From positions 1,344,001 to 1,408,000 of the forward strand of contig CAXXLL010000002.1 of assembly GCA_963662545.2 (NCBI GenBank): a stretch of 64,000 bases of DNA, written 5' to 3'. The DNA comes from Gammaproteobacteria bacterium (lineage in GTDB: Bacteria > Pseudomonadota > Gammaproteobacteria > Ga0077536). A program made the position numbers and the translations under genes. Of the stretch, positions 1 through 64,000 are shown piece by piece (within the stretch, counting starts at the first letter, position 1; each line of letters starts with the position of its first letter). The notes below the pieces were generated by a model, which had not been told where the DNA came from, did not search any database, and was given only the letters and a program-made list of their open reading frames with translations.

Positions 1-12
1 GTCGTTTCGGAG

Positions 13-810
13 TTGCCGGCGGAAGGGCGCCCCAGGGTGATTTCACCGGAATGTCATGCGGCCGTCGCGAAACTGCGCGCGCTTGGTATCGAAGAGGCGA
101 CGCCTTTTCTATACCTGGCCGGGAAGAGCCCTTATTTGAATCTCTATTGCGAAACGCCTGCCTTTCTGGATCCAGAGGAACGGGCGACTTACGAGCCCGT
201 CATGTTCGTGGGTTCCGTATTGCCCGCTCCGGTTCCGGGTGTGGTACCGCAGTTCGGCGCGCAGCGCGTTTATCTGTCTTTCGGAACAGTCGTCTGGCGG
301 TATTATAGCGCCCAGGCGTTCGCTGCGATGGAGACGCTCGCGAGCGTTTTCGAGCACCTCGAGGTGGAGGCGATCTTCAGCCTCGGCGGCACGGCCATCG
401 GTAGCGACGCACTATCACGCCTCGTGCGTCCAAACGTTCGCGTCGAGAACTACGTCGACCAGTGGCGCGTCCTCAGCCAAACCGATGTCTTCGTGACCCA
501 CCACGGTCTCAATTCGACGCACGAGGCGATCTATCACGGCGTGCCGATGATCTCCTACCCTTTCTTTGCTGACCAACCCAAGCGCGCCGCGCGCTGTCAG
601 GCGCTCGGGCTCGCCGTGCCGCTGGTGACGACGCTGCGCGGATCAGTGCGGTCTGAGGATACACATGCGGCGTTGGAATGGGTTGCTTCCGGGGGGGCGG
701 ATCTCCGGAATCGGTTCGCCGAGGCGCAGGCATGGGAAGAGGAAGTCATCGCAACGCGGGACGCCGCGTTCGCGAAAATCGTGGCGCTCGGGGAGGCCTC
801 GCGTAAATGA
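13..810 (+). CDS. UDP-glycosyltransferase (MGT/GT1 family), probably 5'-truncated by the window edge
   Basis: YLSFGT motif and the UDPGT signature 'VDQWRVLSQTDVFVTHHGLNSTHEAIYHGVPMISYPFFADQ'. Confidence 0.85.
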   Translation: MPAEGRPRVISPECHAAVAKLRALGIEEATPFLYLAGKSPYLNLYCETPAFLDPEERATYEPVMFVGSVLPAPVPGVVPQFGAQRVYLSFGTVVWRYYSAQAFAAMETLASVFEHLEVEAIFSLGGTAIGSDALSRLVRPNVRVENYVDQWRVLSQTDVFVTHHGLNSTHEAIYHGVPMISYPFFADQPKRAARCQALGLAVPLVTTLRGSVRSEDTHAALEWVASGGADLRNRFAEAQAWEEEVIATRDAAFAKIVALGEASRK

Positions 811-886
811 ATGTCCGAGTTGCCGCGCTTGTGCCGAAATGCTCAGGCATGTTCTCATCACCGGTCCCCGTGCTTAAGTACGACCA

Positions 887-1591
887 TTGATGAGCGGCGC
901 GCTTATGGATCTGAACGCGTGGATCGCCCGGCTGTTCGAACACCCGGATCTGCAATACATGGGGCACAATCAGCGGATCGTGGATAAAAACCTCGGGCTT
1001 GGCTGGATTTATTACGGTCTCGCGCGGCTCCTCCACCCGGCTACCGCGGTCGTCATCGGATCGTACCGCGGTTTCGTACCCTTAATCATCGCAAAAGCAC
1101 TGCAAGACAACGGTGAGGGCGGTGAAGTCGTCTTCATCGACCCGTCACTGGTGGACGAATTCTGGCGGGACTCCGGCGCAGTACGGGAATATTTCGAATA
1201 CTTCGGTCTGGAAAGAGTCCGGCATTTTCTGATGACCACCCAGGAATTCGTGGAAACGGAGGAGTACCGTTCGCTCGATTCGGTGGGTCTGCTTTTCGTC
1301 GACGGCTATCACACCGAGGAGCAGGCGCGCTTCGATCACCAGGCGTTCGACGCGTTGCTCGCGCCGCGGGGCATCGTGCTCTTTCACGACAGCATGTTGG
1401 AATGTGAATCGAAAATTTACGGGCCCGAGCGCGTCTATCGCACGACGGTCAAGACTTACATCGACGAGCTCAAGCGGGATCCCGGTCTGCAATTGTTCGA
1501 TCTCCCGTTCGGCGCGGGATTAACGGTGCTTCGCAAGCTCGATGAGCACGCCTCGACGCCCTTGAACGAAGGCCTCAAACGGCGGCGGTGA
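887..1591 (+). CDS. Class I SAM-dependent methyltransferase (Methyltransf_24-like)
   Basis: VVIGSYRG, LLFVDGYHT and GIVLFHDS motifs. Confidence 0.8.
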   Translation: MMSGALMDLNAWIARLFEHPDLQYMGHNQRIVDKNLGLGWIYYGLARLLHPATAVVIGSYRGFVPLIIAKALQDNGEGGEVVFIDPSLVDEFWRDSGAVREYFEYFGLERVRHFLMTTQEFVETEEYRSLDSVGLLFVDGYHTEEQARFDHQAFDALLAPRGIVLFHDSMLECESKIYGPERVYRTTVKTYIDELKRDPGLQLFDLPFGAGLTVLRKLDEHASTPLNEGLKRRR

Positions 1592-1664
1592 GGAGATGGA
1601 AGATCGCGTGACCTCTATTCGCCGGCAAGCGGGCGAACACCGCGCTGATTTCAAATCGAGTCCA

Positions 1665-2543
1665 TTATTCGACATCGCCGTGCTGTTGGTCTTCGCGCCG
1701 TTGGGCTCGCGGCTTCCACTGGATGGTGAAGACCCGGTCGTCGCAGACGTCGATGCAGCGACCGCAGTTGGTGCAATCGCCGGACAGGATCAAGCGCGTT
1801 TCCCGACCGGTGCCGCGTAGCGCGGGCGTGATGACGTGGGGTTCCGGGCAGACGTCGAAACACTCGCCGCAATCAGTGCAGGCTTCGCGTTCCGTCGCTG
1901 CCACCCGCACGGGCGAGCTGGTACCGAGGAGGCTGTAAAAGGCACCAACGGGACACAGATGACCGCACCAGCCGCGGCGGCTGACGATCAAGTCGAACAC
2001 AAACACGGCGAGGACGATGGCCCAGCTCATACCAACGCCGAACACCAGCGCGCGTTGCACCATGGTCACCGGATTGACCAGTTCCCAGACGATGCTGCCG
2101 GTCAGGACGGAGGCTATCACCGTCATACCCAGCAACCAGAGCCTCAGCGACCGCGCCGGACGCCAGCCGGGTGGAATATGCAAGCGCTCGCGGCACCAGT
2201 AAGCGACATCGGTGATCACGTTGACCGGGCATACCCATGAGCAGTAAACACGGCCACCGATCAGCCAGTACCCGACGAAAACGATCGCCGACCCCAGCAG
2301 GGCCGTTTGCGCGACAAATCCCGACGCGGAGAAGGACTGCAAGGTGATATAAGGATCGCTCAAGGGAATGGTGTCGAACCAATGGCTCGACGCCAGATTG
2401 CCCTTGACCCACCAGATGTCGAACCAAGGCCCAAGCAGAAACAAACCGAGGATCGTGAATTGACTCACGCGGCGCACGATGAGCCAGCGGTGACGGTGCA
2501 AGAAGCTGCGCGGTCGTTGCCGCACTGGGGGGCGCGCAGACAT
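1665..2543 (-). CDS. napH: Quinol dehydrogenase membrane ferredoxin subunit NapH (NapH/MauN family)
   Basis: GRVYCSWVCP and RGWCGHLCP motifs, TM helices, two C-terminal CxxCxxCxxxC clusters. Confidence 0.88.
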   Translation of the reverse strand: MSARPPVRQRPRSFLHRHRWLIVRRVSQFTILGLFLLGPWFDIWWVKGNLASSHWFDTIPLSDPYITLQSFSASGFVAQTALLGSAIVFVGYWLIGGRVYCSWVCPVNVITDVAYWCRERLHIPPGWRPARSLRLWLLGMTVIASVLTGSIVWELVNPVTMVQRALVFGVGMSWAIVLAVFVFDLIVSRRGWCGHLCPVGAFYSLLGTSSPVRVAATEREACTDCGECFDVCPEPHVITPALRGTGRETRLILSGDCTNCGRCIDVCDDRVFTIQWKPRAQRREDQQHGDVE

Positions 2544-2562
2544 CTCGGGCTAAGCGTCCTTA

Positions 2563-3285
2563 TCAGGCGATGTCTAGACCCACGTCATGCCGGATCAGAT
2601 CGCGCGGCAGGACTTTGATAGCAGCTTCCGGCAGGATGCAATTCTTTTCACATTTGCCGCAACCCGTGCAATGTTCACGGTGCACCGTGGGCTCGAAATA
2701 GATGCGCCCGTCCTCCTGCTTAATTTCCATGGTGATGGCCTCGTCTCTGATCGGGCAGGCGAGGTAGCAGGCCTGACAGTGGCCGATGCCGGTGATGCTG
2801 AAACAGGTATCCGTGCCGGTCACGACGGCCACCCCCATATCGGCGTCGCGAATGTCGGTCAGATCTTTGCTCAAGGCGTCCGTCGGGCAGGCCGCGGTAC
2901 AGGGGATGTCTTCACACATCTCGCACGGAATATCGCGCGCGACGAAGTAGGGCGTGCCGGTGGCGAGCGGCTCACCGAAGCGCGCAAGACGGAGTGTATC
3001 GTAGGGACAAGCGCGTACGCACAAGCCGCAGCGCACACAGGCGCCCAGAAACTCCTCTTCGTCGATGGCGCCCGGCGGGCGGATGGCGGCCACTGGGTTT
3101 GCTTCAACCTGCTTGTTATAGGCACCGAGCAGGAAGCCGACCAGGCTGACGGAGCCCGCCGCCTGAATTGAACGCGTCATGAACAGGCGGCGGTCTTCCG
3201 AATACTTAGGCGTCTTTCCCGTGTCGTCGTGTGTCACGAGCTTAACCCTAGCACATCGTCCACGTACCTTCTCAATGCATGTCAT
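2563..3285 (-). CDS. napG: Ferredoxin-type protein NapG (NapG/MauM family)
   Basis: Tat-like DRRLF; IRPPGA...ACVRCGLCVRACPY; PCEMCEDIPC; four Fe-S motifs. Confidence 0.88.
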   Translation of the reverse strand: MTCIEKVRGRCARVKLVTHDDTGKTPKYSEDRRLFMTRSIQAAGSVSLVGFLLGAYNKQVEANPVAAIRPPGAIDEEEFLGACVRCGLCVRACPYDTLRLARFGEPLATGTPYFVARDIPCEMCEDIPCTAACPTDALSKDLTDIRDADMGVAVVTGTDTCFSITGIGHCQACYLACPIRDEAITMEIKQEDGRIYFEPTVHREHCTGCGKCEKNCILPEAAIKVLPRDLIRHDVGLDIA

Positions 3286-3374
3286 CGGCCAGAAGTACCG
3301 GAAGCCGGGGCAATTTGTGCGTAGCGTAAGATGATGCTGATCGACAGGCCGATCGTGTTAATTGATTCAATTTC

Positions 3375-3884
3375 ATGGTGACCGGATCTAAGGAGTCGAC
3401 GACGAACCGCCGGAGATTTGCGGGAATGACGAGTATTGCGCTCGTGATATGCATGATTGCGGGTTCATCGTTTGCTACCGAGCAATCGCCGGAAGGGATT
3501 TTTCTGCAGAACCTGATCGGAACCTGGCGGGGACAAGCCACTCGCACGCCTGTGGGGCCGGCTCCCTACGACATCACGTTTGCGCGAATCGAAAGCGGCG
3601 CCGTAGCAGGTACCGCCGATCCTGGAGCGGCGCTGCATCACTGGAGGTTCTTCATCACGAACGGACATTTGCGGCTGCGCTTTCTCTCGACGTTTCGCGG
3701 CAACACGAATCCGACCTGGCTATATACCGAGGAGGTCTCATCCGTCGGCGCGTTTTTTCGCGGGCGGGATTTGGACCACCTCACCGTCAACATTGAATTG
3801 AATGTGAACGAACTTCGAATCGATATCTTTCTGCACGACGCGCCGCACGTGTCCATTAGTCTCGTTCCTGCCGGCGCTGGTTGA
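3375..3884 (+). CDS. Hypothetical secreted protein
   Basis: Signal-peptide-like N-terminus followed by 'LIGTWRG' beta-barrel-like start. Confidence 0.55.
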   Translation: MVTGSKESTTNRRRFAGMTSIALVICMIAGSSFATEQSPEGIFLQNLIGTWRGQATRTPVGPAPYDITFARIESGAVAGTADPGAALHHWRFFITNGHLRLRFLSTFRGNTNPTWLYTEEVSSVGAFFRGRDLDHLTVNIELNVNELRIDIFLHDAPHVSISLVPAGAG

Positions 3885-4175
3885 GTACACCGGGGCCGCT
3901 GGGTCTCGCAGCAGTTTTGAGCGGTGCGTTAAGTAGACGTTCGTCCCACCGACACCTTTAGCCATACCCCCGCCATCAATTAGGCTAATACCCAATGACG
4001 GGGCCGCTACCTGTACTATCCGAAGATAGACCCCAGATTTCAGACGAAAGAGCCCGACTATTCCATCCAAAACCAATTAAACGCATTCGCCGCTACCTCG
4101 GTCTATCAATCCAATATCGAAGCGGGTATTTTGGTCGCTGAAGGGGGGAGGGATCAGACAAGGTCGCCAGTACCG

Positions 4176-4496
4176 ATGAATTACGTGCTAATCATCGCAT
4201 TCGCGGCCTTCGTTACGTTCGTTACCACGCCATCCGCCGTCGCGCAGGGTGCAGGCTACGAATGGAGCAATCTTAATCGTCAGGCCATCGGCCTTCATCA
4301 GGCTGGAAAATATGACCTCGCCGAAGCTTTCGCTAAGAAGGCCCTCGATTTAGCCGAGCGGAACGTAGGTCCTGGGCATAAAGATGTGGCCACAAGCCTC
4401 GAAAGTTTGGCGGCCGTGTATCGCGCTATGGAACGGCACGAAGAAGCCGAAACATTGGAGGAGCGAGCGGCTGATATCCGAGGAATACAACGATGA
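4176..4496 (+). CDS. Small secreted tetratricopeptide-repeat protein
   Basis: Signal peptide; TPR_12-like 'GKYDLAEAFAKKALDLAERNVGPGHKDVATSLESLAAVY'. Confidence 0.75.
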   Translation: MNYVLIIAFAAFVTFVTTPSAVAQGAGYEWSNLNRQAIGLHQAGKYDLAEAFAKKALDLAERNVGPGHKDVATSLESLAAVYRAMERHEEAETLEERAADIRGIQR

Positions 4497-4621
4497 AGCA
4501 AACAGCCTGTTTGCCTCACTAAACTCGCCACAGTTTGCTCAGCGAATTAAAACCGTCACCATCTTACGCGGCCAAGAACCAAACCGGCAGTCCGGCTGAC
4601 ATTTGCGTTATTAGGCGTTAA

Positions 4622-4640
4622 AAGAAAGGCCGCCTTTCTT
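4622..4640. terminator. Palindrome between convergent genes, possible terminator
   Basis: aagaaaggc-c-gcctttctt. Confidence 0.35.
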
Positions 4641-4663
4641 GAAGCGATACCGTGGCGGTGTTG

Positions 4664-5821
4664 TTAAACTGCATTACGCTTTCGGAACAAGCCCAAGCCT
4701 GCAACGGCCATTCCCAATAGGGCGAGGCTGGGGGGTAAGGGAACAACGGCGCTGGCGTCCACGATGTACAGTCCTCCGTCCAGGTCACTCAGGAGCACTC
4801 GGTCCAGCCCGAGGAACGGGTAGACGCCCCAATTGCCGTCGAGGCCGGAGACCGCACCCGGGAACGTGTCGTACTCCCCGAGATGAAGCGGGTCCATTGG
4901 GTCGGAGATGTCAAAGACCTGGAGACCGGCCTGATACCAGGATACGAACAAGAGATCGCCCACGATCACCGGGTTGTGGGGGGAAAATGCATCAATGCCG
5001 AGTTCAGTTGCGGTTAACGAGGACAGTAACGACGGTGCGCTCGGATCGGAGATGTCGAAGATCCGAACGTCGCCACCATTCAATTCTCGGGCACTGACCA
5101 GGGTGTTGCCATCCGCGGTGACCCAGTTGCTGTGTGAATTCGAGCCCGAGCTCACCGTGCCCAGCAGGTCGGCGGTTCCGTTGGCGATATCCGAGCTGTC
5201 ATAGATGTCCGTGGTTCCCCCGAATCCTGAGGTAAACAGTCGGTCGTTGACGACGGTTATGTCGTGTATGAAGTTCGGATCGGTCGTGATGATGTTACGC
5301 ACGAACAGTGGCGTCGACGGCGTGCGGACGTCGAACACCTTGACCACATTGGTTCCACTGGCCGCCTCATAGAGGAATCCGCTGTCAACGAAGAGGTTGT
5401 GCACGTTGTTATAACCACTTTCCGTCGACGTCACCGACGCGACCAGGCTCGGAGCAGCGGGCGTCGACAGGTTCACAATATGGACGCCGCCGCCGTTGTC
5501 GCTACCGAAATACCCGATGCCGTTCTCGATCTTGATGTCCTTGAACTGCCCTCCGCTGGCCGGGTTGTAATGGCTCGCGAGAAACGGCGCGCCCGGATTC
5601 GAAATGTCGATGATCCCAACGCCGGAACCCCCTGACGAGCCGATGTAGGCGTAGTCGCCGGCCCCCCAGATATCGCCATAGCGATTGTTTCCGGCGAACG
5701 GATCAAGCTGGCCGACAAGGTTGAACTGGAGCGTTGCCCCGACCGGCAGCGATAATGTCCATCCCAGCATCAATGCTAGAAACCCGAAACGGAGCATGTA
5801 ATTTATCGTGTTCTTCATCAT
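4664..5821 (-). CDS. LVIVD-repeat (choice-of-anchor B-like) protein with a PEP-CTERM-type (VPLP) sorting tail
   Basis: Signal peptide; repeated 'GxxIxDISxPxAP' units; C-terminus VPLPPSLALLGMAVAGLGLFRKR (motif, TM helix, basic tail). Confidence 0.85.
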   Translation of the reverse strand: MMKNTINYMLRFGFLALMLGWTLSLPVGATLQFNLVGQLDPFAGNNRYGDIWGAGDYAYIGSSGGSGVGIIDISNPGAPFLASHYNPASGGQFKDIKIENGIGYFGSDNGGGVHIVNLSTPAAPSLVASVTSTESGYNNVHNLFVDSGFLYEAASGTNVVKVFDVRTPSTPLFVRNIITTDPNFIHDITVVNDRLFTSGFGGTTDIYDSSDIANGTADLLGTVSSGSNSHSNWVTADGNTLVSARELNGGDVRIFDISDPSAPSLLSSLTATELGIDAFSPHNPVIVGDLLFVSWYQAGLQVFDISDPMDPLHLGEYDTFPGAVSGLDGNWGVYPFLGLDRVLLSDLDGGLYIVDASAVVPLPPSLALLGMAVAGLGLFRKRNAV

Positions 5822-6117
5822 CGCCTCAAACGATAAAACCGAATTGGCTCAATCGACTAGCAATGTGGATATCGGGGACGAACCACGTTTTAAGCTCTAA
5901 TGACATGTGCGTTTTTGAATACGCAAGCAAGGTAGATCGGCTCAAATGAGACTCTTCTCCAATCTACATACAATCTGGGTGAAAGTCTGGTTTGATCCCG
6001 CTTTTCGGAATTATGTGTGGGCGCGTTTTCGGCCGGAAAATCGGAAAATCGCACACAGCCCAGCCGCCATTAGCGGCAACCCGGCTGGCAAAGAAAAGAG
6101 AAAAGAGGAAAGGTGTC

Positions 6118-6200
6118 AAGAAAAGAGAAAAGGTGTCAGGTTTATTTACATCCGTTCGCTATCTACCGAAAAAAATAAACCTGACATCTTTTTTTTCGTA
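6118..6200. repeat. REP-like palindromic repeat, copy 1
   Basis: Arms aaaaggtgtcaggtttattt (6128-6147) and aaataaacctgacatctttt (6173-6192); loop contains ccgttcgctatctaccgaa. Confidence 0.8.
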
Positions 6201-6297
6201 CAGGCCAATACCGAAAGGCGTAAACCCGTCCTATCAGTGGTATTCGTTGGTGCGCGCCTCATTGCCAAGCAACTTCAAATCCGGCGCTCAACTTTAT
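6199..6297 (+). repeat. 99-bp inverted copy of the IS4 transposase 3' region (6401-6499)
   Basis: Reverse complement of 6401-6499 with 3 substitutions; encodes QANTERRKPVLSVVFVGARLIAKQLQIRRSTL. Confidence 0.95.
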
Positions 6298-6321
6298 AAG
6301 AAAAGGAGAAAAGGTGTCAGG

Positions 6322-7661
6322 CTGAGGGATCCCCACAAATTCGACTAGCAAAATTCAAGTTGCACAATGGCGCGTGCCTGTAGATCCCGGAGCGCCTGTA
6401 ATAAAGTTGAGCGCTGGATTTGAAGTTGCTTGGCAATGAGGCGCGCACCAACGAACACCACTGATAGGACGGGTTTACGTCTTTCGGTATTGGCCTGTAA
6501 ACCTTTCACTAAACCTGTTTGGTAACCGACCAAGCCGACCAACCATTGGGCCAGTGTGGCCAATGCGCACAGCAAGAGTAAGTTCGCCACTCTCTCGGGA
6601 TCACGTCCCATGTTTTCTCTAAGTGCAAAGCCGTAACGGGGCGACTTCATGTCGCGGAAGCTCTCTTCAATCTGCATGCGGCGACGATACACGGCAACTA
6701 CCCGATGCGCACTACGAAGGTTGTCCGGCAGATTGCTGGCCAATAACCACGGCTCACGCGCCGCTGCCGACGGTTTCTCGGTATTGCGAGCCCGCGCCGG
6801 TTTGCCGTAAGCCGTATAGCAGACACGCCCGCGTTTCTTACCTTTGTAAACGAATAAATGGGTGTCCAGCGGATTACTTTTCGTGATCAAAAAACGACCC
6901 AGTGACTTCGGACGAGCATTGGCTTGGCCGTAGAGCACTTTGTTCGAATGCCATGCCGCCTCATCCATACCTCGCACGAGGTGACGATGACGGATGCGAC
7001 CCACGTAATACCATCCCATTGAGGCCACAAGACTCAACCAGGGCGTCCGAAATCCTGCATCACTGACCAAGATCGGACAACAGCCCGCAGGCAGAATGGC
7101 CTTCAGTCGCTTCAGAAAGCGTTTCTCCGCTTTGACACTCGCGTAATGGTGTTCGACTTCTTCATACACGGGGATGGCTCGACCACCGACCGCTAAGGCC
7201 GCCCGCAATACATAGAGCTCTTGACGTTGATCCAGATTAGACCAATCCACCAACACCACCGGATGCGCACAGTCCGATACCAATAACCGAGCTATCCATT
7301 GATACCACTGCAAACGCTCACCACCGAGCTGACGATTACCCAGCAAGCGATCGACGCGCTTAATCGCGTGTTTCTCGCTCGTGCCACTGTCTATGCTCCG
7401 ACCGATATGCGTCAGCCACAAACGTCGGCCCCGAAGTAAACCGCCGACCGCCGCCCAAACCGAGAGTCGACGACCCAAATGCACACCGTATAGCGCTTCG
7501 CTGCTCATTTCATGTAACAATTTCAATACCTGCATGGCTCACCTCGTCGTTCACAGATTGTCTTGCAACAACTGAGATCAACTCGAGCCATGCAGGTTCC
7601 ACGAACCCACAAATCAATCTATCGCTTTGTATTTCGTTGGGGTTTTATGGGGATTCCTCAG
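6322..7661 (-). mobile_element. IS4-family (IS10-like) insertion sequence, 1340 bp
   Basis: Ends ctgagggatcccca / tggggattcctcag resemble IS10 IRs; 9-bp target duplication ggtgtcagg at 6313-6321 and 7662-7670. Confidence 0.93.
6345..7535 (-). CDS. IS4-family DDE transposase
   Basis: KHAIKRVDRLLGN, VLVDWS, ILVSDAGF and YRRRMQIEESFRDMKS (YREK-type) motifs. Confidence 0.95.
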   Translation of the reverse strand: MQVLKLLHEMSSEALYGVHLGRRLSVWAAVGGLLRGRRLWLTHIGRSIDSGTSEKHAIKRVDRLLGNRQLGGERLQWYQWIARLLVSDCAHPVVLVDWSNLDQRQELYVLRAALAVGGRAIPVYEEVEHHYASVKAEKRFLKRLKAILPAGCCPILVSDAGFRTPWLSLVASMGWYYVGRIRHRHLVRGMDEAAWHSNKVLYGQANARPKSLGRFLITKSNPLDTHLFVYKGKKRGRVCYTAYGKPARARNTEKPSAAAREPWLLASNLPDNLRSAHRVVAVYRRRMQIEESFRDMKSPRYGFALRENMGRDPERVANLLLLCALATLAQWLVGLVGYQTGLVKGLQANTERRKPVLSVVFVGARLIAKQLQIQRSTLLQALRDLQARAIVQLEFC

Positions 7662-7775
7662 GGTGTCAGGTTTATTTAGAGCCGTTCGCTATCTACCGAA
7701 TAAATAAACCGGACACCTTTTTTCGTAGCTCGCGTGCGTGCCAACGCCAGCACGGAGGACGGCGGGGAATCGCTT

Positions 7776-9204
7776 CTAAACGGCCGTCCGCGCGATCTCG
7801 CTGACAATACGTTCGAGATGCCTTAGAGATCGGCAGGGTTCCACCCGATCGCAACACGCGCTGAGCTTCCGCATCTCGGAATCCCCCGTATTCCAGAACG
7901 ATCTGGGCTCGGGGTTCAGCCACAGGACGCGGCGCGCCCGTGCGTGAATGCGCCGCAGCGAGTGATCACCGGGGTCGCCGTAGTTGGAACGGCCGTCTCC
8001 TAGGATCAATACCGTTGTGCGGTGATCGATATCATGTAGGGTCAGGCGCTCGAGTTCAGCCAGGGCACCGCCGTAATCGGTCGATCCCTGGCCGTATTGC
8101 TTGAGCGTCTGCGCCAGCGCGACCTCGATCGACTGCGCCTCGAATAGTTCAGTGACTTCGCCAAGCTGATTCGAGAACGCAAATGCGCGTACCTTGGGGA
8201 TCACCTCGGTGATGCTGTAAAGGAACATCAGCAGGAAGCGCGCGACGGACGCGACCGATCCGGAAACGTCGCAGACGGCGATCACTTTGGGTCGATCGAC
8301 CCGGATTCGTTTCCACACCGTGTCGAACAGCAGGCCGTCGTATTCGATGTTGCGCCGAATGGTATGACGTACGTCCAGTTGTCCGCGGCGTGCGACGCGG
8401 CGCCGTCGTGAATGCAGTGCGATGAGGCGCTTTGCCAGCTTACGTACGAGCTCCTGCATGACCTTGAAATCACGCATTTCGACTCGGGCGAGAGGGGTCT
8501 TGTGGAGTATCTCTTCGCGCAGACGCGGCCAGGCATTGGCCGCGTACATCAGCATTTGTCGATCGACGATCTGGCTTACGTCTTCGACGAGACGCGCCTT
8601 GAGTAAACGTAGTCGTTCGAGTCGCTCGTCGCCGGAATCATCCGCGCGCGCGAGTTCGAACAAGCGGTCTTCGACTTGCCCGATCCCCATGTTTTCGAGC
8701 ATCCGGCGCATGTACATGCCGCGCTGCGTGAACATCCGGATGTTCTGAAGCTCGACCTTGCGCGCCGCATTGGCCATCATCTGCTGCAGGGCTGTGGCAT
8801 CATTCTGTTCGAGCACTTGCAGCAGGCCGCCGCCATTACCGCCTGCCGTAATGCCGCCGCCGTCCCGCTCTTCATCCGCGGCAAGGACAGGAGTTACATC
8901 AAAGGCCAGCGATATACCTTGCTCTCGCGTTCGGTGGACCCTTATCTTTATCGAACCGTTCAGCCCCGTGGTCGCGCCCGCCGCCGACATTTTCGAATGT
9001 GAAAAATCTATCGAAACACTGGCGGAAGCGTGTCTTGTCGTCTCGCGTTTTAGCTAATACCTGGGACAGGGCTTCTTTGAGCAGCTTGCGATCGTTGAAT
9101 CCGACGGCCTCGAAGGTTGCCGCGGCATCGATGGTTTCGGCGGTCGACACCCTCACGTCGGCCGCTCGCAGGGCGCGAATGAAATGACTGAGTACTTGGG
9201 TCAC
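7776..9204 (-). pseudogene. VWA-domain CoxE-like protein, frameshifted (N-terminal part 8899-9204, C-terminal part 7776-8990)
   Basis: 'FIRALRAADVRVSTAETIDA' and 'VCDVSGSV...LILGDGRSN...WLNPEP' lie in different frames; overlaps the MoxR stop. Confidence 0.8.
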
Positions 9205-10166
9205 GCCGATTTGGCCGCCTGGCGGGCCAGACCGGGGATCTCCGCATCGACGGTCTCGATGTCATCTTGAAACTTGAGCAGAATATTGAGCGTAGAGCGA
9301 ACCAGAGCGGTGTCGAGTTCCTCCGCGTGCAGCAGGACGAGGGTGCGCGCCCAGTCGATGGTTTCGCTGACCGCAGGCACCTTTTTTAAATCGAGTCCGC
9401 GCAGGCTTTGCACGAAAGCGACGAGCTGTGACCGTAGCGATGCCTCCAGTTCGGGTACGCGCGATTCGATGATGCGTTGTTCGAGCTTGCTGTCGGGAAA
9501 CGGAATGTAGAGGTGAATGCAGCGGCGCTTAAGGGCATCGCCGATCTCGCGGGTGTTATTGGAAGTGAGGAAGACGACTGGCGTCGTCACTGCGCGTACG
9601 GTGCCTATTTCAGGAATCGAAATCTGATAGTCCTGTAGTAGTTCCAGTAGAAACGCCTCGAATTCCTGATCGGATTTATCGATTTCGTCGATCAGCAGCA
9701 CCGCGCCGTCCTTCGCCCATAAGGCTTTTAACAGTGGTCGCGGTTCGAGGAATTCTTCGTTAAAAAAGGTGTCGTCGAATTCATGCAGACGTTCGATGGA
9801 TTCCGCGAGGCTTTTCGTCCCGGCCATGAGATCGCCGAGCTTTTCCTTTAGAACCTGCGTGTAGAGCAACTGTTTGCCGTATTTCCATTCGTACAAGGCC
9901 TTGGCTTCATCGAGGCCCTCGTAACACTGTAGGCGGATCAAGGGTTTTTCGAGCAAGCGTGCAGTGGCGTTCGCGAGCTCGGTCTTGCCGACGCCTGGCG
10001 GGCCTTCGACCAGCACGGGTTTCGACAGCGCCTGTGCGAGATAAACCGCGGTCGCGATGCTGTTGCTCGCGATATATCCCGATCGGCCGAATCCGGTTCG
10101 CACGGACTCGATGGCGGCGGCCGCCTGATTGTTTCCCGGTTTGTTCACCTCATTTCCCACTTTCAA
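9201..10166 (-). CDS. MoxR-family AAA+ ATPase (CoxD-like)
   Basis: Walker A GPPGVGKT; RLQCYEGLD; Walker B LLIDEIDK; DALKRRC. Confidence 0.92.
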   Translation of the reverse strand: MKVGNEVNKPGNNQAAAAIESVRTGFGRSGYIASNSIATAVYLAQALSKPVLVEGPPGVGKTELANATARLLEKPLIRLQCYEGLDEAKALYEWKYGKQLLYTQVLKEKLGDLMAGTKSLAESIERLHEFDDTFFNEEFLEPRPLLKALWAKDGAVLLIDEIDKSDQEFEAFLLELLQDYQISIPEIGTVRAVTTPVVFLTSNNTREIGDALKRRCIHLYIPFPDSKLEQRIIESRVPELEASLRSQLVAFVQSLRGLDLKKVPAVSETIDWARTLVLLHAEELDTALVRSTLNILLKFQDDIETVDAEIPGLARQAAKSA

Positions 10167-10395
10167 TGCCGTAAGATGGCGCCCGAGCGTCCTCTAGAGC
10201 TCTACGCTCGGTGTTATACGGGTTCCGATCATAACCTCATGCTCATCGGCTTGCTGCGGCGGAACAAAACTGAAGCCGGCAGTAGTCGACACGGTTTGTA
10301 TGATGTGGCAATGAACTTGGAGTAGAGCCCGGCACTCATCGCCGCGCTGAGATCTACGAGAATAGGTGGTTTGATCGAAAGCATCGAGGGATCCG

Positions 10396-11049
10396 ATGGG
10401 ATTCAGCGCAATACTATGGGATTTCGGCGGCGTTATTACGACCTCGCCTTTCGACGCCTTTAACCGGTTTGAGGCCGAACGCGGTATTCCGCGCGATTTC
10501 ATCCGCAGCGTAAACGCGCGAAATCACGAAACCAACGCATGGGCGCAGTTCGAGTCGAGCCGTATCACGGTTGACGAATTTGACGAACTGTTCGCCGCCG
10601 AAACAGCGGCAGCCGGATACCCAGTCAAGGGACGCGAGGTCATCGGGCTCCTGGACGGTGACCTTCGACCGAGAATGGTCGCGGTGCTCGAGCAATGTAA
10701 ACGCGACTACAAGATCGCGTGTCTGACCAACAACGCCGACGCGGGGAAAGGTGCGGGCATGTCGAGCTCGAGCGACCAAGCCGAACACGTCAAGGCAGTG
10801 ATGCGGCTGTTCGACCTGATCATCGAATCGAGTAAGGAGGGAATTCGCAAACCGGATCCAAGGATCTATGCTTTGGTCTGCGAGCGTCTGGAAGTAGACC
10901 CGGACGAAATTGTCTTTCTCGACGATCTGGGGATCAATCTCAAGCCGGCCCGGGAGATAGGCATGACGACGATCAAGGTGGTTTCGGAAGCGCAGGCGAT
11001 AGCCGATCTCGAAAACGTACTAGGCGCCTCCTTCTCTGCCGCGTCATGA
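10396..11049 (+). CDS. HAD-IA family hydrolase (epoxide hydrolase N-terminal-like phosphatase)
   Basis: WDFGGV, LTNN, RKPDPRIY and FLDDLGINL motifs. Confidence 0.9.
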   Translation: MGFSAILWDFGGVITTSPFDAFNRFEAERGIPRDFIRSVNARNHETNAWAQFESSRITVDEFDELFAAETAAAGYPVKGREVIGLLDGDLRPRMVAVLEQCKRDYKIACLTNNADAGKGAGMSSSSDQAEHVKAVMRLFDLIIESSKEGIRKPDPRIYALVCERLEVDPDEIVFLDDLGINLKPAREIGMTTIKVVSEAQAIADLENVLGASFSAAS

Positions 11050-11134
11050 CACCCCCTTCACCGGGTTCTGATGCCGGCCGGCGGGGTTTCTCCTAACAGC
11101 GTCTTACGAACTTGTTTTTAAAGGGGAGAAAATC

Positions 11135-12151
11135 ATGAAGATCGACTCACTCATGCCGCCGGCCGCGCCGGCGAAAATCGCCGCTCAGGCCAGGGCATTC
11201 GAAGCACAGGGGTTTGACTGCGCATGGACCTTCGAAGCGATGAGCGACGCCTTCCTACCGTTGGCGCATGCCGCCGCGGCGACCGAGCGCCTCGAGATAG
11301 GAACCAACATCGCCGTCGCATTTGCGCGATCACCATTCTCGATGGCACAGATAGCATGGGATCTGCAGCGGGATTCGGGCGGCCGTTTCAGGCTGGGCCT
11401 CGGCACCCAGGTACGCCCGCATATCGAGCGACGGTTCTCCATGCCTTTCGATCATCCGGCCGCGCGCGTTACCGATTACGTTCGTTGCATACGCGCCATC
11501 TGGGATACCTTCCAGAACGGTTCTAAACCTGCCTACGAAGGTCCGTTTTACCGTTTCAAGCTGATGAACCCCTTCTTTCAACCGGGTCCCGTCGAACACC
11601 CGGATATTCCTGTTTATCTCGCCGGTGTAAATCCACGCATGTGCCGTGCGGCGGGCGAGGTGGCCGACGGCTTTCACGTGCATCCTATGCATTCGGCAGC
11701 TTATCTGACCGATATCGTAAAACCGGCCTTGAGCGAAGGAGCGAAGATCAGCGGACGCGACCTCGACGATCTCGAACTCTATTCTCCGGTGTTCGTCATT
11801 ACCGGAGAGACACAGGAGGAGACGGACGCGATGGAACAAACCGTGCGCCAACAGCTTGCGTTCTACGGATCGACGCCGAGCTATGCCGCGGTACTCGAGT
11901 ATCACGGTCAGGGCGAGCTTTCGAAGAAACTGAACAAGCTCATGCGCGAAGGCGACATGGACGCGATGCGCTCGGCCGTACCCGAATCGCTAATCGAACA
12001 CATCGCGATCATCGCCAAGCCCAGTGACGTCGGGTCACGGATTCGGGAACGCTACGAAGGCATTCTTGATCGCGTTTCCTTGTACATGGCGATGGGGGGC
12101 GACGGCGAGTTCAACTGTTGGAACGAGTTGGTTGAGGCAATCCACGCGTAA
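11135..12151 (+). CDS. LLM-class, probably F420-dependent oxidoreductase (TIGR03617-like)
   Basis: GTNIAVAFARSP, GRFRLGLGTQVRPHIERRFS and AFYGSTPSY motifs. Confidence 0.85.
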   Translation: MKIDSLMPPAAPAKIAAQARAFEAQGFDCAWTFEAMSDAFLPLAHAAAATERLEIGTNIAVAFARSPFSMAQIAWDLQRDSGGRFRLGLGTQVRPHIERRFSMPFDHPAARVTDYVRCIRAIWDTFQNGSKPAYEGPFYRFKLMNPFFQPGPVEHPDIPVYLAGVNPRMCRAAGEVADGFHVHPMHSAAYLTDIVKPALSEGAKISGRDLDDLELYSPVFVITGETQEETDAMEQTVRQQLAFYGSTPSYAAVLEYHGQGELSKKLNKLMREGDMDAMRSAVPESLIEHIAIIAKPSDVGSRIRERYEGILDRVSLYMAMGGDGEFNCWNELVEAIHA

Positions 12152-12271
12152 TAGAAATCGTATGGGCATGCGCCGGATCGAAACCGGTTAAATGGTTCCG
12201 GAAACCGCGCGGCGGCGTCTCGGGATAGAATGCGTAGGCGCTAACATCGCGTGTAAGGACTTCAAGCCCGC

Positions 12272-13684
12272 ATGAACATGCTGCACGCCACGACTCGGTT
12301 GCAACGGCGTGTACTAGCGATGGTCGGCGCCAACGCATTTGCGAACGCGCTGCTCGTCTCAACCGTCAACATCGCGCTGCCGGCTATCGCCTCCGATCTC
12401 GCGATCGACGCGACCCTCCTGAACTGGATCCCACTGGTTTTTCTCGCCGCATCTGCGATATTCATCCTGCCGTTTGCGCGTCTGGCCGATCGGCTTGGAC
12501 GCAAACGGGTTTGCCTCGCCGGCATTGTCGGCGTGATGATTGCGTCGACCCTGGCAGCGATTTCATGGTCCGCCGAGATGTTGCTAAGCATGCGCCTGCT
12601 GCAGGGGATCTGCGCGGCCGGCGGCTTTGTTACGGTCATTTCGATCGTCTCCTCGGCGCTGCCGATCCACGTGCGCGGGCGAGGATTCGGCGTCATCGCG
12701 TCGACGATGTATCTCGGTTTGACGCTCGGGCCGCTGCTCGGCGGTTTCGTAGTCGATCATTACGGCTGGCGCTGGACGTTTCTCATCCAGATACCGTTCT
12801 CGGCGATTGCGCTCGGCATCGGCTGGTTTCGCATCAGCGATGAATGGTTTGGCTCGGCCTACGGATCTTTCGATTTCGCCGGTGCGTTCATTTATGGCGT
12901 GGCAATCTTTGCGCTCGCCTATGGCGTCGCATTCTTACCATCCGTCGCGGGCCTGGCATCGATCGCTTTCAGTCTCGCCGCCGTCGCGGGTTTTCTCGCG
13001 TTGGAGATGCGACTCAAAGAACCGCTGCTCAACGTGCGCCTGTTTCAAACCCATCTGACCTTTGCCTATTCCTGCGCCGCGGCCTTTCTGATGTACGCGG
13101 CGACTTTTTCCAACGTCGTTCTGATGAGCCTCTACCTACAGTATCTAAAGGGGATGAGCGCCCAGGTGGCAGGGCTGGTCATGACCGCGCAGCCGCTAGC
13201 GATCGCGATAGGGGCTCCGATCGCGGGACGCCTGTCCGACCGTTTCGAGCCACGTTTCGTGGCATCCGCGGGTATCGCCTTGACCGGTCTGGGCCTCGTC
13301 ATGCTGGCTCTGATTGGACCCAGGACCGAGCTCGCGTACATCGTTGCCAGCCTCGTGGTCTCGGGCATAGGCTTCGCCCTGTTTGCGCCCGTCAACGCCA
13401 ATGCGGTGATGAGTTCGGTGGAACCTGCGCATTATGGTACGGCGTCCGGCGCGCACGCGAGCATGCGTGTGATCGGTCAGATGATCTCGATGATCATCGT
13501 AACCTTGATCTTCGCGCTGGTCATCGGACGGGTGCAGATCACGCCCGCGAATTACGCTGCGCTCGGCCAGAGCATCAGCCTGAGTTTCGGGGTCATGGCG
13601 CTATTGTGCATCCCCGCCGGCTACTTCTCGTTCAATCGGGGTAACATTCGGAATCGCGGTGGCGACACATCATCGATCACCTAA
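12272..13684 (+). CDS. MFS transporter (14-TM DHA2-like)
   Basis: VNIALPAI and RLADRLGRKR motifs; many TM segments. Confidence 0.9.
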   Translation: MNMLHATTRLQRRVLAMVGANAFANALLVSTVNIALPAIASDLAIDATLLNWIPLVFLAASAIFILPFARLADRLGRKRVCLAGIVGVMIASTLAAISWSAEMLLSMRLLQGICAAGGFVTVISIVSSALPIHVRGRGFGVIASTMYLGLTLGPLLGGFVVDHYGWRWTFLIQIPFSAIALGIGWFRISDEWFGSAYGSFDFAGAFIYGVAIFALAYGVAFLPSVAGLASIAFSLAAVAGFLALEMRLKEPLLNVRLFQTHLTFAYSCAAAFLMYAATFSNVVLMSLYLQYLKGMSAQVAGLVMTAQPLAIAIGAPIAGRLSDRFEPRFVASAGIALTGLGLVMLALIGPRTELAYIVASLVVSGIGFALFAPVNANAVMSSVEPAHYGTASGAHASMRVIGQMISMIIVTLIFALVIGRVQITPANYAALGQSISLSFGVMALLCIPAGYFSFNRGNIRNRGGDTSSIT

Positions 13685-13841
13685 GGAACCTCTGAATAAG
13701 TCATGGCCCATCTGCCTGGCCCATGAAATCGCGGAGTCTTAACCGACCAACCTTGCCCATAGTCCCCGCCCGGCGATTGGTGCCTTGATCTGCACCATTG
13801 CATGAACCATTCAGACGCACCATGATTTATTCAGAGGTTCC
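13685..13841. mobile_element. MITE with IS5-like ends (157 bp)
   Basis: 22-bp TIR ggaacctctgaataagtcatgg (1 mismatch); CTAA duplicated at 13681-13684 and 13842-13845; no ORF. Confidence 0.85.
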
Positions 13842-13856
13842 CTAACCAGCGCAAAT

Positions 13857-14426
13857 ATGAGCGATATTTTCGAATCGAAAATCTTCGAACAACGATCCGA
13901 ATGGGTCGAACTATTCGCCGATTCGCGCTTTCGGCAACGATATCGCCTGGTCGGCCCTCGGCTGTTCACCGAAACCGTGGCATCGGTGAACGCGGATATC
14001 AGTGAGGTATGCAGCGCGTTACGAGGGCGGTGGGAGTGGTGGCGTCATGGCCGTTATGACGGCCGTGAGCGGCATGGCGATGGCACGATTCATTACGAAT
14101 TTTGGCCGACAGGATCTGGGATATGTGTGCACGAGGCGATGCATGAAGCACTCGATCTCGGGGGCGGCTCGTTACGATTGCGCATCGACTTGAGCGGCCA
14201 TGCCAACGGCATTGCGTATATCGATCTGACGCCCGCGGCCAAAGGTGCCGTAATGACCGGCCGTTTCGCCGGCGTCACGATCGCGGGTTTACTACCCCGA
14301 CTAATGGGTAGGAGACGCTTCGCCGTCAATCACCTTCTCGCCGAGCGCGGCGCGCTCGGCTTTCCCTTTCGCAGGGGGACCGGATGGGTGGGCTTGATCG
14401 AACAGTTGGAAAAGAGTCGGGCGTAG
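13857..14426 (+). CDS. Hypothetical protein
   Basis: 189-aa ORF filling the gap between the MITE and the convergent gene; no motif recognised. Confidence 0.5.
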   Translation: MSDIFESKIFEQRSEWVELFADSRFRQRYRLVGPRLFTETVASVNADISEVCSALRGRWEWWRHGRYDGRERHGDGTIHYEFWPTGSGICVHEAMHEALDLGGGSLRLRIDLSGHANGIAYIDLTPAAKGAVMTGRFAGVTIAGLLPRLMGRRRFAVNHLLAERGALGFPFRRGTGWVGLIEQLEKSRA

Positions 14427-14493
14427 TCCCGGCTTATTCGATCGGGCACCTCGCGCGGCCGCTCGGAAGTGAGGGCCTGGCGACCACGCTGCT

Positions 14494-14883
14494 TCAGAGG
14501 ACGAGTTCGATCACCGCGCGCCGCTGGTAACGGCCCGACAGCCGTGCAAAGAAATCGCCCAAGCGCATCTGCCATCCATATTTGCGCCGCAAGGCGGCGT
14601 AGACTTCTTCCTTTAATTGCGCATCTTGAATCAATCGGGCGCGTGCATCGATCCCGTCTCCACGGATTCTACCGCGCAGGTCGCAGGCCGCCAGATGCGC
14701 ACGGCCGTTTGCCCGTATGCGCTTTACTTTGCCCGCCTGTCCGGCACTAAAGCAGTAATAATGCGTACTCAATTGCGCGATCCATACGGGCGTGCGGACT
14801 TCACGCCCATCACGGCGATAGGTCGCAAGGCTGACGTAGGCTTCGTCTGCGGGTTCGAAGGGCAGCGTGGGCAGAGCGTTCAT
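14494..14883 (-). CDS. PPOX-class, probably F420-dependent oxidoreductase
   Basis: YVSLATYRRDGREVRTPVW and GKVKRIRAN motifs. Confidence 0.88.
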   Translation of the reverse strand: MNALPTLPFEPADEAYVSLATYRRDGREVRTPVWIAQLSTHYYCFSAGQAGKVKRIRANGRAHLAACDLRGRIRGDGIDARARLIQDAQLKEEVYAALRRKYGWQMRLGDFFARLSGRYQRRAVIELVL

Positions 14884-14970
14884 TCAGCGGAACCTGTAAT
14901 CGTCGGCGCCTTTCTTTTTGATGGCGTTCGTTTCATCGTTTCCTTTCGCTCGCCCGCGATATTCGCCGGC

Positions 14971-15861
14971 CTACCGGTTCTCGACAATCACGCCGCGCAG
15001 CCACTGGTTGGCACTGTCAGAGTCGGTGCTCTTGTGCCAGCAAGCATAGATTTCCGCCGGGGGGATGTCGAAGGGTAACTTCAATACGTTGAGATCGTAG
15101 GCTTCAGCAAGCGAGCGCGGGATGCTGGCGAGGAGGTTGGTCTTTGCCACAATGTGAGGGAGTCCGAGGTGATGCTGGGTTCGCGCGGCGATCGTGCGCT
15201 GTTTTCCTAGACGACGCAGCGCGAGGTCAACTTGGCCGAGTCCACGCCGACGGCTGGAAGCGTGGGCGTGTCCCATCGACAGGTACTGCTTTAGCGTGAT
15301 TCGGCGGCGAATGACCGGGTGGTCACGGCGTACGGCACAAACGTAGGGGTCTTCCATGACTTTTAGTGAAATGATCTGTGGATCGGATAAGGGTAGGGCG
15401 TCCAGTGCGAGGTCGACCTGACCGGAGGCGAGGTCATGCACCATGGACGAGCGCTCCAGCTGGATGATCTCGGTCGACACGCCCGGGGCGAGAGCACCGA
15501 CACTTGCCAACACTTTCGGCATCAGCAGTGCCACGTTGAGATCGCCAGCGAGTATGCGAAACCGGCGATCGGAATTTTGAGCATCGAACACGTCGGCCGT
15601 TTCGATGCTTTCAGTGAGTAGTCGCAGCGCCTTGCGCACGTCGCCGGCTATCGTCGCCGCTAGGGGTGTCGGCGTCATGCCGCTAGCGTTACGCACGAAC
15701 AAGGGGTCGCCGTAGGTACCGCGCAAGCGGGCGAGGGCATTGCTGACCGCCGGCTGGGTCATGTGCAGTACTTCGCCGGCGCGCGTGAGGCTGCCCTCCT
15801 CGTGAATTGCGTGGAAGATGCGAAAGAGATTGAGGTCGATATGTCTGCGGTCCATGGTCAT
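14971..15861 (-). CDS. LysR-family transcriptional regulator
   Basis: IDLNLF...SLTRAGEVLHMTQPAVSNALARLR HTH. Confidence 0.95.
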   Translation of the reverse strand: MTMDRRHIDLNLFRIFHAIHEEGSLTRAGEVLHMTQPAVSNALARLRGTYGDPLFVRNASGMTPTPLAATIAGDVRKALRLLTESIETADVFDAQNSDRRFRILAGDLNVALLMPKVLASVGALAPGVSTEIIQLERSSMVHDLASGQVDLALDALPLSDPQIISLKVMEDPYVCAVRRDHPVIRRRITLKQYLSMGHAHASSRRRGLGQVDLALRRLGKQRTIAARTQHHLGLPHIVAKTNLLASIPRSLAEAYDLNVLKLPFDIPPAEIYACWHKSTDSDSANQWLRGVIVENR

Positions 15862-15904
15862 ATCCTCATCACCCTAGGCGCGCCGGGTCGCGTCCGGGAA
15901 ATTC

Positions 15905-15975
15905 GATCACTATCATTTTAATCTATATTTATATATCACTAATATAAATTATCGTAATTATATAATTCCTACTAG
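15905..15975. promoter_or_regulatory. AT-rich divergent promoter, probable LysR binding region
   Basis: Very AT-rich tract between divergent lysR and acyl-CoA dehydrogenase genes. Confidence 0.5.
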
Positions 15976-16011
15976 CATCGCTCCATCAGAAACCGGATCT
16001 GGGGCCCCATC

Positions 16012-17208
16012 ATGCTTGATTTTCAACCGTCTGAAGAAATTCTAGAGGTCACCGCGCGCATGCGTGAATTCGTCGATCGAGAGCTGCTGCCGCTGGAGCC
16101 AAAGATGATGGAGGAAGGGTTCGGCGCGGTCCTGCCCGAACTCGAGGGAAAGCGCGACCAGGTCAAGGCGCTTGGACTTTGGGCGCCCAACCATCCGCAG
16201 GAGTACGGCGGCATGGGACTGGACCTGGTCGACCATGGCCTGGTTTCGGAGGTCCTGGGCCGTACGCCCATGGGTCATTACACCTTCGGTTGCAATGCGC
16301 CGGATGCCGGTAATATCGAAACAGTGCAACTGTTCGGAACCGCGGAACAAAAAGCGGCATGGCTGCCACGCATGGTGGGGGGTGAGCGCACCTGTTTCAT
16401 CATGACTGAACGCGATAACTCCGGCGCGAACCCGCTATTCCTCGAGACCACTGCCGTACGCGACGGCGACGAGTGGGTCATCAATGGCTCCAAGTGGTTC
16501 ATTACCGGTGCCGAGGGCGCGATGATGGGCCTTGCGATGGTCACGACCGACGCGGACGCCGCACCGCACGATCGTCAGAGCATCATCATCGTGCCGTCTG
16601 AAACGCCGGGGTATGTCGTCGAGAAGAGCACCCCGATCATGGGTCATCCGGGCGCCAGCATCATGGGGCACTGTGAAGTCCGATTTGACGACTGCCGTGT
16701 ACCGTTGACCCATCTGCTGGGTGAAGAGGGTCAGGCGTTTCGCATGGCGCAAGCACGGCTCGGGCCGGGCCGCATCCATCACTGCATGCGCTGGCTCGGC
16801 ATTTGTTCGCGCTCGCTGGATATGATGGTGGAGCGCGCCGCGAGCCGCGTCATCGGTGCCAACGATCGCCGGCTGGCCGACAGCGATATGATCAAGGGCT
16901 GGATCGCCGAATGCGCTGCCGAGATCGACGCGTCGCGCTGGCTTACCCTGTACTGCGCCTGGCGCATCGAGAAGGTCGGCACTAAAGAGGCGCGCAACGA
17001 CATTTCCAAGATCAAATATCATGTGGCGGATGTGCTCATGAAAGTGGTCGACCGGGCGATCCAGGTCCACGGCGCGCTCGGGATCACCGATTACACGGTG
17101 CTCAGTCATTTTTATCGCGAGGATCGTGGATCCCGCATTTACGATGGGCCCGACGAGGTGCACAAGCTGGCCGTGGCGCGGCGGATCCTTAAAGATCAGG
17201 CGGCCTGA
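16012..17208 (+). CDS. Acyl-CoA dehydrogenase
   Basis: APDAGNIE, WVINGSKWFITG, QARLGPGRIHHCMR and RIYDGPDEVH motifs. Confidence 0.93.
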   Translation: MLDFQPSEEILEVTARMREFVDRELLPLEPKMMEEGFGAVLPELEGKRDQVKALGLWAPNHPQEYGGMGLDLVDHGLVSEVLGRTPMGHYTFGCNAPDAGNIETVQLFGTAEQKAAWLPRMVGGERTCFIMTERDNSGANPLFLETTAVRDGDEWVINGSKWFITGAEGAMMGLAMVTTDADAAPHDRQSIIIVPSETPGYVVEKSTPIMGHPGASIMGHCEVRFDDCRVPLTHLLGEEGQAFRMAQARLGPGRIHHCMRWLGICSRSLDMMVERAASRVIGANDRRLADSDMIKGWIAECAAEIDASRWLTLYCAWRIEKVGTKEARNDISKIKYHVADVLMKVVDRAIQVHGALGITDYTVLSHFYREDRGSRIYDGPDEVHKLAVARRILKDQAA

Positions 17209-17246
17209 AGACCGGCTAACCAGCGACATAAATGAGGGGAAATCGG

Positions 17247-18011
17247 ATGGCGCGGGATCATTTTGACCTCAGCGGTAAGATCGCCGTGGTCGCCGGCGCG
17301 AGCCGCGGCATCGGTGCCGAGATAGCGAAGATCCTCGGAGAATACGGTGCTCACGTCATCGCCTGCAGCCGGGATGCGGCACGTTGCAGTGAAACAGTCG
17401 AGGCGATCGCGGCGGCGGGTGGCAGCGCCGAAGCGCAGACCTGCCATATCGGCAAGCTCGATCAGATCGAAGCCCTGTTCGATATCATCGACGCGACCCA
17501 CGGCCGCGTCGATATCCTGGTCAATAACGCGGCCGCAAATCCGTATTACGGGCATATCCTCGATACCGACGTCGGTGCCTTCGAGAAAACGCTGGAAATT
17601 AACCTGCGAGGATTCTTTTTCATGTCGACCGCCGCCGGCCGGCGCATGAGGGCCCAGGGTGGCGGTGCTATCGTCAACGTGGCTTCGGCCGCGGGACTTT
17701 CGCCAGGCGACAAGCAAGGCGTCTATTCGATCACCAAGGCGGGCATCGTCAACATGAGCAAGGCCTTCGCACGCGAGTGCGGGCCGCTCGGTATTCGTGT
17801 CAATACCTTGGTCCCGGGTCTGACACGCACGCGGTTCGCACAGGCCCTCCACGACGATGAGGAATTCATGGCCGCGATGATGCCGCACACGCCGCTTGCC
17901 CGCGGCGCGCAACCACAAGAGATGGCCGCCGCCGTGCTATACCTGGTATCGGACGCGGCGTCCTATACCACCGGCAGCTCGATCGTCGTCGACGGCGGTT
18001 ATCTTGCTTGA
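17247..18011 (+). CDS. Short-chain dehydrogenase/reductase
   Basis: GASRGIG, NNAA and YSITK motifs. Confidence 0.93.
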   Translation: MARDHFDLSGKIAVVAGASRGIGAEIAKILGEYGAHVIACSRDAARCSETVEAIAAAGGSAEAQTCHIGKLDQIEALFDIIDATHGRVDILVNNAAANPYYGHILDTDVGAFEKTLEINLRGFFFMSTAAGRRMRAQGGGAIVNVASAAGLSPGDKQGVYSITKAGIVNMSKAFARECGPLGIRVNTLVPGLTRTRFAQALHDDEEFMAAMMPHTPLARGAQPQEMAAAVLYLVSDAASYTTGSSIVVDGGYLA

Positions 18012-18026
18012 ATCAAGGATGTAATA

Positions 18027-18227
18027 AGGGGACATTCGTCTTTATTCCGAGTGAATAAAGGAACCTCTGAATAAGTCATGGTGCGTGTGAATCGTGCAGA
18101 TCAAGGCACGAATCGCAGGCAATAGCGGTGCCTATTGGCAAGATTCGTAACGCCGATCTGCTCGATTTCAGGCGCGAGGCAGGTGTGCCATGACTTATTT
18201 AGAGGTTCCTAAAGACGAATGTCCCCT
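18027..18227. repeat. REP-like palindrome (21-bp stem) split by a MITE
   Basis: Removing the MITE and one TAAA restores aggggacattcgtctttattc-cgagt-gaataaagacgaatgtcccct. Confidence 0.85.
18060..18209. mobile_element. MITE with IS5-like ends (150 bp), second family copy, inverted relative to 13685-13841
   Basis: TIR ggaacctctgaataagtcatgg / ccatgacttatttagaggttcc; TAAA duplication; shared internal gtgcagatcaaggcac. Confidence 0.85.
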
Positions 18228-18278
18228 ATATTGCGACCGGTGCGCAACGATTAAGCATCGCTATCGATTCCTCCGCTC

Positions 18279-20078
18279 ATGAGCCTTCTACTCAATCCCC
18301 GTGACATCGAATTTGTTTTGTACGAGCTGCTCGATACCGAAGCGCTGGTGCAGACCGAACGATATGCAGCCCACGACCGGGAAACCTTTAACGTAATTCT
18401 CGACGCTGCAAGCAGGTTGGCCGAGGAAAAATTTGCGCCTAACGCGGCCAAGGTCGACGCCAATGAGCCCACGTTCGACGGCAAACGCGTCCATCACATT
18501 CCCGAAATTCACGACGCTATCGCTGCCTACATAGAAAGCGGTTTCATGGGCGTGATGGCCGAGGCGGAAGCGGGCGGCATGCAACTCCCCTGGACCGTCG
18601 CGCAGGCCGCCTGTGCGTACTTTTCGTCCGCGGACATCTCGGCGAATGCCTATGCCATGCTGACCCAGACGTCGATCAATCTATTGACCGAGTTCGGATC
18701 CGAAGATCAGAAAAAGCGCTATATGGAGCCGATGATCGCGGGGCGCTTCTTCGGGACCATGTGCCTGTCGGAGCCGCAGGCCGGTTCGTCCTTGTCCGAC
18801 ATCCAAGTGCGCGCGGAACGAACGGATGGCGAGCATTTCCTGATCAGCGGGACGAAGATGTGGATCTCCGCCGGCGAACACGAACTGTCCGAAAATATCG
18901 TTCATCTCGTGCTCGCAAAGATCCCGGATGGCCCACCGGGCGTAAAGGGTATCTCACTGTTTGTCGTGCCGCGCTACCGCGTCGACGATGACGGTAGTCT
19001 CGGGGAGCGCAACAACGTCGTGCTCGGCGGGCTCAATCACAAGATGGGCTTTCGCGGTACCACGAACACGGTGCTCAACTTCGGTGAAAGCGGAGATTGC
19101 CACGGTTGGCTGGTCGGCGAAGAAAACCGCGGCCTGTTCTGCATGTTCCACATGATGAACGAGGCGCGTGTCGGTATTGGACTCGGTGCGATGACGCTCG
19201 GCTATACGGGCTACCTGCATTCCCTGCAATATGCGCGTGAGCGACCCCAGGGCAGACATCCGCGGGATAAAGATCCGACCAGCCCACAGGTACCGATCAT
19301 CCAGCACGCCGACATCAAGCGGCTCCTGATGGCGCAAAAGAGCGCCGCTGAAGGATCGCTCGCTTTGATTCTCTATTGCGCCTACCTCATCGACATCCAG
19401 CGTACCGCCGAAAACGAAGGCGAGCGCATGCGGGTCGGGCTCCTGCTGGATATCCTGACCCCGGTGGCCAAGTCGTGGCCGTCGGAGTTCTGTCTCGAGG
19501 CCAACAAACACGCCATTCAAATTCTCGGTGGCTATGGCTACACCCGCGAGTTTCCGCTGGAGCGGTTCTACCGGGACAACCGGCTGAACCCCATTCACGA
19601 AGGTACGCACGGTATCCAGGGTCTCGATCTCCTGGGGCGCAAGGTGTCCATGCAGGGCGGCGCGGCGTTTGCCACCCTGTACGAAGAATACGAAAAAACG
19701 ACAGCGGAGGCCGTCGCGTATCCCGATCTGAACGAGTATTGCGAGTCTTTCGCAGGCGCGACCCAGGCATTACGCGAGACGACTGAAACGCTGGTGGCAC
19801 TCAACGGGGAAGGGGACACGAACCGGGCGCTCGCGAACGCCACCGTCTATTTGGATACTTTCGGCCACGTCGTTCTCGGCTGGATATGGCTCCGCCAGGC
19901 CGTGGCAGCAACCCGCGCGCTGCCTTCGGCGCAGGGTCCCGACCTCGCTTTCTATCGGGGCAAACTACAAGCCTGCCGCTATTTCTATCGCTATGAGATG
20001 TCGCAGGTACCTGCGCGCTGCGCGTTTCTCGCCCGCGCCGACGATACCTGCCTCGCTACTGAGGAAGCCTGGTTCTAA
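18279..20078 (+). CDS. Acyl-CoA dehydrogenase (long form)
   Basis: GTMCLSEPQAGS, GVKGISLF, MFHMMNEAR and IHEGT motifs. Confidence 0.93.
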   Translation: MSLLLNPRDIEFVLYELLDTEALVQTERYAAHDRETFNVILDAASRLAEEKFAPNAAKVDANEPTFDGKRVHHIPEIHDAIAAYIESGFMGVMAEAEAGGMQLPWTVAQAACAYFSSADISANAYAMLTQTSINLLTEFGSEDQKKRYMEPMIAGRFFGTMCLSEPQAGSSLSDIQVRAERTDGEHFLISGTKMWISAGEHELSENIVHLVLAKIPDGPPGVKGISLFVVPRYRVDDDGSLGERNNVVLGGLNHKMGFRGTTNTVLNFGESGDCHGWLVGEENRGLFCMFHMMNEARVGIGLGAMTLGYTGYLHSLQYARERPQGRHPRDKDPTSPQVPIIQHADIKRLLMAQKSAAEGSLALILYCAYLIDIQRTAENEGERMRVGLLLDILTPVAKSWPSEFCLEANKHAIQILGGYGYTREFPLERFYRDNRLNPIHEGTHGIQGLDLLGRKVSMQGGAAFATLYEEYEKTTAEAVAYPDLNEYCESFAGATQALRETTETLVALNGEGDTNRALANATVYLDTFGHVVLGWIWLRQAVAATRALPSAQGPDLAFYRGKLQACRYFYRYEMSQVPARCAFLARADDTCLATEEAWF

Positions 20079-20185
20079 ATAGGCTTTCGACCGCGTAGCA
20101 GCCCACTTGCGGGCGAACGGATAAGATAGACTTTCCGGCGGCGAGTTATCCATAAAATTAACAAGCTAATGAGAGCGCATCGATC

Positions 20186-21811
20186 ATGATTTCCGACTCA
20201 AACATGTCCAGCTACGAGGAAGCCCGAGCCGAATTCAACTGGGATCCGCCGGAGCGTTTCAATTTCGCGCGCGACATTATCGACAAGTGGGGTGAGTCCA
20301 CGCCCTCCAAAACCGCCATCTTCTGGGTCGATGACGACGGCAACGAGAAGGCACTCACCTTTGCCGGGCTGAGCGCGCGTTCGCGCCAATTGTGCAACGC
20401 CTTGACGGCCGCCGGCGTCGAGCGCGGTGATACCATCGTGCTGATGCTGGGGCGCAACATCGAATGGTGGGAGATCCTGACCGCCTGTCTGCGCATGGGC
20501 GCTATCTGCTCACCCGGGACCACCCAGTTGTCGCCCAAGGACATCGCTTACCGGATGAACGCGGCGAACGCGGTCTGTTTCATCACCGACATGGACAACG
20601 CGGATAAACTCGAGGAAGTCGCAGATCAATGTAAAACGATGAAAGCAAGATTCCTGGTCGGTGGCGAACGGGACGGTTGGTTGAACTACGACGCGGTGGT
20701 CGAGGCCGCGTCCGCCGAATTCGAAGCCGCCGATACGGCCTTGTCCGAGGATGCTCTGTGCTATTTCACTTCCGGTACCACCGGGTACCCCAAGATGACA
20801 ATCCACTGCCACGGCTACGGCCTCGCACACACCATTACCGGAAAATACTGGCTGGACTTGAGAGCGGACGACCTGCACTGGAATATCAGCGACACCGGCT
20901 GGGCCAAGGCCGCCTACAGCAGTTTTTTCGGGCCGTGGACCATGGGCACGACCCTCTTCGTGCATCATTCGCCGGTCTTCGATCCGGTGCGGACGCTGGA
21001 TCTGCTCGCGAAGTATCCGATCACGACGATGTGCGGTGCGCCGACGATCTACCGCATGCTGGTATTGCAGGATCTCAACGCCTATAAATTTCCAAAACTG
21101 CGTCATTGTGTGGGGGCCGGCGAACCGCTCAATCCCGAGGTCATCGAGACCTGGAAGAAGGCCTTTGATATCGTCATTCGCGACGGTTATGGCCAGACCG
21201 AGACGGTGCTGGTCTGCGGCAACTACCTGTGCCTCGAACCGCGCTTTGGATCGATGGGCAAACCGAGTCCCGGGATCGAGCTCGGCATCGTCGACAACGA
21301 CGGCCAAGCGCTCGCTGCGAATGAAGAAGGAGACATCGCGATCCGGGTTAAGCCACGCCTGGCACCAGGGCTTTTCGTTGAATACCGTGGGGACGCGGCG
21401 AAGTACGACGCGTGCTTTGTCGGCGACTGGTATATCACCGGTGATCGCGGCTACGTCGACGACGATGGCTATTTCTGGTTCGTCAGCCGTGCCGACGACG
21501 TCATCCTGTCGGCGGGTTATCGTATCGGGCCGTTCGAAGTTGAAAGTGCGTTGATCGAGCATCCAGCCGTGGCCGAATCCGCGGTGGTCGCGAGCCCCGA
21601 CGAAACACGCGGCGCCGTGGTCAAGGCCTTCGTCGTTCTGGCACCGGGCTTCGAGGCGAACGACGATCTGGTCACGGTCCTGAAGAACCACGTCAAGAAA
21701 GTGACTGCCCCCTATAAATATCCGCGGAAGATCGAGTTCGTCGAGAGCCTGCCGAAGACCGTCAGCGGCAAGATCAGGCGCGTCGAATTACGTGCGCGAG
21801 AAGCCGGATAG
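20186..21811 (+). CDS. Medium-chain acyl-CoA synthetase (AMP-binding)
   Basis: YFTSGTTGYPK, GYGQTET and LPKTVSGKIRR motifs. Confidence 0.93.
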   Translation: MISDSNMSSYEEARAEFNWDPPERFNFARDIIDKWGESTPSKTAIFWVDDDGNEKALTFAGLSARSRQLCNALTAAGVERGDTIVLMLGRNIEWWEILTACLRMGAICSPGTTQLSPKDIAYRMNAANAVCFITDMDNADKLEEVADQCKTMKARFLVGGERDGWLNYDAVVEAASAEFEAADTALSEDALCYFTSGTTGYPKMTIHCHGYGLAHTITGKYWLDLRADDLHWNISDTGWAKAAYSSFFGPWTMGTTLFVHHSPVFDPVRTLDLLAKYPITTMCGAPTIYRMLVLQDLNAYKFPKLRHCVGAGEPLNPEVIETWKKAFDIVIRDGYGQTETVLVCGNYLCLEPRFGSMGKPSPGIELGIVDNDGQALAANEEGDIAIRVKPRLAPGLFVEYRGDAAKYDACFVGDWYITGDRGYVDDDGYFWFVSRADDVILSAGYRIGPFEVESALIEHPAVAESAVVASPDETRGAVVKAFVVLAPGFEANDDLVTVLKNHVKKVTAPYKYPRKIEFVESLPKTVSGKIRRVELRAREAG

Positions 21812-21872
21812 ATCGCGCGCCCGACACCCGGTCGGGTGAATCCCACTCGATCGGGGTCAAGCTCCAACTCCA

Positions 21873-23270
21873 ATGACCGTGGAAACTCACTCTGCAGATG
21901 TCGCCGTGCGCCGCGCGACGATCGTCATGATCATGCTCAACTCGATCAGCACCGCCATGATGCTTTCCGCGGTCAACGTGGCCTTACCGGATATCGCACG
22001 CGACCTCGACATCGACGCCGTCGTCTTGAGTTGGATTCCGATGACCTATCTCATGGCCAGCGCGGCATTCGTCCTCGCCTTCGGGCGGTTGGCGGATATG
22101 TTCGGACGAAAACGCCTGTACCTGATCGGTACTGCCGGGGTCATCGTTACGTCAGTCGTGGCGGCCTGTGCTACGACGGGTTTTGAATTGATCGGCGGGC
22201 GCGTGCTGCAGGGCATCTGTGCCGCTATGCTGTATGCGACCAACGTTGCCATCGTCTCTTCAGTTTTTCCGCCGGCGCAGCGTGGGCAGGCGATCGGGTA
22301 TACCGTTTCCACGATTTATCTCGGCCTCGCGCTGGGTCCGGTGCTCGGCGGGTGGCTAATTGAACTTTCCAATTGGCGCGCGACCTTCCTGATTCACATT
22401 CCGCTGGCAGTCATCGTGCTCTACATTGGATTGACGCGCTTGCCCGTCGAATGGAAAGCCGAAGAACGCGGCGATTTCGATCCCTTGGGAGCCGTCTTGT
22501 ACGGCGTGGCCATCGTCGTCTTCATGGTCGGCGTATCGACCCTGCCGAACGTCTCTTCGATAGGGATGATCGTGGCGGGCATTGCAGGGATTTGGCTATT
22601 CTTCCGTCACGAACATCGCCATCCGCATCCCATCTTTGACGTCGAGTTGTTCTATTCCAATCGGGTCTTCACGATGTCCTGCCTGGCCTCGCTGGTCATG
22701 TATACGGCGACCTTCGCGAATGTCGTTCTGGTCAGTCTCTACCTTCAGTACCTGAAGGGCATCGCGCCGGGAACCACGGGTCTGATCCTCATGGCACAGC
22801 CGCTGATGATGGCGGCGGTCTCGCCGCTTGCAGGTCGGCTGTCGGATCGCTCGGAGCCACGCGTCATCGCATCGCTGGGTATGCTGGTGACGGCGATCGG
22901 GCTCGCGTCTTTCGCAACGCTCGACGAAACGAGTTCGATTACTACGGTCGTGGGCTGCTTGTTGATCACTGGATTGGGATTCAGCCTGTTCACCTCGCCT
23001 AATGCCAACGCGATCATGGGCGCGGTGGGGCGGGGTGACTACGGGCGCGCCGCCGCTGCGATGGCGGTCATGCGCGTGGTTGGGCAGATGGCCAGCATGG
23101 GGTCGGTCGCGATGGTGTTCGCCTTGTTGCTGGGGCCCGTGCGTATTACGCGGGCGCTCTATCCGGCGCTCGGCAATGCCATTGCCACGTGCTTCGCTAT
23201 AGGGGCCGTCTTTTGCGCCCTGGGGATCATTCTTTCCCTCACGCGCGGCCGCATGCACGCGCCGGCCTGA
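21873..23270 (+). CDS. MFS transporter (DHA2-like), paralog of 12272-13684
   Basis: VNVALPDI and GRLADMFGRKR motifs; shares MYxATFxNVVLxSLYLQYLKG with the paralog. Confidence 0.9.
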   Translation: MTVETHSADVAVRRATIVMIMLNSISTAMMLSAVNVALPDIARDLDIDAVVLSWIPMTYLMASAAFVLAFGRLADMFGRKRLYLIGTAGVIVTSVVAACATTGFELIGGRVLQGICAAMLYATNVAIVSSVFPPAQRGQAIGYTVSTIYLGLALGPVLGGWLIELSNWRATFLIHIPLAVIVLYIGLTRLPVEWKAEERGDFDPLGAVLYGVAIVVFMVGVSTLPNVSSIGMIVAGIAGIWLFFRHEHRHPHPIFDVELFYSNRVFTMSCLASLVMYTATFANVVLVSLYLQYLKGIAPGTTGLILMAQPLMMAAVSPLAGRLSDRSEPRVIASLGMLVTAIGLASFATLDETSSITTVVGCLLITGLGFSLFTSPNANAIMGAVGRGDYGRAAAAMAVMRVVGQMASMGSVAMVFALLLGPVRITRALYPALGNAIATCFAIGAVFCALGIILSLTRGRMHAPA

Positions 23271-23304
23271 CGTTCGTCATTTTTCAGGTCCTACGGACTC
23301 GGCT

Positions 23305-24684
23305 TTGTCGCAAGCATCGCAAATCGAACATATCGTCTGGCCGCCGGTTCTGGGCGATGCTCATTCTCAGGTCAGTGATGTCGTGGCCGCGATGGAACAA
23401 TCCAACGCCGATGACCCGGAAGTATTGCAGCGCGGGCAGCAACGTCAGCTGTCGGCACTGCTGCGCTGGTCGGCCCGCGAAGTCCCCCATTACAGACACC
23501 TCAAAGCCCTGGTTGCCAAGCTGAAGCGTCTGGATACCCGACCCGAACAGTTCTGGCAGGCCTGGCGCAACATACCGGTTCTGACCAAACCGCAACTTCG
23601 ATCGGAAGTCGAGAATTTGCTCGCCCGGCACTTGCCGGACTCCCATCAACCGATGGAAATACAGCGTACTTCGGGATCGACAGGCATCCCCGTTCAAGTC
23701 GCCTCGACACGAATAAACGAGACTGTGTGGGACGCGCTAACAATACGGGAACATCTGTGGCATCGACGGGATTTCAGTCGACGTCTCGGGGTGATTCGCT
23801 ACCGCAAGCGCCCAAAGCGTTCGCCGACCGGACATTGTTATGACTCCTGGGGTCCACCGGTCGATCGCGTTTACAAAACGGGGCCGGCGAGCGTGATTCA
23901 CATCGGTTATCCCATCGATCAGGTCGTGGACTGGCTGCAGGATTTCGACCCGCATTACCTGCTGACCCATCCGAGCATCATGGAGCCGTTGCTGGACGTC
24001 TACGATGGGCGCGGGGCAGGTCCCCGGTCGCTCGAAGAAGTCCGCTTCATAGCAGAGCCGCTTGGTTCATCGCTGGTGCAGACATTGGCGAGCCGGTGGC
24101 ATGTTCGGTGTTCGGACGTGTATTCATCGAACGAAACCGGAATCATCGCCTTCCAATGCCGCGAACGGGGCAAGCTGCACGTGCAGTCCGAGGCCGTACT
24201 GGTTGAAATAGTCGATGATCGCGGGCGTCTATGTTCGAGCGGGCAAAGCGGCCGTGTGATCATATCAATGCTGCATAATCTGGCCATGCCGATCATCCGC
24301 TATGAGATCGGCGATTATGCGACGGTCGGAGAGCCTTGCGAGTGCGGTCGGCCTCATCCCGTTATCGAGAAGGTGCTCGGACGGGTGCGCAACCTCGTCA
24401 CCACACCCAAAGGCGAACGATTCTGGCCGGTCGCACTCGGTAGAATGCGCACGGTATCCTCCATCCAGCAGGTACAATTCGTTCAGGTCGCCCTGGACCG
24501 AATCGAAGTTCGCGTACGTCTCGAGCGCCCGTTGACTTTAGCCGAAGAGAAATCCGCAATCGACATAACTCGTGACGTGCTGGGTTATCCATTCCACGTC
24601 GACATCAAACCGGTCGACGCGATAGAGCGAGGGCCATCGGGAAAATTCGAGGAATTCCTTTCGCTCGTGGACGAGCCGGATTAG
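23305..24684 (+). CDS. Phenylacetate-CoA ligase / coenzyme F390 synthetase-like adenylate-forming protein
   Basis: RTSGSTG, YSSNETG, MPIIRYEIGD and SGKF motifs. Confidence 0.8.
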   Translation: MSQASQIEHIVWPPVLGDAHSQVSDVVAAMEQSNADDPEVLQRGQQRQLSALLRWSAREVPHYRHLKALVAKLKRLDTRPEQFWQAWRNIPVLTKPQLRSEVENLLARHLPDSHQPMEIQRTSGSTGIPVQVASTRINETVWDALTIREHLWHRRDFSRRLGVIRYRKRPKRSPTGHCYDSWGPPVDRVYKTGPASVIHIGYPIDQVVDWLQDFDPHYLLTHPSIMEPLLDVYDGRGAGPRSLEEVRFIAEPLGSSLVQTLASRWHVRCSDVYSSNETGIIAFQCRERGKLHVQSEAVLVEIVDDRGRLCSSGQSGRVIISMLHNLAMPIIRYEIGDYATVGEPCECGRPHPVIEKVLGRVRNLVTTPKGERFWPVALGRMRTVSSIQQVQFVQVALDRIEVRVRLERPLTLAEEKSAIDITRDVLGYPFHVDIKPVDAIERGPSGKFEEFLSLVDEPD

Positions 24685-24711
24685 CTTCGGCCCGTATTTC
24701 CCTTTCCGAAC

Positions 24712-25875
24712 ATGACTAGAATTCACCGCGGCGTCCTGTTCCCGGTTTATCTGCCGGCTGTGTTCCTGGGTGTTCCGGCGCAGGCCGTCCTCATCCTTTT
24801 GCCGCTCTACGTGCTCGAACTCGGCGGTAGCGTGGCGGCAGCGTCCGCGGTCGTCGGGTTTCGTGGCGTCGGTATGATGGTGGCCGACATCCCGGCCGGC
24901 ATGCTGGCTGCGCGATTCGGGGATCGCGTCGTGATGTTATTCGCGATGATCCTCATAGGCAGCGCCTACCTCACCTATGCGCTGTTCGGGGACGTATCGT
25001 GGTTTTACCTACTTGCATTCATCAACGGCGTGGGCAGCAGCACGTTCCTGCTTGGCCGAATGTCGTACATCACCGCGGCTTGCAGTCCACGCGAACGTGG
25101 CCGCGTCATCTCGATGATCGCAGGCAGTATGCGCGGCGCGGCGCTGCTTGGACCGCTCGCCGGCGCGGCGGCCGCCGAGTTTATCGGTTTCGAAGTGACC
25201 TTTATGTGTCTTGCCGCGAGCGTTGTGCTCGGGTTTATTTGCGTTGCAACAACGGCCATCGACGATCGTTCGGCCTTGAGGAAAATGCAATGGCGCACGG
25301 TTACGGATCTCGCCTACGAGCACCGGCGTGTATTCGCCACGGCAGGAGTCGCTTCAATCGCTTTCATGTTGATGCGAGCCGCGCGCACGGTACTCATCCC
25401 TCTTATCGGTGCCGAACTTGGGCTGGCGACGACAGCCATCGGCTTAGTCGTATCGGTCTCGGCCATCGTCGACGTCGCTCTGTTCTATCCCGCGGGCATG
25501 ATCATGGATCGTCACGGACGCCGCGCGACCGCCGTCCCGAGTTCGATCCTTTTTGCTGCTTCGCTGGCCGCATTGAGTCTCGCAAATGGTTTTTACTCAC
25601 TTTTAACCGTAGCGATTGTGCTAGGCGTCGCCAACGGACTTTCCACTGGCATCGTTATGACGCTCGGGACGGATCTCGCCCCGGCGGCGTGGCGCGGAGA
25701 ATTTCTGGGCCTTTGGCGGTTGTTGACCGACCTCGGCAGCGCGACCGGGCCGCTGACGGTGAGCCTGGTGGTGAGCTTAGGCTCAATCCAGGCTGCCGCA
25801 CTGTGTGTAGGCGCGCTGGGGGCAGGGGGGAGTTTCGTGGTTTATCGATTCGTAGAGGAAACTTTGAAACGCTAG
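24712..25875 (+). CDS. MFS transporter
   Basis: About 12 TM segments; MDRHGRR motif. Confidence 0.88.
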   Translation: MTRIHRGVLFPVYLPAVFLGVPAQAVLILLPLYVLELGGSVAAASAVVGFRGVGMMVADIPAGMLAARFGDRVVMLFAMILIGSAYLTYALFGDVSWFYLLAFINGVGSSTFLLGRMSYITAACSPRERGRVISMIAGSMRGAALLGPLAGAAAAEFIGFEVTFMCLAASVVLGFICVATTAIDDRSALRKMQWRTVTDLAYEHRRVFATAGVASIAFMLMRAARTVLIPLIGAELGLATTAIGLVVSVSAIVDVALFYPAGMIMDRHGRRATAVPSSILFAASLAALSLANGFYSLLTVAIVLGVANGLSTGIVMTLGTDLAPAAWRGEFLGLWRLLTDLGSATGPLTVSLVVSLGSIQAAALCVGALGAGGSFVVYRFVEETLKR

Positions 25876-26083
25876 GGGACTATTGAAAAAAAAAGGTATT
25901 CCTCTAGTGTTACTAGCGCCGCATTGATCTCCTTTGGCAGGTCAGGGCGGTAAGTCCGGTGCCAGGGTCATTCTGGATCTTCCAATGAGAGTAATATCGT
26001 GCGTTATGCACGGTTTCAAACAGGCGAATGCCGGTTCGGTTTCGTGCACAATGCACGCTACTTAATGTTAGGTGTCTGAAGAA

Positions 26084-26739
26084 ATGAATTGGGACGCGAT
26101 TGGGGTAGTCAGTGAAGTCGTCGGCGCAATCGCCGTGGTCGTTTCAATTATCTACCTCGCTGTACAGATAAGCTCGAACACAAAAACAATGCGCGCTAAT
26201 GCTGGATTCGAGGCTACTCATTCATGGGCCAATTCCAACGAAATTTTCAGTCAATTCTCCGACGATCATTTGATGACGATCGTGCGCACCTTCGATTCAA
26301 CCGCGTCCTGGGACGATTTCTCAGAGGTAGAGCGCGTTAGGATTAGTCTGTCGTTCCGCGCCTTGTTTCAAAAACTTGAAGCGTGCGTAACTGCCGGCTC
26401 ACTGTGCTAATTTCGCTGTGCTTCATCCGATACTCCCAGATCACGAAGTCGAGAGGTAGAGAGGTAGAGCGCGTTAGGATTAGTCTGTCGTTCCGCGCCT
26501 TGTTTCAAAAACTTGAAGGTCAATATTATCTGTATCGATACAAGACCCTAGATGAAGGTATATGGAAGAATCGGGCCATGTTCTCTGCAGGACTTCTGCG
26601 AAAACCATTCTTTGCGGCTTGGTGGGAAATCGAGAAAGACCAACGGGTCTATTCGCCGGAGTTTATAGAGGCGCTTGAAGCTACACAGCCCATAGAAGTT
26701 AAGGCAAGTGTACTCGGAGGCAACGATGGCGCTGCGTAA
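26084..26739 (+). pseudogene. Cassette 1 hypothetical protein with N-terminal TM helix, disrupted by a 59-bp duplication and a 78-bp insert
   Basis: MNWDAIGVVSEVVGAIAVVVSIIYLAVQI start; EVERVRISLSFRALFQKLE occurs twice in different frames. Confidence 0.75.
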
Positions 26740-26847
26740 ATTCGACTTCGACGTGCAATCTTGCTCCCGACGGGAATAAAAAAATGTTCAAGACTCCGTT
26801 AAACGCCCCGCCACCTAACAAGTGACTGTGGTTTGAAGTCAATAGAA

Positions 26848-27995
<1,148 letters not shown>

Positions 27996-28119
27996 ACCAT
28001 ACAAATGGATCAACCGGACACGTTACAGCGCGCTTCTTTGGAGCAGCTACGCATTTTCGATCCAAAGAAGCGCACTGTAACGCGCCGGTTATCCTAGCGT
28101 TAGGTGGCAGTAACCGAAT

Positions 28120-28509
28120 ATGACCGAGTACGAATATTTAGACGTTATGAATTCTATGCGGGATTCTGGCGGATTCCACGCCATGAACTATATTGCCATC
28201 CTATTCGCCTATTTGATCGCGGGCTATTTCGCTGGGCACCTACTGTCGCGGTTTCAGGTCATAGCTCTTTCGGCTTTCTACTTAATTTTGTGCCCTATGC
28301 CCGGCATTGCAGCCTTCGAAGTGATTTTAGATTACGGAGCACTCGTCACTGAGTACTACAACCAGTTCAAGCCAGGTGACCGTTTGCCACTGTTTGCGCG
28401 ATACGGCGCCAACCTATGGCTGTTCGTTTTTCTTGGCACGTTAGCTCTAAGCATATATTTCATGTTTCAGGCGAGACGTTCTAAACGCGGTCGAGAAAAT
28501 GCCACTTAG
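28120..28509 (+). CDS. Cassette 2: small membrane protein (about 3 TM), unknown function
   Basis: ORF between attC sites; FAYLIAGYFAGHLLSRFQ. Confidence 0.75.
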   Translation: MTEYEYLDVMNSMRDSGGFHAMNYIAILFAYLIAGYFAGHLLSRFQVIALSAFYLILCPMPGIAAFEVILDYGALVTEYYNQFKPGDRLPLFARYGANLWLFVFLGTLALSIYFMFQARRSKRGRENAT

Positions 28510-28586
28510 ATTTCCAAACGAAGTGCAACTGAGCGGGAGCCGAGATATAAAGAAAATATGTCCCCGGCTTCGTTAAACGCCCCGCC

Positions 28587-28696
28587 ACCTAACAAATGGA
28601 TCAACCGGACGTGTTACAGCGGGCTCATTTGAAACGGCTTCGCATTATCGCTCCAAAGAAGCGCGCTGTAACACGCCGGTTATCCTAGCGTTAGGT
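28587..28696 (+). other. attC site (intact, 110 bp)
   Basis: acctaac...gttaggt with arms ggatcaaccggacgtgttacagcg / cgctgtaacacgccggttatcc. Confidence 0.92.
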
Positions 28697-28758
28697 GGCA
28701 AGCGACCGCGATTGCCACGGGCAGCGTTGACCCAGATTACCTTAGGTGACGTGAGGAA

Positions 28759-29133
28759 ATGACTGAAGCCGAGACCATCGCCTCATTGAATGACATTGCC
28801 GTCGTAGCTGGGTCATTCGTAAGTATGTGGGTTTCGTTCACATTCGCATATCTGACCGTCGCATACTTTCTCGGGAAAGTTTTGTCGCGGTTTCAATGTC
28901 TGATGATTTCAGCGGTTTATGGTGTTACTGCTGCTTATTTCGGATGCGCAGCGTTTGTGTACGTGCAAGCTTGGCACGTAGTCACGAAACTTAGTCGGGA
29001 TACTCTTTATAACAATATATGGCTGATGACTTTCGAATCTGCTTGGGTGTGGGGCGTTGCAGTTTTCTTGGTCGCGGGGACCACTGTCAGCCTCTATTTT
29101 ATGTACGACGTTCGTCGGCGCAGCAGGACATAA
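28759..29133 (+). CDS. Cassette 3: small membrane protein, paralog of cassette 2
   Basis: FAYLTVAYFLGKVLSRFQ...SLYFM; RBS gagg. Confidence 0.75.
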   Translation: MTEAETIASLNDIAVVAGSFVSMWVSFTFAYLTVAYFLGKVLSRFQCLMISAVYGVTAAYFGCAAFVYVQAWHVVTKLSRDTLYNNIWLMTFESAWVWGVAVFLVAGTTVSLYFMYDVRRRSRT

Positions 29134-29481
29134 CACGGCATGATGATAAATCAGCCATTGATAAGCACCGGAAGGTCTGAGCGCCTCTTAGAGTATCCAC
29201 GCAGATTTCCAAGCGAAGTGCAACTGAGCAGCCGCAGAGACATAAAGAGAAAATGTTTACGGCTTCGTTAAACGCCCCGCCACTTAGATTTCCCAGCGGC
29301 GAGTGAAGTGCAACAAACATAATGCTACGGAGTCACGCGCAAATTGCGAGACATCATGGATCACGAAGCGCGAAAAATCGCGCAGCCTATTGTTCTACCT
29401 GCAGATTTTTCGTGATCCTCTTGCAAGCTATTGAGGAGCTTATGAAAAACCTGCCGTGTTGCACTTACTTTGTGAAGTGCC

Positions 29482-30150
29482 TGAGCGGACCGGGAGAAAG
29501 GTAACAAAAGTGCCAAGGTAGATGGGTAACACTTTTGTTATCGATAATGTCGTTTTAGTCGGCCGTAAGCATCTTCGATCCGATTGTATTTTTCAATCAT
29601 TCGGCCGAGCTTAAGCGTTCCGAAATAGACGTTCCAAACACCACAGTCGATTTCCTCTAATCCTATGTACTCACCGGCACACGCGATTGAGACAGGCACA
29701 TGGGTGGAATGCCATCGGATGCCACCGTTGGCACTGACGAAGCGCTTGATGAAACGGTCAGGATATTCGAGCGGCGGGATTTTGCTAGGCATTTCTTTGG
29801 CAGAAAATTCGTAGAAGTCGGCAGGTGTGAACATGTCGAGCGCTTCATGAGGGCGTTCTTCATTGAATTCAATCTGGAACCGATTAAATCGTTTCTGTTG
29901 CGCGCGATAGTCCCCGGCCGGAGGTCGAGTCGTCTCCGCCTTTAAGGTTCGGTGCATCCGTTCGTGTCGGCCATTTTGTTGAGGCTTTCCGGGTTCGATG
30001 AGCTCGGGATAAATACCAAGCCTGATCCACCAGGCAGACAGCGTTGATAATCGACCGAGCGTGTTCGTCGCGAAGGGGACGCCGTTGTCGGTACGGATGC
30101 GTTCTGGCAGTCCGTATTCTTTGAATAAGCGGGTGAACACCGCCTTCGAT
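29482..30150 (-). mobile_element. IS481-family remnant (right end plus C-terminal transposase fragment 29538-30140)
   Basis: IRTDNGVPF, PQQNGRHERMHRTLK and FNEERPHEAL motifs; end with repeated tgttacc motifs; 5' part missing. Confidence 0.82.
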
Positions 30151-30152
30151 GG

Positions 30153-30621
30153 TTCAACGGCGGTCGTGCGGTATGGTCGGGCTTTTGCTACGGGTATTCG
30201 AACTCCACTTCCCCTGGATTGGCTAAACAGGTTGGATCCAACGCTCCGCGACGCTCATGATTACTTCAAGGGGCTTCGCGACAAGTTTGTGGCGCACTCG
30301 GTTGGCCGATTTGAAGATTGCCTGGTCGTCGCACATCTTCAGGTCGGGCCCGATGGATCACCCAACGTCGCGGACGTCTCTGCGAGGCCGGGCATGACCC
30401 TTCTTACTTCTGAGAGGGATAACGAAGACCTGCGAAAGCTCGCCTCAGCGCTTCAGCGGATCGCAGAGGAGGAGATTCGCACCGAGAAGGCGCGCGTGCT
30501 GGCTTTCGCAAAGACTTTGTCAGCAAAGGAGATGGTCGCGCTGGGCTCTCCTCGTGAACTCCCTCCAACTCGGGGCGACGAGAAGCGTCCGCGTCACAAG
30601 CCTACGAGATCGCAGAAATGA
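30153..30621 (+). pseudogene. 5'-truncated cassette ORF, possibly HEPN-like
   Basis: AVVRYGRAF...LRDKFVAHS (R-x5-H); fused to the IS481 remnant; followed by attC. Confidence 0.5.
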
Positions 30622-30628
30622 TCAGGCC

Positions 30629-30699
30629 TTCTAACCCCTCCATCGAGCGGACCCACAACGGGCTCCGCCGTTGTGGTCCGCTCATGTCAAACGTTAGAT
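30629..30699 (+). other. attC site (71 bp)
   Basis: ttctaac...catcgagcggacccacaacgg / ccgttgtggtccgctcatg...gttagat. Confidence 0.9.
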
Positions 30700-31351
30700 G
30701 GCAGAGAATATGGTGATGGACCAGTCAGCCAAATTTTGGGACAAAATAGCAGAGCGTTATTCGGTAAAACCCATTGCTGATGAAGAGGCATACCAGAAAA
30801 AACTACAGGTAACCCGCGAATACTTTCGGCCGGAAATGGAATTATTGGAGTTTGGTTGCGGGACAGGGTCGACAGCCATTGCGCATGCGCCTTATGTGAA
30901 ACATATTCAAGCGATCGATATCTCGTCGAAAATGTTAGAAATCGCTCAGGGAAAAGCTGACGCAAAAAATATCGAGAATGTCTCTTTTAAACGCTCAACC
31001 ATCGATGAATTCAACGTGCCAGAACAAACTATGGATGTTGTGTTGGGGCTTAGTATCTTGCACTTGCTGGACAACCGGGATGCAGTAATCGCTAGGATTT
31101 ATGAAATGCTTAAGCCGGGTGGCATTTTCGTCACCAGTACCGCTTGCATCGGAGATATGAGGTTTTTAAATAATATTTTTAGGATCGTCGCACCGATTGG
31201 AAAATTCATAGGCTTATTACCAACGCTGAAGGTATTCACTACGACAGAATTGGAAAGCAGTTTGACGAAAGCCGGATTTTATATTGACTACAAATGGCAA
31301 CCGGGGAAAAACAGCGGAGTGTTTATTGTGGCAATGAAAAATGCGAAATAG
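30698..31351 (+). CDS. Cassette: class I SAM-dependent methyltransferase
   Basis: LLEFGCGTG, AIDISSKM and LKPGGIF motifs; AT-rich codon usage. Confidence 0.9.
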   Translation: MAENMVMDQSAKFWDKIAERYSVKPIADEEAYQKKLQVTREYFRPEMELLEFGCGTGSTAIAHAPYVKHIQAIDISSKMLEIAQGKADAKNIENVSFKRSTIDEFNVPEQTMDVVLGLSILHLLDNRDAVIARIYEMLKPGGIFVTSTACIGDMRFLNNIFRIVAPIGKFIGLLPTLKVFTTTELESSLTKAGFYIDYKWQPGKNSGVFIVAMKNAK

Positions 31352-31375
31352 ATTAGCGATAGAAATGGTACAGCC

Positions 31376-31474
31376 ACCTAACAAGCGCGATCGAGACCGA
31401 CGCTTGACTGCGCCCTTCCTACGCTACCGCTCCGGTCGGTTGCAATCAAGCGCGGCTCATCGCGGACGTTAGGC
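31376..31474 (+). other. attC site (last of the array)
   Basis: acctaac aagcgcgatcgag...cgcttga / tcaagcg...ctcatcgcg gacgttaggc. Confidence 0.85.
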
Positions 31475-31557
31475 GCCTAAAAGTGGATGTCGCTACAGCA
31501 GCATTTGTCACCGAGCCCTTTATCACCTTTCGGTGAACGGAGTTTGTCACCGGCCTT

Positions 31558-32265
31558 TCAGGCGTCAATTACGTTCAGCCGCCCCCAATTGAAGAACAGC
31601 CGCTGTGGTGGGGCGTTGCGGCCGTGAAGGCGTTCGGCGAGCGTTTCTAGAATCATTTCCTGCACGATCATCAATTCGAGCCCAGCGGTATTGCCGATGC
31701 GGACCCACTGCAAATCTTCGAGTTCGCCGTCGCCCTTGATGTCACCTTCGAAATGGTCGGCGTCTACTGAGAAGAAGCGCGCGTGAAAGCGTAATGGTTG
31801 GTAGGCCGGCGTAATGGCCCGCCCTAGAAAACTGAGTTCTTGCAAATCGGGCGAGACCGCGCGGCGCCGGAATTCATTCCAGGTATCGTGCCTGACGGCG
31901 CCGATTTCGCCTGCAAGGCCGAACATCAGGCCCGCTTCCTCGAACGCTTCTCGTACCGCCGCCATGGCAAGCGCACACGCCTTTCGCTTCGAGCCGGCGA
32001 CCGCCATTCTCGGCGGAATATCCGGGTCGAGTTCGCGTACTGGCCGGGCAGCGTAATCCGGACGTTCGAGCACCCCGCCCGGAAAGACGTAGACGCCGGG
32101 TTTGAACCGCGCCTTGCTACCGCGGCGTCCCATCAGTACTTCGTGATGGGTGCGGCGTTTGCGATGGATGACGAGGCTGGCTGCGTCGCGCGGACGGACG
32201 GGTGAATTCTTGCGCGGAGTTGATCGCGGGGTATGGCCCCTCTGTTCCATATTTATTCTCCGCAA
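31558..32265 (-). CDS. NUDIX hydrolase
   Basis: PRDAASL, YVFPGG, AAVREAFEEAGL and RAITP motifs. Confidence 0.88.
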   Translation of the reverse strand: MRRINMEQRGHTPRSTPRKNSPVRPRDAASLVIHRKRRTHHEVLMGRRGSKARFKPGVYVFPGGVLERPDYAARPVRELDPDIPPRMAVAGSKRKACALAMAAVREAFEEAGLMFGLAGEIGAVRHDTWNEFRRRAVSPDLQELSFLGRAITPAYQPLRFHARFFSVDADHFEGDIKGDGELEDLQWVRIGNTAGLELMIVQEMILETLAERLHGRNAPPQRLFFNWGRLNVIDA

Positions 32266-32279
32266 ATGACGGACTGCGT

Positions 32280-32612
32280 TTAGATCCGCGTGGATTCAGA
32301 AAAGAGATGGATGACAAGTACGCCGGCGACGATCAGGCCCATGCCGAGGAGAGCGGCGGTATCGGGCAGCTGTCGGTACAGAGGAATTGCTACGAGTGTC
32401 ACGAGAATGATTCCAACTGCCGACCAGATCGCGTAGGTCACGCCGACTGCAATTGATTCGAGGACGACCGTCAGCAGGTAGAAGGAGATTCCGTAGCCGA
32501 CGACCACGATTGCGCTCGGCCAGAATTGGGTGAAATGCGCGGATGCCTTGAGTGCACTGGTCGCCGCGACTTCGGCGAAGATGGCGAGCATGAGGGCGAC
32601 ATAGGGATTCAT
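32280..32612 (-). CDS. SMR (EmrE/QacE-like) small multidrug efflux protein
   Basis: 110 aa, 4 TM; AIFAEVAATSALK and YAIWSAVG motifs. Confidence 0.92.
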   Translation of the reverse strand: MNPYVALMLAIFAEVAATSALKASAHFTQFWPSAIVVVGYGISFYLLTVVLESIAVGVTYAIWSAVGIILVTLVAIPLYRQLPDTAALLGMGLIVAGVLVIHLFSESTRI

Positions 32613-32694
32613 CTGTTAGAAGTCCTTTGATTCGTTGCTTAGCATTTAGTTAATCGTCGCGTGCATAACCGGTGTTTCGCGATGGCGAGGATCC

Positions 32695-33729
32695 TTACCG
32701 CCATTGGATATCCATTGCAGAGCGGTAGGCCCCCGGCGTCATGCCAAACCAGCGTTTGAAGGAACGACCGAAACTCGCCGGGTCCTGGAATCCGAGTTCG
32801 TGCGCGACATCGTAGACGCGGTAATCTTCGTTAGCGAGCAATTCTTTCGCGCGCACCATCTGGATGTCATCAACGATTGCCTGATAGGTCGTGCCGGCTT
32901 CGCGCAGATGCCGAATCAGGGTGCGTGGTGAGACGTGCAGGGTCTCAGATATTGCCTTCAGATTCGGGGGTGAGGCCGGCCCGGCGCCCGTTTCGATGAC
33001 GTTGAAAATCTCCCGACGCACACCCGTCAAGGTGTCCTGCTCGCGCGACAGCGAAGAGGTCTGTTCGCAGCGCCTCAATGCGGTGTGCCACGCGCTTTCC
33101 TCGTAACCGGCATTTTTTATCGCCAGCCAGGAATCGGGTACGACGAAGGCATTGCGCGGGGCCTCGAACACCACGGGACATTCGAAATATCGGGTGTAGC
33201 TGTCGAGATATTTCGTCGGCGCGTACCGGAGTTCGACATGGGCGCCGTCGAGATGGCCGCCGCAAATGGTAGTCACGTATTCATGCATGACCAGCACGGG
33301 TATTTCGATCACGATCGCCCGCACCGGTCCGAATTCGATCAGCTCGATAATCTCGCAGTAGTGAAAGCCGTGCTCGACAACACTTTGCCAGTGATGGTAG
33401 GGAACGCGCTTTGGCATGTAGCGCACCAGCGCTTCGAGGCCGTCGCCCAAGGTAGGCGCAGTGACCAGGGCCATCGTCACGGGCCCGTGGAAGTGTTCGG
33501 CCATGCCCTTGGCCCACGACAGGTGCCAATCGGGAGCGTGCGCCATGGCGAGCGCGTTCTTGGTGCAGGTCAGTACGTGCTGGACCGCGATCGGACGCGA
33601 GTAGTTTTCGATTTCGTCCGGCAGCAGCGGTGTACCGGCGGTCAGACGTACGTGGTCGTCGAATGCCCGCGCCATGTATTTCACATAGGTATTGGGCATC
33701 AACAACTGCTCGATCGCGGCCTGGGTCAT
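32695..33729 (-). CDS. AraC-family transcriptional regulator
   Basis: C-terminal double HTH 'LHVSPRTL...LGFQDPASFGRSFKRWFGMTPGAYR'. Confidence 0.92.
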   Translation of the reverse strand: MTQAAIEQLLMPNTYVKYMARAFDDHVRLTAGTPLLPDEIENYSRPIAVQHVLTCTKNALAMAHAPDWHLSWAKGMAEHFHGPVTMALVTAPTLGDGLEALVRYMPKRVPYHHWQSVVEHGFHYCEIIELIEFGPVRAIVIEIPVLVMHEYVTTICGGHLDGAHVELRYAPTKYLDSYTRYFECPVVFEAPRNAFVVPDSWLAIKNAGYEESAWHTALRRCEQTSSLSREQDTLTGVRREIFNVIETGAGPASPPNLKAISETLHVSPRTLIRHLREAGTTYQAIVDDIQMVRAKELLANEDYRVYDVAHELGFQDPASFGRSFKRWFGMTPGAYRSAMDIQWR

Positions 33730-33733
33730 ATCA

Positions 33734-33991
33734 GCAGCCTGTCGGACTTAAGAAGAATCTACTCGGCAATTGCTCCTGCATTGCTCTCTGCTCTGGCTTC
33801 CTGCTTCGCTCTACCTCCCCCGTCCATGGGGTCCTACCTCCTGCATCCATGCAGTCGTACGGCGTTGGGATAGCGGTCTGAGAGGCGCCATGGTTCTCGT
33901 TAAATAGCCCCACTATTCGCCTCAAACCATGACACCTCCGAGCCCGCTCTCCCACCCGCCTCGCTACGATTCCCTAAGTCCGACAGGCTGC
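33734..33991. mobile_element. MITE-like element (258 bp)
   Basis: 17-bp perfect TIR gcagcctgtcggactta; partial homologous end at 51763-51813. Confidence 0.75.
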
Positions 33992-34120
33992 CGCGTTGGC
34001 ATCAAAAGTCTTGGTCTGTCACTAAATGTCTATAACAATGGCACTGGCGACGCTTCCGTGTCAACGGCGTCGGCATTATCGTGCCATCATCGAGAGTGGT
34101 TGACGGGAGAGATCATCGCC

Positions 34121-35656
34121 ATGAATGCTGAAGTTCAAATCCAACCCGGGCTGCCGCCGGGGATCAAGCGCAATCCCAAGGTCGTAGTCGTCGGTGCCGG
34201 CATGTCGGGGATGCTTGCCGCGATCAAGATGCACGAAGCCGGGATCTCAGACGTCACTATTTACGAGAAAGCCGACAAGGTCGGCGGAACCTGGCGCGAC
34301 AACCGTTATCCGGGCCTTACTTGCGACGTGCCCGCGCACGCCTACACGTATTCCTTCGAACCGAATCCTGAATACAGCCATCGCTACGCGCACGGGCCGG
34401 AGATCTTCGAATACTTCGAACGCGTTGCGAAAAAGTACAACCTCTATTCGAATATCCGGTTCAATTCCGAACTCGTCAAGGCCGAGTTCGTCGACGGTCG
34501 CTGGCAACTCGAGACCAAGGACGGCGAAGCTGTGACGGCCGATATCGTGATCTGCGCGAGCGGTGTTCTGCATCAACCGCAATATCCGAATATCGACGGG
34601 ACCGATTCTTTCGAGGGCGCGATGTTCCATACGGCGCGATGGGACGACAGTGCCGATTTGACCGGCAAAAAGGTCGGCCTGATCGGAACGGGCTCGACCG
34701 CCATCCAGATCTTCCCTCAGGTGCAGAAAATCGCAGGGAAAATGACGATGTTTCAGCGCACGCCGCAGTGGATCTACCCGACGCCCGATCGCGTCTACAC
34801 TGAAAAGCACAAGGAACGCCTGCGCAAGCACCCCTGGCTCGCGAGCTGGTTGCACGGGTTCTATATCAAGGTTTTTTTCGACTGGTTTTTTGCGAAAGCC
34901 GTGATCGGTAGTAAGCCGCTGCTCAAATTCATCTCCTGGGTGTGTCGACGCAACCTGGAAACCAAGGTCAGCGATCCCGAGCTACGCGAGAAACTCAGGC
35001 CGGACTATCAGGCAGCCTGCAAGCGTTTGATCTTCGCCAACGGATTCTACGAAGCGATTCAGGAGCCGAATGCGGCGCTCGTGACCGAAGGCATCGAGCG
35101 CATCGAGCCGAAGGGTATACGTACCACGGACGGGGAGTTGCATGAACTGGACGTGATTGTTCTCGCCACGGGATTCAAGGCGCACAATTTCATGCGTCCG
35201 ATGGACATGATCGGAGAAAACGGTCTGACGATCGACGATGCCTGGGAGAAGGGCGCACAGGCCCATCGCTCGGTTGCCATGCCGGGCTTTCCGAATTTCT
35301 TCATGCTCGTCGGGCCCAATAGCCCGATCGGTAACTTTTCACTGATCTTAATCAGCGAATTGCAAATGAAATACATCATGCAGTTGGTTGATTTGTGGCG
35401 ACAGGAAAAGGCGGATGTAATCGCGCCGCGCCGGGAAGCCACGGCGCAATACAACGAGGCGATAAAGAACTCCATGTCGGGCACCGTATGGGTAACAGGC
35501 TGCCAGAGCTGGTACATCGACAAATTCGGCAATCCGGCTATGTATCCGTGGTCGCTGCATAAATTCCGCAGGGAAATGGATCATCCTCAACTGGCTGAAT
35601 TCGATATCCGGGCGCCCGAAGCGATCCCCGGCGGATCGGAGAAAGTCGCCGCCTGA
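34121..35656 (+). CDS. Flavin-containing (Baeyer-Villiger-type) monooxygenase
   Basis: GAGMSG, GGTWRDNRYPG, FEGAMFHTARW and GTGSTAIQ motifs. Confidence 0.92.
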   Translation: MNAEVQIQPGLPPGIKRNPKVVVVGAGMSGMLAAIKMHEAGISDVTIYEKADKVGGTWRDNRYPGLTCDVPAHAYTYSFEPNPEYSHRYAHGPEIFEYFERVAKKYNLYSNIRFNSELVKAEFVDGRWQLETKDGEAVTADIVICASGVLHQPQYPNIDGTDSFEGAMFHTARWDDSADLTGKKVGLIGTGSTAIQIFPQVQKIAGKMTMFQRTPQWIYPTPDRVYTEKHKERLRKHPWLASWLHGFYIKVFFDWFFAKAVIGSKPLLKFISWVCRRNLETKVSDPELREKLRPDYQAACKRLIFANGFYEAIQEPNAALVTEGIERIEPKGIRTTDGELHELDVIVLATGFKAHNFMRPMDMIGENGLTIDDAWEKGAQAHRSVAMPGFPNFFMLVGPNSPIGNFSLILISELQMKYIMQLVDLWRQEKADVIAPRREATAQYNEAIKNSMSGTVWVTGCQSWYIDKFGNPAMYPWSLHKFRREMDHPQLAEFDIRAPEAIPGGSEKVAA

Positions 35657-35688
35657 GCGACTCCGCGAGGCTGAATGATCTGATATGT

Positions 35689-35714
35689 CGGGCCCTTGCG
35701 GGCCCGTTTTTTTT
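35689..35714 (+). terminator. Rho-independent terminator
   Basis: cgggccc-ttgc-gggcccg followed by a T8 run. Confidence 0.85.
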
Positions 35715-35792
35715 GCAGCGGGCGTATACCACGCTAAACTTAATAAAATGAGCCGCTGGATATTCTCAACAAAGCGCCTGAATCGCGGGCAC

Positions 35793-36296
35793 ATGCGGTG
35801 GGCCGGTTACATCGTTGCCGTGACACTCTTTTTCGTTGCGAGAGCCGAAGCAATCACCGTTCATACCTGGATCGACGACGAAGGGGTGCGTCATTATGCG
35901 GATGCGCCACCCACTGCCACGGTCGCCGATCGCGAGCAATTCGTCATCAATGAGGTGCCCGCCGACGGCGTGGATGCCAAGGACGATTACTACTCGATCG
36001 TGAACCAGTGGCAGCGTATGCGTGAAGAGCGCCGGGAAAGCGACGCCCTGCGCCTCGAACACGAGCGGCTCAAGTTCGAGTCACGTGCCTTGGCGGATAC
36101 GTGGACAGACGAACCGCCGGCATACCATCGCAGCTATGGGATTTACCCCTATGGCTTTCCCTACGCACCGGACCGGAACTTCCAACATCCAGGCCCGCAT
36201 GGTTTGCACGCGCCGCAGCGGGAACGAACGCCGGGCTTTACCGCGAAGCGGCGCAACGCGTTCGTTCACGCCACTCCGCCCGCCTGGCATCGCTAG
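35793..36296 (+). CDS. DUF4124-domain secreted protein
   Basis: Signal peptide plus 'VHTWIDDEGVRHYADAPP'. Confidence 0.8.
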   Translation: MRWAGYIVAVTLFFVARAEAITVHTWIDDEGVRHYADAPPTATVADREQFVINEVPADGVDAKDDYYSIVNQWQRMREERRESDALRLEHERLKFESRALADTWTDEPPAYHRSYGIYPYGFPYAPDRNFQHPGPHGLHAPQRERTPGFTAKRRNAFVHATPPAWHR

Positions 36297-36309
36297 ACGC
36301 TAGCGCCCG

Positions 36310-36744
36310 TCACAAGGATTTAGACATGCAGGTCGCACTGCTGGGGCACAGGTGGGCAAACTCTGGCGTCGCGGCGATCAATGCGGGTACCCGCATGCGG
36401 TCGGCGGGGGCGTAGTCGTAACGCGCAAAAAAGGTCGCCGCAGTCTGGGTTAGCAGGTAGAGCGTGCCGATCCCTACGGCGCCCGCCTGCTTTTCGGCAT
36501 GAGCCAACAGCCGGGAGCCGATACCGGCGCCGCGCTCGTCTGCGGTCACCGCGAGAGAACGCAGCACACCATATTCCCCATGGACTTCGATCGCCACGAC
36601 GCCGCGTATGGCCTCAGGCGTGCCTGCGGCGAAGAAGCGCGCGGCTGAATCTGGCGTGATGTCGGCGGTGGGCAGTCCGTTGGCCGTAAGAAGGGCCAAC
36701 ACGCCTTCGCGGGGCGGGTCGTCGAAAATCCAGAGCGTGTTCAC
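36310..36744 (-). CDS. GNAT acetyltransferase, ArsN2-like
   Basis: LLTANGLPTADI, LRSLAV...RGAGIG and EFAHLCPSSATCM motifs; GTG start inferred. Confidence 0.82.
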   Translation of the reverse strand: MNTLWIFDDPPREGVLALLTANGLPTADITPDSAARFFAAGTPEAIRGVVAIEVHGEYGVLRSLAVTADERGAGIGSRLLAHAEKQAGAVGIGTLYLLTQTAATFFARYDYAPADRMRVPALIAATPEFAHLCPSSATCMSKSL

Positions 36745-36760
36745 GCGTGTCTCTCCAAGA

Positions 36761-37414
36761 TCACAGTCCGCGCCGGCCGAGCGCCGCCGCCTCCGGATGA
36801 ACACTGGCCACCGCGCTCGCACGCGTATGCACGTGTGAGAACCACGCGTTGATGTTGATGAGCCCGGTGTCCATTTCTTGTCCAGCGCCTTCGCCGAAAT
36901 CGAGCGCACAGTAGAGGATGATGTCCGTCAGTGTGAAACGATCGCCGCAGATAAAGGTTTTGCGGTTCATCAGGCGGTCCAGCCAGGCGAGCTCGAGTTG
37001 AACCCGTTGTTTCAGCCCGTCGGCCGCTTCCGGAATACAGGGTATGCGGTCCTTGAACACCTCGAGACCGAGCGAGTAGCGGTAGCCGTTATAGAGGTGC
37101 TCGGTAATATTCAATTCAATGCGGCGTTGCCACATCCGGTGCTCGGCCTTCTCCTGCGGCGTGGTGCCGATTAGGGGCGGCTCGGGATTCAAGTCTTCGA
37201 GGTATTCGCAGATGGCGACGGTCTCGGCGAGCCAGGTGCCGTCGTCGAGTTCGAGCGCGGGCACTTGTCCAGCGGGATTATTGTCTCTGTAGGGTGGTTT
37301 GCGGTTTTCGGCGCCGAAGATATCGATTTCCTCGAACGGAACATCGATGCCTTTCTCCGCCATGAACATTCTGACGACGCGCGGATTAGGGCCCAATGAA
37401 TTGTAGAATTTCAT
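36761..37414 (-). CDS. Glutathione S-transferase family protein
   Basis: GPNPRVVRMFMAEKG and NPAGQVPALELDDG..LAETVAICEYLE motifs. Confidence 0.92.
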   Translation of the reverse strand: MKFYNSLGPNPRVVRMFMAEKGIDVPFEEIDIFGAENRKPPYRDNNPAGQVPALELDDGTWLAETVAICEYLEDLNPEPPLIGTTPQEKAEHRMWQRRIELNITEHLYNGYRYSLGLEVFKDRIPCIPEAADGLKQRVQLELAWLDRLMNRKTFICGDRFTLTDIILYCALDFGEGAGQEMDTGLININAWFSHVHTRASAVASVHPEAAALGRRGL

Positions 37415-37457
37415 ATCCCCGCTACCTGCTTGGTAATTGGATTTCGATTTCAGCCCC

Positions 37458-38462
37458 TCACATCTTTTCTGCAATTTTACGGGCGCCCTCGAAAAATGCG
37501 GGTACGCTCAGGGCGATCTTCTCCCATATTGGATCTCGCCGCTGTCCTTTGCGGTGCAGTTTGACATTGATACACGCAATACACCCGATACGGTATCCGG
37601 CTAATGCCTGGTACCACGGAATAGCGTCGAATTCGCGACCCATTTCGCTTTCGTAAATCTGGCGGATCTTCGCTGGTTCCATGGGATGAATCGGGCGCCA
37701 TTTCTCGGTCCAGTAAGCTTGATCGGCGGACATCATCATCCAGCCCACGTCGAGGAGTTGCGCGCCGATGCCGGACAACTCCCAATCGATGATGCCGCTC
37801 ATGATGCCGTCGTGATAGAGCACGTTGCCCGGTTGGTAGTCGCCGTGAAAGAGACCGGTGGGTTCATCGCATGGTAGTGTATCGAGCAGGGCGCGTTCGC
37901 ATGCTTCGGCGGCTTCGATCCAGGCCGGTTCCGGGGCCTGCGCATAAATGCGTTCCCACCGCCGGATCTGCGATTCCAATGTTTCGGGGGTCTCCCAGTC
38001 GGGCAGATGATCGCGCCAGTCAAACCGGTGCACCTTCGGCAGCGCGCGCGCGCATTGCTCCCACAAGGAATGCGACTCGGATTTGCTGCGGTTGAAGATC
38101 GCGGGCGGATCCCACAAGAAAAAGACACGCCCCGGGAGGCGCTCCATGACGATAAACGGCACGTCGAACCAATCGTTTTCGTCGAAGGCCCACGGCACCC
38201 GAGGTACCGGCACGCCGTCGGCGTGCAAGGCGCGCAACAGCGGTGCCTGGCGATAGACGTCGGTGTTGCCTTTGCGTTTGACACCCTTCGGCGGTAGCTT
38301 GATGACGAACCCTTTCGTCAGACCGCTGCTCTCGACAATATCAAAAAGAAAGGTCAGGCCAGCGTGACCGTCCGATTCCGCGAGTGACTCCAGCTTCGAG
38401 GACGAGCCGACTTCGTCGGCGATGAAACGCTTGAGTCCTGCGCGCAGTTCTTCGATATCCAT
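37458..38462 (-). CDS. APH-family phosphotransferase
   Basis: VPVPRV, FIVMERLPG, LFHGDYQPGN and IIDWE motifs. Confidence 0.9.
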   Translation of the reverse strand: MDIEELRAGLKRFIADEVGSSSKLESLAESDGHAGLTFLFDIVESSGLTKGFVIKLPPKGVKRKGNTDVYRQAPLLRALHADGVPVPRVPWAFDENDWFDVPFIVMERLPGRVFFLWDPPAIFNRSKSESHSLWEQCARALPKVHRFDWRDHLPDWETPETLESQIRRWERIYAQAPEPAWIEAAEACERALLDTLPCDEPTGLFHGDYQPGNVLYHDGIMSGIIDWELSGIGAQLLDVGWMMMSADQAYWTEKWRPIHPMEPAKIRQIYESEMGREFDAIPWYQALAGYRIGCIACINVKLHRKGQRRDPIWEKIALSVPAFFEGARKIAEKM

Positions 38463-38695
38463 ATTTACGAATCGCCCCGAATCGTTCAAATATTTTCGCC
38501 CAGGCCCACGAGATAGACTTTGTGTATTTTGGCTACTGCGGCCGGAGTCGCCTTTCGTAAGGCGCTGATGATAACGGTACGCCAAAGGGTGGGCGAGAGT
38601 TGGGAGGAACACCGATCCAAACAGGAAAACGTCTTATCATGCGGAACACCACTATCCGTGAGGGGGCTTAATCCTGAAACCTTTGGAAAGACGCC

Positions 38696-39379
38696 ATGAG
38701 CACTAAAGCAGTCGTTACGCTACTGACCATTTTTATCGCCGGCGTGGCATTCAATACGACGAACGCAGAAATAAGGGCGGTGGGACAGGTGGCCGTGATG
38801 AAGGGATCTGCGGCGCGTTATACGCCCGATGGATCGGCGCAGGCCCTCGGTCGCGGCGACCGGGTCTACGAGCAGGATCGGATTGAAACCGGTGAGCGGT
38901 CGCTGATAAGTATTCGCTTCGACGACAACACGCGCTTTAATTTGGGACCGAAATCGATTTTTAAAGTGAACAAGGTAGTTTCCGGCGATGACGGGATCTT
39001 CGATACGGAGGTCATCAAGGGTGCTTTTCGATTCGTCACGGGGCTGATCGCCAAGCGGCGGCCGCGTGCAATGCGGGTCAAGACCGGCGTGGTCGCAACG
39101 ATCGGGATCCGTGGCACGACCGTGGGCGGGGAAGTCGAAGGAGACTCAGCCGTCGTCGTCCTGCTCGAATCCAAGGAGACCGATGGCCCCTCGGCGATCG
39201 AAGTCGGTAATGTGCATGGCAAGGTTGTGATCACCAAGCCCGGCTACGGCACGCGGATTCCTGACGCCAACAGCCCGCCGAGCCCGCCCCAGCGCATGCG
39301 CTTGCGGGCGATCGAGAATCTCGTCAGAAATATCACTAATATTCAACGGATTGCAGTGCCGAGACCGAGAATTCGGTAA
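38696..39379 (+). CDS. Secreted FecR-domain protein
   Basis: Signal peptide; GDRVYEQDRIETG, GAFRFVTG and ATIGIRGT motifs. Confidence 0.85.
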   Translation: MSTKAVVTLLTIFIAGVAFNTTNAEIRAVGQVAVMKGSAARYTPDGSAQALGRGDRVYEQDRIETGERSLISIRFDDNTRFNLGPKSIFKVNKVVSGDDGIFDTEVIKGAFRFVTGLIAKRRPRAMRVKTGVVATIGIRGTTVGGEVEGDSAVVVLLESKETDGPSAIEVGNVHGKVVITKPGYGTRIPDANSPPSPPQRMRLRAIENLVRNITNIQRIAVPRPRIR

Positions 39380-39634
39380 TTGACGTCCAGGCGTTCAAGC
39401 GGGGCATACGCGGCATAGTACTTTATAATTTACATTAATAGACTGGTAAAATACCTTATTTTTCAGTAATCTGTGTTAAGTATTTAGAAGATTTCGCATG
39501 GATCGAATACGCAGGTGTTCGATCCGTGGAGCACAACGAGAACTGAGTTTTCGTTGCGGCCCGGCGGAAAACATCAGCAAAATCATGGTTCAGAAACCTT
39601 TGATTCAAGCCTCCAAATTGCGATGGGAAAATTC

Positions 39635-40750
39635 ATGACCTCATATCGAAGCGTTATTCGGATCGCTGTCATCTTTGCCGTTTCGCTTGCCGGCCAGTGG
39701 GCCTGGGCGACGGAGCCGCAGTGCAGCCGGCAGGAATTTCAGAATTGCCTGAATGGCGTAGGGACTTCGGTTACCAATGGTGGCGGTTTGCGGGTCGCCG
39801 GCGCGGAACACGACGACGTGGCGCGGGAGCGCAGCGGGCGCTCGGCGGAGAAGGGCACGGCCTCGCTGTTTTCATCTTCGCGAACCTTGGCCGCGGGTGA
39901 CGACGTCGCCGGCGGAGTATTCGCTCTATGGGGCAGTTATTCCTTTTCGGATTTCGACAGCGATTTTGCGTTTCAGGGCACCTCCCTCGCTTTCGACGCC
40001 GATGCGCACAATGTCCTCGCAGGATTCGACCGACTGTTCGCTGATCGGTTTCTGCTGGGACTGGCCTTCGGATACCAGTGGGTCGATGCCGAAACGGACT
40101 TCAATGGCGGCGGACAGGAGAACGACGGGTTTATCGTTGCCCCGTATGCGGCAGTGCTGCTGAACGATACCTTTAGCGTCGACGTCATGGGTGGTTATTC
40201 GCCGCTCGAATACGATCAGGATCGTATTTCACGTGCGGACGCCACCGATATCAGCGCGCGCTTCGATGCCGATCGCTGGTTCGTCGCCGCCAATGTAAAC
40301 GCCTTCATGTCGCTGGGAAACTGGGTGTTGTCGGCCAAGATCGGTTACCTCCATACCGAAGAGAAGCAGGATGCGTATACGGAAACGGGCAGCGCTTTGA
40401 GCGCGGCCGGTGTCGGCGGTGCATCGCTTCGCTCGGTCGCTAAACGCAATGTCGATCTCACCCAGATCATCGCCGGCGCTGAAGTCGGTTATAGCTTTGG
40501 CGCATTCGAGCCTTATGCCATGGTGGCGTTCCACGAGGAGCTCGATCGTGACGACGACGAAAGTGCGGGCGGACTCCCGGGGAATTTCACCAGCGTGCAG
40601 CCGGACGATGATGACGAGGTTCAGTTCGGCGGGGGGATCCGGTATTACACGGAATGGGGGCTGTCGACCACGCTCGAATATTCACGTGTCGAGGGCCGTA
40701 AGAACTTCGACAGCCAGACCGTGATGTTCATCTTGAGAGCCTCTCTCTAA
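39635..40750 (+). CDS. Autotransporter-type outer-membrane beta-barrel protein with a very short passenger
   Basis: Signal peptide; ALWGSYS..., AGFDR...LLGLAFGY; alternating beta-strand pattern to the C-terminus. Confidence 0.78.
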   Translation: MTSYRSVIRIAVIFAVSLAGQWAWATEPQCSRQEFQNCLNGVGTSVTNGGGLRVAGAEHDDVARERSGRSAEKGTASLFSSSRTLAAGDDVAGGVFALWGSYSFSDFDSDFAFQGTSLAFDADAHNVLAGFDRLFADRFLLGLAFGYQWVDAETDFNGGGQENDGFIVAPYAAVLLNDTFSVDVMGGYSPLEYDQDRISRADATDISARFDADRWFVAANVNAFMSLGNWVLSAKIGYLHTEEKQDAYTETGSALSAAGVGGASLRSVAKRNVDLTQIIAGAEVGYSFGAFEPYAMVAFHEELDRDDDESAGGLPGNFTSVQPDDDDEVQFGGGIRYYTEWGLSTTLEYSRVEGRKNFDSQTVMFILRASL

Positions 40751-40755
40751 AGAAA

Positions 40756-40787
40756 CGATGCGCGGCCGGCCTTAGACGCGCGCATCG
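40756..40787. terminator. Hairpin between convergent genes
   Basis: cgatgcgcg...cgcgcatcg. Confidence 0.45.
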
Positions 40788-40794
40788 CGGTCAC

Positions 40795-41340
40795 TTACTG
40801 TGCGGGCGGTGGCGCCGGATACCATTCTTCGGGTTCGGGCATGTCGGCGCCTTCGGGAATGATGAATAGCTCGAAGGTCGTGGTGGTCGCCTCCTCAGTT
40901 TCGAAATAGGCATAGGGAACGAGATCCTTCCAGAGCCCGGACTGGACCTTCTTGAAGCCGCGCTGCTCGAATTCCTCGACCCGCTCCTGCCATGACATGT
41001 CGCCGCAATGAAAGGCGGTGTGGTGTATGCCTTCTCCATGTTTATCGAGAAACTCGGTGTAAATACTCGGGCCTTTGATGGGCTCGATGATCTCCCACAT
41101 CATCGAGCCGTTGAAAGCGAGACAGAGCTTCATCGAATATTCGCCGGGCCCGCCGCGGTAGGTCATCTCACTGACGGTCGTATCATCGAAGGTATAAACG
41201 GCCCACGGCCCGATCCCGAGTCTGATCATGCCGTCCATGGTTCGGTAAATGTCGCGTGTGACAATGCATATCTGCATCGTATCCGTCAAGAAACTGTTAC
41301 TGAGCGTAATGTCACCGGTGGGCGTGGGCTGATTGGTCAT
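40795..41340 (-). CDS. VOC-family protein (methylmalonyl-CoA epimerase/glyoxalase-like)
   Basis: QICIVTRD, LGIGPW and EIIEP..GPSIYTEFLDKHGEGIHH motifs. Confidence 0.88.
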   Translation of the reverse strand: MTNQPTPTGDITLSNSFLTDTMQICIVTRDIYRTMDGMIRLGIGPWAVYTFDDTTVSEMTYRGGPGEYSMKLCLAFNGSMMWEIIEPIKGPSIYTEFLDKHGEGIHHTAFHCGDMSWQERVEEFEQRGFKKVQSGLWKDLVPYAYFETEEATTTTFELFIIPEGADMPEPEEWYPAPPPAQ

Positions 41341-41438
41341 ATCGATATTCCTATTTTTCTTTTGCCGGGCAGTTCGCGATCGACGAGAATGCCGACCCCA
41401 GCAGCAAGGCTGCGGTTCGCGTCTAAGAGGATACCTAA

Positions 41439-42866
41439 TTGAACCTGCTACACCATAATACTTTCAAGGACATGATGAACGACGTGGTCGACGCCGGCAC
41501 TTGCTGCGAATGCGGGGCCTGCGTGCTCGCATGTCCGCACAACGTCATCGAGTACATCGATGGCAAGCCGAAACAGACCGCGAAGGCCTCGGCGGCGTTC
41601 GATTTTTGTGGGGTGAGCGAAGGGCCAGGTTGCGACGTCTGCGCGGCGGTCTGCCCGCGGCTGTGGCCGCGCGAGGATCACCTGAGGAACGTCCAGTTCG
41701 GGAACGAGCGCCCCTACGAGGATATTTTCGGTGTGTTTCGCAATATCTTCGTCGCGCGCTCGACGCACCCTGAACTCGCGGAAGCCGGACAGGACGGCGG
41801 CATCGTGACGGCGTTGCTGGCGTGGGCCAGGGCGACGGACCGTATCGACGGTGCAATCGTCTCAGCGGTCGGGGAGAACGACGATCCCTGCATCCCGACG
41901 CCGAAGGTCGTTACCACCGTCGAAGAGATCAAGGCCACTACTGGCAGTTGGTATACCTACTGCTCCAATAATCTCGCGCTCGAAGAAGTCCGCACGAGGG
42001 ATTTGAAGAAAGTCGCCTTCGTCGGCGTCCCCTGTCAGATCACACCGCTCAGGAAGATGGAATTCATGGACCCGGGTTTCCTGGTTACGCGCAAGAAGAA
42101 AGTGAAGATCGTCGCGCGCCAACGTGGATTTCTGCGGGATTTCTCAGACCGCGTGGCGTTCAACATCGGCTTGTTCTGCACCAAGGTTTTTCGCCCCGAG
42201 CTCATGACCGAACGCATCGAAAAGCAGATGGGCATTCCCCTGGGCGAGATCAGACAGTTCAACGTTAAGAGCGAGGTACTGATTTATCTCAAGAACGGGG
42301 GGCTGGAGACGATTCCACTGAAAGAAGCCGTGACCGAGTACGAGCGGCTGGAATGCCGACACTGCGGCGATTTTTCGGCGGAACTCGCCGACATCGCTTG
42401 CGGCGGCGTCGGCACCGAACGCGCGACGATCGTGATCATTCGCACGCGCAAGGGTGAGGAGATCTGGCGGGATTTCGAAGCTGCCGGCCAGGTAGAAGTC
42501 GAGCCGATACGCGAGAACAAGCGCGCCTGGAACATCCTCCTGCGCTTGTCGCGGCGTCAGCGTGGCCGCGTTCCAGAAGGGGCGCCGCGCAGCGGTACCA
42601 CGGGCGGCCTTGCTCAGTACGCCGCCGATGTCGACGCGAGCTTGGCGGCGGGTAAATTGGTCGAAGGGATTCGTAGTGAAGAAGAACGAGGCGCCTGTTA
42701 CGACGCGGCATATGCAGGCGAAGCGCGGCCGACTGAAATCGTCGGGTACACCGCCGGTCAGCCGATTCCGGGTGACCCGGGCGCGCCGCCGCCCGGTGAG
42801 AAGCGCAAGCTGCCGCCGCCGCTGGCGCCTAAGGAAGGCGGTGCGGCGCCGGATCGTAGGGGCTAG
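41439..42866 (+). CDS. Coenzyme F420 hydrogenase/dehydrogenase beta-subunit family protein (FrhB/FdhB) with N-terminal ferredoxin
   Basis: CCECGACVLACP; GQDGGIVTALL; VAFVGVPCQI; IGLFC; CRHCGDFSAELADI. Confidence 0.88.
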   Translation: MNLLHHNTFKDMMNDVVDAGTCCECGACVLACPHNVIEYIDGKPKQTAKASAAFDFCGVSEGPGCDVCAAVCPRLWPREDHLRNVQFGNERPYEDIFGVFRNIFVARSTHPELAEAGQDGGIVTALLAWARATDRIDGAIVSAVGENDDPCIPTPKVVTTVEEIKATTGSWYTYCSNNLALEEVRTRDLKKVAFVGVPCQITPLRKMEFMDPGFLVTRKKKVKIVARQRGFLRDFSDRVAFNIGLFCTKVFRPELMTERIEKQMGIPLGEIRQFNVKSEVLIYLKNGGLETIPLKEAVTEYERLECRHCGDFSAELADIACGGVGTERATIVIIRTRKGEEIWRDFEAAGQVEVEPIRENKRAWNILLRLSRRQRGRVPEGAPRSGTTGGLAQYAADVDASLAAGKLVEGIRSEEERGACYDAAYAGEARPTEIVGYTAGQPIPGDPGAPPPGEKRKLPPPLAPKEGGAAPDRRG

Positions 42867-43173
42867 AAAGACTGTGGCGTTTTCGACCCGTGCGGGTCGC
42901 CGACGACCGGGGAGGTTCGAACCGCAGGGCGGATCGACGGTCTGATTAAAAGTGCCCGGGCCGCGCGGCTTGGTCACCGGGATTGGCCACCGCCCTTGCG
43001 GAAGCGGGCCTCCAAGCCGTCCAGTAAAGTCGGGTTGGAGCGTGCGCGCCCCTATGAACGGTATCCATATGCCTTTTCGTTATATATTTATTCTTAAACG
43101 CTATAATTAATTCGCGCATTCGAGCGGCACCGGCGGCGCCACCCGACGCCAATCGGATACGGAGGCATAGCGC

Positions 43174-43632
43174 GTGTCGATCAGCGTAAACTCAGGACGA
43201 TTCCGCATTTTCATTTTGCTTGCGGTTCTGTTTATCGCGACGTCATTGTCGGCACAGGAGTACCTCGTCGAGAACTTCGCCATTACGGAACCGTTGACAG
43301 GCGAAGCGGGCGATCCGGAGCGCGGCCAGTCCGTCATGATCGAGCGCGATCTCGGCAACTGCCTGGGTTGCCACGAAGTGCCGGTCGACGCCGAATTTTT
43401 CGGGACCACTGGACCCACGCTGGCCGGCGTGGGCGATCGCCTGACTCCAGCGCAACTTCGCTTGCGTCTCGTGGATTCCAAGCAGTTCAACCCAATGAGT
43501 ATGATGCCGTCTTATTACAAGACCGAAGGCTTGCACCGTGTGCAAAAAGAATTCGAGGGCAAGACCGTCCTGAGCGCGCAACAGATTGAGGACATCATTG
43601 CCTTTCTCGTGACGCTTAAACGTCAAAAATGA
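43174..43632 (+). CDS. soxX: SoxX c-type cytochrome
   Basis: GDPERG, GNCLGCH, GPTL and SMMPSYY motifs. Confidence 0.92.
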   Translation: MSISVNSGRFRIFILLAVLFIATSLSAQEYLVENFAITEPLTGEAGDPERGQSVMIERDLGNCLGCHEVPVDAEFFGTTGPTLAGVGDRLTPAQLRLRLVDSKQFNPMSMMPSYYKTEGLHRVQKEFEGKTVLSAQQIEDIIAFLVTLKRQK

Positions 43633-43670
43633 CGAGGCGACGGGGATTCGCCCGAACGAGGATTCGATCG

Positions 43671-44144
43671 ATGAATGATCAGAACGTTAATCTATGCGGC
43701 ATGACCCGGCGCCTGATGGTGGTGCGATCCGCGGCTTTAGCGGCCCTGCTCGCGAGCGGTATCGCCATCGGCGATGAACGCATCGAACGCGCGCGGGCCG
43801 CGATGAAGAAGCTCATCGGAGAACGCGCGATAGAAGACGGCGGGATCACTCTCAAGACGCCGTCGATTGCGGAAAACGGTAACACCGTACCGGTCAGCGT
43901 TGCCGTCGATGCGCCATTTACCGCGGATCGGTACGTCAAGGCAATACACCTCTTTGCCGAGGAGAATCCGGCGCCGGAAGTAGCGAGCTTCTTCTTCACG
44001 CGCGCCAGCGGCAAGGCCAGCGCGTCCACACGTATCCGGCTTGCTAAAACGCAGCGAGTGATCGCCATCGCCGAATTCTCGGACGGACGCATTCTGCGTA
44101 CCGCGAACGAAGTCAAGGTCACCATCGGCGGCTGCGGCGGCTGA
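43671..44144 (+). CDS. soxY: Sulfur carrier protein SoxY
   Basis: Tat-like TRR; P.IAENGNTVPV; C-terminal VKVTIGGCGG. Confidence 0.95.
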   Translation: MNDQNVNLCGMTRRLMVVRSAALAALLASGIAIGDERIERARAAMKKLIGERAIEDGGITLKTPSIAENGNTVPVSVAVDAPFTADRYVKAIHLFAEENPAPEVASFFFTRASGKASASTRIRLAKTQRVIAIAEFSDGRILRTANEVKVTIGGCGG

Positions 44145-44161
44145 AGCCGGAGGTATAAACC

Positions 44162-44488
44162 ATGGCGAAACCAAGGGTCAAGATCTCCAAGAAGATCAAA
44201 AAGGCCGAACCTTTTGAAGTTAAAACCCTGATTTCGCACAAGATGGAATCGGGCCAGCGGAAGAACGAGGAAACCGGGGAAAATTTTCCAAGAAAGATCA
44301 TCAATACTTTTATTTGCAAACTCGACGGCGAAGAAGTATTCCGAGTAAAACTATATCCTGCTGTTTCTGCTAACCCGTTCCTTTCGTTCTACGTGACGGC
44401 CGAAAAAAGCGGTGAACTCGAGTTCATCTGGATCGAGGACGACGGTACCGAAACGCAGTACAAAAAAAGCTTCGAGGTTCCTGCTTGA
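44162..44488 (+). CDS. soxZ: SoxZ
   Basis: LISHKMESGQRK and PAVSANPFLSF motifs. Confidence 0.95.
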   Translation: MAKPRVKISKKIKKAEPFEVKTLISHKMESGQRKNEETGENFPRKIINTFICKLDGEEVFRVKLYPAVSANPFLSFYVTAEKSGELEFIWIEDDGTETQYKKSFEVPA

Positions 44489-45288
44489 AGCGTCAAACCG
44501 TTTTGTTTTGCTTGAGTGTGGCAGCAGGCAATTTAATGAACACCGCGAATGCTGCGGATACGGAGGATTGGAGCAGTTTCCAGGTTAAGGACCGGCGTAG
44601 CGGTTATACTTATGCGCGCGTCGAAACGCGTGCAATCCAGGACGACGATTTTGACAACCCCGGTTACATCTGGGTCGAAAATGGCGCGGAGTTATGGGCA
44701 ACACAGGACGGCAGTAAGGGGAAGTCATGTATGGATTGCCACGACGATGCGGCCGCGTCGATGCGTAGCGTCGGCGCGACCTATCCGGTCTATCTCCCGC
44801 AAAGCAAAAAATTAATCAATATCGAAAACCGGATCAATCAGTGCCGGACCGCGCAGATGGGGGCAAGCGCCTGGGCGTGGGACACCGAGCCGCTGCTCGC
44901 CATGACGGCTTTCATAAAAAATCAATCGAAGGGGATGGCAGTCAGCCCCCAGATCGACGGTCCGGCGGCACCGTTTTTCGAAGCGGGCAAGGCGTTCTAT
45001 CACCAACGCCGCGGACAGCTCGACCTGGCTTGCCTACATTGCCATGAAATGAATCACGGCCGCATGCTCCGCGCCCAGCGCCTGAGTCAGGGCATGTCGA
45101 ACGGGTTTCCGACCTACCGGCTCAAGTGGCAGACGCTGGGATCCTTACACCGGCGTTTTCGCGGGTGCAACCGCCAAGTCCGGGCCATACCCTACGCAGC
45201 CGGCGCCGACGAATACGTGAATCTGGAACTGTATCTGGCCTGGCGCGCACGTGGTTTACCGGTGGAGACCCCGGCTGTGCGTAACTGA
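44485..45288 (+). CDS. soxA: SoxA (two CxxCH motifs)
   Basis: CMDCH; RRGQLDLACLHCH; FPTYRLKWQ...RFRGC. Confidence 0.95.
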   Translation: MKRQTVLFCLSVAAGNLMNTANAADTEDWSSFQVKDRRSGYTYARVETRAIQDDDFDNPGYIWVENGAELWATQDGSKGKSCMDCHDDAAASMRSVGATYPVYLPQSKKLINIENRINQCRTAQMGASAWAWDTEPLLAMTAFIKNQSKGMAVSPQIDGPAAPFFEAGKAFYHQRRGQLDLACLHCHEMNHGRMLRAQRLSQGMSNGFPTYRLKWQTLGSLHRRFRGCNRQVRAIPYAAGADEYVNLELYLAWRARGLPVETPAVRN

Positions 45289-46973
45289 TGTTGGACCGGC
45301 GATCGTTCCTGCAGGTCGCTCTGGCGCTTGGAGCCTGTGGGACGGCGCCGGGCTCGGTCTCGCGGGCGATGGCGACCCAGGCGCTGAAACAGTCTCAATT
45401 GCTGCGCTTCGATGCACTGGGTCAGGTCACCTTGCTCCATTTCACCGACATCCACGCCCAGCTCAAACCACTTTTTTTCCGTGAACCCTCGGTCAACATT
45501 GGTGTCGGCGACGTCGCCCGCAAGCCGCCCCATCTCACCGGCAGGGAATACCTCGATCATTACGGTATAGAACCGCGCAGCGCGCTCGCGCATGCTTTGA
45601 CTGCGGAAGACTTCGCGGCGCTCGCAATGGCCTACGGGCGGGTCGGCGGCGTTGATCGACTGGCGACCTTGATCTACGCGATCCGCGCTGAGCGCGAGCA
45701 CAAGACCTTGTTGCTCGACGGCGGTGATACCTGGCAGGGCTCTTACACCGCGCTGGCGACGCAGGGTGCCGACATGGTGCGGGTCATGAACGCCCTGGGC
45801 GTCGACGCGATGACCGCGCATTGGGAATACACCTACGGTCAGGCGCGCGTCGAACAACTGATCAAATCACTGAATTTCCCGCTGCTGGCCGGCAATGTCT
45901 TCGACAACGAATGGAACGAAGCGGTATTCGATTCGACCGCTTATTTCGAACGGGGCGGCGTCAAGATAGCGGTGATCGGACAGGCCTTTCCGTATACGCC
46001 GATCGCCAACCCGCGCTACAAGATTCCGAACTGGTCATTCGGCGTGCGCGAAGACGTCGTCCGCAACAACGTTGCGGCGGCACGTGCAGAGGGTGCTGAA
46101 CTGGTGGTGCTCTTGAGTCACAACGGATTTGATGTCGATCGCAAACTCGCGGGGCGCACTCAAGGGATTGACGTCATCCTGACCGGACATACGCATGATG
46201 CGCTGCCGGCGGTCGTGGAAGTCAATAAGACGCTGCTGATCGCGTCGGGATCCCACGGCAAGTTTCTTTCGCGGCTCGATCTCGAGGTTAAAAAGGGCCG
46301 TGTTACCGATTACCGATTTCGACTGATTCCCGTATTTTCCGACGCGATCACGCCGGATCCCGGCATGCAGGCCCTGGTCGAGGAGATTCGTGCTCCGTAC
46401 CGCGGGAAACTCGATCGGGTGTTGGGCGAAACCCAGTCGCTGCTATACCGGCGTGGCAACCTCAACGGCACCTTTGACGACTTGATCCTGGCGGCGATCC
46501 GCGAAGCGCGCGACGCCGAAATCGCGCTGTCTCCGGGTTTTCGCTGGGGCGCAAGCCTGGTGCCGGGGCAAAACATCACGGTCGATGACGTCTACAATCA
46601 AACGGCAATTACCTATCCGGAGGTGTACCGAACGACGATGACCGGCGCGCGCCTCAAGGCAGTGCTCGAGGATGTTGCCGATAACCTGTTCAATCCCGAT
46701 CCTTACTATCAACAGGGGGGCGACATGGTTCGAGTCGCCGGTCTCGCTTATCGCCTGCGGGTTAACGCGCCGGCCGGACGGCGCATCGAGCAGTTGTCGA
46801 TAATGCCCAGCGGCGCACTGATAGATGCCTCGCGCGAGTATGTCGTGACGGGGTGGGCGTCGGTTAATGAAGACGTCGAGGGCCCTCCCGTCTACGATAT
46901 CGTGAGCGGCTATATTGAGTCCTTGGGCAAGGCCGTGCGGATCGCACCAAATGATGCCGTGCAGATCGTGTGA
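45288..46973 (+). CDS. soxB: Thiosulfohydrolase SoxB
   Basis: Tat DRRSFL; HFTDIHAQLKPLFFREPS; LLDGGDTWQGS; DPYYQQGGDMVR. Confidence 0.96.
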   Translation: MLDRRSFLQVALALGACGTAPGSVSRAMATQALKQSQLLRFDALGQVTLLHFTDIHAQLKPLFFREPSVNIGVGDVARKPPHLTGREYLDHYGIEPRSALAHALTAEDFAALAMAYGRVGGVDRLATLIYAIRAEREHKTLLLDGGDTWQGSYTALATQGADMVRVMNALGVDAMTAHWEYTYGQARVEQLIKSLNFPLLAGNVFDNEWNEAVFDSTAYFERGGVKIAVIGQAFPYTPIANPRYKIPNWSFGVREDVVRNNVAAARAEGAELVVLLSHNGFDVDRKLAGRTQGIDVILTGHTHDALPAVVEVNKTLLIASGSHGKFLSRLDLEVKKGRVTDYRFRLIPVFSDAITPDPGMQALVEEIRAPYRGKLDRVLGETQSLLYRRGNLNGTFDDLILAAIREARDAEIALSPGFRWGASLVPGQNITVDDVYNQTAITYPEVYRTTMTGARLKAVLEDVADNLFNPDPYYQQGGDMVRVAGLAYRLRVNAPAGRRIEQLSIMPSGALIDASREYVVTGWASVNEDVEGPPVYDIVSGYIESLGKAVRIAPNDAVQIV

Positions 46974-46998
46974 CCCGCCGGCCAAAGCAGATCCGGGA

Positions 46999-48054
46999 TC
47001 ACGCAGGCCCTCTCGCCGGTTTGAAACCGCTGAAAAGTGAAGGCAGGGCGCGGATGTCCTGCACCAGGTCCGGCGGCATATCGGAAGGATGTTCGGCGCT
47101 TGCGCTCGCTTGCAGCGCGTCGCTCATGCCCGCAAAACGCCGTTCGATGGCCTGTGCGATTTGATCGTGACGCCCGATTGCCGTACAGGCTTGCAGCAGT
47201 TCGTCCGGGACCGCGCCGGCCAGTCGATCCCATTCGCCCCGCTTCGTCATCTCGTTCAGTCGCGGACCGAGATCAGTGTAACCCTCTGCTTGCAGCACGG
47301 GCCAGTATGCCGGTGTCGATGCGTAGAATCCGATCCGATATCGCACCCATTCGGTCATCCGTCGCACGGCGTGATCGTCCGGCCCGGTCGCGATGAAACC
47401 GCCGCCGTTAATCTCGAAATGCTCGCGCGGTTTTCCGCTTTTGGCGAGGCCGCGCTCGAGCTGTGGGGCGATGGTTTGGTCGAAGTACTTGCGCGTGCAG
47501 AACGGGTGGAGTCTGAGACCGTCGCCGACTTCGCCCGCGAGCCGGACCATCGACGGTCCGACAGCGGCGATGGTGACTGGCGGCGCCGGAAGGGGTGACT
47601 CTTCGGGCACGAAATTGGGCGGCATCAAAGTGAAACGATAATGTTCTCCCTCGAAGCAAAGTTTCTCTCCGGTTTTCCAGGTGTGCCAGATAGCATGCAG
47701 GGATTGGACGTACTCGCGCATGCGCGGTACCGGCGGACCCCAGGGTACGCTGAAGCGTTTTTCGTTGTGCGCTCGGATCTGGGTGCCGAGGCCCAAGGTG
47801 AACCGGCCCCCGGACGCCTCGTTCAAGTCCCAGCTGATATGGGCGGTCGACATGGGTGACCTTACAAATGCGAGCGCAATACCGGTTGAAAGCTCGATGT
47901 CACGCGTTGAGGTTGCCGCCACGGCCAGCGGCAGGAAGGGGTCGTGACGATTTTCCAGCGTGCAAATGCCGGTAAACCCGCTGGCCTCCATGGCCTCGGC
48001 GCCCGTTTTCGACGCCTGGAGATTATGCTGCGGGATGGTGGTGAAGATGCGCAT
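46999..48054 (-). CDS. LLM-class, probably F420-dependent oxidoreductase (TIGR03617-like), second copy
   Basis: HDPFLPL, GRFTLGLGTQIRAHNEKRFS and FYASTPAY motifs. Confidence 0.85.
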   Translation of the reverse strand: MRIFTTIPQHNLQASKTGAEAMEASGFTGICTLENRHDPFLPLAVAATSTRDIELSTGIALAFVRSPMSTAHISWDLNEASGGRFTLGLGTQIRAHNEKRFSVPWGPPVPRMREYVQSLHAIWHTWKTGEKLCFEGEHYRFTLMPPNFVPEESPLPAPPVTIAAVGPSMVRLAGEVGDGLRLHPFCTRKYFDQTIAPQLERGLAKSGKPREHFEINGGGFIATGPDDHAVRRMTEWVRYRIGFYASTPAYWPVLQAEGYTDLGPRLNEMTKRGEWDRLAGAVPDELLQACTAIGRHDQIAQAIERRFAGMSDALQASASAEHPSDMPPDLVQDIRALPSLFSGFKPARGPA

Positions 48055-48161
48055 GGTCAGAGTTTTCCTGAATGAAAAAATATATCTGCGATCCGGCTTT
48101 TTACGGATACCTAGACTCGTCGCATACTGTAGGGTAACGAGATGAGATTAAGGAGAGGGTA

Positions 48162-49160
48162 ATGAGAACGATTAGTCCCGTGGGGATCATTCAAATAGTG
48201 GTTCTGGCAATTCTGTATTCGCTTGCATCGCCGGTTATCGCGACCGGCGATCGCGGCGCACCGCGCAAGGACGCCATCTGGAACTGGACGCCGGAACAGA
48301 TCATCAAGCATGTAAGTACCGTGCGTGCGGGCCGCGACCTCTCGCCTGAGAGTTGGCCCGACGGCGCGCGCGTTGCCGTCACCTTTTCCTTCGATATCGA
48401 TACCGAGCCGGTCTGGATCGGCTTCCAGGAGCAATCGAGCCCATCGTACATGTCGCGCGGGGAGTACGGCGCGCGTACCGGTCAAGCCCGCGTTCTCGCG
48501 CTGCTGGAGAAACACAAGATTCCCGCCACATTTTTCATTCCCGCGATGACCATGGAACTGCATCCGGAGGTCGTGCCCGAGTTGCTGAAACATCCGCACT
48601 ACGAAATTGGATTTCACTCCTATGTACACGAAAATCCGATGCGCTTGAATGAACGGGACGAACGGCGCGTGTATAAGCAGGCCATGGAAATATTTGAAAA
48701 ACACGTCGGTCGTAAGCCGGTAGGCTTCCGCTCCGCGGCCTGGGATCTAACGGAGTCGACCATCAAGATCGTCAAGGAGATGGGGTTTCTTTATGAAAGC
48801 AGCATGATGGCGGACGAAAGACCCTACATGCTGACGTCCGATGGCAAGGAGACGGGCATCATCGAATTGCCCGTGGAATGGATCCTGGACGACTGGCCGC
48901 TGTTTCAGATCAGCTGGCCGTCGAAGCACGTCGCCATACGCAACGCCGAAGACGTACTGTCCATCTGGAGGGACGAGTTCGATGTTGCCCACGAGGAAGG
49001 TACCCTGTTCCTGCTGACTATGCATCCGCAGGTTATCGGTCATCGCTACCGCATCAAGATGCTCGATAAACTCATCACCCACATGAAGAACAAGGGCGAT
49101 GTATGGTTCGCGACCCACGAAGCCGTCGCGCGTCACGTCAAGGAGCAGGCGGGGTTATAA
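48162..49160 (+). CDS. Polysaccharide deacetylase family protein (secreted)
   Basis: WPDGARVAVTFSFDID, EIGFHSYVHE and LTMHPQVIG motifs. Confidence 0.88.
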   Translation: MRTISPVGIIQIVVLAILYSLASPVIATGDRGAPRKDAIWNWTPEQIIKHVSTVRAGRDLSPESWPDGARVAVTFSFDIDTEPVWIGFQEQSSPSYMSRGEYGARTGQARVLALLEKHKIPATFFIPAMTMELHPEVVPELLKHPHYEIGFHSYVHENPMRLNERDERRVYKQAMEIFEKHVGRKPVGFRSAAWDLTESTIKIVKEMGFLYESSMMADERPYMLTSDGKETGIIELPVEWILDDWPLFQISWPSKHVAIRNAEDVLSIWRDEFDVAHEEGTLFLLTMHPQVIGHRYRIKMLDKLITHMKNKGDVWFATHEAVARHVKEQAGL

Positions 49161-49184
49161 ACAAAATCGGGAAGCGGAACAAAA

Positions 49185-49805
49185 ATGCCTACGGTCACGC
49201 ATTACTTCGACTACAAGAGTCCCTATGCCTACCTGGCTCAGGAAGCCACGTTCGAATTGTCGGAACTGCCGGAGGTGACGGTCGAATTTCTCCCGTATAC
49301 GCTGCAGATACCCAAGTACCTCGGCACCGCTGAACTCGACGCCGACGGCCGTGATACCGTCGGCACCCGCAATGACCACCAGTGGCGACGTGTCAGATAT
49401 GCCTACATGGACTGCCGCCGCGAAGCCAATCGACGCGGGCTGACCATTCGGGGGCCGCGTAAGATATTCGACAGCACGATCTCGCATATCGCTTATCTTT
49501 TCGTGCGGAATATGGGTGATTTTCGCACCTTCCACGATGCCGTGTTCGAGCGCTTCTGGCGGCGCGAACTCGACATCGAGGATCGCGGCAGCCTTGCCAC
49601 GCTGATCTCGGAAACCGGATTCGATGCCGACGAGTTCGAGGAATATCTTGCGGGCGACGGACCCGCGGCGCTCGAGCGCATCATCGAGGAAGCCGAGGCC
49701 GCCGGTGTATTCGGCGTGCCGGGCTATCTTGTCGACGGCGATCTTTTTTGGGGCCTTGAGCGTTTGCCGCGCGTCCGCGAGAAGCTTGGTATTGCGTCCA
49801 AGTAG
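49185..49805 (+). CDS. DsbA-family 2-hydroxychromene-2-carboxylate isomerase-like protein
   Basis: YFDYKSPYAYLA and GVFGVP...FWGLERL motifs. Confidence 0.88.
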   Translation: MPTVTHYFDYKSPYAYLAQEATFELSELPEVTVEFLPYTLQIPKYLGTAELDADGRDTVGTRNDHQWRRVRYAYMDCRREANRRGLTIRGPRKIFDSTISHIAYLFVRNMGDFRTFHDAVFERFWRRELDIEDRGSLATLISETGFDADEFEEYLAGDGPAALERIIEEAEAAGVFGVPGYLVDGDLFWGLERLPRVREKLGIASK

Positions 49806-49847
49806 GCGCCGCCGTCAAGCCGAACGACACTGCTACTCTGCGTCTTC

Positions 49848-50534
49848 ATGAACGCGCCCGCCATTACCCACCGGGAACCTTGTCTGCGGCCGTCCGAGGT
49901 CATCGATTCAGATCACGAGATCGTCGCCGCCTAAATCGAGCGCCACACGGCCGGATGCCCCGACGATCGGGCCAGGGCCGTCGCGCTGTACTATGCCGTG
50001 AGGGACGGTATTCGATACGACGCCTACTGTATCGACCTGTCGCCGGCGGGTCTGCGGGCGAGCAGTACGCTCGCGGCCGGGCGCGGCTGGTGTGTTAGCA
50101 AGGCCATTGCATTGACCGCCTGCTGCCGGGCGGCGGGCATACCCGCCGGCCTCGGCTTCGCCGATGTCCAAAATCACCTCTCCACCGAACGAATGCGGCG
50201 AATCATGGGGACTAACGTGTTTGTCTGGCACGGTTACAGCTCGATATGGCTGGAAGACCAATGGCTCAAGGCAACGCCGGCATTCAATCGCGAACTGTGC
50301 GATAAGTTTCGTATTCTGCCACTCGAATTCGACGGCCGGGAAGATTCGATCTTTCACGCCTTTGACCGCGAGGGCCACGAACATATGGAGTACCTCGCCT
50401 ACCGGGGCGAGTTCGCCGAGGTACCGATCACAGCGCTCCAGGTGGATTTCGCCGCGCATTATGCACGCTTGATGAAGTCGATCACCAATGGAGATTTCGA
50501 TCAGGAAGTGGCGGTGGAAACCGGCGCAGATTGA
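49848..50534 (+). pseudogene. Transglutaminase-like protein with an in-frame TAA at codon 29 (49932-49934)
   Basis: IDSDHEIVAA*IERH...ALYYAVRDGIRY reads in one frame; GWCVSKA and WHGY catalytic motifs. Confidence 0.8.
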
Positions 50535-50607
50535 ACTATCCCGGAAAACAGTAGCCAAGCGCCCAGTGGCTGCTCGAAGACGCCCTTTACGCGGAAACGG
50601 CGTGTCC

Positions 50608-51702
50608 CTATCTCGCCGGCGTGTTGCGCGCGGAAAGGAACCGGTTGATTCCGAAATCCTCCCGGAAATCCTGACTCTTGTTCAGGAAATCAGCTTCCAT
50701 CGGGATCCCGATGGCGTCGGCAACGCGATCATTGCGGCTGAAATTTCCGGCGATCACCGAAGGCGCGACCAAAGCGTCGTCGCCCAGGCGCTTGACGAGT
50801 GCGTTGCGGGCGTTCGCGAGTGCTTCGGCATCCGTGCCGATCACGGTACTGGCAAACGCCAGCAGGAGGTCACCATCGGGGATGCCGATACCCTCGCTTG
50901 GGTCGATGATGGCCCGGATCTTGACTTTATATCCTCTGAGCTCGGCGCTCGCACGGAGCGCCACGCTATGCGACACAGTTCAGTAAAAGCACTCATTGAG
51001 CGCGGAGACCCGCCCAGCAACGGTCTCGACTTGCGGGCGGCTCAGCGACGGGTGGTGTGAATAACTGAAATCGAAGAATTTGTTCAGCGGCAGGTACTGG
51101 ATATTGCCCCCATTGATCACGCGTGCCGCTTCGGCCGGAACGAGGCTGAGGGCGCGATAGACGAACGGCATCATACCGCCGCCGTACAAGGCCTTGGCGG
51201 CGGCACCGCCGCTCTCGTCGCTCGGCAGTGTCGGTACCCACGCGCCTTCGTCCATGGCCGTGTCCGGGCGTTCGAAGCTCGGTTCACCATCGACGGGCTC
51301 GCGTAAAGGGCGCATCGCTACACCGATACCGCGAGCGAAGACGTCGAGATTGGCGAGACGCGCAACGACGCCCACCGTCTCAACATATTCGGCGTCGCTG
51401 ATTTCGGCGGCGAGCGTACGTTCGAAGAAAGAACGCTCGATGTCTTTCGGTGCGACGGCGATTTGTGTCACGACGTCGAGCAACGCACGGGGCAGGACGT
51501 CGTCAGCGGGTTTCCGAGTCTCTCCGTCCATGGCTTCCTGCACGCCGGCCCGGCAGCGGGCATAGCGCGCCTGGCGCGCGATCGCCGTTCGCTCCTCACC
51601 GGTAAGCCAGGTACCGGCTTTGGCAAAAGTTTCGAATTCCTCCTCGTGGTATCGTTCGTATGCCGGGTCCGTCTGGAACTTTGAATCTTCGTAAAATCCC
51701 AT
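50608..51702 (-). CDS. AhpD/alkylhydroperoxidase-related selenoprotein (UGA read as Sec at 50980-50982), 364 aa
   Basis: VSALNECFY-UGA-TVSHSVALRAS continues in frame (CxxU); SECIS-like hairpin just downstream. Confidence 0.8.
50944..50962 (-). promoter_or_regulatory. Putative bacterial SECIS hairpin
   Basis: GGCGCUC-CGUGC-GAGCGCC starting 17 nt after the UGA; loop contains GU. Confidence 0.65.
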
Positions 51703-51762
51703 GTCGTGGTCTCTCCGTACATCCACCGGTGCCGGTATGCGGTCACAGACCTCGGTATTTTA

Positions 51763-51813
51763 GCAGCCTGTTGAACTTAGGGAATCATAGCGATGAGGGT
51801 GGGAGAGCGCGGC
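51763..51813. repeat. Partial copy of one end of the 33734-33991 MITE
   Basis: gcagcctgttgaacttagggaatcatagcgatgagggtgggagagcg vs gcagcctgtcggacttagggaatcgtagcgaggcgggtgggagagcg. Confidence 0.75.
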
Positions 51814-51898
51814 ACCGGCACCCGTTCGCATTTCCCTATCAGCATCCCGGCCGCGGCCCGCAGCCCAGCCGGCGCGGTGTACGTGCGGATCGGCTGCG

Positions 51899-53416
51899 CT
51901 AGGTATGGATATCGAGGATTGAGAGCGCGGCCTTGCGTCCGGCGCGGCGCTGCAAGTACTCATTGACCATTCCCGCGTAATCGGCCGCCCCGTAGCGCCC
52001 GAGTAGTTCAGCGACGATGTTGGGAAGTTTCCGGTACGGCGACAGGCCGAGTTCGATCAACATGACGTCGATATATTGTTGAAAGCGCGTACTGATGGCG
52101 CACGAGCGGGAGGGTTCATAATGAATGAATCGCCGCTTCCAGTCTTTTACGGCGTCGATGCAATGCTCCATCTTTTCGCGCAGCGGCAGATCAATGTCCC
52201 CGTCGAGGAGGGCACAGAGCCACGGCGCACCGATCTCCGCGGCGGTGACGTGCATGAAACCGTGGTTGTAGCCGGCGAATGCGAGGTTTGGAATGGCTGG
52301 ATGCACTAGATGGCGGAAAAGCTGGACACCATCGTCTTCGGTTTCAAGTAATGCTCGGTATTCCGGCGGAAAGAAAGGAAAGACCGGCGGTTCGGAGCCG
52401 ACCGCGAGGACCACGACCTCCGCCGGCAATTCGGTGCCGTCGGAGAGCCTTACTCCGTTTCGCGAGAATCCCGCCAGACCCGCATGATGGGGTTCGATCG
52501 CGCCCTGCGCGACCTGATTGAAGTAGTTGATCGGAGCCATGGCCGTCGCCGATCGTAGATCCGGTGCGAAGCCGTGCTGCGGCGTGACGGTGTCGAGGCG
52601 TTTCGATGCCGCCTCTCCGAGGCCGCGCGCATGCCCGCGCATGTGCCGCTTAACAATCCACCCGACCAAACGCCAGAATTCGCGCACCACAAAGGGCAGC
52701 CGGAGGTGCAGGAAACGCTCGACGCGGCTGCCATGCACCCAACTCGGCATGAACACGGTCGTGCAACGAGCGAAAAATGGATAGGTGAAGTGCAGCCCCA
52801 GGATGCGGAAGGGAATCAACCAGCGCGGCGTGCGGAAAACGTGGTCGACGCGTCGCGTTCGGGTTGCCGCGAACGACGCGATGTCGACGGCGCTCTTGCC
52901 GAATCCGACGACCACCACCCGGCGTTCGTCGAAAAGCTCCAGCTTGTCGATGTCGCGCTCGGTGATGACGGTGCCCGAAAAGGCGTCCTCCCCGGCGAAA
53001 CGCGGACGGTGTTTCCCTTCGCTGTATTGGCCGATCGCCACCACGACGTAATCGAACTCGGCGTTCTCCGTATTGCCATGCGTCTGGCTGGTGACGATCC
53101 AGCCGGCATCGCCAGGCGTGATCGCGGTGATCTCGTGGTCCACGCGCACGTCGAGACCAAAGCTTTCAACGGCGTGGTGAAGGTATTCGAGAATCTGCCG
53201 GGACGTCGGGTGCTGATCGGGTGGCGTCGACCATGGCAGATCGACGAAATGATATTGTTCACGGCTGTTCTGTAGACGGACGTCCGGATACGAAGTCGCC
53301 CAGATACCGCCGATGCGATCGGATTTTTCAAACACGATGCACTCGTGGCCGAAGCGCTTGAATACGTTGGCGAACGCGAGGCCGGAGATGCCGCCCCCGA
53401 TGACGGCTACGCGCAT
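51899..53416 (-). CDS. Flavin-containing monooxygenase (FMO family)
   Basis: GGGISG, GGIW and GFGKSA motifs. Confidence 0.88.
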   Translation of the reverse strand: MRVAVIGGGISGLAFANVFKRFGHECIVFEKSDRIGGIWATSYPDVRLQNSREQYHFVDLPWSTPPDQHPTSRQILEYLHHAVESFGLDVRVDHEITAITPGDAGWIVTSQTHGNTENAEFDYVVVAIGQYSEGKHRPRFAGEDAFSGTVITERDIDKLELFDERRVVVVGFGKSAVDIASFAATRTRRVDHVFRTPRWLIPFRILGLHFTYPFFARCTTVFMPSWVHGSRVERFLHLRLPFVVREFWRLVGWIVKRHMRGHARGLGEAASKRLDTVTPQHGFAPDLRSATAMAPINYFNQVAQGAIEPHHAGLAGFSRNGVRLSDGTELPAEVVVLAVGSEPPVFPFFPPEYRALLETEDDGVQLFRHLVHPAIPNLAFAGYNHGFMHVTAAEIGAPWLCALLDGDIDLPLREKMEHCIDAVKDWKRRFIHYEPSRSCAISTRFQQYIDVMLIELGLSPYRKLPNIVAELLGRYGAADYAGMVNEYLQRRAGRKAALSILDIHT

Positions 53417-53552
53417 GGGCACTCTGCGTTCATCACGGGGCAACAACAATCCTGGCTTGGGCCATGCAGAATAGCCTACGTCAGCCTAAGAGGGAGGTCG
53501 ATCCCATTCTTGGCCGATCAGCGACGGCGAGCGCGCTACGCGAGCGGAGTCG

Positions 53553-55238
53553 CTAATTTTCGTGAACGATCTGTCCGTCGACCAGGGTCAGATCCACTTG
53601 AAGGCCTTTGAGCGCATCGATTTCACAGCCCAGCGGATCGCCGTCGACAACGATCAGATCAGCCCGTTTACCGGGCTCGATGGACCCGATTTCCCGTTCC
53701 ATCTTGAGCGCCCAAGCGCCGTTGACAGTAAAGCAGCGGATGGCTTCTTCGCGCGAGATTTGCTGTTTCGCACCGATCACCTCGCCGGTTAATCCGGCCC
53801 GGCGGGCGAGACTCTGCCACAGGGTGAAAAACGCTTCGTGCGGTCCCCAGTCGGTGCTTTGCGCGATCGGGACTCCACCGTCCAGCCAGTCCCGCATCGG
53901 TATTGCCTTATCGGCATAAACGTCGCCGAGGCGGGCCTTGTACACTTCCGCGCCTTTGCCCCAGATGAAATTGGTCGATGTCGTCGGCGCGACACCGAGT
54001 CGCGAACATTCGGCAATCTGTTCCCTCGTCGGGAACTCGCAATGCTCGAGTACGTAGCGCTTGTCGCGGATTGGCTCGCCGCGATCGATCTCGTCGAACG
54101 CCTTCAATGCGATACCAATGGAGCCGCGGCCGGCGGCTTCGGCGTGGATCCGAAAATTCATCGACGCGGCAAGGTCGAGGATCGCCCGGTAGTTGTCCCA
54201 GGGCACCAGCGGTTCCGGATCAACCATGTCCCCGAAGGGGCCGGGATAAGGTCGATCGTTAACCGCGGCGCCGTGCCAGTATGGACCGTCCAGCCCGATG
54301 CTGACCCCGCACACCTTGAGACGGGCGCTGCCGAACCCCCCATTGGCCGCAAAGCTTACGGTCTGCAGGTACTCCGCGATCGCGTCCAGCGGTTTGCCGC
54401 AATCAATTTCGAAGGTATAAAAAACCCTCAGGGGTAAGCGCTCTTGTTCGAGCAGTTCTGCGTAGGCACGAAGTTCTTCCGGCTGAGTCAAATGTGCTTC
54501 GAGTAGGGTCGTCGTACCATGACGGGTAAATACGGGTGCGAGTTCCGCAATGCCGTCGCGCACGTCCGCGTAGCAGGGTCGCGGCGCTGCCTGTTCCACC
54601 ATCTGGTAAAGCGGATCGACGTTGTAAATCGGCTGCAGCGCGCCCTCGAGGATTCCCGTGGGTCTTCCTTTATCATCGAGCAGCACGCGCGAACGAGGCG
54701 ATACATCGGTACCGGCCTCGATGCCGGTCGCATTGAGCGCTGCGCTGTTGAGCACGGCAAAATTGGGAACCCGGTTGGTGGGTGCTTGAATGTACACGGG
54801 GTTATTCGGCGTGACCGCATCGAGATCAGCACACGTCGGTACGGCTCCCGCGGCACGCAGCGCCTCGGCGTTCAGGAAATACGGGGGATCGCCGATCGGC
54901 ATCGACACGATCCATGCACCGGGTGTCGTCGTCCTTGCCCGCGCCGCGATTCGCTCGATAATTGCTTCTTTGGTGGTCGCGCCGTCCAGTTGTACCTTGA
55001 GTTCGTCGAGGCCGAACAGGGCGACGTGGCCATGGGTGTCGATGAAGCCGGGCATGAGCGTGCGGCCGCCGAGATCGATACGCCGGGTGCCCGCGGGCGC
55101 CGCCCGATCGAGGTCCGCAGAGTCTCCGACGGCGACGATTCGGCCGTGCTGCACGCGTACCGCTTCGGCGATCGAAAACGCGGGGTCGACCGTGAGGACC
55201 TGGCCGTTACTGAACAGAATCGATTGAGTTTCCGCCAT
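53553..55238 (-). CDS. Amidohydrolase (Amidohydro_3, YtcJ-like)
   Basis: PGFIDTHGH, LEHCE and GSIEPGKRADL motifs. Confidence 0.9.
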   Translation of the reverse strand: MAETQSILFSNGQVLTVDPAFSIAEAVRVQHGRIVAVGDSADLDRAAPAGTRRIDLGGRTLMPGFIDTHGHVALFGLDELKVQLDGATTKEAIIERIAARARTTTPGAWIVSMPIGDPPYFLNAEALRAAGAVPTCADLDAVTPNNPVYIQAPTNRVPNFAVLNSAALNATGIEAGTDVSPRSRVLLDDKGRPTGILEGALQPIYNVDPLYQMVEQAAPRPCYADVRDGIAELAPVFTRHGTTTLLEAHLTQPEELRAYAELLEQERLPLRVFYTFEIDCGKPLDAIAEYLQTVSFAANGGFGSARLKVCGVSIGLDGPYWHGAAVNDRPYPGPFGDMVDPEPLVPWDNYRAILDLAASMNFRIHAEAAGRGSIGIALKAFDEIDRGEPIRDKRYVLEHCEFPTREQIAECSRLGVAPTTSTNFIWGKGAEVYKARLGDVYADKAIPMRDWLDGGVPIAQSTDWGPHEAFFTLWQSLARRAGLTGEVIGAKQQISREEAIRCFTVNGAWALKMEREIGSIEPGKRADLIVVDGDPLGCEIDALKGLQVDLTLVDGQIVHEN

Positions 55239-55380
55239 GAACTGACTGTGCCTTTTTAGTCCGCCTAGCCCGTGAGATTGCGCGCTGCATTATGTGCGCA
55301 TAATCTGAACCTCTACAATCCATCCCGAAAGGTGGCCTTCGCTGAACGCCAAGCTGCTGCGGCTCGCTGTTTTCGGTGCC

Positions 55381-57225
55381 GTGCTGGTTTATACCACCGG
55401 ATTTTTGTTGTGGTACAGCGCGACTCCGCTCGGTCTTTTCCCGGTGCTCGACGGGCGCGAGATCCTGAGCCTTGCCGGGCGTATCGCGGCCGGTGATTTG
55501 CCCGCGGAACCTTTTTACCGTGCGCCCCTTTATCCAACGCTGCTCGCTATATTGACCGAAGCCGGCGTCGCTCCGTCCGATCTCCCGTTTGCGGCGCGGA
55601 TGCTGAACGGGGTGCTGCATCTAGTCAATACGTTTCTCGTGTGGCGATTGGCGGGTCACGCATGGCGCAGTGATGGCGCGGCTGCCATTGCGGCCGTGTT
55701 GTACGGTCTGAACCCGGTCGTGCTCCATTTTGTCGTTGATCCGCTCGACATTACCCTGGCTATCTCTCTGATGCTGGCCGCGCTCTATGCAGGGGGGCCG
55801 GGCCGCCTGCCTGATCTCCACGCCGGCCGCCTCGCTGTCGCCTCGGCTTGTTGCGGGCTCGCGGTCCTGACGCGACCACAGATGGCGACCATTCTGCTCG
55901 CGTGGTTTACGATCTTGGCCTGCAGTTCCGGTTCGATATCAATTCGAATGAGGACTTTGCTGGCGGGGCTGCTGCCGGCGCTCGTGGTACTCGGCACGAT
56001 GGGCGCGATCAATCACGCGTTATCCGGGGAATTCCGCGTATTGCCCTGGCAGGGGGCATTCAACCTCTGGTCGGCAAACCGCCCCGGTGCTCACGGACGG
56101 TATTTCGAACAGTCGTCGAGCGTCGGTTCCTATGAGGAGGGCACGAACCCCGCGCGCCTCGAATCGGAACGGTTGTATCGCCAGCTCAATGAAGGCGTAA
56201 CGCTCGACCGCAACCGGATGTCCCGTTTCTGGCGGGATCGGACGATTGCCTATGTTCTCAGCGAACCCGGCCAATGGATGCGCCTGCTCGTGAGCAAGGC
56301 TTATTACCTGGTGAACAACTTCGAGCAGTACAACAACAAAACATACCAATTTCATAAACAGCGTTCTGTTTGGCTGCAATGGAATCCCATCGGCTGGGCA
56401 TGGGTCCTGGCGTTCGGTGCGGCAGGCATGGTTTCGGGCTGGCGGCAGGCGGGGGTGAAGCGCTTGATGCTCTTCGCCGCGGTATACGCAGCGGGCCTGA
56501 TCATCACTTACGTTAGCGCGCGATTCCGTTTGCCGCTAGTGCCGTTGATGGCCGTGATGGCAGGCGGCATCGCAATTTCGGTGCGCGCTACAACGACGCG
56601 CATACGTACGGGGCTGATCGTTCTCGGGGTTTTCTGCGCCAGCAGCATCCCGATGGCGACGAACGAAAGGGAGAAAACCTATTTGCAGGATCACCTGCTC
56701 CTGGCGCGGGCCAATTCGAGCCTGGGCCATCATGCGGCCGCGATCGTTCACGCGCGAGCGGCGTTGAACACTGTGCCGGACAATGATGCGGGCCGCGAGT
56801 TGATCTGCGTCGCGGAATTCAACCGTTGGTTATACGGCGCGCAATCAAACGGCGACTTGCCACGGGTCGCGCAAGCCTGCGAACAATCTACGCCATCGTC
56901 TGACGTGGCGCGTCGAATTGCAGGCATCGTGTACTGGCGGCTCGACCGCGATGAGGAGGCCGTGGACGCCTGGTCGAAGGTCGTTCGAGAGGATTCGCCA
57001 GAACGCCCGGCCTCGTTCGCGGCGCTGTTGATGACCGGCCATGTCGACCCGTCGGACGTCGCGCTCGACTCGGCGAACGAAGCGGAGATCGACGACGTTG
57101 TGCTGCTCGCAATGATGGCCCGAGGTGACGCGCGGGCCGCGAGTGCGTTGTCGAGGCGAATGGATCCGGACGAAGTTAAACGTCAGATCGCGGCGCTGAA
57201 AAAGACTTTCGAACGATCCCCGTGA
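55381..57225 (+). CDS. GT-C (family 39-like) membrane glycosyltransferase with a helical C-terminal region; start uncertain
   Basis: PVLD, PFYRAPLYP, GLAVLTRP and RFRLPLVP motifs; many TM segments. Confidence 0.72.
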   Translation: MLVYTTGFLLWYSATPLGLFPVLDGREILSLAGRIAAGDLPAEPFYRAPLYPTLLAILTEAGVAPSDLPFAARMLNGVLHLVNTFLVWRLAGHAWRSDGAAAIAAVLYGLNPVVLHFVVDPLDITLAISLMLAALYAGGPGRLPDLHAGRLAVASACCGLAVLTRPQMATILLAWFTILACSSGSISIRMRTLLAGLLPALVVLGTMGAINHALSGEFRVLPWQGAFNLWSANRPGAHGRYFEQSSSVGSYEEGTNPARLESERLYRQLNEGVTLDRNRMSRFWRDRTIAYVLSEPGQWMRLLVSKAYYLVNNFEQYNNKTYQFHKQRSVWLQWNPIGWAWVLAFGAAGMVSGWRQAGVKRLMLFAAVYAAGLIITYVSARFRLPLVPLMAVMAGGIAISVRATTTRIRTGLIVLGVFCASSIPMATNEREKTYLQDHLLLARANSSLGHHAAAIVHARAALNTVPDNDAGRELICVAEFNRWLYGAQSNGDLPRVAQACEQSTPSSDVARRIAGIVYWRLDRDEEAVDAWSKVVREDSPERPASFAALLMTGHVDPSDVALDSANEAEIDDVVLLAMMARGDARAASALSRRMDPDEVKRQIAALKKTFERSP

Positions 57226-57293
57226 AACGAAGAACATCAGGGTCGAGGAATTTAGATCTTGGCGCCGCGCCTCACAAGGAGTTTTCGGTGAGC

Positions 57294-57491
57294 TTATGCG
57301 ACGTCACTGACGAAACGGCTGCCCACGCCATACGCGTCGAGCTTTGCGGATCCGCCGCCGTTATCGCTGAGGACCACGGGCTGTTCGATGGTGTCTTTGA
57401 GGTGGGCGGCGATATTGTCGGCGACGATAAATACGCTCGCGCAAAATAGCACGAAGATGGCGGTGGTAATAAAGTTTGCGATCTTGTTCAT
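57294..57491 (-). CDS. Small protein (65 aa) with an N-terminal TM/signal segment
   Basis: RBS ggag; hydrophobic N-terminus. Confidence 0.55.
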   Translation of the reverse strand: MNKIANFITTAIFVLFCASVFIVADNIAAHLKDTIEQPVVLSDNGGGSAKLDAYGVGSRFVSDVA

Positions 57492-57528
57492 GACAGTGCT
57501 CCGGTTAGGAAGTTTGAGCGATGGCGCA

Positions 57529-57774
57529 CTAGCCGTCCCTGCCGGACACGCGCACCGGTTGCCGGATGATGCGCGTGCCGAGTGGCTCGCTTTGTGCGAT
57601 CGAGGATTTACCGTGGGTTTGCGCGAAATCTTCGCCGAAGGCGGCGTGACGGTTGCTCGCGGCAGTCATCGACAGGGCGACGACGAGGGCGAGAGTGGCG
57701 ACAAATGCCGGGCCAGCGAACCGCGCCGCGGCCGCGGTGGCCCGGTTTCGTATTGAAAGGGTCGGGTGGGTCAT
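57529..57774 (-). CDS. Small protein (81 aa) with a signal/TM segment
   Basis: RBS agagg; operator palindrome upstream. Confidence 0.5.
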   Translation of the reverse strand: MTHPTLSIRNRATAAAARFAGPAFVATLALVVALSMTAASNRHAAFGEDFAQTHGKSSIAQSEPLGTRIIRQPVRVSGRDG

Positions 57775-57854
57775 GATGTATTTCCTCTTGTGAACGGGGT
57801 TGAACGGGAGTTCGCCGTGTTAGCGCTTCCGTTGGGGGAAACGCATGGGTTATT

Positions 57855-58046
57855 TCAAAAACCGACCTGTCGGTCGGTTTCAGCATTGATAAATGCCGAG
57901 GCTCGGTGATCGGCCGACGGACCACCGGCTTCGGCGGTGGTCGGTTGGGTTACGCCAAGCGCGAAGGCAAGAGCGAGTGCCAGGATGCCGGTTCCTAAGG
58001 ATGCGCCCAAGCCCTTGCGTTGCGTGGATCTAATCAATGATTTCAT
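57855..58046 (-). CDS. Small secreted protein (63 aa)
   Basis: RBS aggag; signal peptide ending AEA; operator palindrome upstream. Confidence 0.55.
   Translation of the reverse strand: MKSLIRSTQRKGLGASLGTGILALALAFALGVTQPTTAEAGGPSADHRASAFINAETDRQVGF
57859..57880. promoter_or_regulatory. Putative TetR operator 1
   Basis: aaaccgacc-tgtc-ggtcggttt (perfect 9-bp arms). Confidence 0.75.
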
Positions 58047-58074
58047 GTCGATTCTCCTGTTGAGGTTAAGATAA

Positions 58075-58096
58075 AAACCGACTAGTCGGTCGGTGG
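58075..58096. promoter_or_regulatory. Putative TetR operator 2
   Basis: aaaccgact-agtc-ggtcggtgg. Confidence 0.7.
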
Positions 58097-58122
58097 TTGG
58101 GCAAACTTTTTACATGGCTAAT

Positions 58123-58737
58123 TCAGCCGGGCTGCTTGCGCAAATCGTCCAGATACGTCATCAGCCCCTTGATCGCGGCTTTGAAGATGTTGCAGTTCTG
58201 GGCGTTCTTGGCCAGACCGGTAGCACCCTGCATGCAGGCGATGATGAAATAGGCCACCTCGCTGGCATCGACGTCGTCGCGCATCAGGCCCCGTTGCTGG
58301 GCACCCGCAAGCGCGTTATGCACGCGCCGGTGCCAGTTGGCGTAGACCTTTTCGATACGCAGTCGAAAGCCCTCGTCGACCGGTGACATCTCCTGTGCCA
58401 GATTGTTGATCGGGCAACCGCAGTGCAGGGACCGACCTTCTAGTTTGTCAGCCTTTTCCTCGATCATTTCGCGTAAGCCCAGGATCGGATCCTCCTGATT
58501 CAATGCCGACTCCCATAACTCGTCGGTAGCCGTATAAAAGATGTCGTCGATAACGGCGTAGCCCAGCGCCTGTTTGCTCGGGAAATGGTGGTAGAGCGCG
58601 CCCTTGGAGATGCCGAGATTCTTCAGGATCTCCGCGATCGAAGCCGCTTGGAAACCGACGCGATAGATTTCTTCGGCCGCGGCGGAGAGGATATTATCCC
58701 GCGTGATTTCTGCCTGGATTTGCCGTTGATTGACCAT
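58123..58737 (-). CDS. TetR/AcrR-family transcriptional regulator
   Basis: TRDNILSAA...GFQAASIAEIL..LGISKGALYHHFPSK; GCPINNLAQE. Confidence 0.94.
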   Translation of the reverse strand: MVNQRQIQAEITRDNILSAAAEEIYRVGFQAASIAEILKNLGISKGALYHHFPSKQALGYAVIDDIFYTATDELWESALNQEDPILGLREMIEEKADKLEGRSLHCGCPINNLAQEMSPVDEGFRLRIEKVYANWHRRVHNALAGAQQRGLMRDDVDASEVAYFIIACMQGATGLAKNAQNCNIFKAAIKGLMTYLDDLRKQPG

Positions 58738-58748
58738 GACGCGTAAGT

Positions 58749-58770
58749 ATACAGACCGGTCGGTCGGTTT
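58749..58770. promoter_or_regulatory. Putative TetR operator 3 (autoregulatory)
   Basis: atacagacc-ggtc-ggtcggttt just upstream of the tetR ATG. Confidence 0.75.
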
Positions 58771-59057
58771 GCAAGCTAAACTTAGCTTTATACGGGGTTT
58801 TTGTCCCGGCTCCCATATTTCTCTCACATTTTCGTTTTTTCCGCGCTCTGCCATGCGCTGTTCTGGGACACCTACGCAATTTTCGGGGCACCCTCATCAC
58901 GTTGGCTCCGGCGGCGGTTGACCGCTTGGCTCGGAAAGCGCGAAGCCATAAGGCCGTCGGTTTCGGTCCAGCCGGATTGACAGCACCCAGGCGGCCGACC
59001 AAGCTCGCGGGTAACGCGCCGGATTGTGCGGGCGCGAACAATAAGATGGGGAAATCC

Positions 59058-60239
59058 ATGTTTCACGAACCCGTATTCTCGCGCGGCGAGTTTCAAGCTC
59101 GCTATGAGCGCGCGTGGCACAAGATGGGGGAGGCGGGGCTCGACGCCATCGTCACCTACAATCCCGGCAATCAGTTCTGGCTGACGGGATACATGGGTTC
59201 CTTATCGGCCAAGCGCTTCCCGGAATTTTCCCATCACGCGCTTTATCCCAAGGTGGTACTGGTACGCGGCCACGATCCCGTCATCGTCGGCTTCGTCCTG
59301 CCGCAGGAAACCTACGAGCGGGAAACCCATGTCGACGACATTCGCACCGTTATGCCGCCGTTCGAAGAAAACCGTCCGAAAGCCATCAAGGACGTGCTCG
59401 CCGGGTTCAAACTCGAGAAAGGCAAGATCGGTGTCGATCTCGGCGCCTACGGCGGCATCATCGTGCCCGAATTCGAAAACCTGAAGAAGGAAATTCCACA
59501 CGCGGACATCTCGGACTGCGCCGAATTGATGTACCGCTTGAGAATGATCAAGTCCGAAGCAGAGATCGGCTACCTGCGCATCGCCGTCGAGATTCAAAAC
59601 AACGCGTTTCGCAAGTTCGTGCGACGCATCGGCTGCGGCATCAGCGAAACCGAATTGATGTTCACCTTGATGCAGTGCCAGGCCGAAGCGGGAGCGACCG
59701 AAGTCGGTATTGCCATGCCGTGGACGCATCCGGGTTATACCTTCTTCCGGGCCCAGTTTCCCGACCGCCTGATGGTTCCCGGCGATTTCCAGTGGATCGA
59801 CGGCGGCGCGTTATACCGCGGGTATTGTTCCGATTACGACATCATCATTGCCTATGGCTCCCCCTCGTCCGAGCAGATCAAGGCCTTCGATGACATGCAG
59901 CGAATCTATCGGGAAGCACTGGAGTTCTGGACGCCGGGGCGCCGCATTTGCGACATCGCCGAGGACGTGCGGCGGATCGTCAAGGCGCACGATCAGATCG
60001 ATCCGCTTGACGGCCAGTTCATCGGGCATAACCTGGGATATGAAATGGTCGAGAAGCCCTGGTTCGGTGTCGGCAGTCCGCCCGATCTCGAGCTCGAGCC
60101 CAACATGGTGATCGCGCCGGAATGGTTTATCCAGACCCCGTTCGGACCGATGCTGTTCGAGGAGAATTACCTCGTCACCGCCGACGGATTGGAACGACTG
60201 ACGGACTTCCCGTCCAAGCTGCAGGTCGTGCCGGACTAG
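59058..60239 (+). CDS. M24 (Xaa-Pro peptidase/creatinase fold) family protein
   Basis: RMIKSEAEI, IDGGA..GYCSD, GHNLG and FEENYLVT motifs. Confidence 0.88.
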   Translation: MFHEPVFSRGEFQARYERAWHKMGEAGLDAIVTYNPGNQFWLTGYMGSLSAKRFPEFSHHALYPKVVLVRGHDPVIVGFVLPQETYERETHVDDIRTVMPPFEENRPKAIKDVLAGFKLEKGKIGVDLGAYGGIIVPEFENLKKEIPHADISDCAELMYRLRMIKSEAEIGYLRIAVEIQNNAFRKFVRRIGCGISETELMFTLMQCQAEAGATEVGIAMPWTHPGYTFFRAQFPDRLMVPGDFQWIDGGALYRGYCSDYDIIIAYGSPSSEQIKAFDDMQRIYREALEFWTPGRRICDIAEDVRRIVKAHDQIDPLDGQFIGHNLGYEMVEKPWFGVGSPPDLELEPNMVIAPEWFIQTPFGPMLFEENYLVTADGLERLTDFPSKLQVVPD

Positions 60240-61063
60240 CGAATTAACGTCGAAGCGTTCGGATAAAAGAGCTGCTGGCCGTTCACCTCGAATGCGGCGA
60301 TGGCGCTCTGGCCGTCCGGGCTCAGCAACCAGTCGATAAAAGCCTGCCCTTCGGGCGCTTTGACGCGCGGGTGTTTTCCCGGGTTGACGAGGATTACGCC
60401 GTATTGATTGAAGAGCTTCGGATCGCCTTCGAACAGAATTTCGAAGTTCCGCTTATTCTTGAAACTCAGCCAGGTCGCGCGATCGGTCAGTGCATAGGCG
60501 TCCAAGCCGACGGCCACGTTCAAGGTCGTGCCCATACCGCTGCCGGTTTCGAGGTACCAGGTTCCGCTCACGCTCACAGCGTCGATGCCGGCTTCCGCCC
60601 ACAGCACCATTTCTTTCCTGTGCGTGCCGCTGTCGTCTCCGCGCGAGGTAAATATCTCCGCGTTTGCGGCGATACGCGCGAGCGCAGCGGACGCATTTGG
60701 CGCGTCGCGTATGCCTGCCGGGTCAGACGGCGGACCGACGATGACGAAATCGTTGAACATTAAATTGAAGCGGCGAACGCCGAAGCCCTCGGCGACGAAG
60801 GCTTCTTCCGCGTTTTTCGCATGCACGAGCAACACGTCACCGTCTCCGTTGCGGGCGTTCCGCAAGGCCTGCCCGGTGCCTACCGCGATGACGCGTACGT
60901 CGATTCCCGACTTTACTTTAAATAGGGGAATGAGGTGATCCAAGAGGCCTGAATTCTGCGTCGAGGTGGTGGACTGCAGAATAATGAAACGTTCTGCGCT
61001 GATTACGGTGAGTGATACCGCGGTGATCAAGGCGACGAGGAAGATGTTGAACAGTGAGCGCAT
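60236..61063 (-). CDS. tupA: Tungstate ABC transporter substrate-binding protein
   Basis: TTTS-type 'STTSTQNSGLL', VGTGQAL and SRGDDSGTH motifs. Confidence 0.9.
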   Translation of the reverse strand: MRSLFNIFLVALITAVSLTVISAERFIILQSTTSTQNSGLLDHLIPLFKVKSGIDVRVIAVGTGQALRNARNGDGDVLLVHAKNAEEAFVAEGFGVRRFNLMFNDFVIVGPPSDPAGIRDAPNASAALARIAANAEIFTSRGDDSGTHRKEMVLWAEAGIDAVSVSGTWYLETGSGMGTTLNVAVGLDAYALTDRATWLSFKNKRNFEILFEGDPKLFNQYGVILVNPGKHPRVKAPEGQAFIDWLLSPDGQSAIAAFEVNGQQLFYPNASTLIR

Positions 61064-61095
61064 GGCAGGGCAATTCGATTCGATGACGGCTTGAA

Positions 61096-61860
61096 TTACG
61101 CGACGAATGAGCCTTTGATAAAAGCGCGTGCGTTCTCGGATGCGGGTCGTTCAAAGAACTTTGTCGCGGACACGTGTTCGGCGACCTGACCGTCATGGAT
61201 GAAAATCACGTCAGCCCCCAGTCGTTGAGCCTGTGGCACGCTCTGGGTGACGAGTATGATCTTCGTTCCCCGGTCCCGGGCGTTTGTGATCAAGTCCTCG
61301 ATTGCACGTGCCGATGCCGGGTCGAGGCTCGCAGTCGGTTCATCCAGGAACAGAATTTCGGGCTCGACGCTCAACGCGCGGATGACCGCCAGGCGTTGAC
61401 GTTCGCCGCCGGAAAGCACCGCGGCCGGACGATCGGCCAAAAGGGTCAGGCCGGCCGCAGCTAGCAGACGCGTAAGACGCTCTTCGCGGACACGAGTCGA
61501 AGTGCCGTGAACCTTCATTGCATAGCGAACATTTTCTGCGGCAGAGCGGCGTAACATCACCGGGTGCTGCAAGACCATCGCCCGCCGCCGCGCCATGGCA
61601 GGTCGCGGTAAATCCAGAGCCCAGTTGATCGACCCCGTAGTGGGTTTGATGAGGCCGTGAAGCAGGCGTAACAGGACGGTTTTACCGGCGCCGTTGTAGC
61701 CCATGATGACCGTGCAGCCGCCCTGGTCGATGACGAGATCGATGTCACGCAGGATGTGGGTATCTCCTGCGCTGTAGCTAAGCCCGCATACCTCGACCGG
61801 CAGTATGGATCGTCCGCTACCGGACCTTTCGAATGGCAGTGCCAGTGTCGGGCTAACCAT
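61096..61860 (-). CDS. tupC: Tungstate ABC transporter ATP-binding protein
   Basis: GYNGAGKT, LSGGE and LDEPT motifs; operon context. Confidence 0.85.
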   Translation of the reverse strand: MVSPTLALPFERSGSGRSILPVEVCGLSYSAGDTHILRDIDLVIDQGGCTVIMGYNGAGKTVLLRLLHGLIKPTTGSINWALDLPRPAMARRRAMVLQHPVMLRRSAAENVRYAMKVHGTSTRVREERLTRLLAAAGLTLLADRPAAVLSGGERQRLAVIRALSVEPEILFLDEPTASLDPASARAIEDLITNARDRGTKIILVTQSVPQAQRLGADVIFIHDGQVAEHVSATKFFERPASENARAFIKGSFVA

Positions 61861-62560
61861 AGGCCACCTCCGGTTCGGTACGTTTCATTGCGACGACGGT
61901 TCCGTTGACGATCAGAGCAATGCACATCAGGACGATTCCCAGCGCCATCGCGAGGGCGAGATCACCGCGCGACGTTTCAAGCGCAATGGCCGTCGTCATG
62001 ACACGGGTCACGTGGTTGATGTTGCCGCCCACGATAATCACCGCGCCGACCTCGGCGATCGCCCGGCCAAAGGCGGCGAGGACGATAGTCGAGAGCGCAT
62101 ATCGAGCTTCGTAAAGAAGCGTTCGCAACTGACCGAACCCGTGGACACCGAGCGAACGCAATTGTTCATCATAACGAACATGAAGATCTTCAATTATTTG
62201 TCGGGAGAGCGCGGCGATGATGGGCGCGACGACGATGACCTGCGCGATGATCATCGCTTTCGGTGTGTACAACAGCTGAAGCCACCCGAACGGACCCGAA
62301 TTCGACAGCGTCATATAGACCAAGAGCCCTATCACGACCGGTGGTAGCCCCATGAGCGCATTGACGACTACGATGGCAACTGTCCGGCCCGTGAATCGAT
62401 AAGTTGCGAGCGCGGCGCCGAGGGGAAAGCCGATCACGCAGCCAATGACCACGGCCGAACCGCTGACCCGCAGCGACAACGCTACGATCTCGAACAGGTC
62501 GGCGTCGCCGGATGCGATCAGCGCGCCGGCAATGGTGAAGGCTTCACTGAATTCGAACAT
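61853..62560 (-). CDS. tupB: Tungstate ABC transporter permease
   Basis: NALMGLPPVVIGL and FGRAIAEVGAVIIVGGNI..TRVMTTAI motifs. Confidence 0.9.
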   Translation of the reverse strand: MFEFSEAFTIAGALIASGDADLFEIVALSLRVSGSAVVIGCVIGFPLGAALATYRFTGRTVAIVVVNALMGLPPVVIGLLVYMTLSNSGPFGWLQLLYTPKAMIIAQVIVVAPIIAALSRQIIEDLHVRYDEQLRSLGVHGFGQLRTLLYEARYALSTIVLAAFGRAIAEVGAVIIVGGNINHVTRVMTTAIALETSRGDLALAMALGIVLMCIALIVNGTVVAMKRTEPEVAYG

Positions 62561-62571
62561 CTTGAACGCCT

Positions 62572-63975
62572 TTAGAAATTGAACAGAACTTGTGAGTAGA
62601 CGTAGGCGACATCGCCTTCGCCGTTGGCATTGGGCGCGTCATCCATGAAGCCACCGGCGAAGAGGTGCGCGACCCCGGTTTCGAAACGATAGCTTCCGGG
62701 TACCACTTCCCACCGGAACCGCGCTTCAATCTGGTGGCCGATAAAACTTCCCGATCGCCCGCTTACATCTCGAACGCCGCTCGTCGTCCAGGCGTCTTGA
62801 TCCGACGCCAGCCAGTAAGCGCGATGGGCAATGAACACATCCACGTCCCGGGCCGGCCTCAATTTCAGTCTGATGCCAGGCGTGCTCAGGTTGTTGCGCA
62901 GAAAGGGCCCATAGATCCCGGTCGGACCGAAATCAAAACGGCGGGCGCCGAACAGGGTATCGAAACGTTCGTTGTTGCCGTCGGCGGGATCATCGTCTCC
63001 GCTGGCATAGTCATATTGTGCGATCAGCCGTGGGGACCAGGGAGCGTCGAAGGTGTATCCGATCTCGACGTGCTGAAAATACGCGAGGTGATCGAGATCG
63101 CGTGTGTTCGATGCGATGCTCGACGAGCGTGATTGGCCGATTTGAAACACGGACTCCAGCAAATAGTCGACCCGGCCTGCGGACGGTGGTCGGTAAAATC
63201 TGAGGCCGGGCATGTAATATTCGCGGTTTCTCGTCGAGCGCCCGTCCGCATCGTGTTCGTCCAGACCCAAGAAAAAGACCTCTCCCCGGAGCGCGCCCGG
63301 TAGTTCGGCGAATGCGTAATAAACCCCCCAGAATCGAACTTCGACATCTTCCTCGTCGAATTCGATATCGTTATCCAACAGGTCTACTCGTGTATTCGGT
63401 TTGCGACTGACGGGCAATGTGTAGAAAGCCTGAAAGTGCCTCCCGGCCGGGCCGCGCCAGTTCCATTCAACGCCAGTGAAGGTGTTGATCGTGTTGCGGT
63501 ACAGGCTGCGTGCAACCAGCCTGCGACTGCCGACGTCCAGGGTGAGCCGGCCGGCGCGAAGTTCGCTGCGATCACCGGGTGAGAACAGGTTCGACACATT
63601 CCATCTTACGTAGCCCTGGAGGAGTTCGATCGGGTTGATGAGTGTCGTACTCAGCGTGGACGCACGGTCGTTGAGATAGGCGCGGGAATCGATCACTTCG
63701 ATGCCGAGACGGAGTTTGTCTAACTTGATCTCGGTCAGCAGTATCGTGCGCAATGCCACCGCTTGATCGCCGCCGTCCAGTGTGGCGCGGAACTGCCCGT
63801 CCAGTGATTCATACCGAGTCCGGTGCGAACCGCTGATGCTGAACCAGTCGGGTAGGGCGGCAGCGGCGTCGATACGCCACGGCTGCCGTTCTTCCGCAAC
63901 GGTCGCTGAGACGGCCGTGACCGCGAGCAGGGCCGCGGCGATGATTGGAATGAATAAATATGAAATCTTATTCAT
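62572..63975 (-). CDS. Alginate-export (AlgE)-family outer-membrane porin
   Basis: Signal peptide; RTRYE, GSRRLVAR..YRN and YDYASGDDDP..FDTLFG motifs; terminal Phe. Confidence 0.82.
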   Translation of the reverse strand: MNKISYLFIPIIAAALLAVTAVSATVAEERQPWRIDAAAALPDWFSISGSHRTRYESLDGQFRATLDGGDQAVALRTILLTEIKLDKLRLGIEVIDSRAYLNDRASTLSTTLINPIELLQGYVRWNVSNLFSPGDRSELRAGRLTLDVGSRRLVARSLYRNTINTFTGVEWNWRGPAGRHFQAFYTLPVSRKPNTRVDLLDNDIEFDEEDVEVRFWGVYYAFAELPGALRGEVFFLGLDEHDADGRSTRNREYYMPGLRFYRPPSAGRVDYLLESVFQIGQSRSSSIASNTRDLDHLAYFQHVEIGYTFDAPWSPRLIAQYDYASGDDDPADGNNERFDTLFGARRFDFGPTGIYGPFLRNNLSTPGIRLKLRPARDVDVFIAHRAYWLASDQDAWTTSGVRDVSGRSGSFIGHQIEARFRWEVVPGSYRFETGVAHLFAGGFMDDAPNANGEGDVAYVYSQVLFNF

Positions 63976-64000
63976 ATTCGTATAGGGTGCGTATGATGTT

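What the first reader, a model, noticed from the sequence alone, without database searches (positions are those of the whole stretch)
6118..7727. Repeat-spacer-repeat unit whose spacer is a captured piece of the transposon that invaded it
Seen: two ~83-bp palindromic repeats (6118-6200; 6298-6321 plus 7671-7727) share the loop ccgttcgctatctaccgaa and a tttttcgta end. They bracket a ~97-99-bp segment (6199-6297) that is an inverted copy of the IS4 transposase 3' region (6401-6499) with 3 substitutions. The same IS is inserted in repeat 2. The substitutions suggest the fragment came from another or an older IS copy rather than a trivial read duplication. Inference: either (a) REP-like repeats capture foreign fragments, giving an RNA-based anti-IS memory, since read-through from the transposase gene would fold into a ~99-bp duplex; or (b) a scar of repeated IS insertion and abortive excision at a hotspot. 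No cas or RAYT gene is in the window.
Basis: partly seen in the sequence, partly recalled or inferred. Interest (0 to 1): 0.7.

Follow-up and report, generated by a model that had tools for sequence, protein, structure and literature searches.

The report
Insertion-sequence relic between two palindromic repeats
A dead 99-base scrap of a jumping gene lies between two copies of a palindromic repeat that this jumping gene habitually inserts into, with a live copy next door; it looks like a scar of repeated hits at a hot spot, not an immune memory.

Summary
Two ~83-bp palindromes (6118-6200; 6298-6321 + 7671-7727) bracket a 99-bp inverted copy (6199-6297) of window 6401-6499, with 3 mismatches. 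A 1340-bp IS (6322-7661) splits repeat 2 and is flanked by a 9-bp duplication, GGTGTCAGG. Short-read contigs from two studies cross the repeat 1/fragment and fragment/repeat 2 junctions without a difference.

The palindromes are REPIN-like. Their arm (GGTGTCAGGTTTATTTA) flanks, in inverted orientation, a REP-associated tyrosine transposase-like gene about 134 kb away. The IS is IS10-like (IS4 family). Seven of its 11 copies sit in the stem base of this small repeat family.

The fragment comes from a different, probably older, IS allele. It has 5 differences from the consensus, 4 of them synonymous, and one is the state seen in a sister species' IS. All 4 differences between the resident IS and the consensus fall inside the 99-bp homologous stretch (P about 3e-5), and 3 of them match the fragment. 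This points to gene conversion.

No other repeat pair in the genome holds a mobile-element piece. There is no array, and the only Cas1 hit lies on another contig.

One feature is unexplained: in the IS, the fragment is bounded by an 8-bp direct repeat (GCCTGTAA, 99-bp period).

Verdict: a recombination scar at a REP hot spot, of modest interest. Transcription could not be tested.

The parts
6090..6117 (+). Partial third copy of the purine-rich leader plus the first 6 nt of the repeat arm (ends ...GGTGTC)
   Evidence: family D2: 6091-6114, 6118-6141, 6299-6322
6118..6200 (.). Repeat 1: a complete REPIN-like palindrome (leader AAGAAAAGAGAAAAG, arms GGTGTCAGGTTTATTTA / AAAATAAACCTGACATC, loop with CCGTTCGCTATCTACCGAA, T-run, CGTA)
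   Evidence: (I3)
6199..6297 (+). 99-bp relic. It is the reverse complement of IS positions 80-178, so its + strand reads in the sense of the transposase C-terminus. It differs from the resident IS at IS positions 94, 135 and 159, and from the consensus IS at 94, 123, 141, 153 and 159
   Evidence: (I1)
6298..6321 (.). Repeat 2, left part: leader plus the first 9 nt of the left arm (the target duplication at 6313-6321)
6322..7661 (-). IS10-like IS4-family insertion sequence, 1340 bp, with terminal inverted repeats CTGAGGGATCCCCA... / ...TGGGGATTCCTCAG
6345..7535 (-). Transposase gene, 396 aa, intact. The protein is identical to that of the consensus copy
   Evidence: PF01609, 58.4 bits; NF033591, 313.5 bits
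6394..6401 (+). First copy of the 8-bp direct repeat GCCTGTAA (IS positions 73-80) at one border of the source of the fragment
6493..6500 (+). Second copy of GCCTGTAA (IS positions 172-179), 99 bp after the first, at the other border of the source
6444..6474 (.). Patch of 4 synonymous substitutions (IS positions 123, 135, 141, 153). These are the only differences between this IS copy and the consensus; three match the fragment
7662..7727 (.). Repeat 2, right part: second copy of the target duplication (7662-7670), rest of the left arm, loop, right arm, T-run, CGTA
   Evidence: (I6)

Best explanation
The two palindromes are REPIN-like elements: two inverted REP arms around a spacer. They belong to a small family of about 13 hairpins plus some single arms. 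The family's arm also flanks a RAYT-like tyrosine transposase gene elsewhere on the contig.

An IS10-like insertion sequence preferentially inserts into the 9 bp at the stem base of these palindromes, next to the A/T runs, so this intergenic spot is an insertion hot spot.

The 99-bp piece is a non-functional remnant of a second, probably older, allele of the same IS. It became lodged at the junction of a local duplication of the palindrome through illegitimate recombination or template switching. The exact route is inferred, not shown.

A young copy of the IS later inserted, or persisted and was homogenised, in the left arm of the second palindrome. The relic allele and this copy form inverted repeats 103 bp apart, and they then exchanged a short patch by gene conversion.

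Shown: the anatomy, the target preference, the allele difference, the clustered patch, and the reality of the junctions.

Inferred: the order of events, how the piece got there, and the lack of function.
For: Anatomy and target duplication.

Copy census: 10 full IS copies, 1 interrupted copy, a 119-bp relic and this 99-bp piece.

Target preference: 7 of 11 copies lie in the GGTGTCAGGTTTATTTA arms. That is 6 of 10 events if the twin copies in a duplicated flank count once. The 9-bp duplications are identical in 10 of 11 copies and differ by 1 nt in one. Three of the remaining 4 copies lie beside '...GTCC CCTTTT' motifs (two of them in GGGGACAT-type hairpins); the fourth (C2:1455447) has CGGTGTACC followed by CCATTG and appears to lie inside a coding region. 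The second relic (C3:158985-159107) also abuts an arm of a same-loop hairpin.

RAYT-like gene flanked by inverted arms: PF01797, 35.8 bits, above cut-off; I2: 19 nt, 95%; NF047646, E 2e-20.

Allele evidence:
- The fragment differs from the consensus at 5 of 99 positions. Four of these are synonymous.
- 141T equals the state in the 93%-identical IS of congener G001.
- No full copy in G000 carries the fragment's haplotype.

Gene conversion evidence:
- All 4 of the 4 differences between the resident IS and the consensus lie in the 99-bp homologous stretch, P about 3e-5.
- The same patch is in copy C3:2701239, but not in its twin C3:2693620, which sits at the same site of a duplicated segment.

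Local duplication: rep1 and rep2 share the leader AAGAAAAG(G)AGAAAAGG and the end TTTTTTCGTA. The three other same-loop family members do not.

The orthologous site in two congeners has no palindrome.

Junctions are seen in contigs of 2-3 studies.

REP-targeting by IS elements, including an IS4-family member, is in print (PMC1525189, passages read).
Against: - The patch haplotype in the resident IS (123C, 135C, 141T, 153T) is not identical to the fragment's (123C, 135T, 141T, 153T). The fragment itself may therefore not be the donor, or an extra change is needed.
- A simple 'old IS decayed in place' history does not explain why the relic keeps neither IS end and abuts the repeat units exactly.
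- It also does not explain why its two borders fall at the same position of an 8-bp direct repeat in the IS. That holds for only 91 of 388,980 arbitrary start/length pairs.
- Junction microhomology is at most 2 nt (read).
- The repeat family is small for a REP family. The RAYT-like protein scores 73 bits, below NCBIfam's cut-off of 80.
- Lack of function is inferred. No RNA data could be examined.
Confidence: 0.72

Rival explanations
1. One-step replication error. While the palindrome was being copied, the nascent strand switched to the IS sitting at this site, copied 99 nt of the opposite strand, and switched back to the start of the palindrome. This made the duplication and the inverted filler at once. 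The resident IS was later homogenised against the other copies, except for the patch.
For: The fragment lies exactly at the junction of the two repeat units. The source region is only 103 bp away and inverted. The divergence of rep1 from rep2 (69 of 86 aligned positions identical, in an alignment that includes the differing flanks and has register shifts; about 6 substitutions plus indels by my own reading of the core) is not clearly different from that of the fragment from the consensus (5 of 99). Palindromes and IS ends are known stalling sites (established knowledge, recalled).
Against: No microhomology beyond 2 nt is seen at either switch point. The first repeat unit lacks the IS, so a further slip across the IS must be assumed. 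Homogenising about 1300 bp while sparing 31 bp is less economical than one short conversion tract.
Confidence: 0.12
2. Sequence-specific cut-and-paste. A 99-nt piece was cut out of an IS allele at the two GCCTGTAA motifs and joined between two palindromes. The agent could be the REP-associated HUH tyrosine transposase acting on single strands, or a restriction-type nuclease followed by end joining.
For: Both source borders lie at the same position of an 8-bp direct repeat (2.3e-4 of arbitrary pairs). The motif region GCCTGTAAACCTTTC resembles the repeat arm plus trailer CCTGACACCTTTTC (read). A RAYT-like gene tied to these arms exists. The allele differs from every resident copy, which fits an outside source.
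Against: - None of the 11 present IS copies has a palindrome inserted at, or a break at, these motifs.
- No common motif is seen at the outer borders of the repeat units.
- By my reading, the RAYT-like protein has NPIHLL where this family usually has its His-hydrophobic-His motif. That comparison is recalled and not tested.
- No Ku gene was found in the 96.85%-complete genome.
- It is a single case.
Confidence: 0.1
3. One reading: the unit is a functional anti-IS device. Read-through of the transposase gene, or a promoter at the repeat/fragment border, gives RNA complementary to the 3' part of the transposase mRNA. The 99-bp duplex is cut and lowers transposition.
For: The minus-strand RNA 6520-6100 folds into the long duplex (-246.6 kcal/mol, z = -22). 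Repeat 1 on the minus strand is a hairpin followed by a T/C-rich run. A weak promoter-like pair lies at 6320-6291 on the minus strand. The junction is kept in a slightly different strain (X13).
Against: It is a single unit, not an array. No other family member holds a piece of this IS besides the second relic. The only Cas1 hit is on another contig. The promoter count does not exceed shuffles (2 found against 1.6 expected). Ten full copies of the IS, 99.6-99.7% identical to the window's copy, show that the element has spread recently despite the unit.
Confidence: 0.04
4. Assembly artefact: the inverted 99 bp was created by mis-joining reads of the multi-copy IS.
For: IS copies are a classic source of misassembly. 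No long reads were available.
Against: Contigs from independent short-read assemblies cross both fragment junctions with 0 differences. The fragment has its own haplotype, found in no IS copy.
Confidence: 0.02

Closest known systems
REP-targeting insertion sequences (IS1397, ISKpn1, ISPpu9/10, ISPa11, and ISRm22 of the IS4 family; Tobes & Pareja 2006, PMC1525189, passages read)
   Same: Most copies of one IS sit at a fixed position inside an extragenic palindromic repeat. The broken halves of the repeat flank the IS. Imperfect duplications and hybrid flanks arise from recombination between copies.
   Different: This IS is IS10-like (about 40% amino-acid identity to elements annotated IS10A) and has a 9-bp duplication. 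It hits the outermost 9 bp of either arm, next to the A or T run, in both orientations. It also uses a second palindrome family (GGGGACAT...). The repeat family is very small.
REPIN-RAYT systems (Bertels & Rainey; abstract of PMC3337134 seen in the listing)
   Same: Two inverted REP arms around a spacer. The spacer is copied with the element: 5 members share one loop. The elements are extragenic, and a single tyrosine-transposase gene is flanked by the same arms in inverted orientation.
   Different: There are only about 13 hairpins. The arms are A+T-rich with A/T runs and so look like two-way terminators. The RAYT-like protein is below NCBIfam's cut-off (73 against 80 bits). No family member was found in two congeners beyond a single hit with 2 mismatches.
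IS10/Tn10 (IS4 family)
   Same: The transposase family, the length (1.3 kb), the 9-bp target duplication and the CTGA...ATCCCC-type ends. The properties of IS10 are recalled, not taken from a call.
   Different: The target is not the symmetric hot-spot consensus recalled for IS10. The antisense control of IS10 acts at the 5' end of the mRNA from inside the element. Here the complementary piece lies outside the element and matches the 3' end.
CRISPR arrays
   Same: Superficially, repeat - foreign-derived segment - repeat, with palindromic repeats.
   Different: There is one 'spacer' only. The repeats are 83 bp and about 80-90% alike. The 99-bp segment is cut at a direct repeat. There is no leader and no adjacent cas gene. 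The repeat is a dispersed family that otherwise flanks ordinary DNA.

Membership tests
IS4 family, IS10-like | DDE transposase of the IS4 type | tested here: met
   PF01609 58.4 bits against cut-off 23. NF033591 'IS4 family transposase' 313.5 bits against cut-off 152. About 40% identity over 91% of the protein to plasmid genes annotated 'IS4-like element IS10A family transposase' (H8, H12).
IS4 family, IS10-like | Terminal inverted repeats and a fixed-length target duplication (9 bp) | tested here: met
   Ends are CTGAGGGATCCCCACAAA / reverse complement CTGAGGAATCCCCATAAA. The 9-bp duplication is identical in 10 of 11 copies and differs by 1 mismatch in one.
IS4 family, IS10-like | Several near-identical copies at unrelated sites | tested here: met
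   10 full copies (the other 9 are 99.6-99.7% identical to the window's copy) plus one interrupted copy. At least 5 full copies at 93% identity in congener G001.
REP/REPIN-RAYT | Two inverted copies of a conserved arm around a spacer, dispersed in the genome | tested here: met
   20 arms with at most 1 mismatch to GGTGTCAGGTTTATTTA. 10 clear and 3 degenerate hairpins, with varying loops.
REP/REPIN-RAYT | Extragenic location | tested here: met
   Crude test: over 12 hairpins, the longest stop-to-stop frame covering a whole hairpin is 0-146 aa. No gene calls were available.
REP/REPIN-RAYT | A Y1 (HUH) transposase gene flanked by the same arms in inverted orientation | tested here: met
   C2:1485504-1486004 (L029 1105-1605), 166 aa. 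PF01797 35.8 bits against cut-off 23. Arms at L029 1024-1042 and 1818-1836 are 95% complementary. NF047646 scores 73 bits, below its cut-off of 80, so the equivalog call is not reached.
REP/REPIN-RAYT | Tens to hundreds of copies; active catalytic motifs in the RAYT | tested here: inconclusive
   Only about 13 hairpins. No solved relative was found by sequence for a residue check. The apparent NPIHLL in place of the usual His-x-His is my reading against a recalled motif.
CRISPR-like array | Three or more regularly spaced repeats with different spacers, next to cas genes | tested here: not met
   This is the only pair of family members within 300 bp of each other. No other flank holds a piece of this IS apart from the second relic; three flanks carry other, unidentified multi-copy repeats. 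The one Cas1 hit is at C3:2782300, on another contig.
Diversity-generating retroelement (template/variable repeat pair) | Mismatches confined to adenines of one repeat | tested here: not met
   On neither strand, and with neither partner taken as template, are more than 2 of the 5 differing positions adenines (worked out). A reverse transcriptase was not searched for.

The most novel reading that the evidence does not exclude
The 99-nt piece was excised from a foreign or older IS allele at two copies of one 8-nt motif and ligated between two REPINs by the REP-associated tyrosine transposase. That would be the first natural example of a RAYT moving non-REP DNA. The resulting inverted repeat makes read-through transposase mRNA fold into a 99-bp duplex that dampens the IS, so a REPIN pair would have become an accidental antisense brake on the element that targets it.
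Probability: 0.05. Interest if true: 0.7.

Novelty: new member of a known kind. Interest (0 to 1): 0.3.

Why it matters
The locus is a clean natural record of three processes acting at one spot:
- an IS10-like element homing to the stem base of REPIN-like palindromes;
- loss of an earlier IS allele down to a 99-bp relic;
- gene conversion between a relic-type allele and a live copy, visible as four clustered synonymous changes.

It adds an IS10-like case to the list of REP-targeting insertion sequences. It also shows how relics can feed variation back into active copies.

The direct-repeat-bounded shape of the relic is a small open puzzle. It could bear on what REP-associated transposases can cut.

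The locus does not point to a new defence or memory system.

Tried and rejected
- Rfam scan of 5800-7800 at E up to 1: three matches (two eukaryotic miRNA families and a Staphylococcus sRNA), all far below their gathering scores. No known RNA family.
The 'terminator-like' label therefore rests on my reading of stem plus T run only.
- PDB sequence search gave nothing for the IS transposase or for the RAYT-like protein.
- An exact 53-mer of the fragment in metagenome contigs gave 0 matches.
- IS variants carrying the fragment's haplotype were searched for in 41 relatives and 81 genomes of the family. Only G001 (93%) and two distant hits (74-76%) were found, and none carries the haplotype.
- No RNA holder is listed among the 22 runs, so expression could not be examined.
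- Ku was not found in the genome.
- The diversity-generating retroelement idea was rejected on the mismatch pattern.
- I tried to derive the structure from the following: simple in-place decay of an inverted IS; fold-back priming; a TA-core site-specific crossover; two REPIN insertions into an old IS followed by ectopic conversion. Each fits some junctions and fails or needs extra steps at others (read). None is adopted.
- 'CGTA' as ancestral flank: congener G002 has CGTAG a few bases before the conserved downstream sequence. The paralogous copy in G000 does not, so this is not usable.
- The earlier scan notes on this genome concern other repeat families and were not tested here.
Full report
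**1. What is there**

The window is G000:C2:1344001-1408000. Between the start of an LVIVD-repeat gene (4664-5821, minus strand) and the end of a VWA_CoxE gene (7776-8990, minus strand), the sequence reads as follows:
- a partial purine-rich leader plus 6 nt of a repeat arm (6090-6117);
- a complete palindrome, rep1 (6118-6200);
- a 99-bp segment (6199-6297);
- the left 24 nt of a second palindrome (6298-6321);
- a 1340-bp insertion sequence (6322-7661);
- the rest of the second palindrome (7662-7727).

The IS is bounded by the inverted ends CTGAGGGATCCCCA... / ...TGGGGATTCCTCAG and by a 9-bp direct duplication, GGTGTCAGG (6313-6321, 7662-7670).

The repeat finder reports the 99-nt inverted repeat 6199-6297 / 6401-6499 at 97% with 103 nt between the arms, and it reports the stems of both palindromes.

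**2. Is it real DNA?**

Contigs of public runs were laid on 5700-6420.
- In X1 and X2 (two studies), a 7352-nt contig covers 5700-6282 with no difference. It crosses the rep1/fragment junction.
- Contigs of 81 and 86 nt cover 6253-6333 and 6253-6338 with no difference. They cross the fragment/rep2 junction.
- X13 (a third study) has a 463-nt contig over 5786-6248 with 2 differences.

One of these runs may be the source of the assembly, and these are contigs, not long reads. The rep2/IS junction is covered only by contigs with fewer than 31 letters on one side. No listed holder is on record as RNA.

**3. The insertion sequence**

The 396-aa product matches Pfam DDE_Tnp_1 and NCBIfam 'IS4 family transposase' NF033591 at 313.5 bits. 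It is about 40% identical to plasmid genes annotated as IS10A-family.

The genome holds the following:
- 10 full copies (the other 9 are 99.6-99.7% identical to the window's copy);
- one copy interrupted by other DNA (C3:2701239-2698201);
- a 119-bp relic of the right end (C3:158985-159103, 95.8%);
- the 99-bp piece.

Among 41 relatives, only congener G001 has the element, at 93% identity and in at least 5 full copies. Among 81 genomes of the family, only G001 and two distant hits (74-76%) appeared.

**4. The palindromes**

The 17-nt arm GGTGTCAGGTTTATTTA occurs 20 times with at most one mismatch. The arms form 10 clear and 3 degenerate hairpins with different loops, plus single arms. Five members share the loop seen here: rep1, rep2, C2:749057, C3:159108 and C3:1257205. 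No long open frame covers any of 12 hairpins tested.

A search of the genome for Y1 transposases gave 7 hits. One of them, C2:1485543-1485872, lies inside a 166-aa ORF. That ORF is flanked by the arm on both sides in inverted orientation (L029 1024-1042 and 1818-1836, 95% complementary). The protein matches NCBIfam 'REP-associated tyrosine transposase' over the full profile at 73 bits, just under the cut-off of 80.

A second Y1 gene (C3:2366322) is flanked by GGGGACAT/ATGTCCCC motifs, the core of a second palindrome type.

By the definition in the abstract of PMC3337134, the palindromes are REPIN-like. The family is small, however. It was not found in two congeners or in two other family members beyond single hits with 2 mismatches. 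The orthologous site downstream of the VWA gene has no palindrome in G002 or G001.

**5. The IS homes to the palindromes**

Seven of the 11 IS copies interrupt an arm of this family at its outermost 9 bp, next to the A or T run, in either orientation. Two of the seven lie at the same site of a duplicated segment, so this is 6 of 10 events. Three of the other four lie beside '...GTCC CCTTTT' motifs, two of them in GGGGACAT-type hairpins; the fourth (C2:1455447) has CGGTGTACC followed by CCATTG and appears to lie inside a coding region. The second relic also abuts an arm. The G001 copies abut similar '...CC(C)TTTT' contexts.

REP-targeting by IS elements of five families, among them ISRm22 of the IS4 family, is described in PMC1525189 (passages read). 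The behaviour is therefore of a known kind.

**6. Where the 99 bp came from**

The fragment is the reverse complement of IS positions 80-178.
- Against the majority sequence of the copies it differs at positions 94, 123, 141, 153 and 159.
- Against the resident copy it differs at 94, 135 and 159.
- Against the interrupted copy C3:2701239 it differs at 135 and 159.

No full copy carries its haplotype. Four of the five differences from the majority are synonymous in the transposase frame, and only position 94 changes Q to R. This suggests that the differences arose in a working gene rather than by decay in place. My rough estimate is a chance of about 0.02 if a quarter of random changes were synonymous.

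At position 141 the fragment has the state of the G001 element, while most G000 copies have a derived G. The other relic is also 4-5% diverged and shares two states with G001.

**7. Gene conversion**

The resident IS differs from the majority at exactly four positions: 123, 135, 141 and 153. All four lie inside the 99 bp that are homologous to the fragment. The chance of that for four independent changes is (99/1340)^4, about 3e-5.

Three of the four equal the fragment, and all four are synonymous. The same patch is in copy C3:2701239, whereas its twin at the same site of a duplicated segment (C3:2693620) lacks it. Short tracts have therefore moved between copies.

Position 135 (C in the two IS copies, T in the fragment and the majority) does not fit a single transfer from the present fragment. 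Either one more change occurred, or the donor was another copy of the same allele that is now lost.

**8. How the piece got between the repeats**

Rep1 and rep2 share a leader (AAGAAAAG(G)AGAAAAGG) and an end (TTTTTTCGTA) that the other same-loop members lack. They therefore look like a local duplication with the fragment at its junction. A third, partial leader (6090-6117) shows further slippage.

Both outer flanks have paralogues about 200 kb away that bracket 1233 bp of other DNA: 6015-6091 is 93.5% identical to C2:1554704-1554628, and 7728-7799 is 91.7% identical to C2:1553395-1553324. The homology ends exactly at the outer borders of the repeat block.

Junction microhomology is at most 2 nt (TA).

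In the IS, the source segment is bounded by the 8-bp direct repeat GCCTGTAA (positions 73-80 and 172-179), and both breaks lie at the same place in it. This holds for 91 of 388,980 arbitrary start/length pairs. The fragment is thus exactly one 99-bp period.

I could not derive the whole structure from any single simple mechanism (see Tried and rejected). Candidates are template switching during replication of the palindrome, or a sequence-specific cut at the two motifs. The motif region also resembles the repeat arm plus trailer.

**9. Function**

A minus-strand RNA running from the transposase gene through the IS end would fold into the 99-bp duplex, and rep1 would follow as a hairpin with a T/C-rich run. 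This is the only basis for an antisense role. The evidence on an antisense or memory role is:
- promoter-like hexamers at 6320-6291 do not exceed shuffles;
- no RNA data were available;
- no Rfam family matches;
- no second repeat-fragment-repeat unit exists;
- Cas1 is found once, on another contig;
- the IS has spread to 10 full, near-identical copies.

I therefore rate a memory or defence role at a few per cent.

**10. Verdict**

The locus is a new instance of known kinds: REPIN-like repeats with a RAYT-like gene, and an IS that targets them. Two features deserve mention: a conversion patch linking a relic-type allele to live copies, and the direct-repeat-bounded relic.

I did not test it.

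Noticed in passing
window 8875-8929: A micro-element of about 55 bp interrupts the VWA_CoxE gene. The G002 ortholog is continuous across the site, and the window's gene is split into ORFs 8899-9204 and 7776-8990. The 55 bp are 100% identical at 20 other places in the genome.
   Followed up: partly
window 6015-6091 and 7728-7799; G000:C2:1553324-1554704: Both outer flanks of the repeat block have paralogues (93.5% and 91.7%) that bracket 1233 bp of unrelated DNA, itself containing internal duplications. The homology stops exactly at the borders of the repeat block.
   Followed up: partly
G000:C2:1485504-1486004 (L029 1105-1605): A RAYT-like gene (166 aa) flanked by the arm of the palindrome family in inverted orientation. 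The protein reads NPIHLL where I recall a His-x-His motif, so it may be inactive.
   Followed up: partly
G000:C3:158985-159170: A second relic of the IS (right end, IS positions 1218-1340, 95.8%). It lies between a GGGGACAT-type palindrome and a same-loop member of the GGTGTCAGG family, and shares states 1279A and 1320A with the G001 element.
   Followed up: partly
G000:C3:1786480-1790573: Two IS copies in inverted orientation, each inserted in a palindrome of the family, bracket about 1.4 kb. The layout resembles a composite transposon.
   Followed up: no
G000:C3:2698201-2701239: An IS copy interrupted near position 1020-1026 by about 1.7 kb of other DNA. It carries the same 4-substitution patch as the window's copy, while its twin at C3:2692281-2693620 in a duplicated segment does not.
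   Followed up: partly
G000:C2:961416-961424 and 962765-962773: The two copies of the 9-bp target duplication differ by one base (CCTGTCACC against CCTGACACC). This could be a mutation or a hybrid made by recombination between copies.
   Followed up: no
G000:C3:2366322-2366660: Another Y1 transposase gene with GGGGACAT / ATGTCCCC motifs on both sides. It is possibly the RAYT of the second palindrome family that the IS also hits.
   Followed up: no
run X1, loose end at window 6174: Two contigs continue from a same-loop palindrome arm into CTGAGGAATACCC..., an IS-like end that differs from the window's IS. It may come from a related strain or element in that sample (table 7).
   Followed up: no
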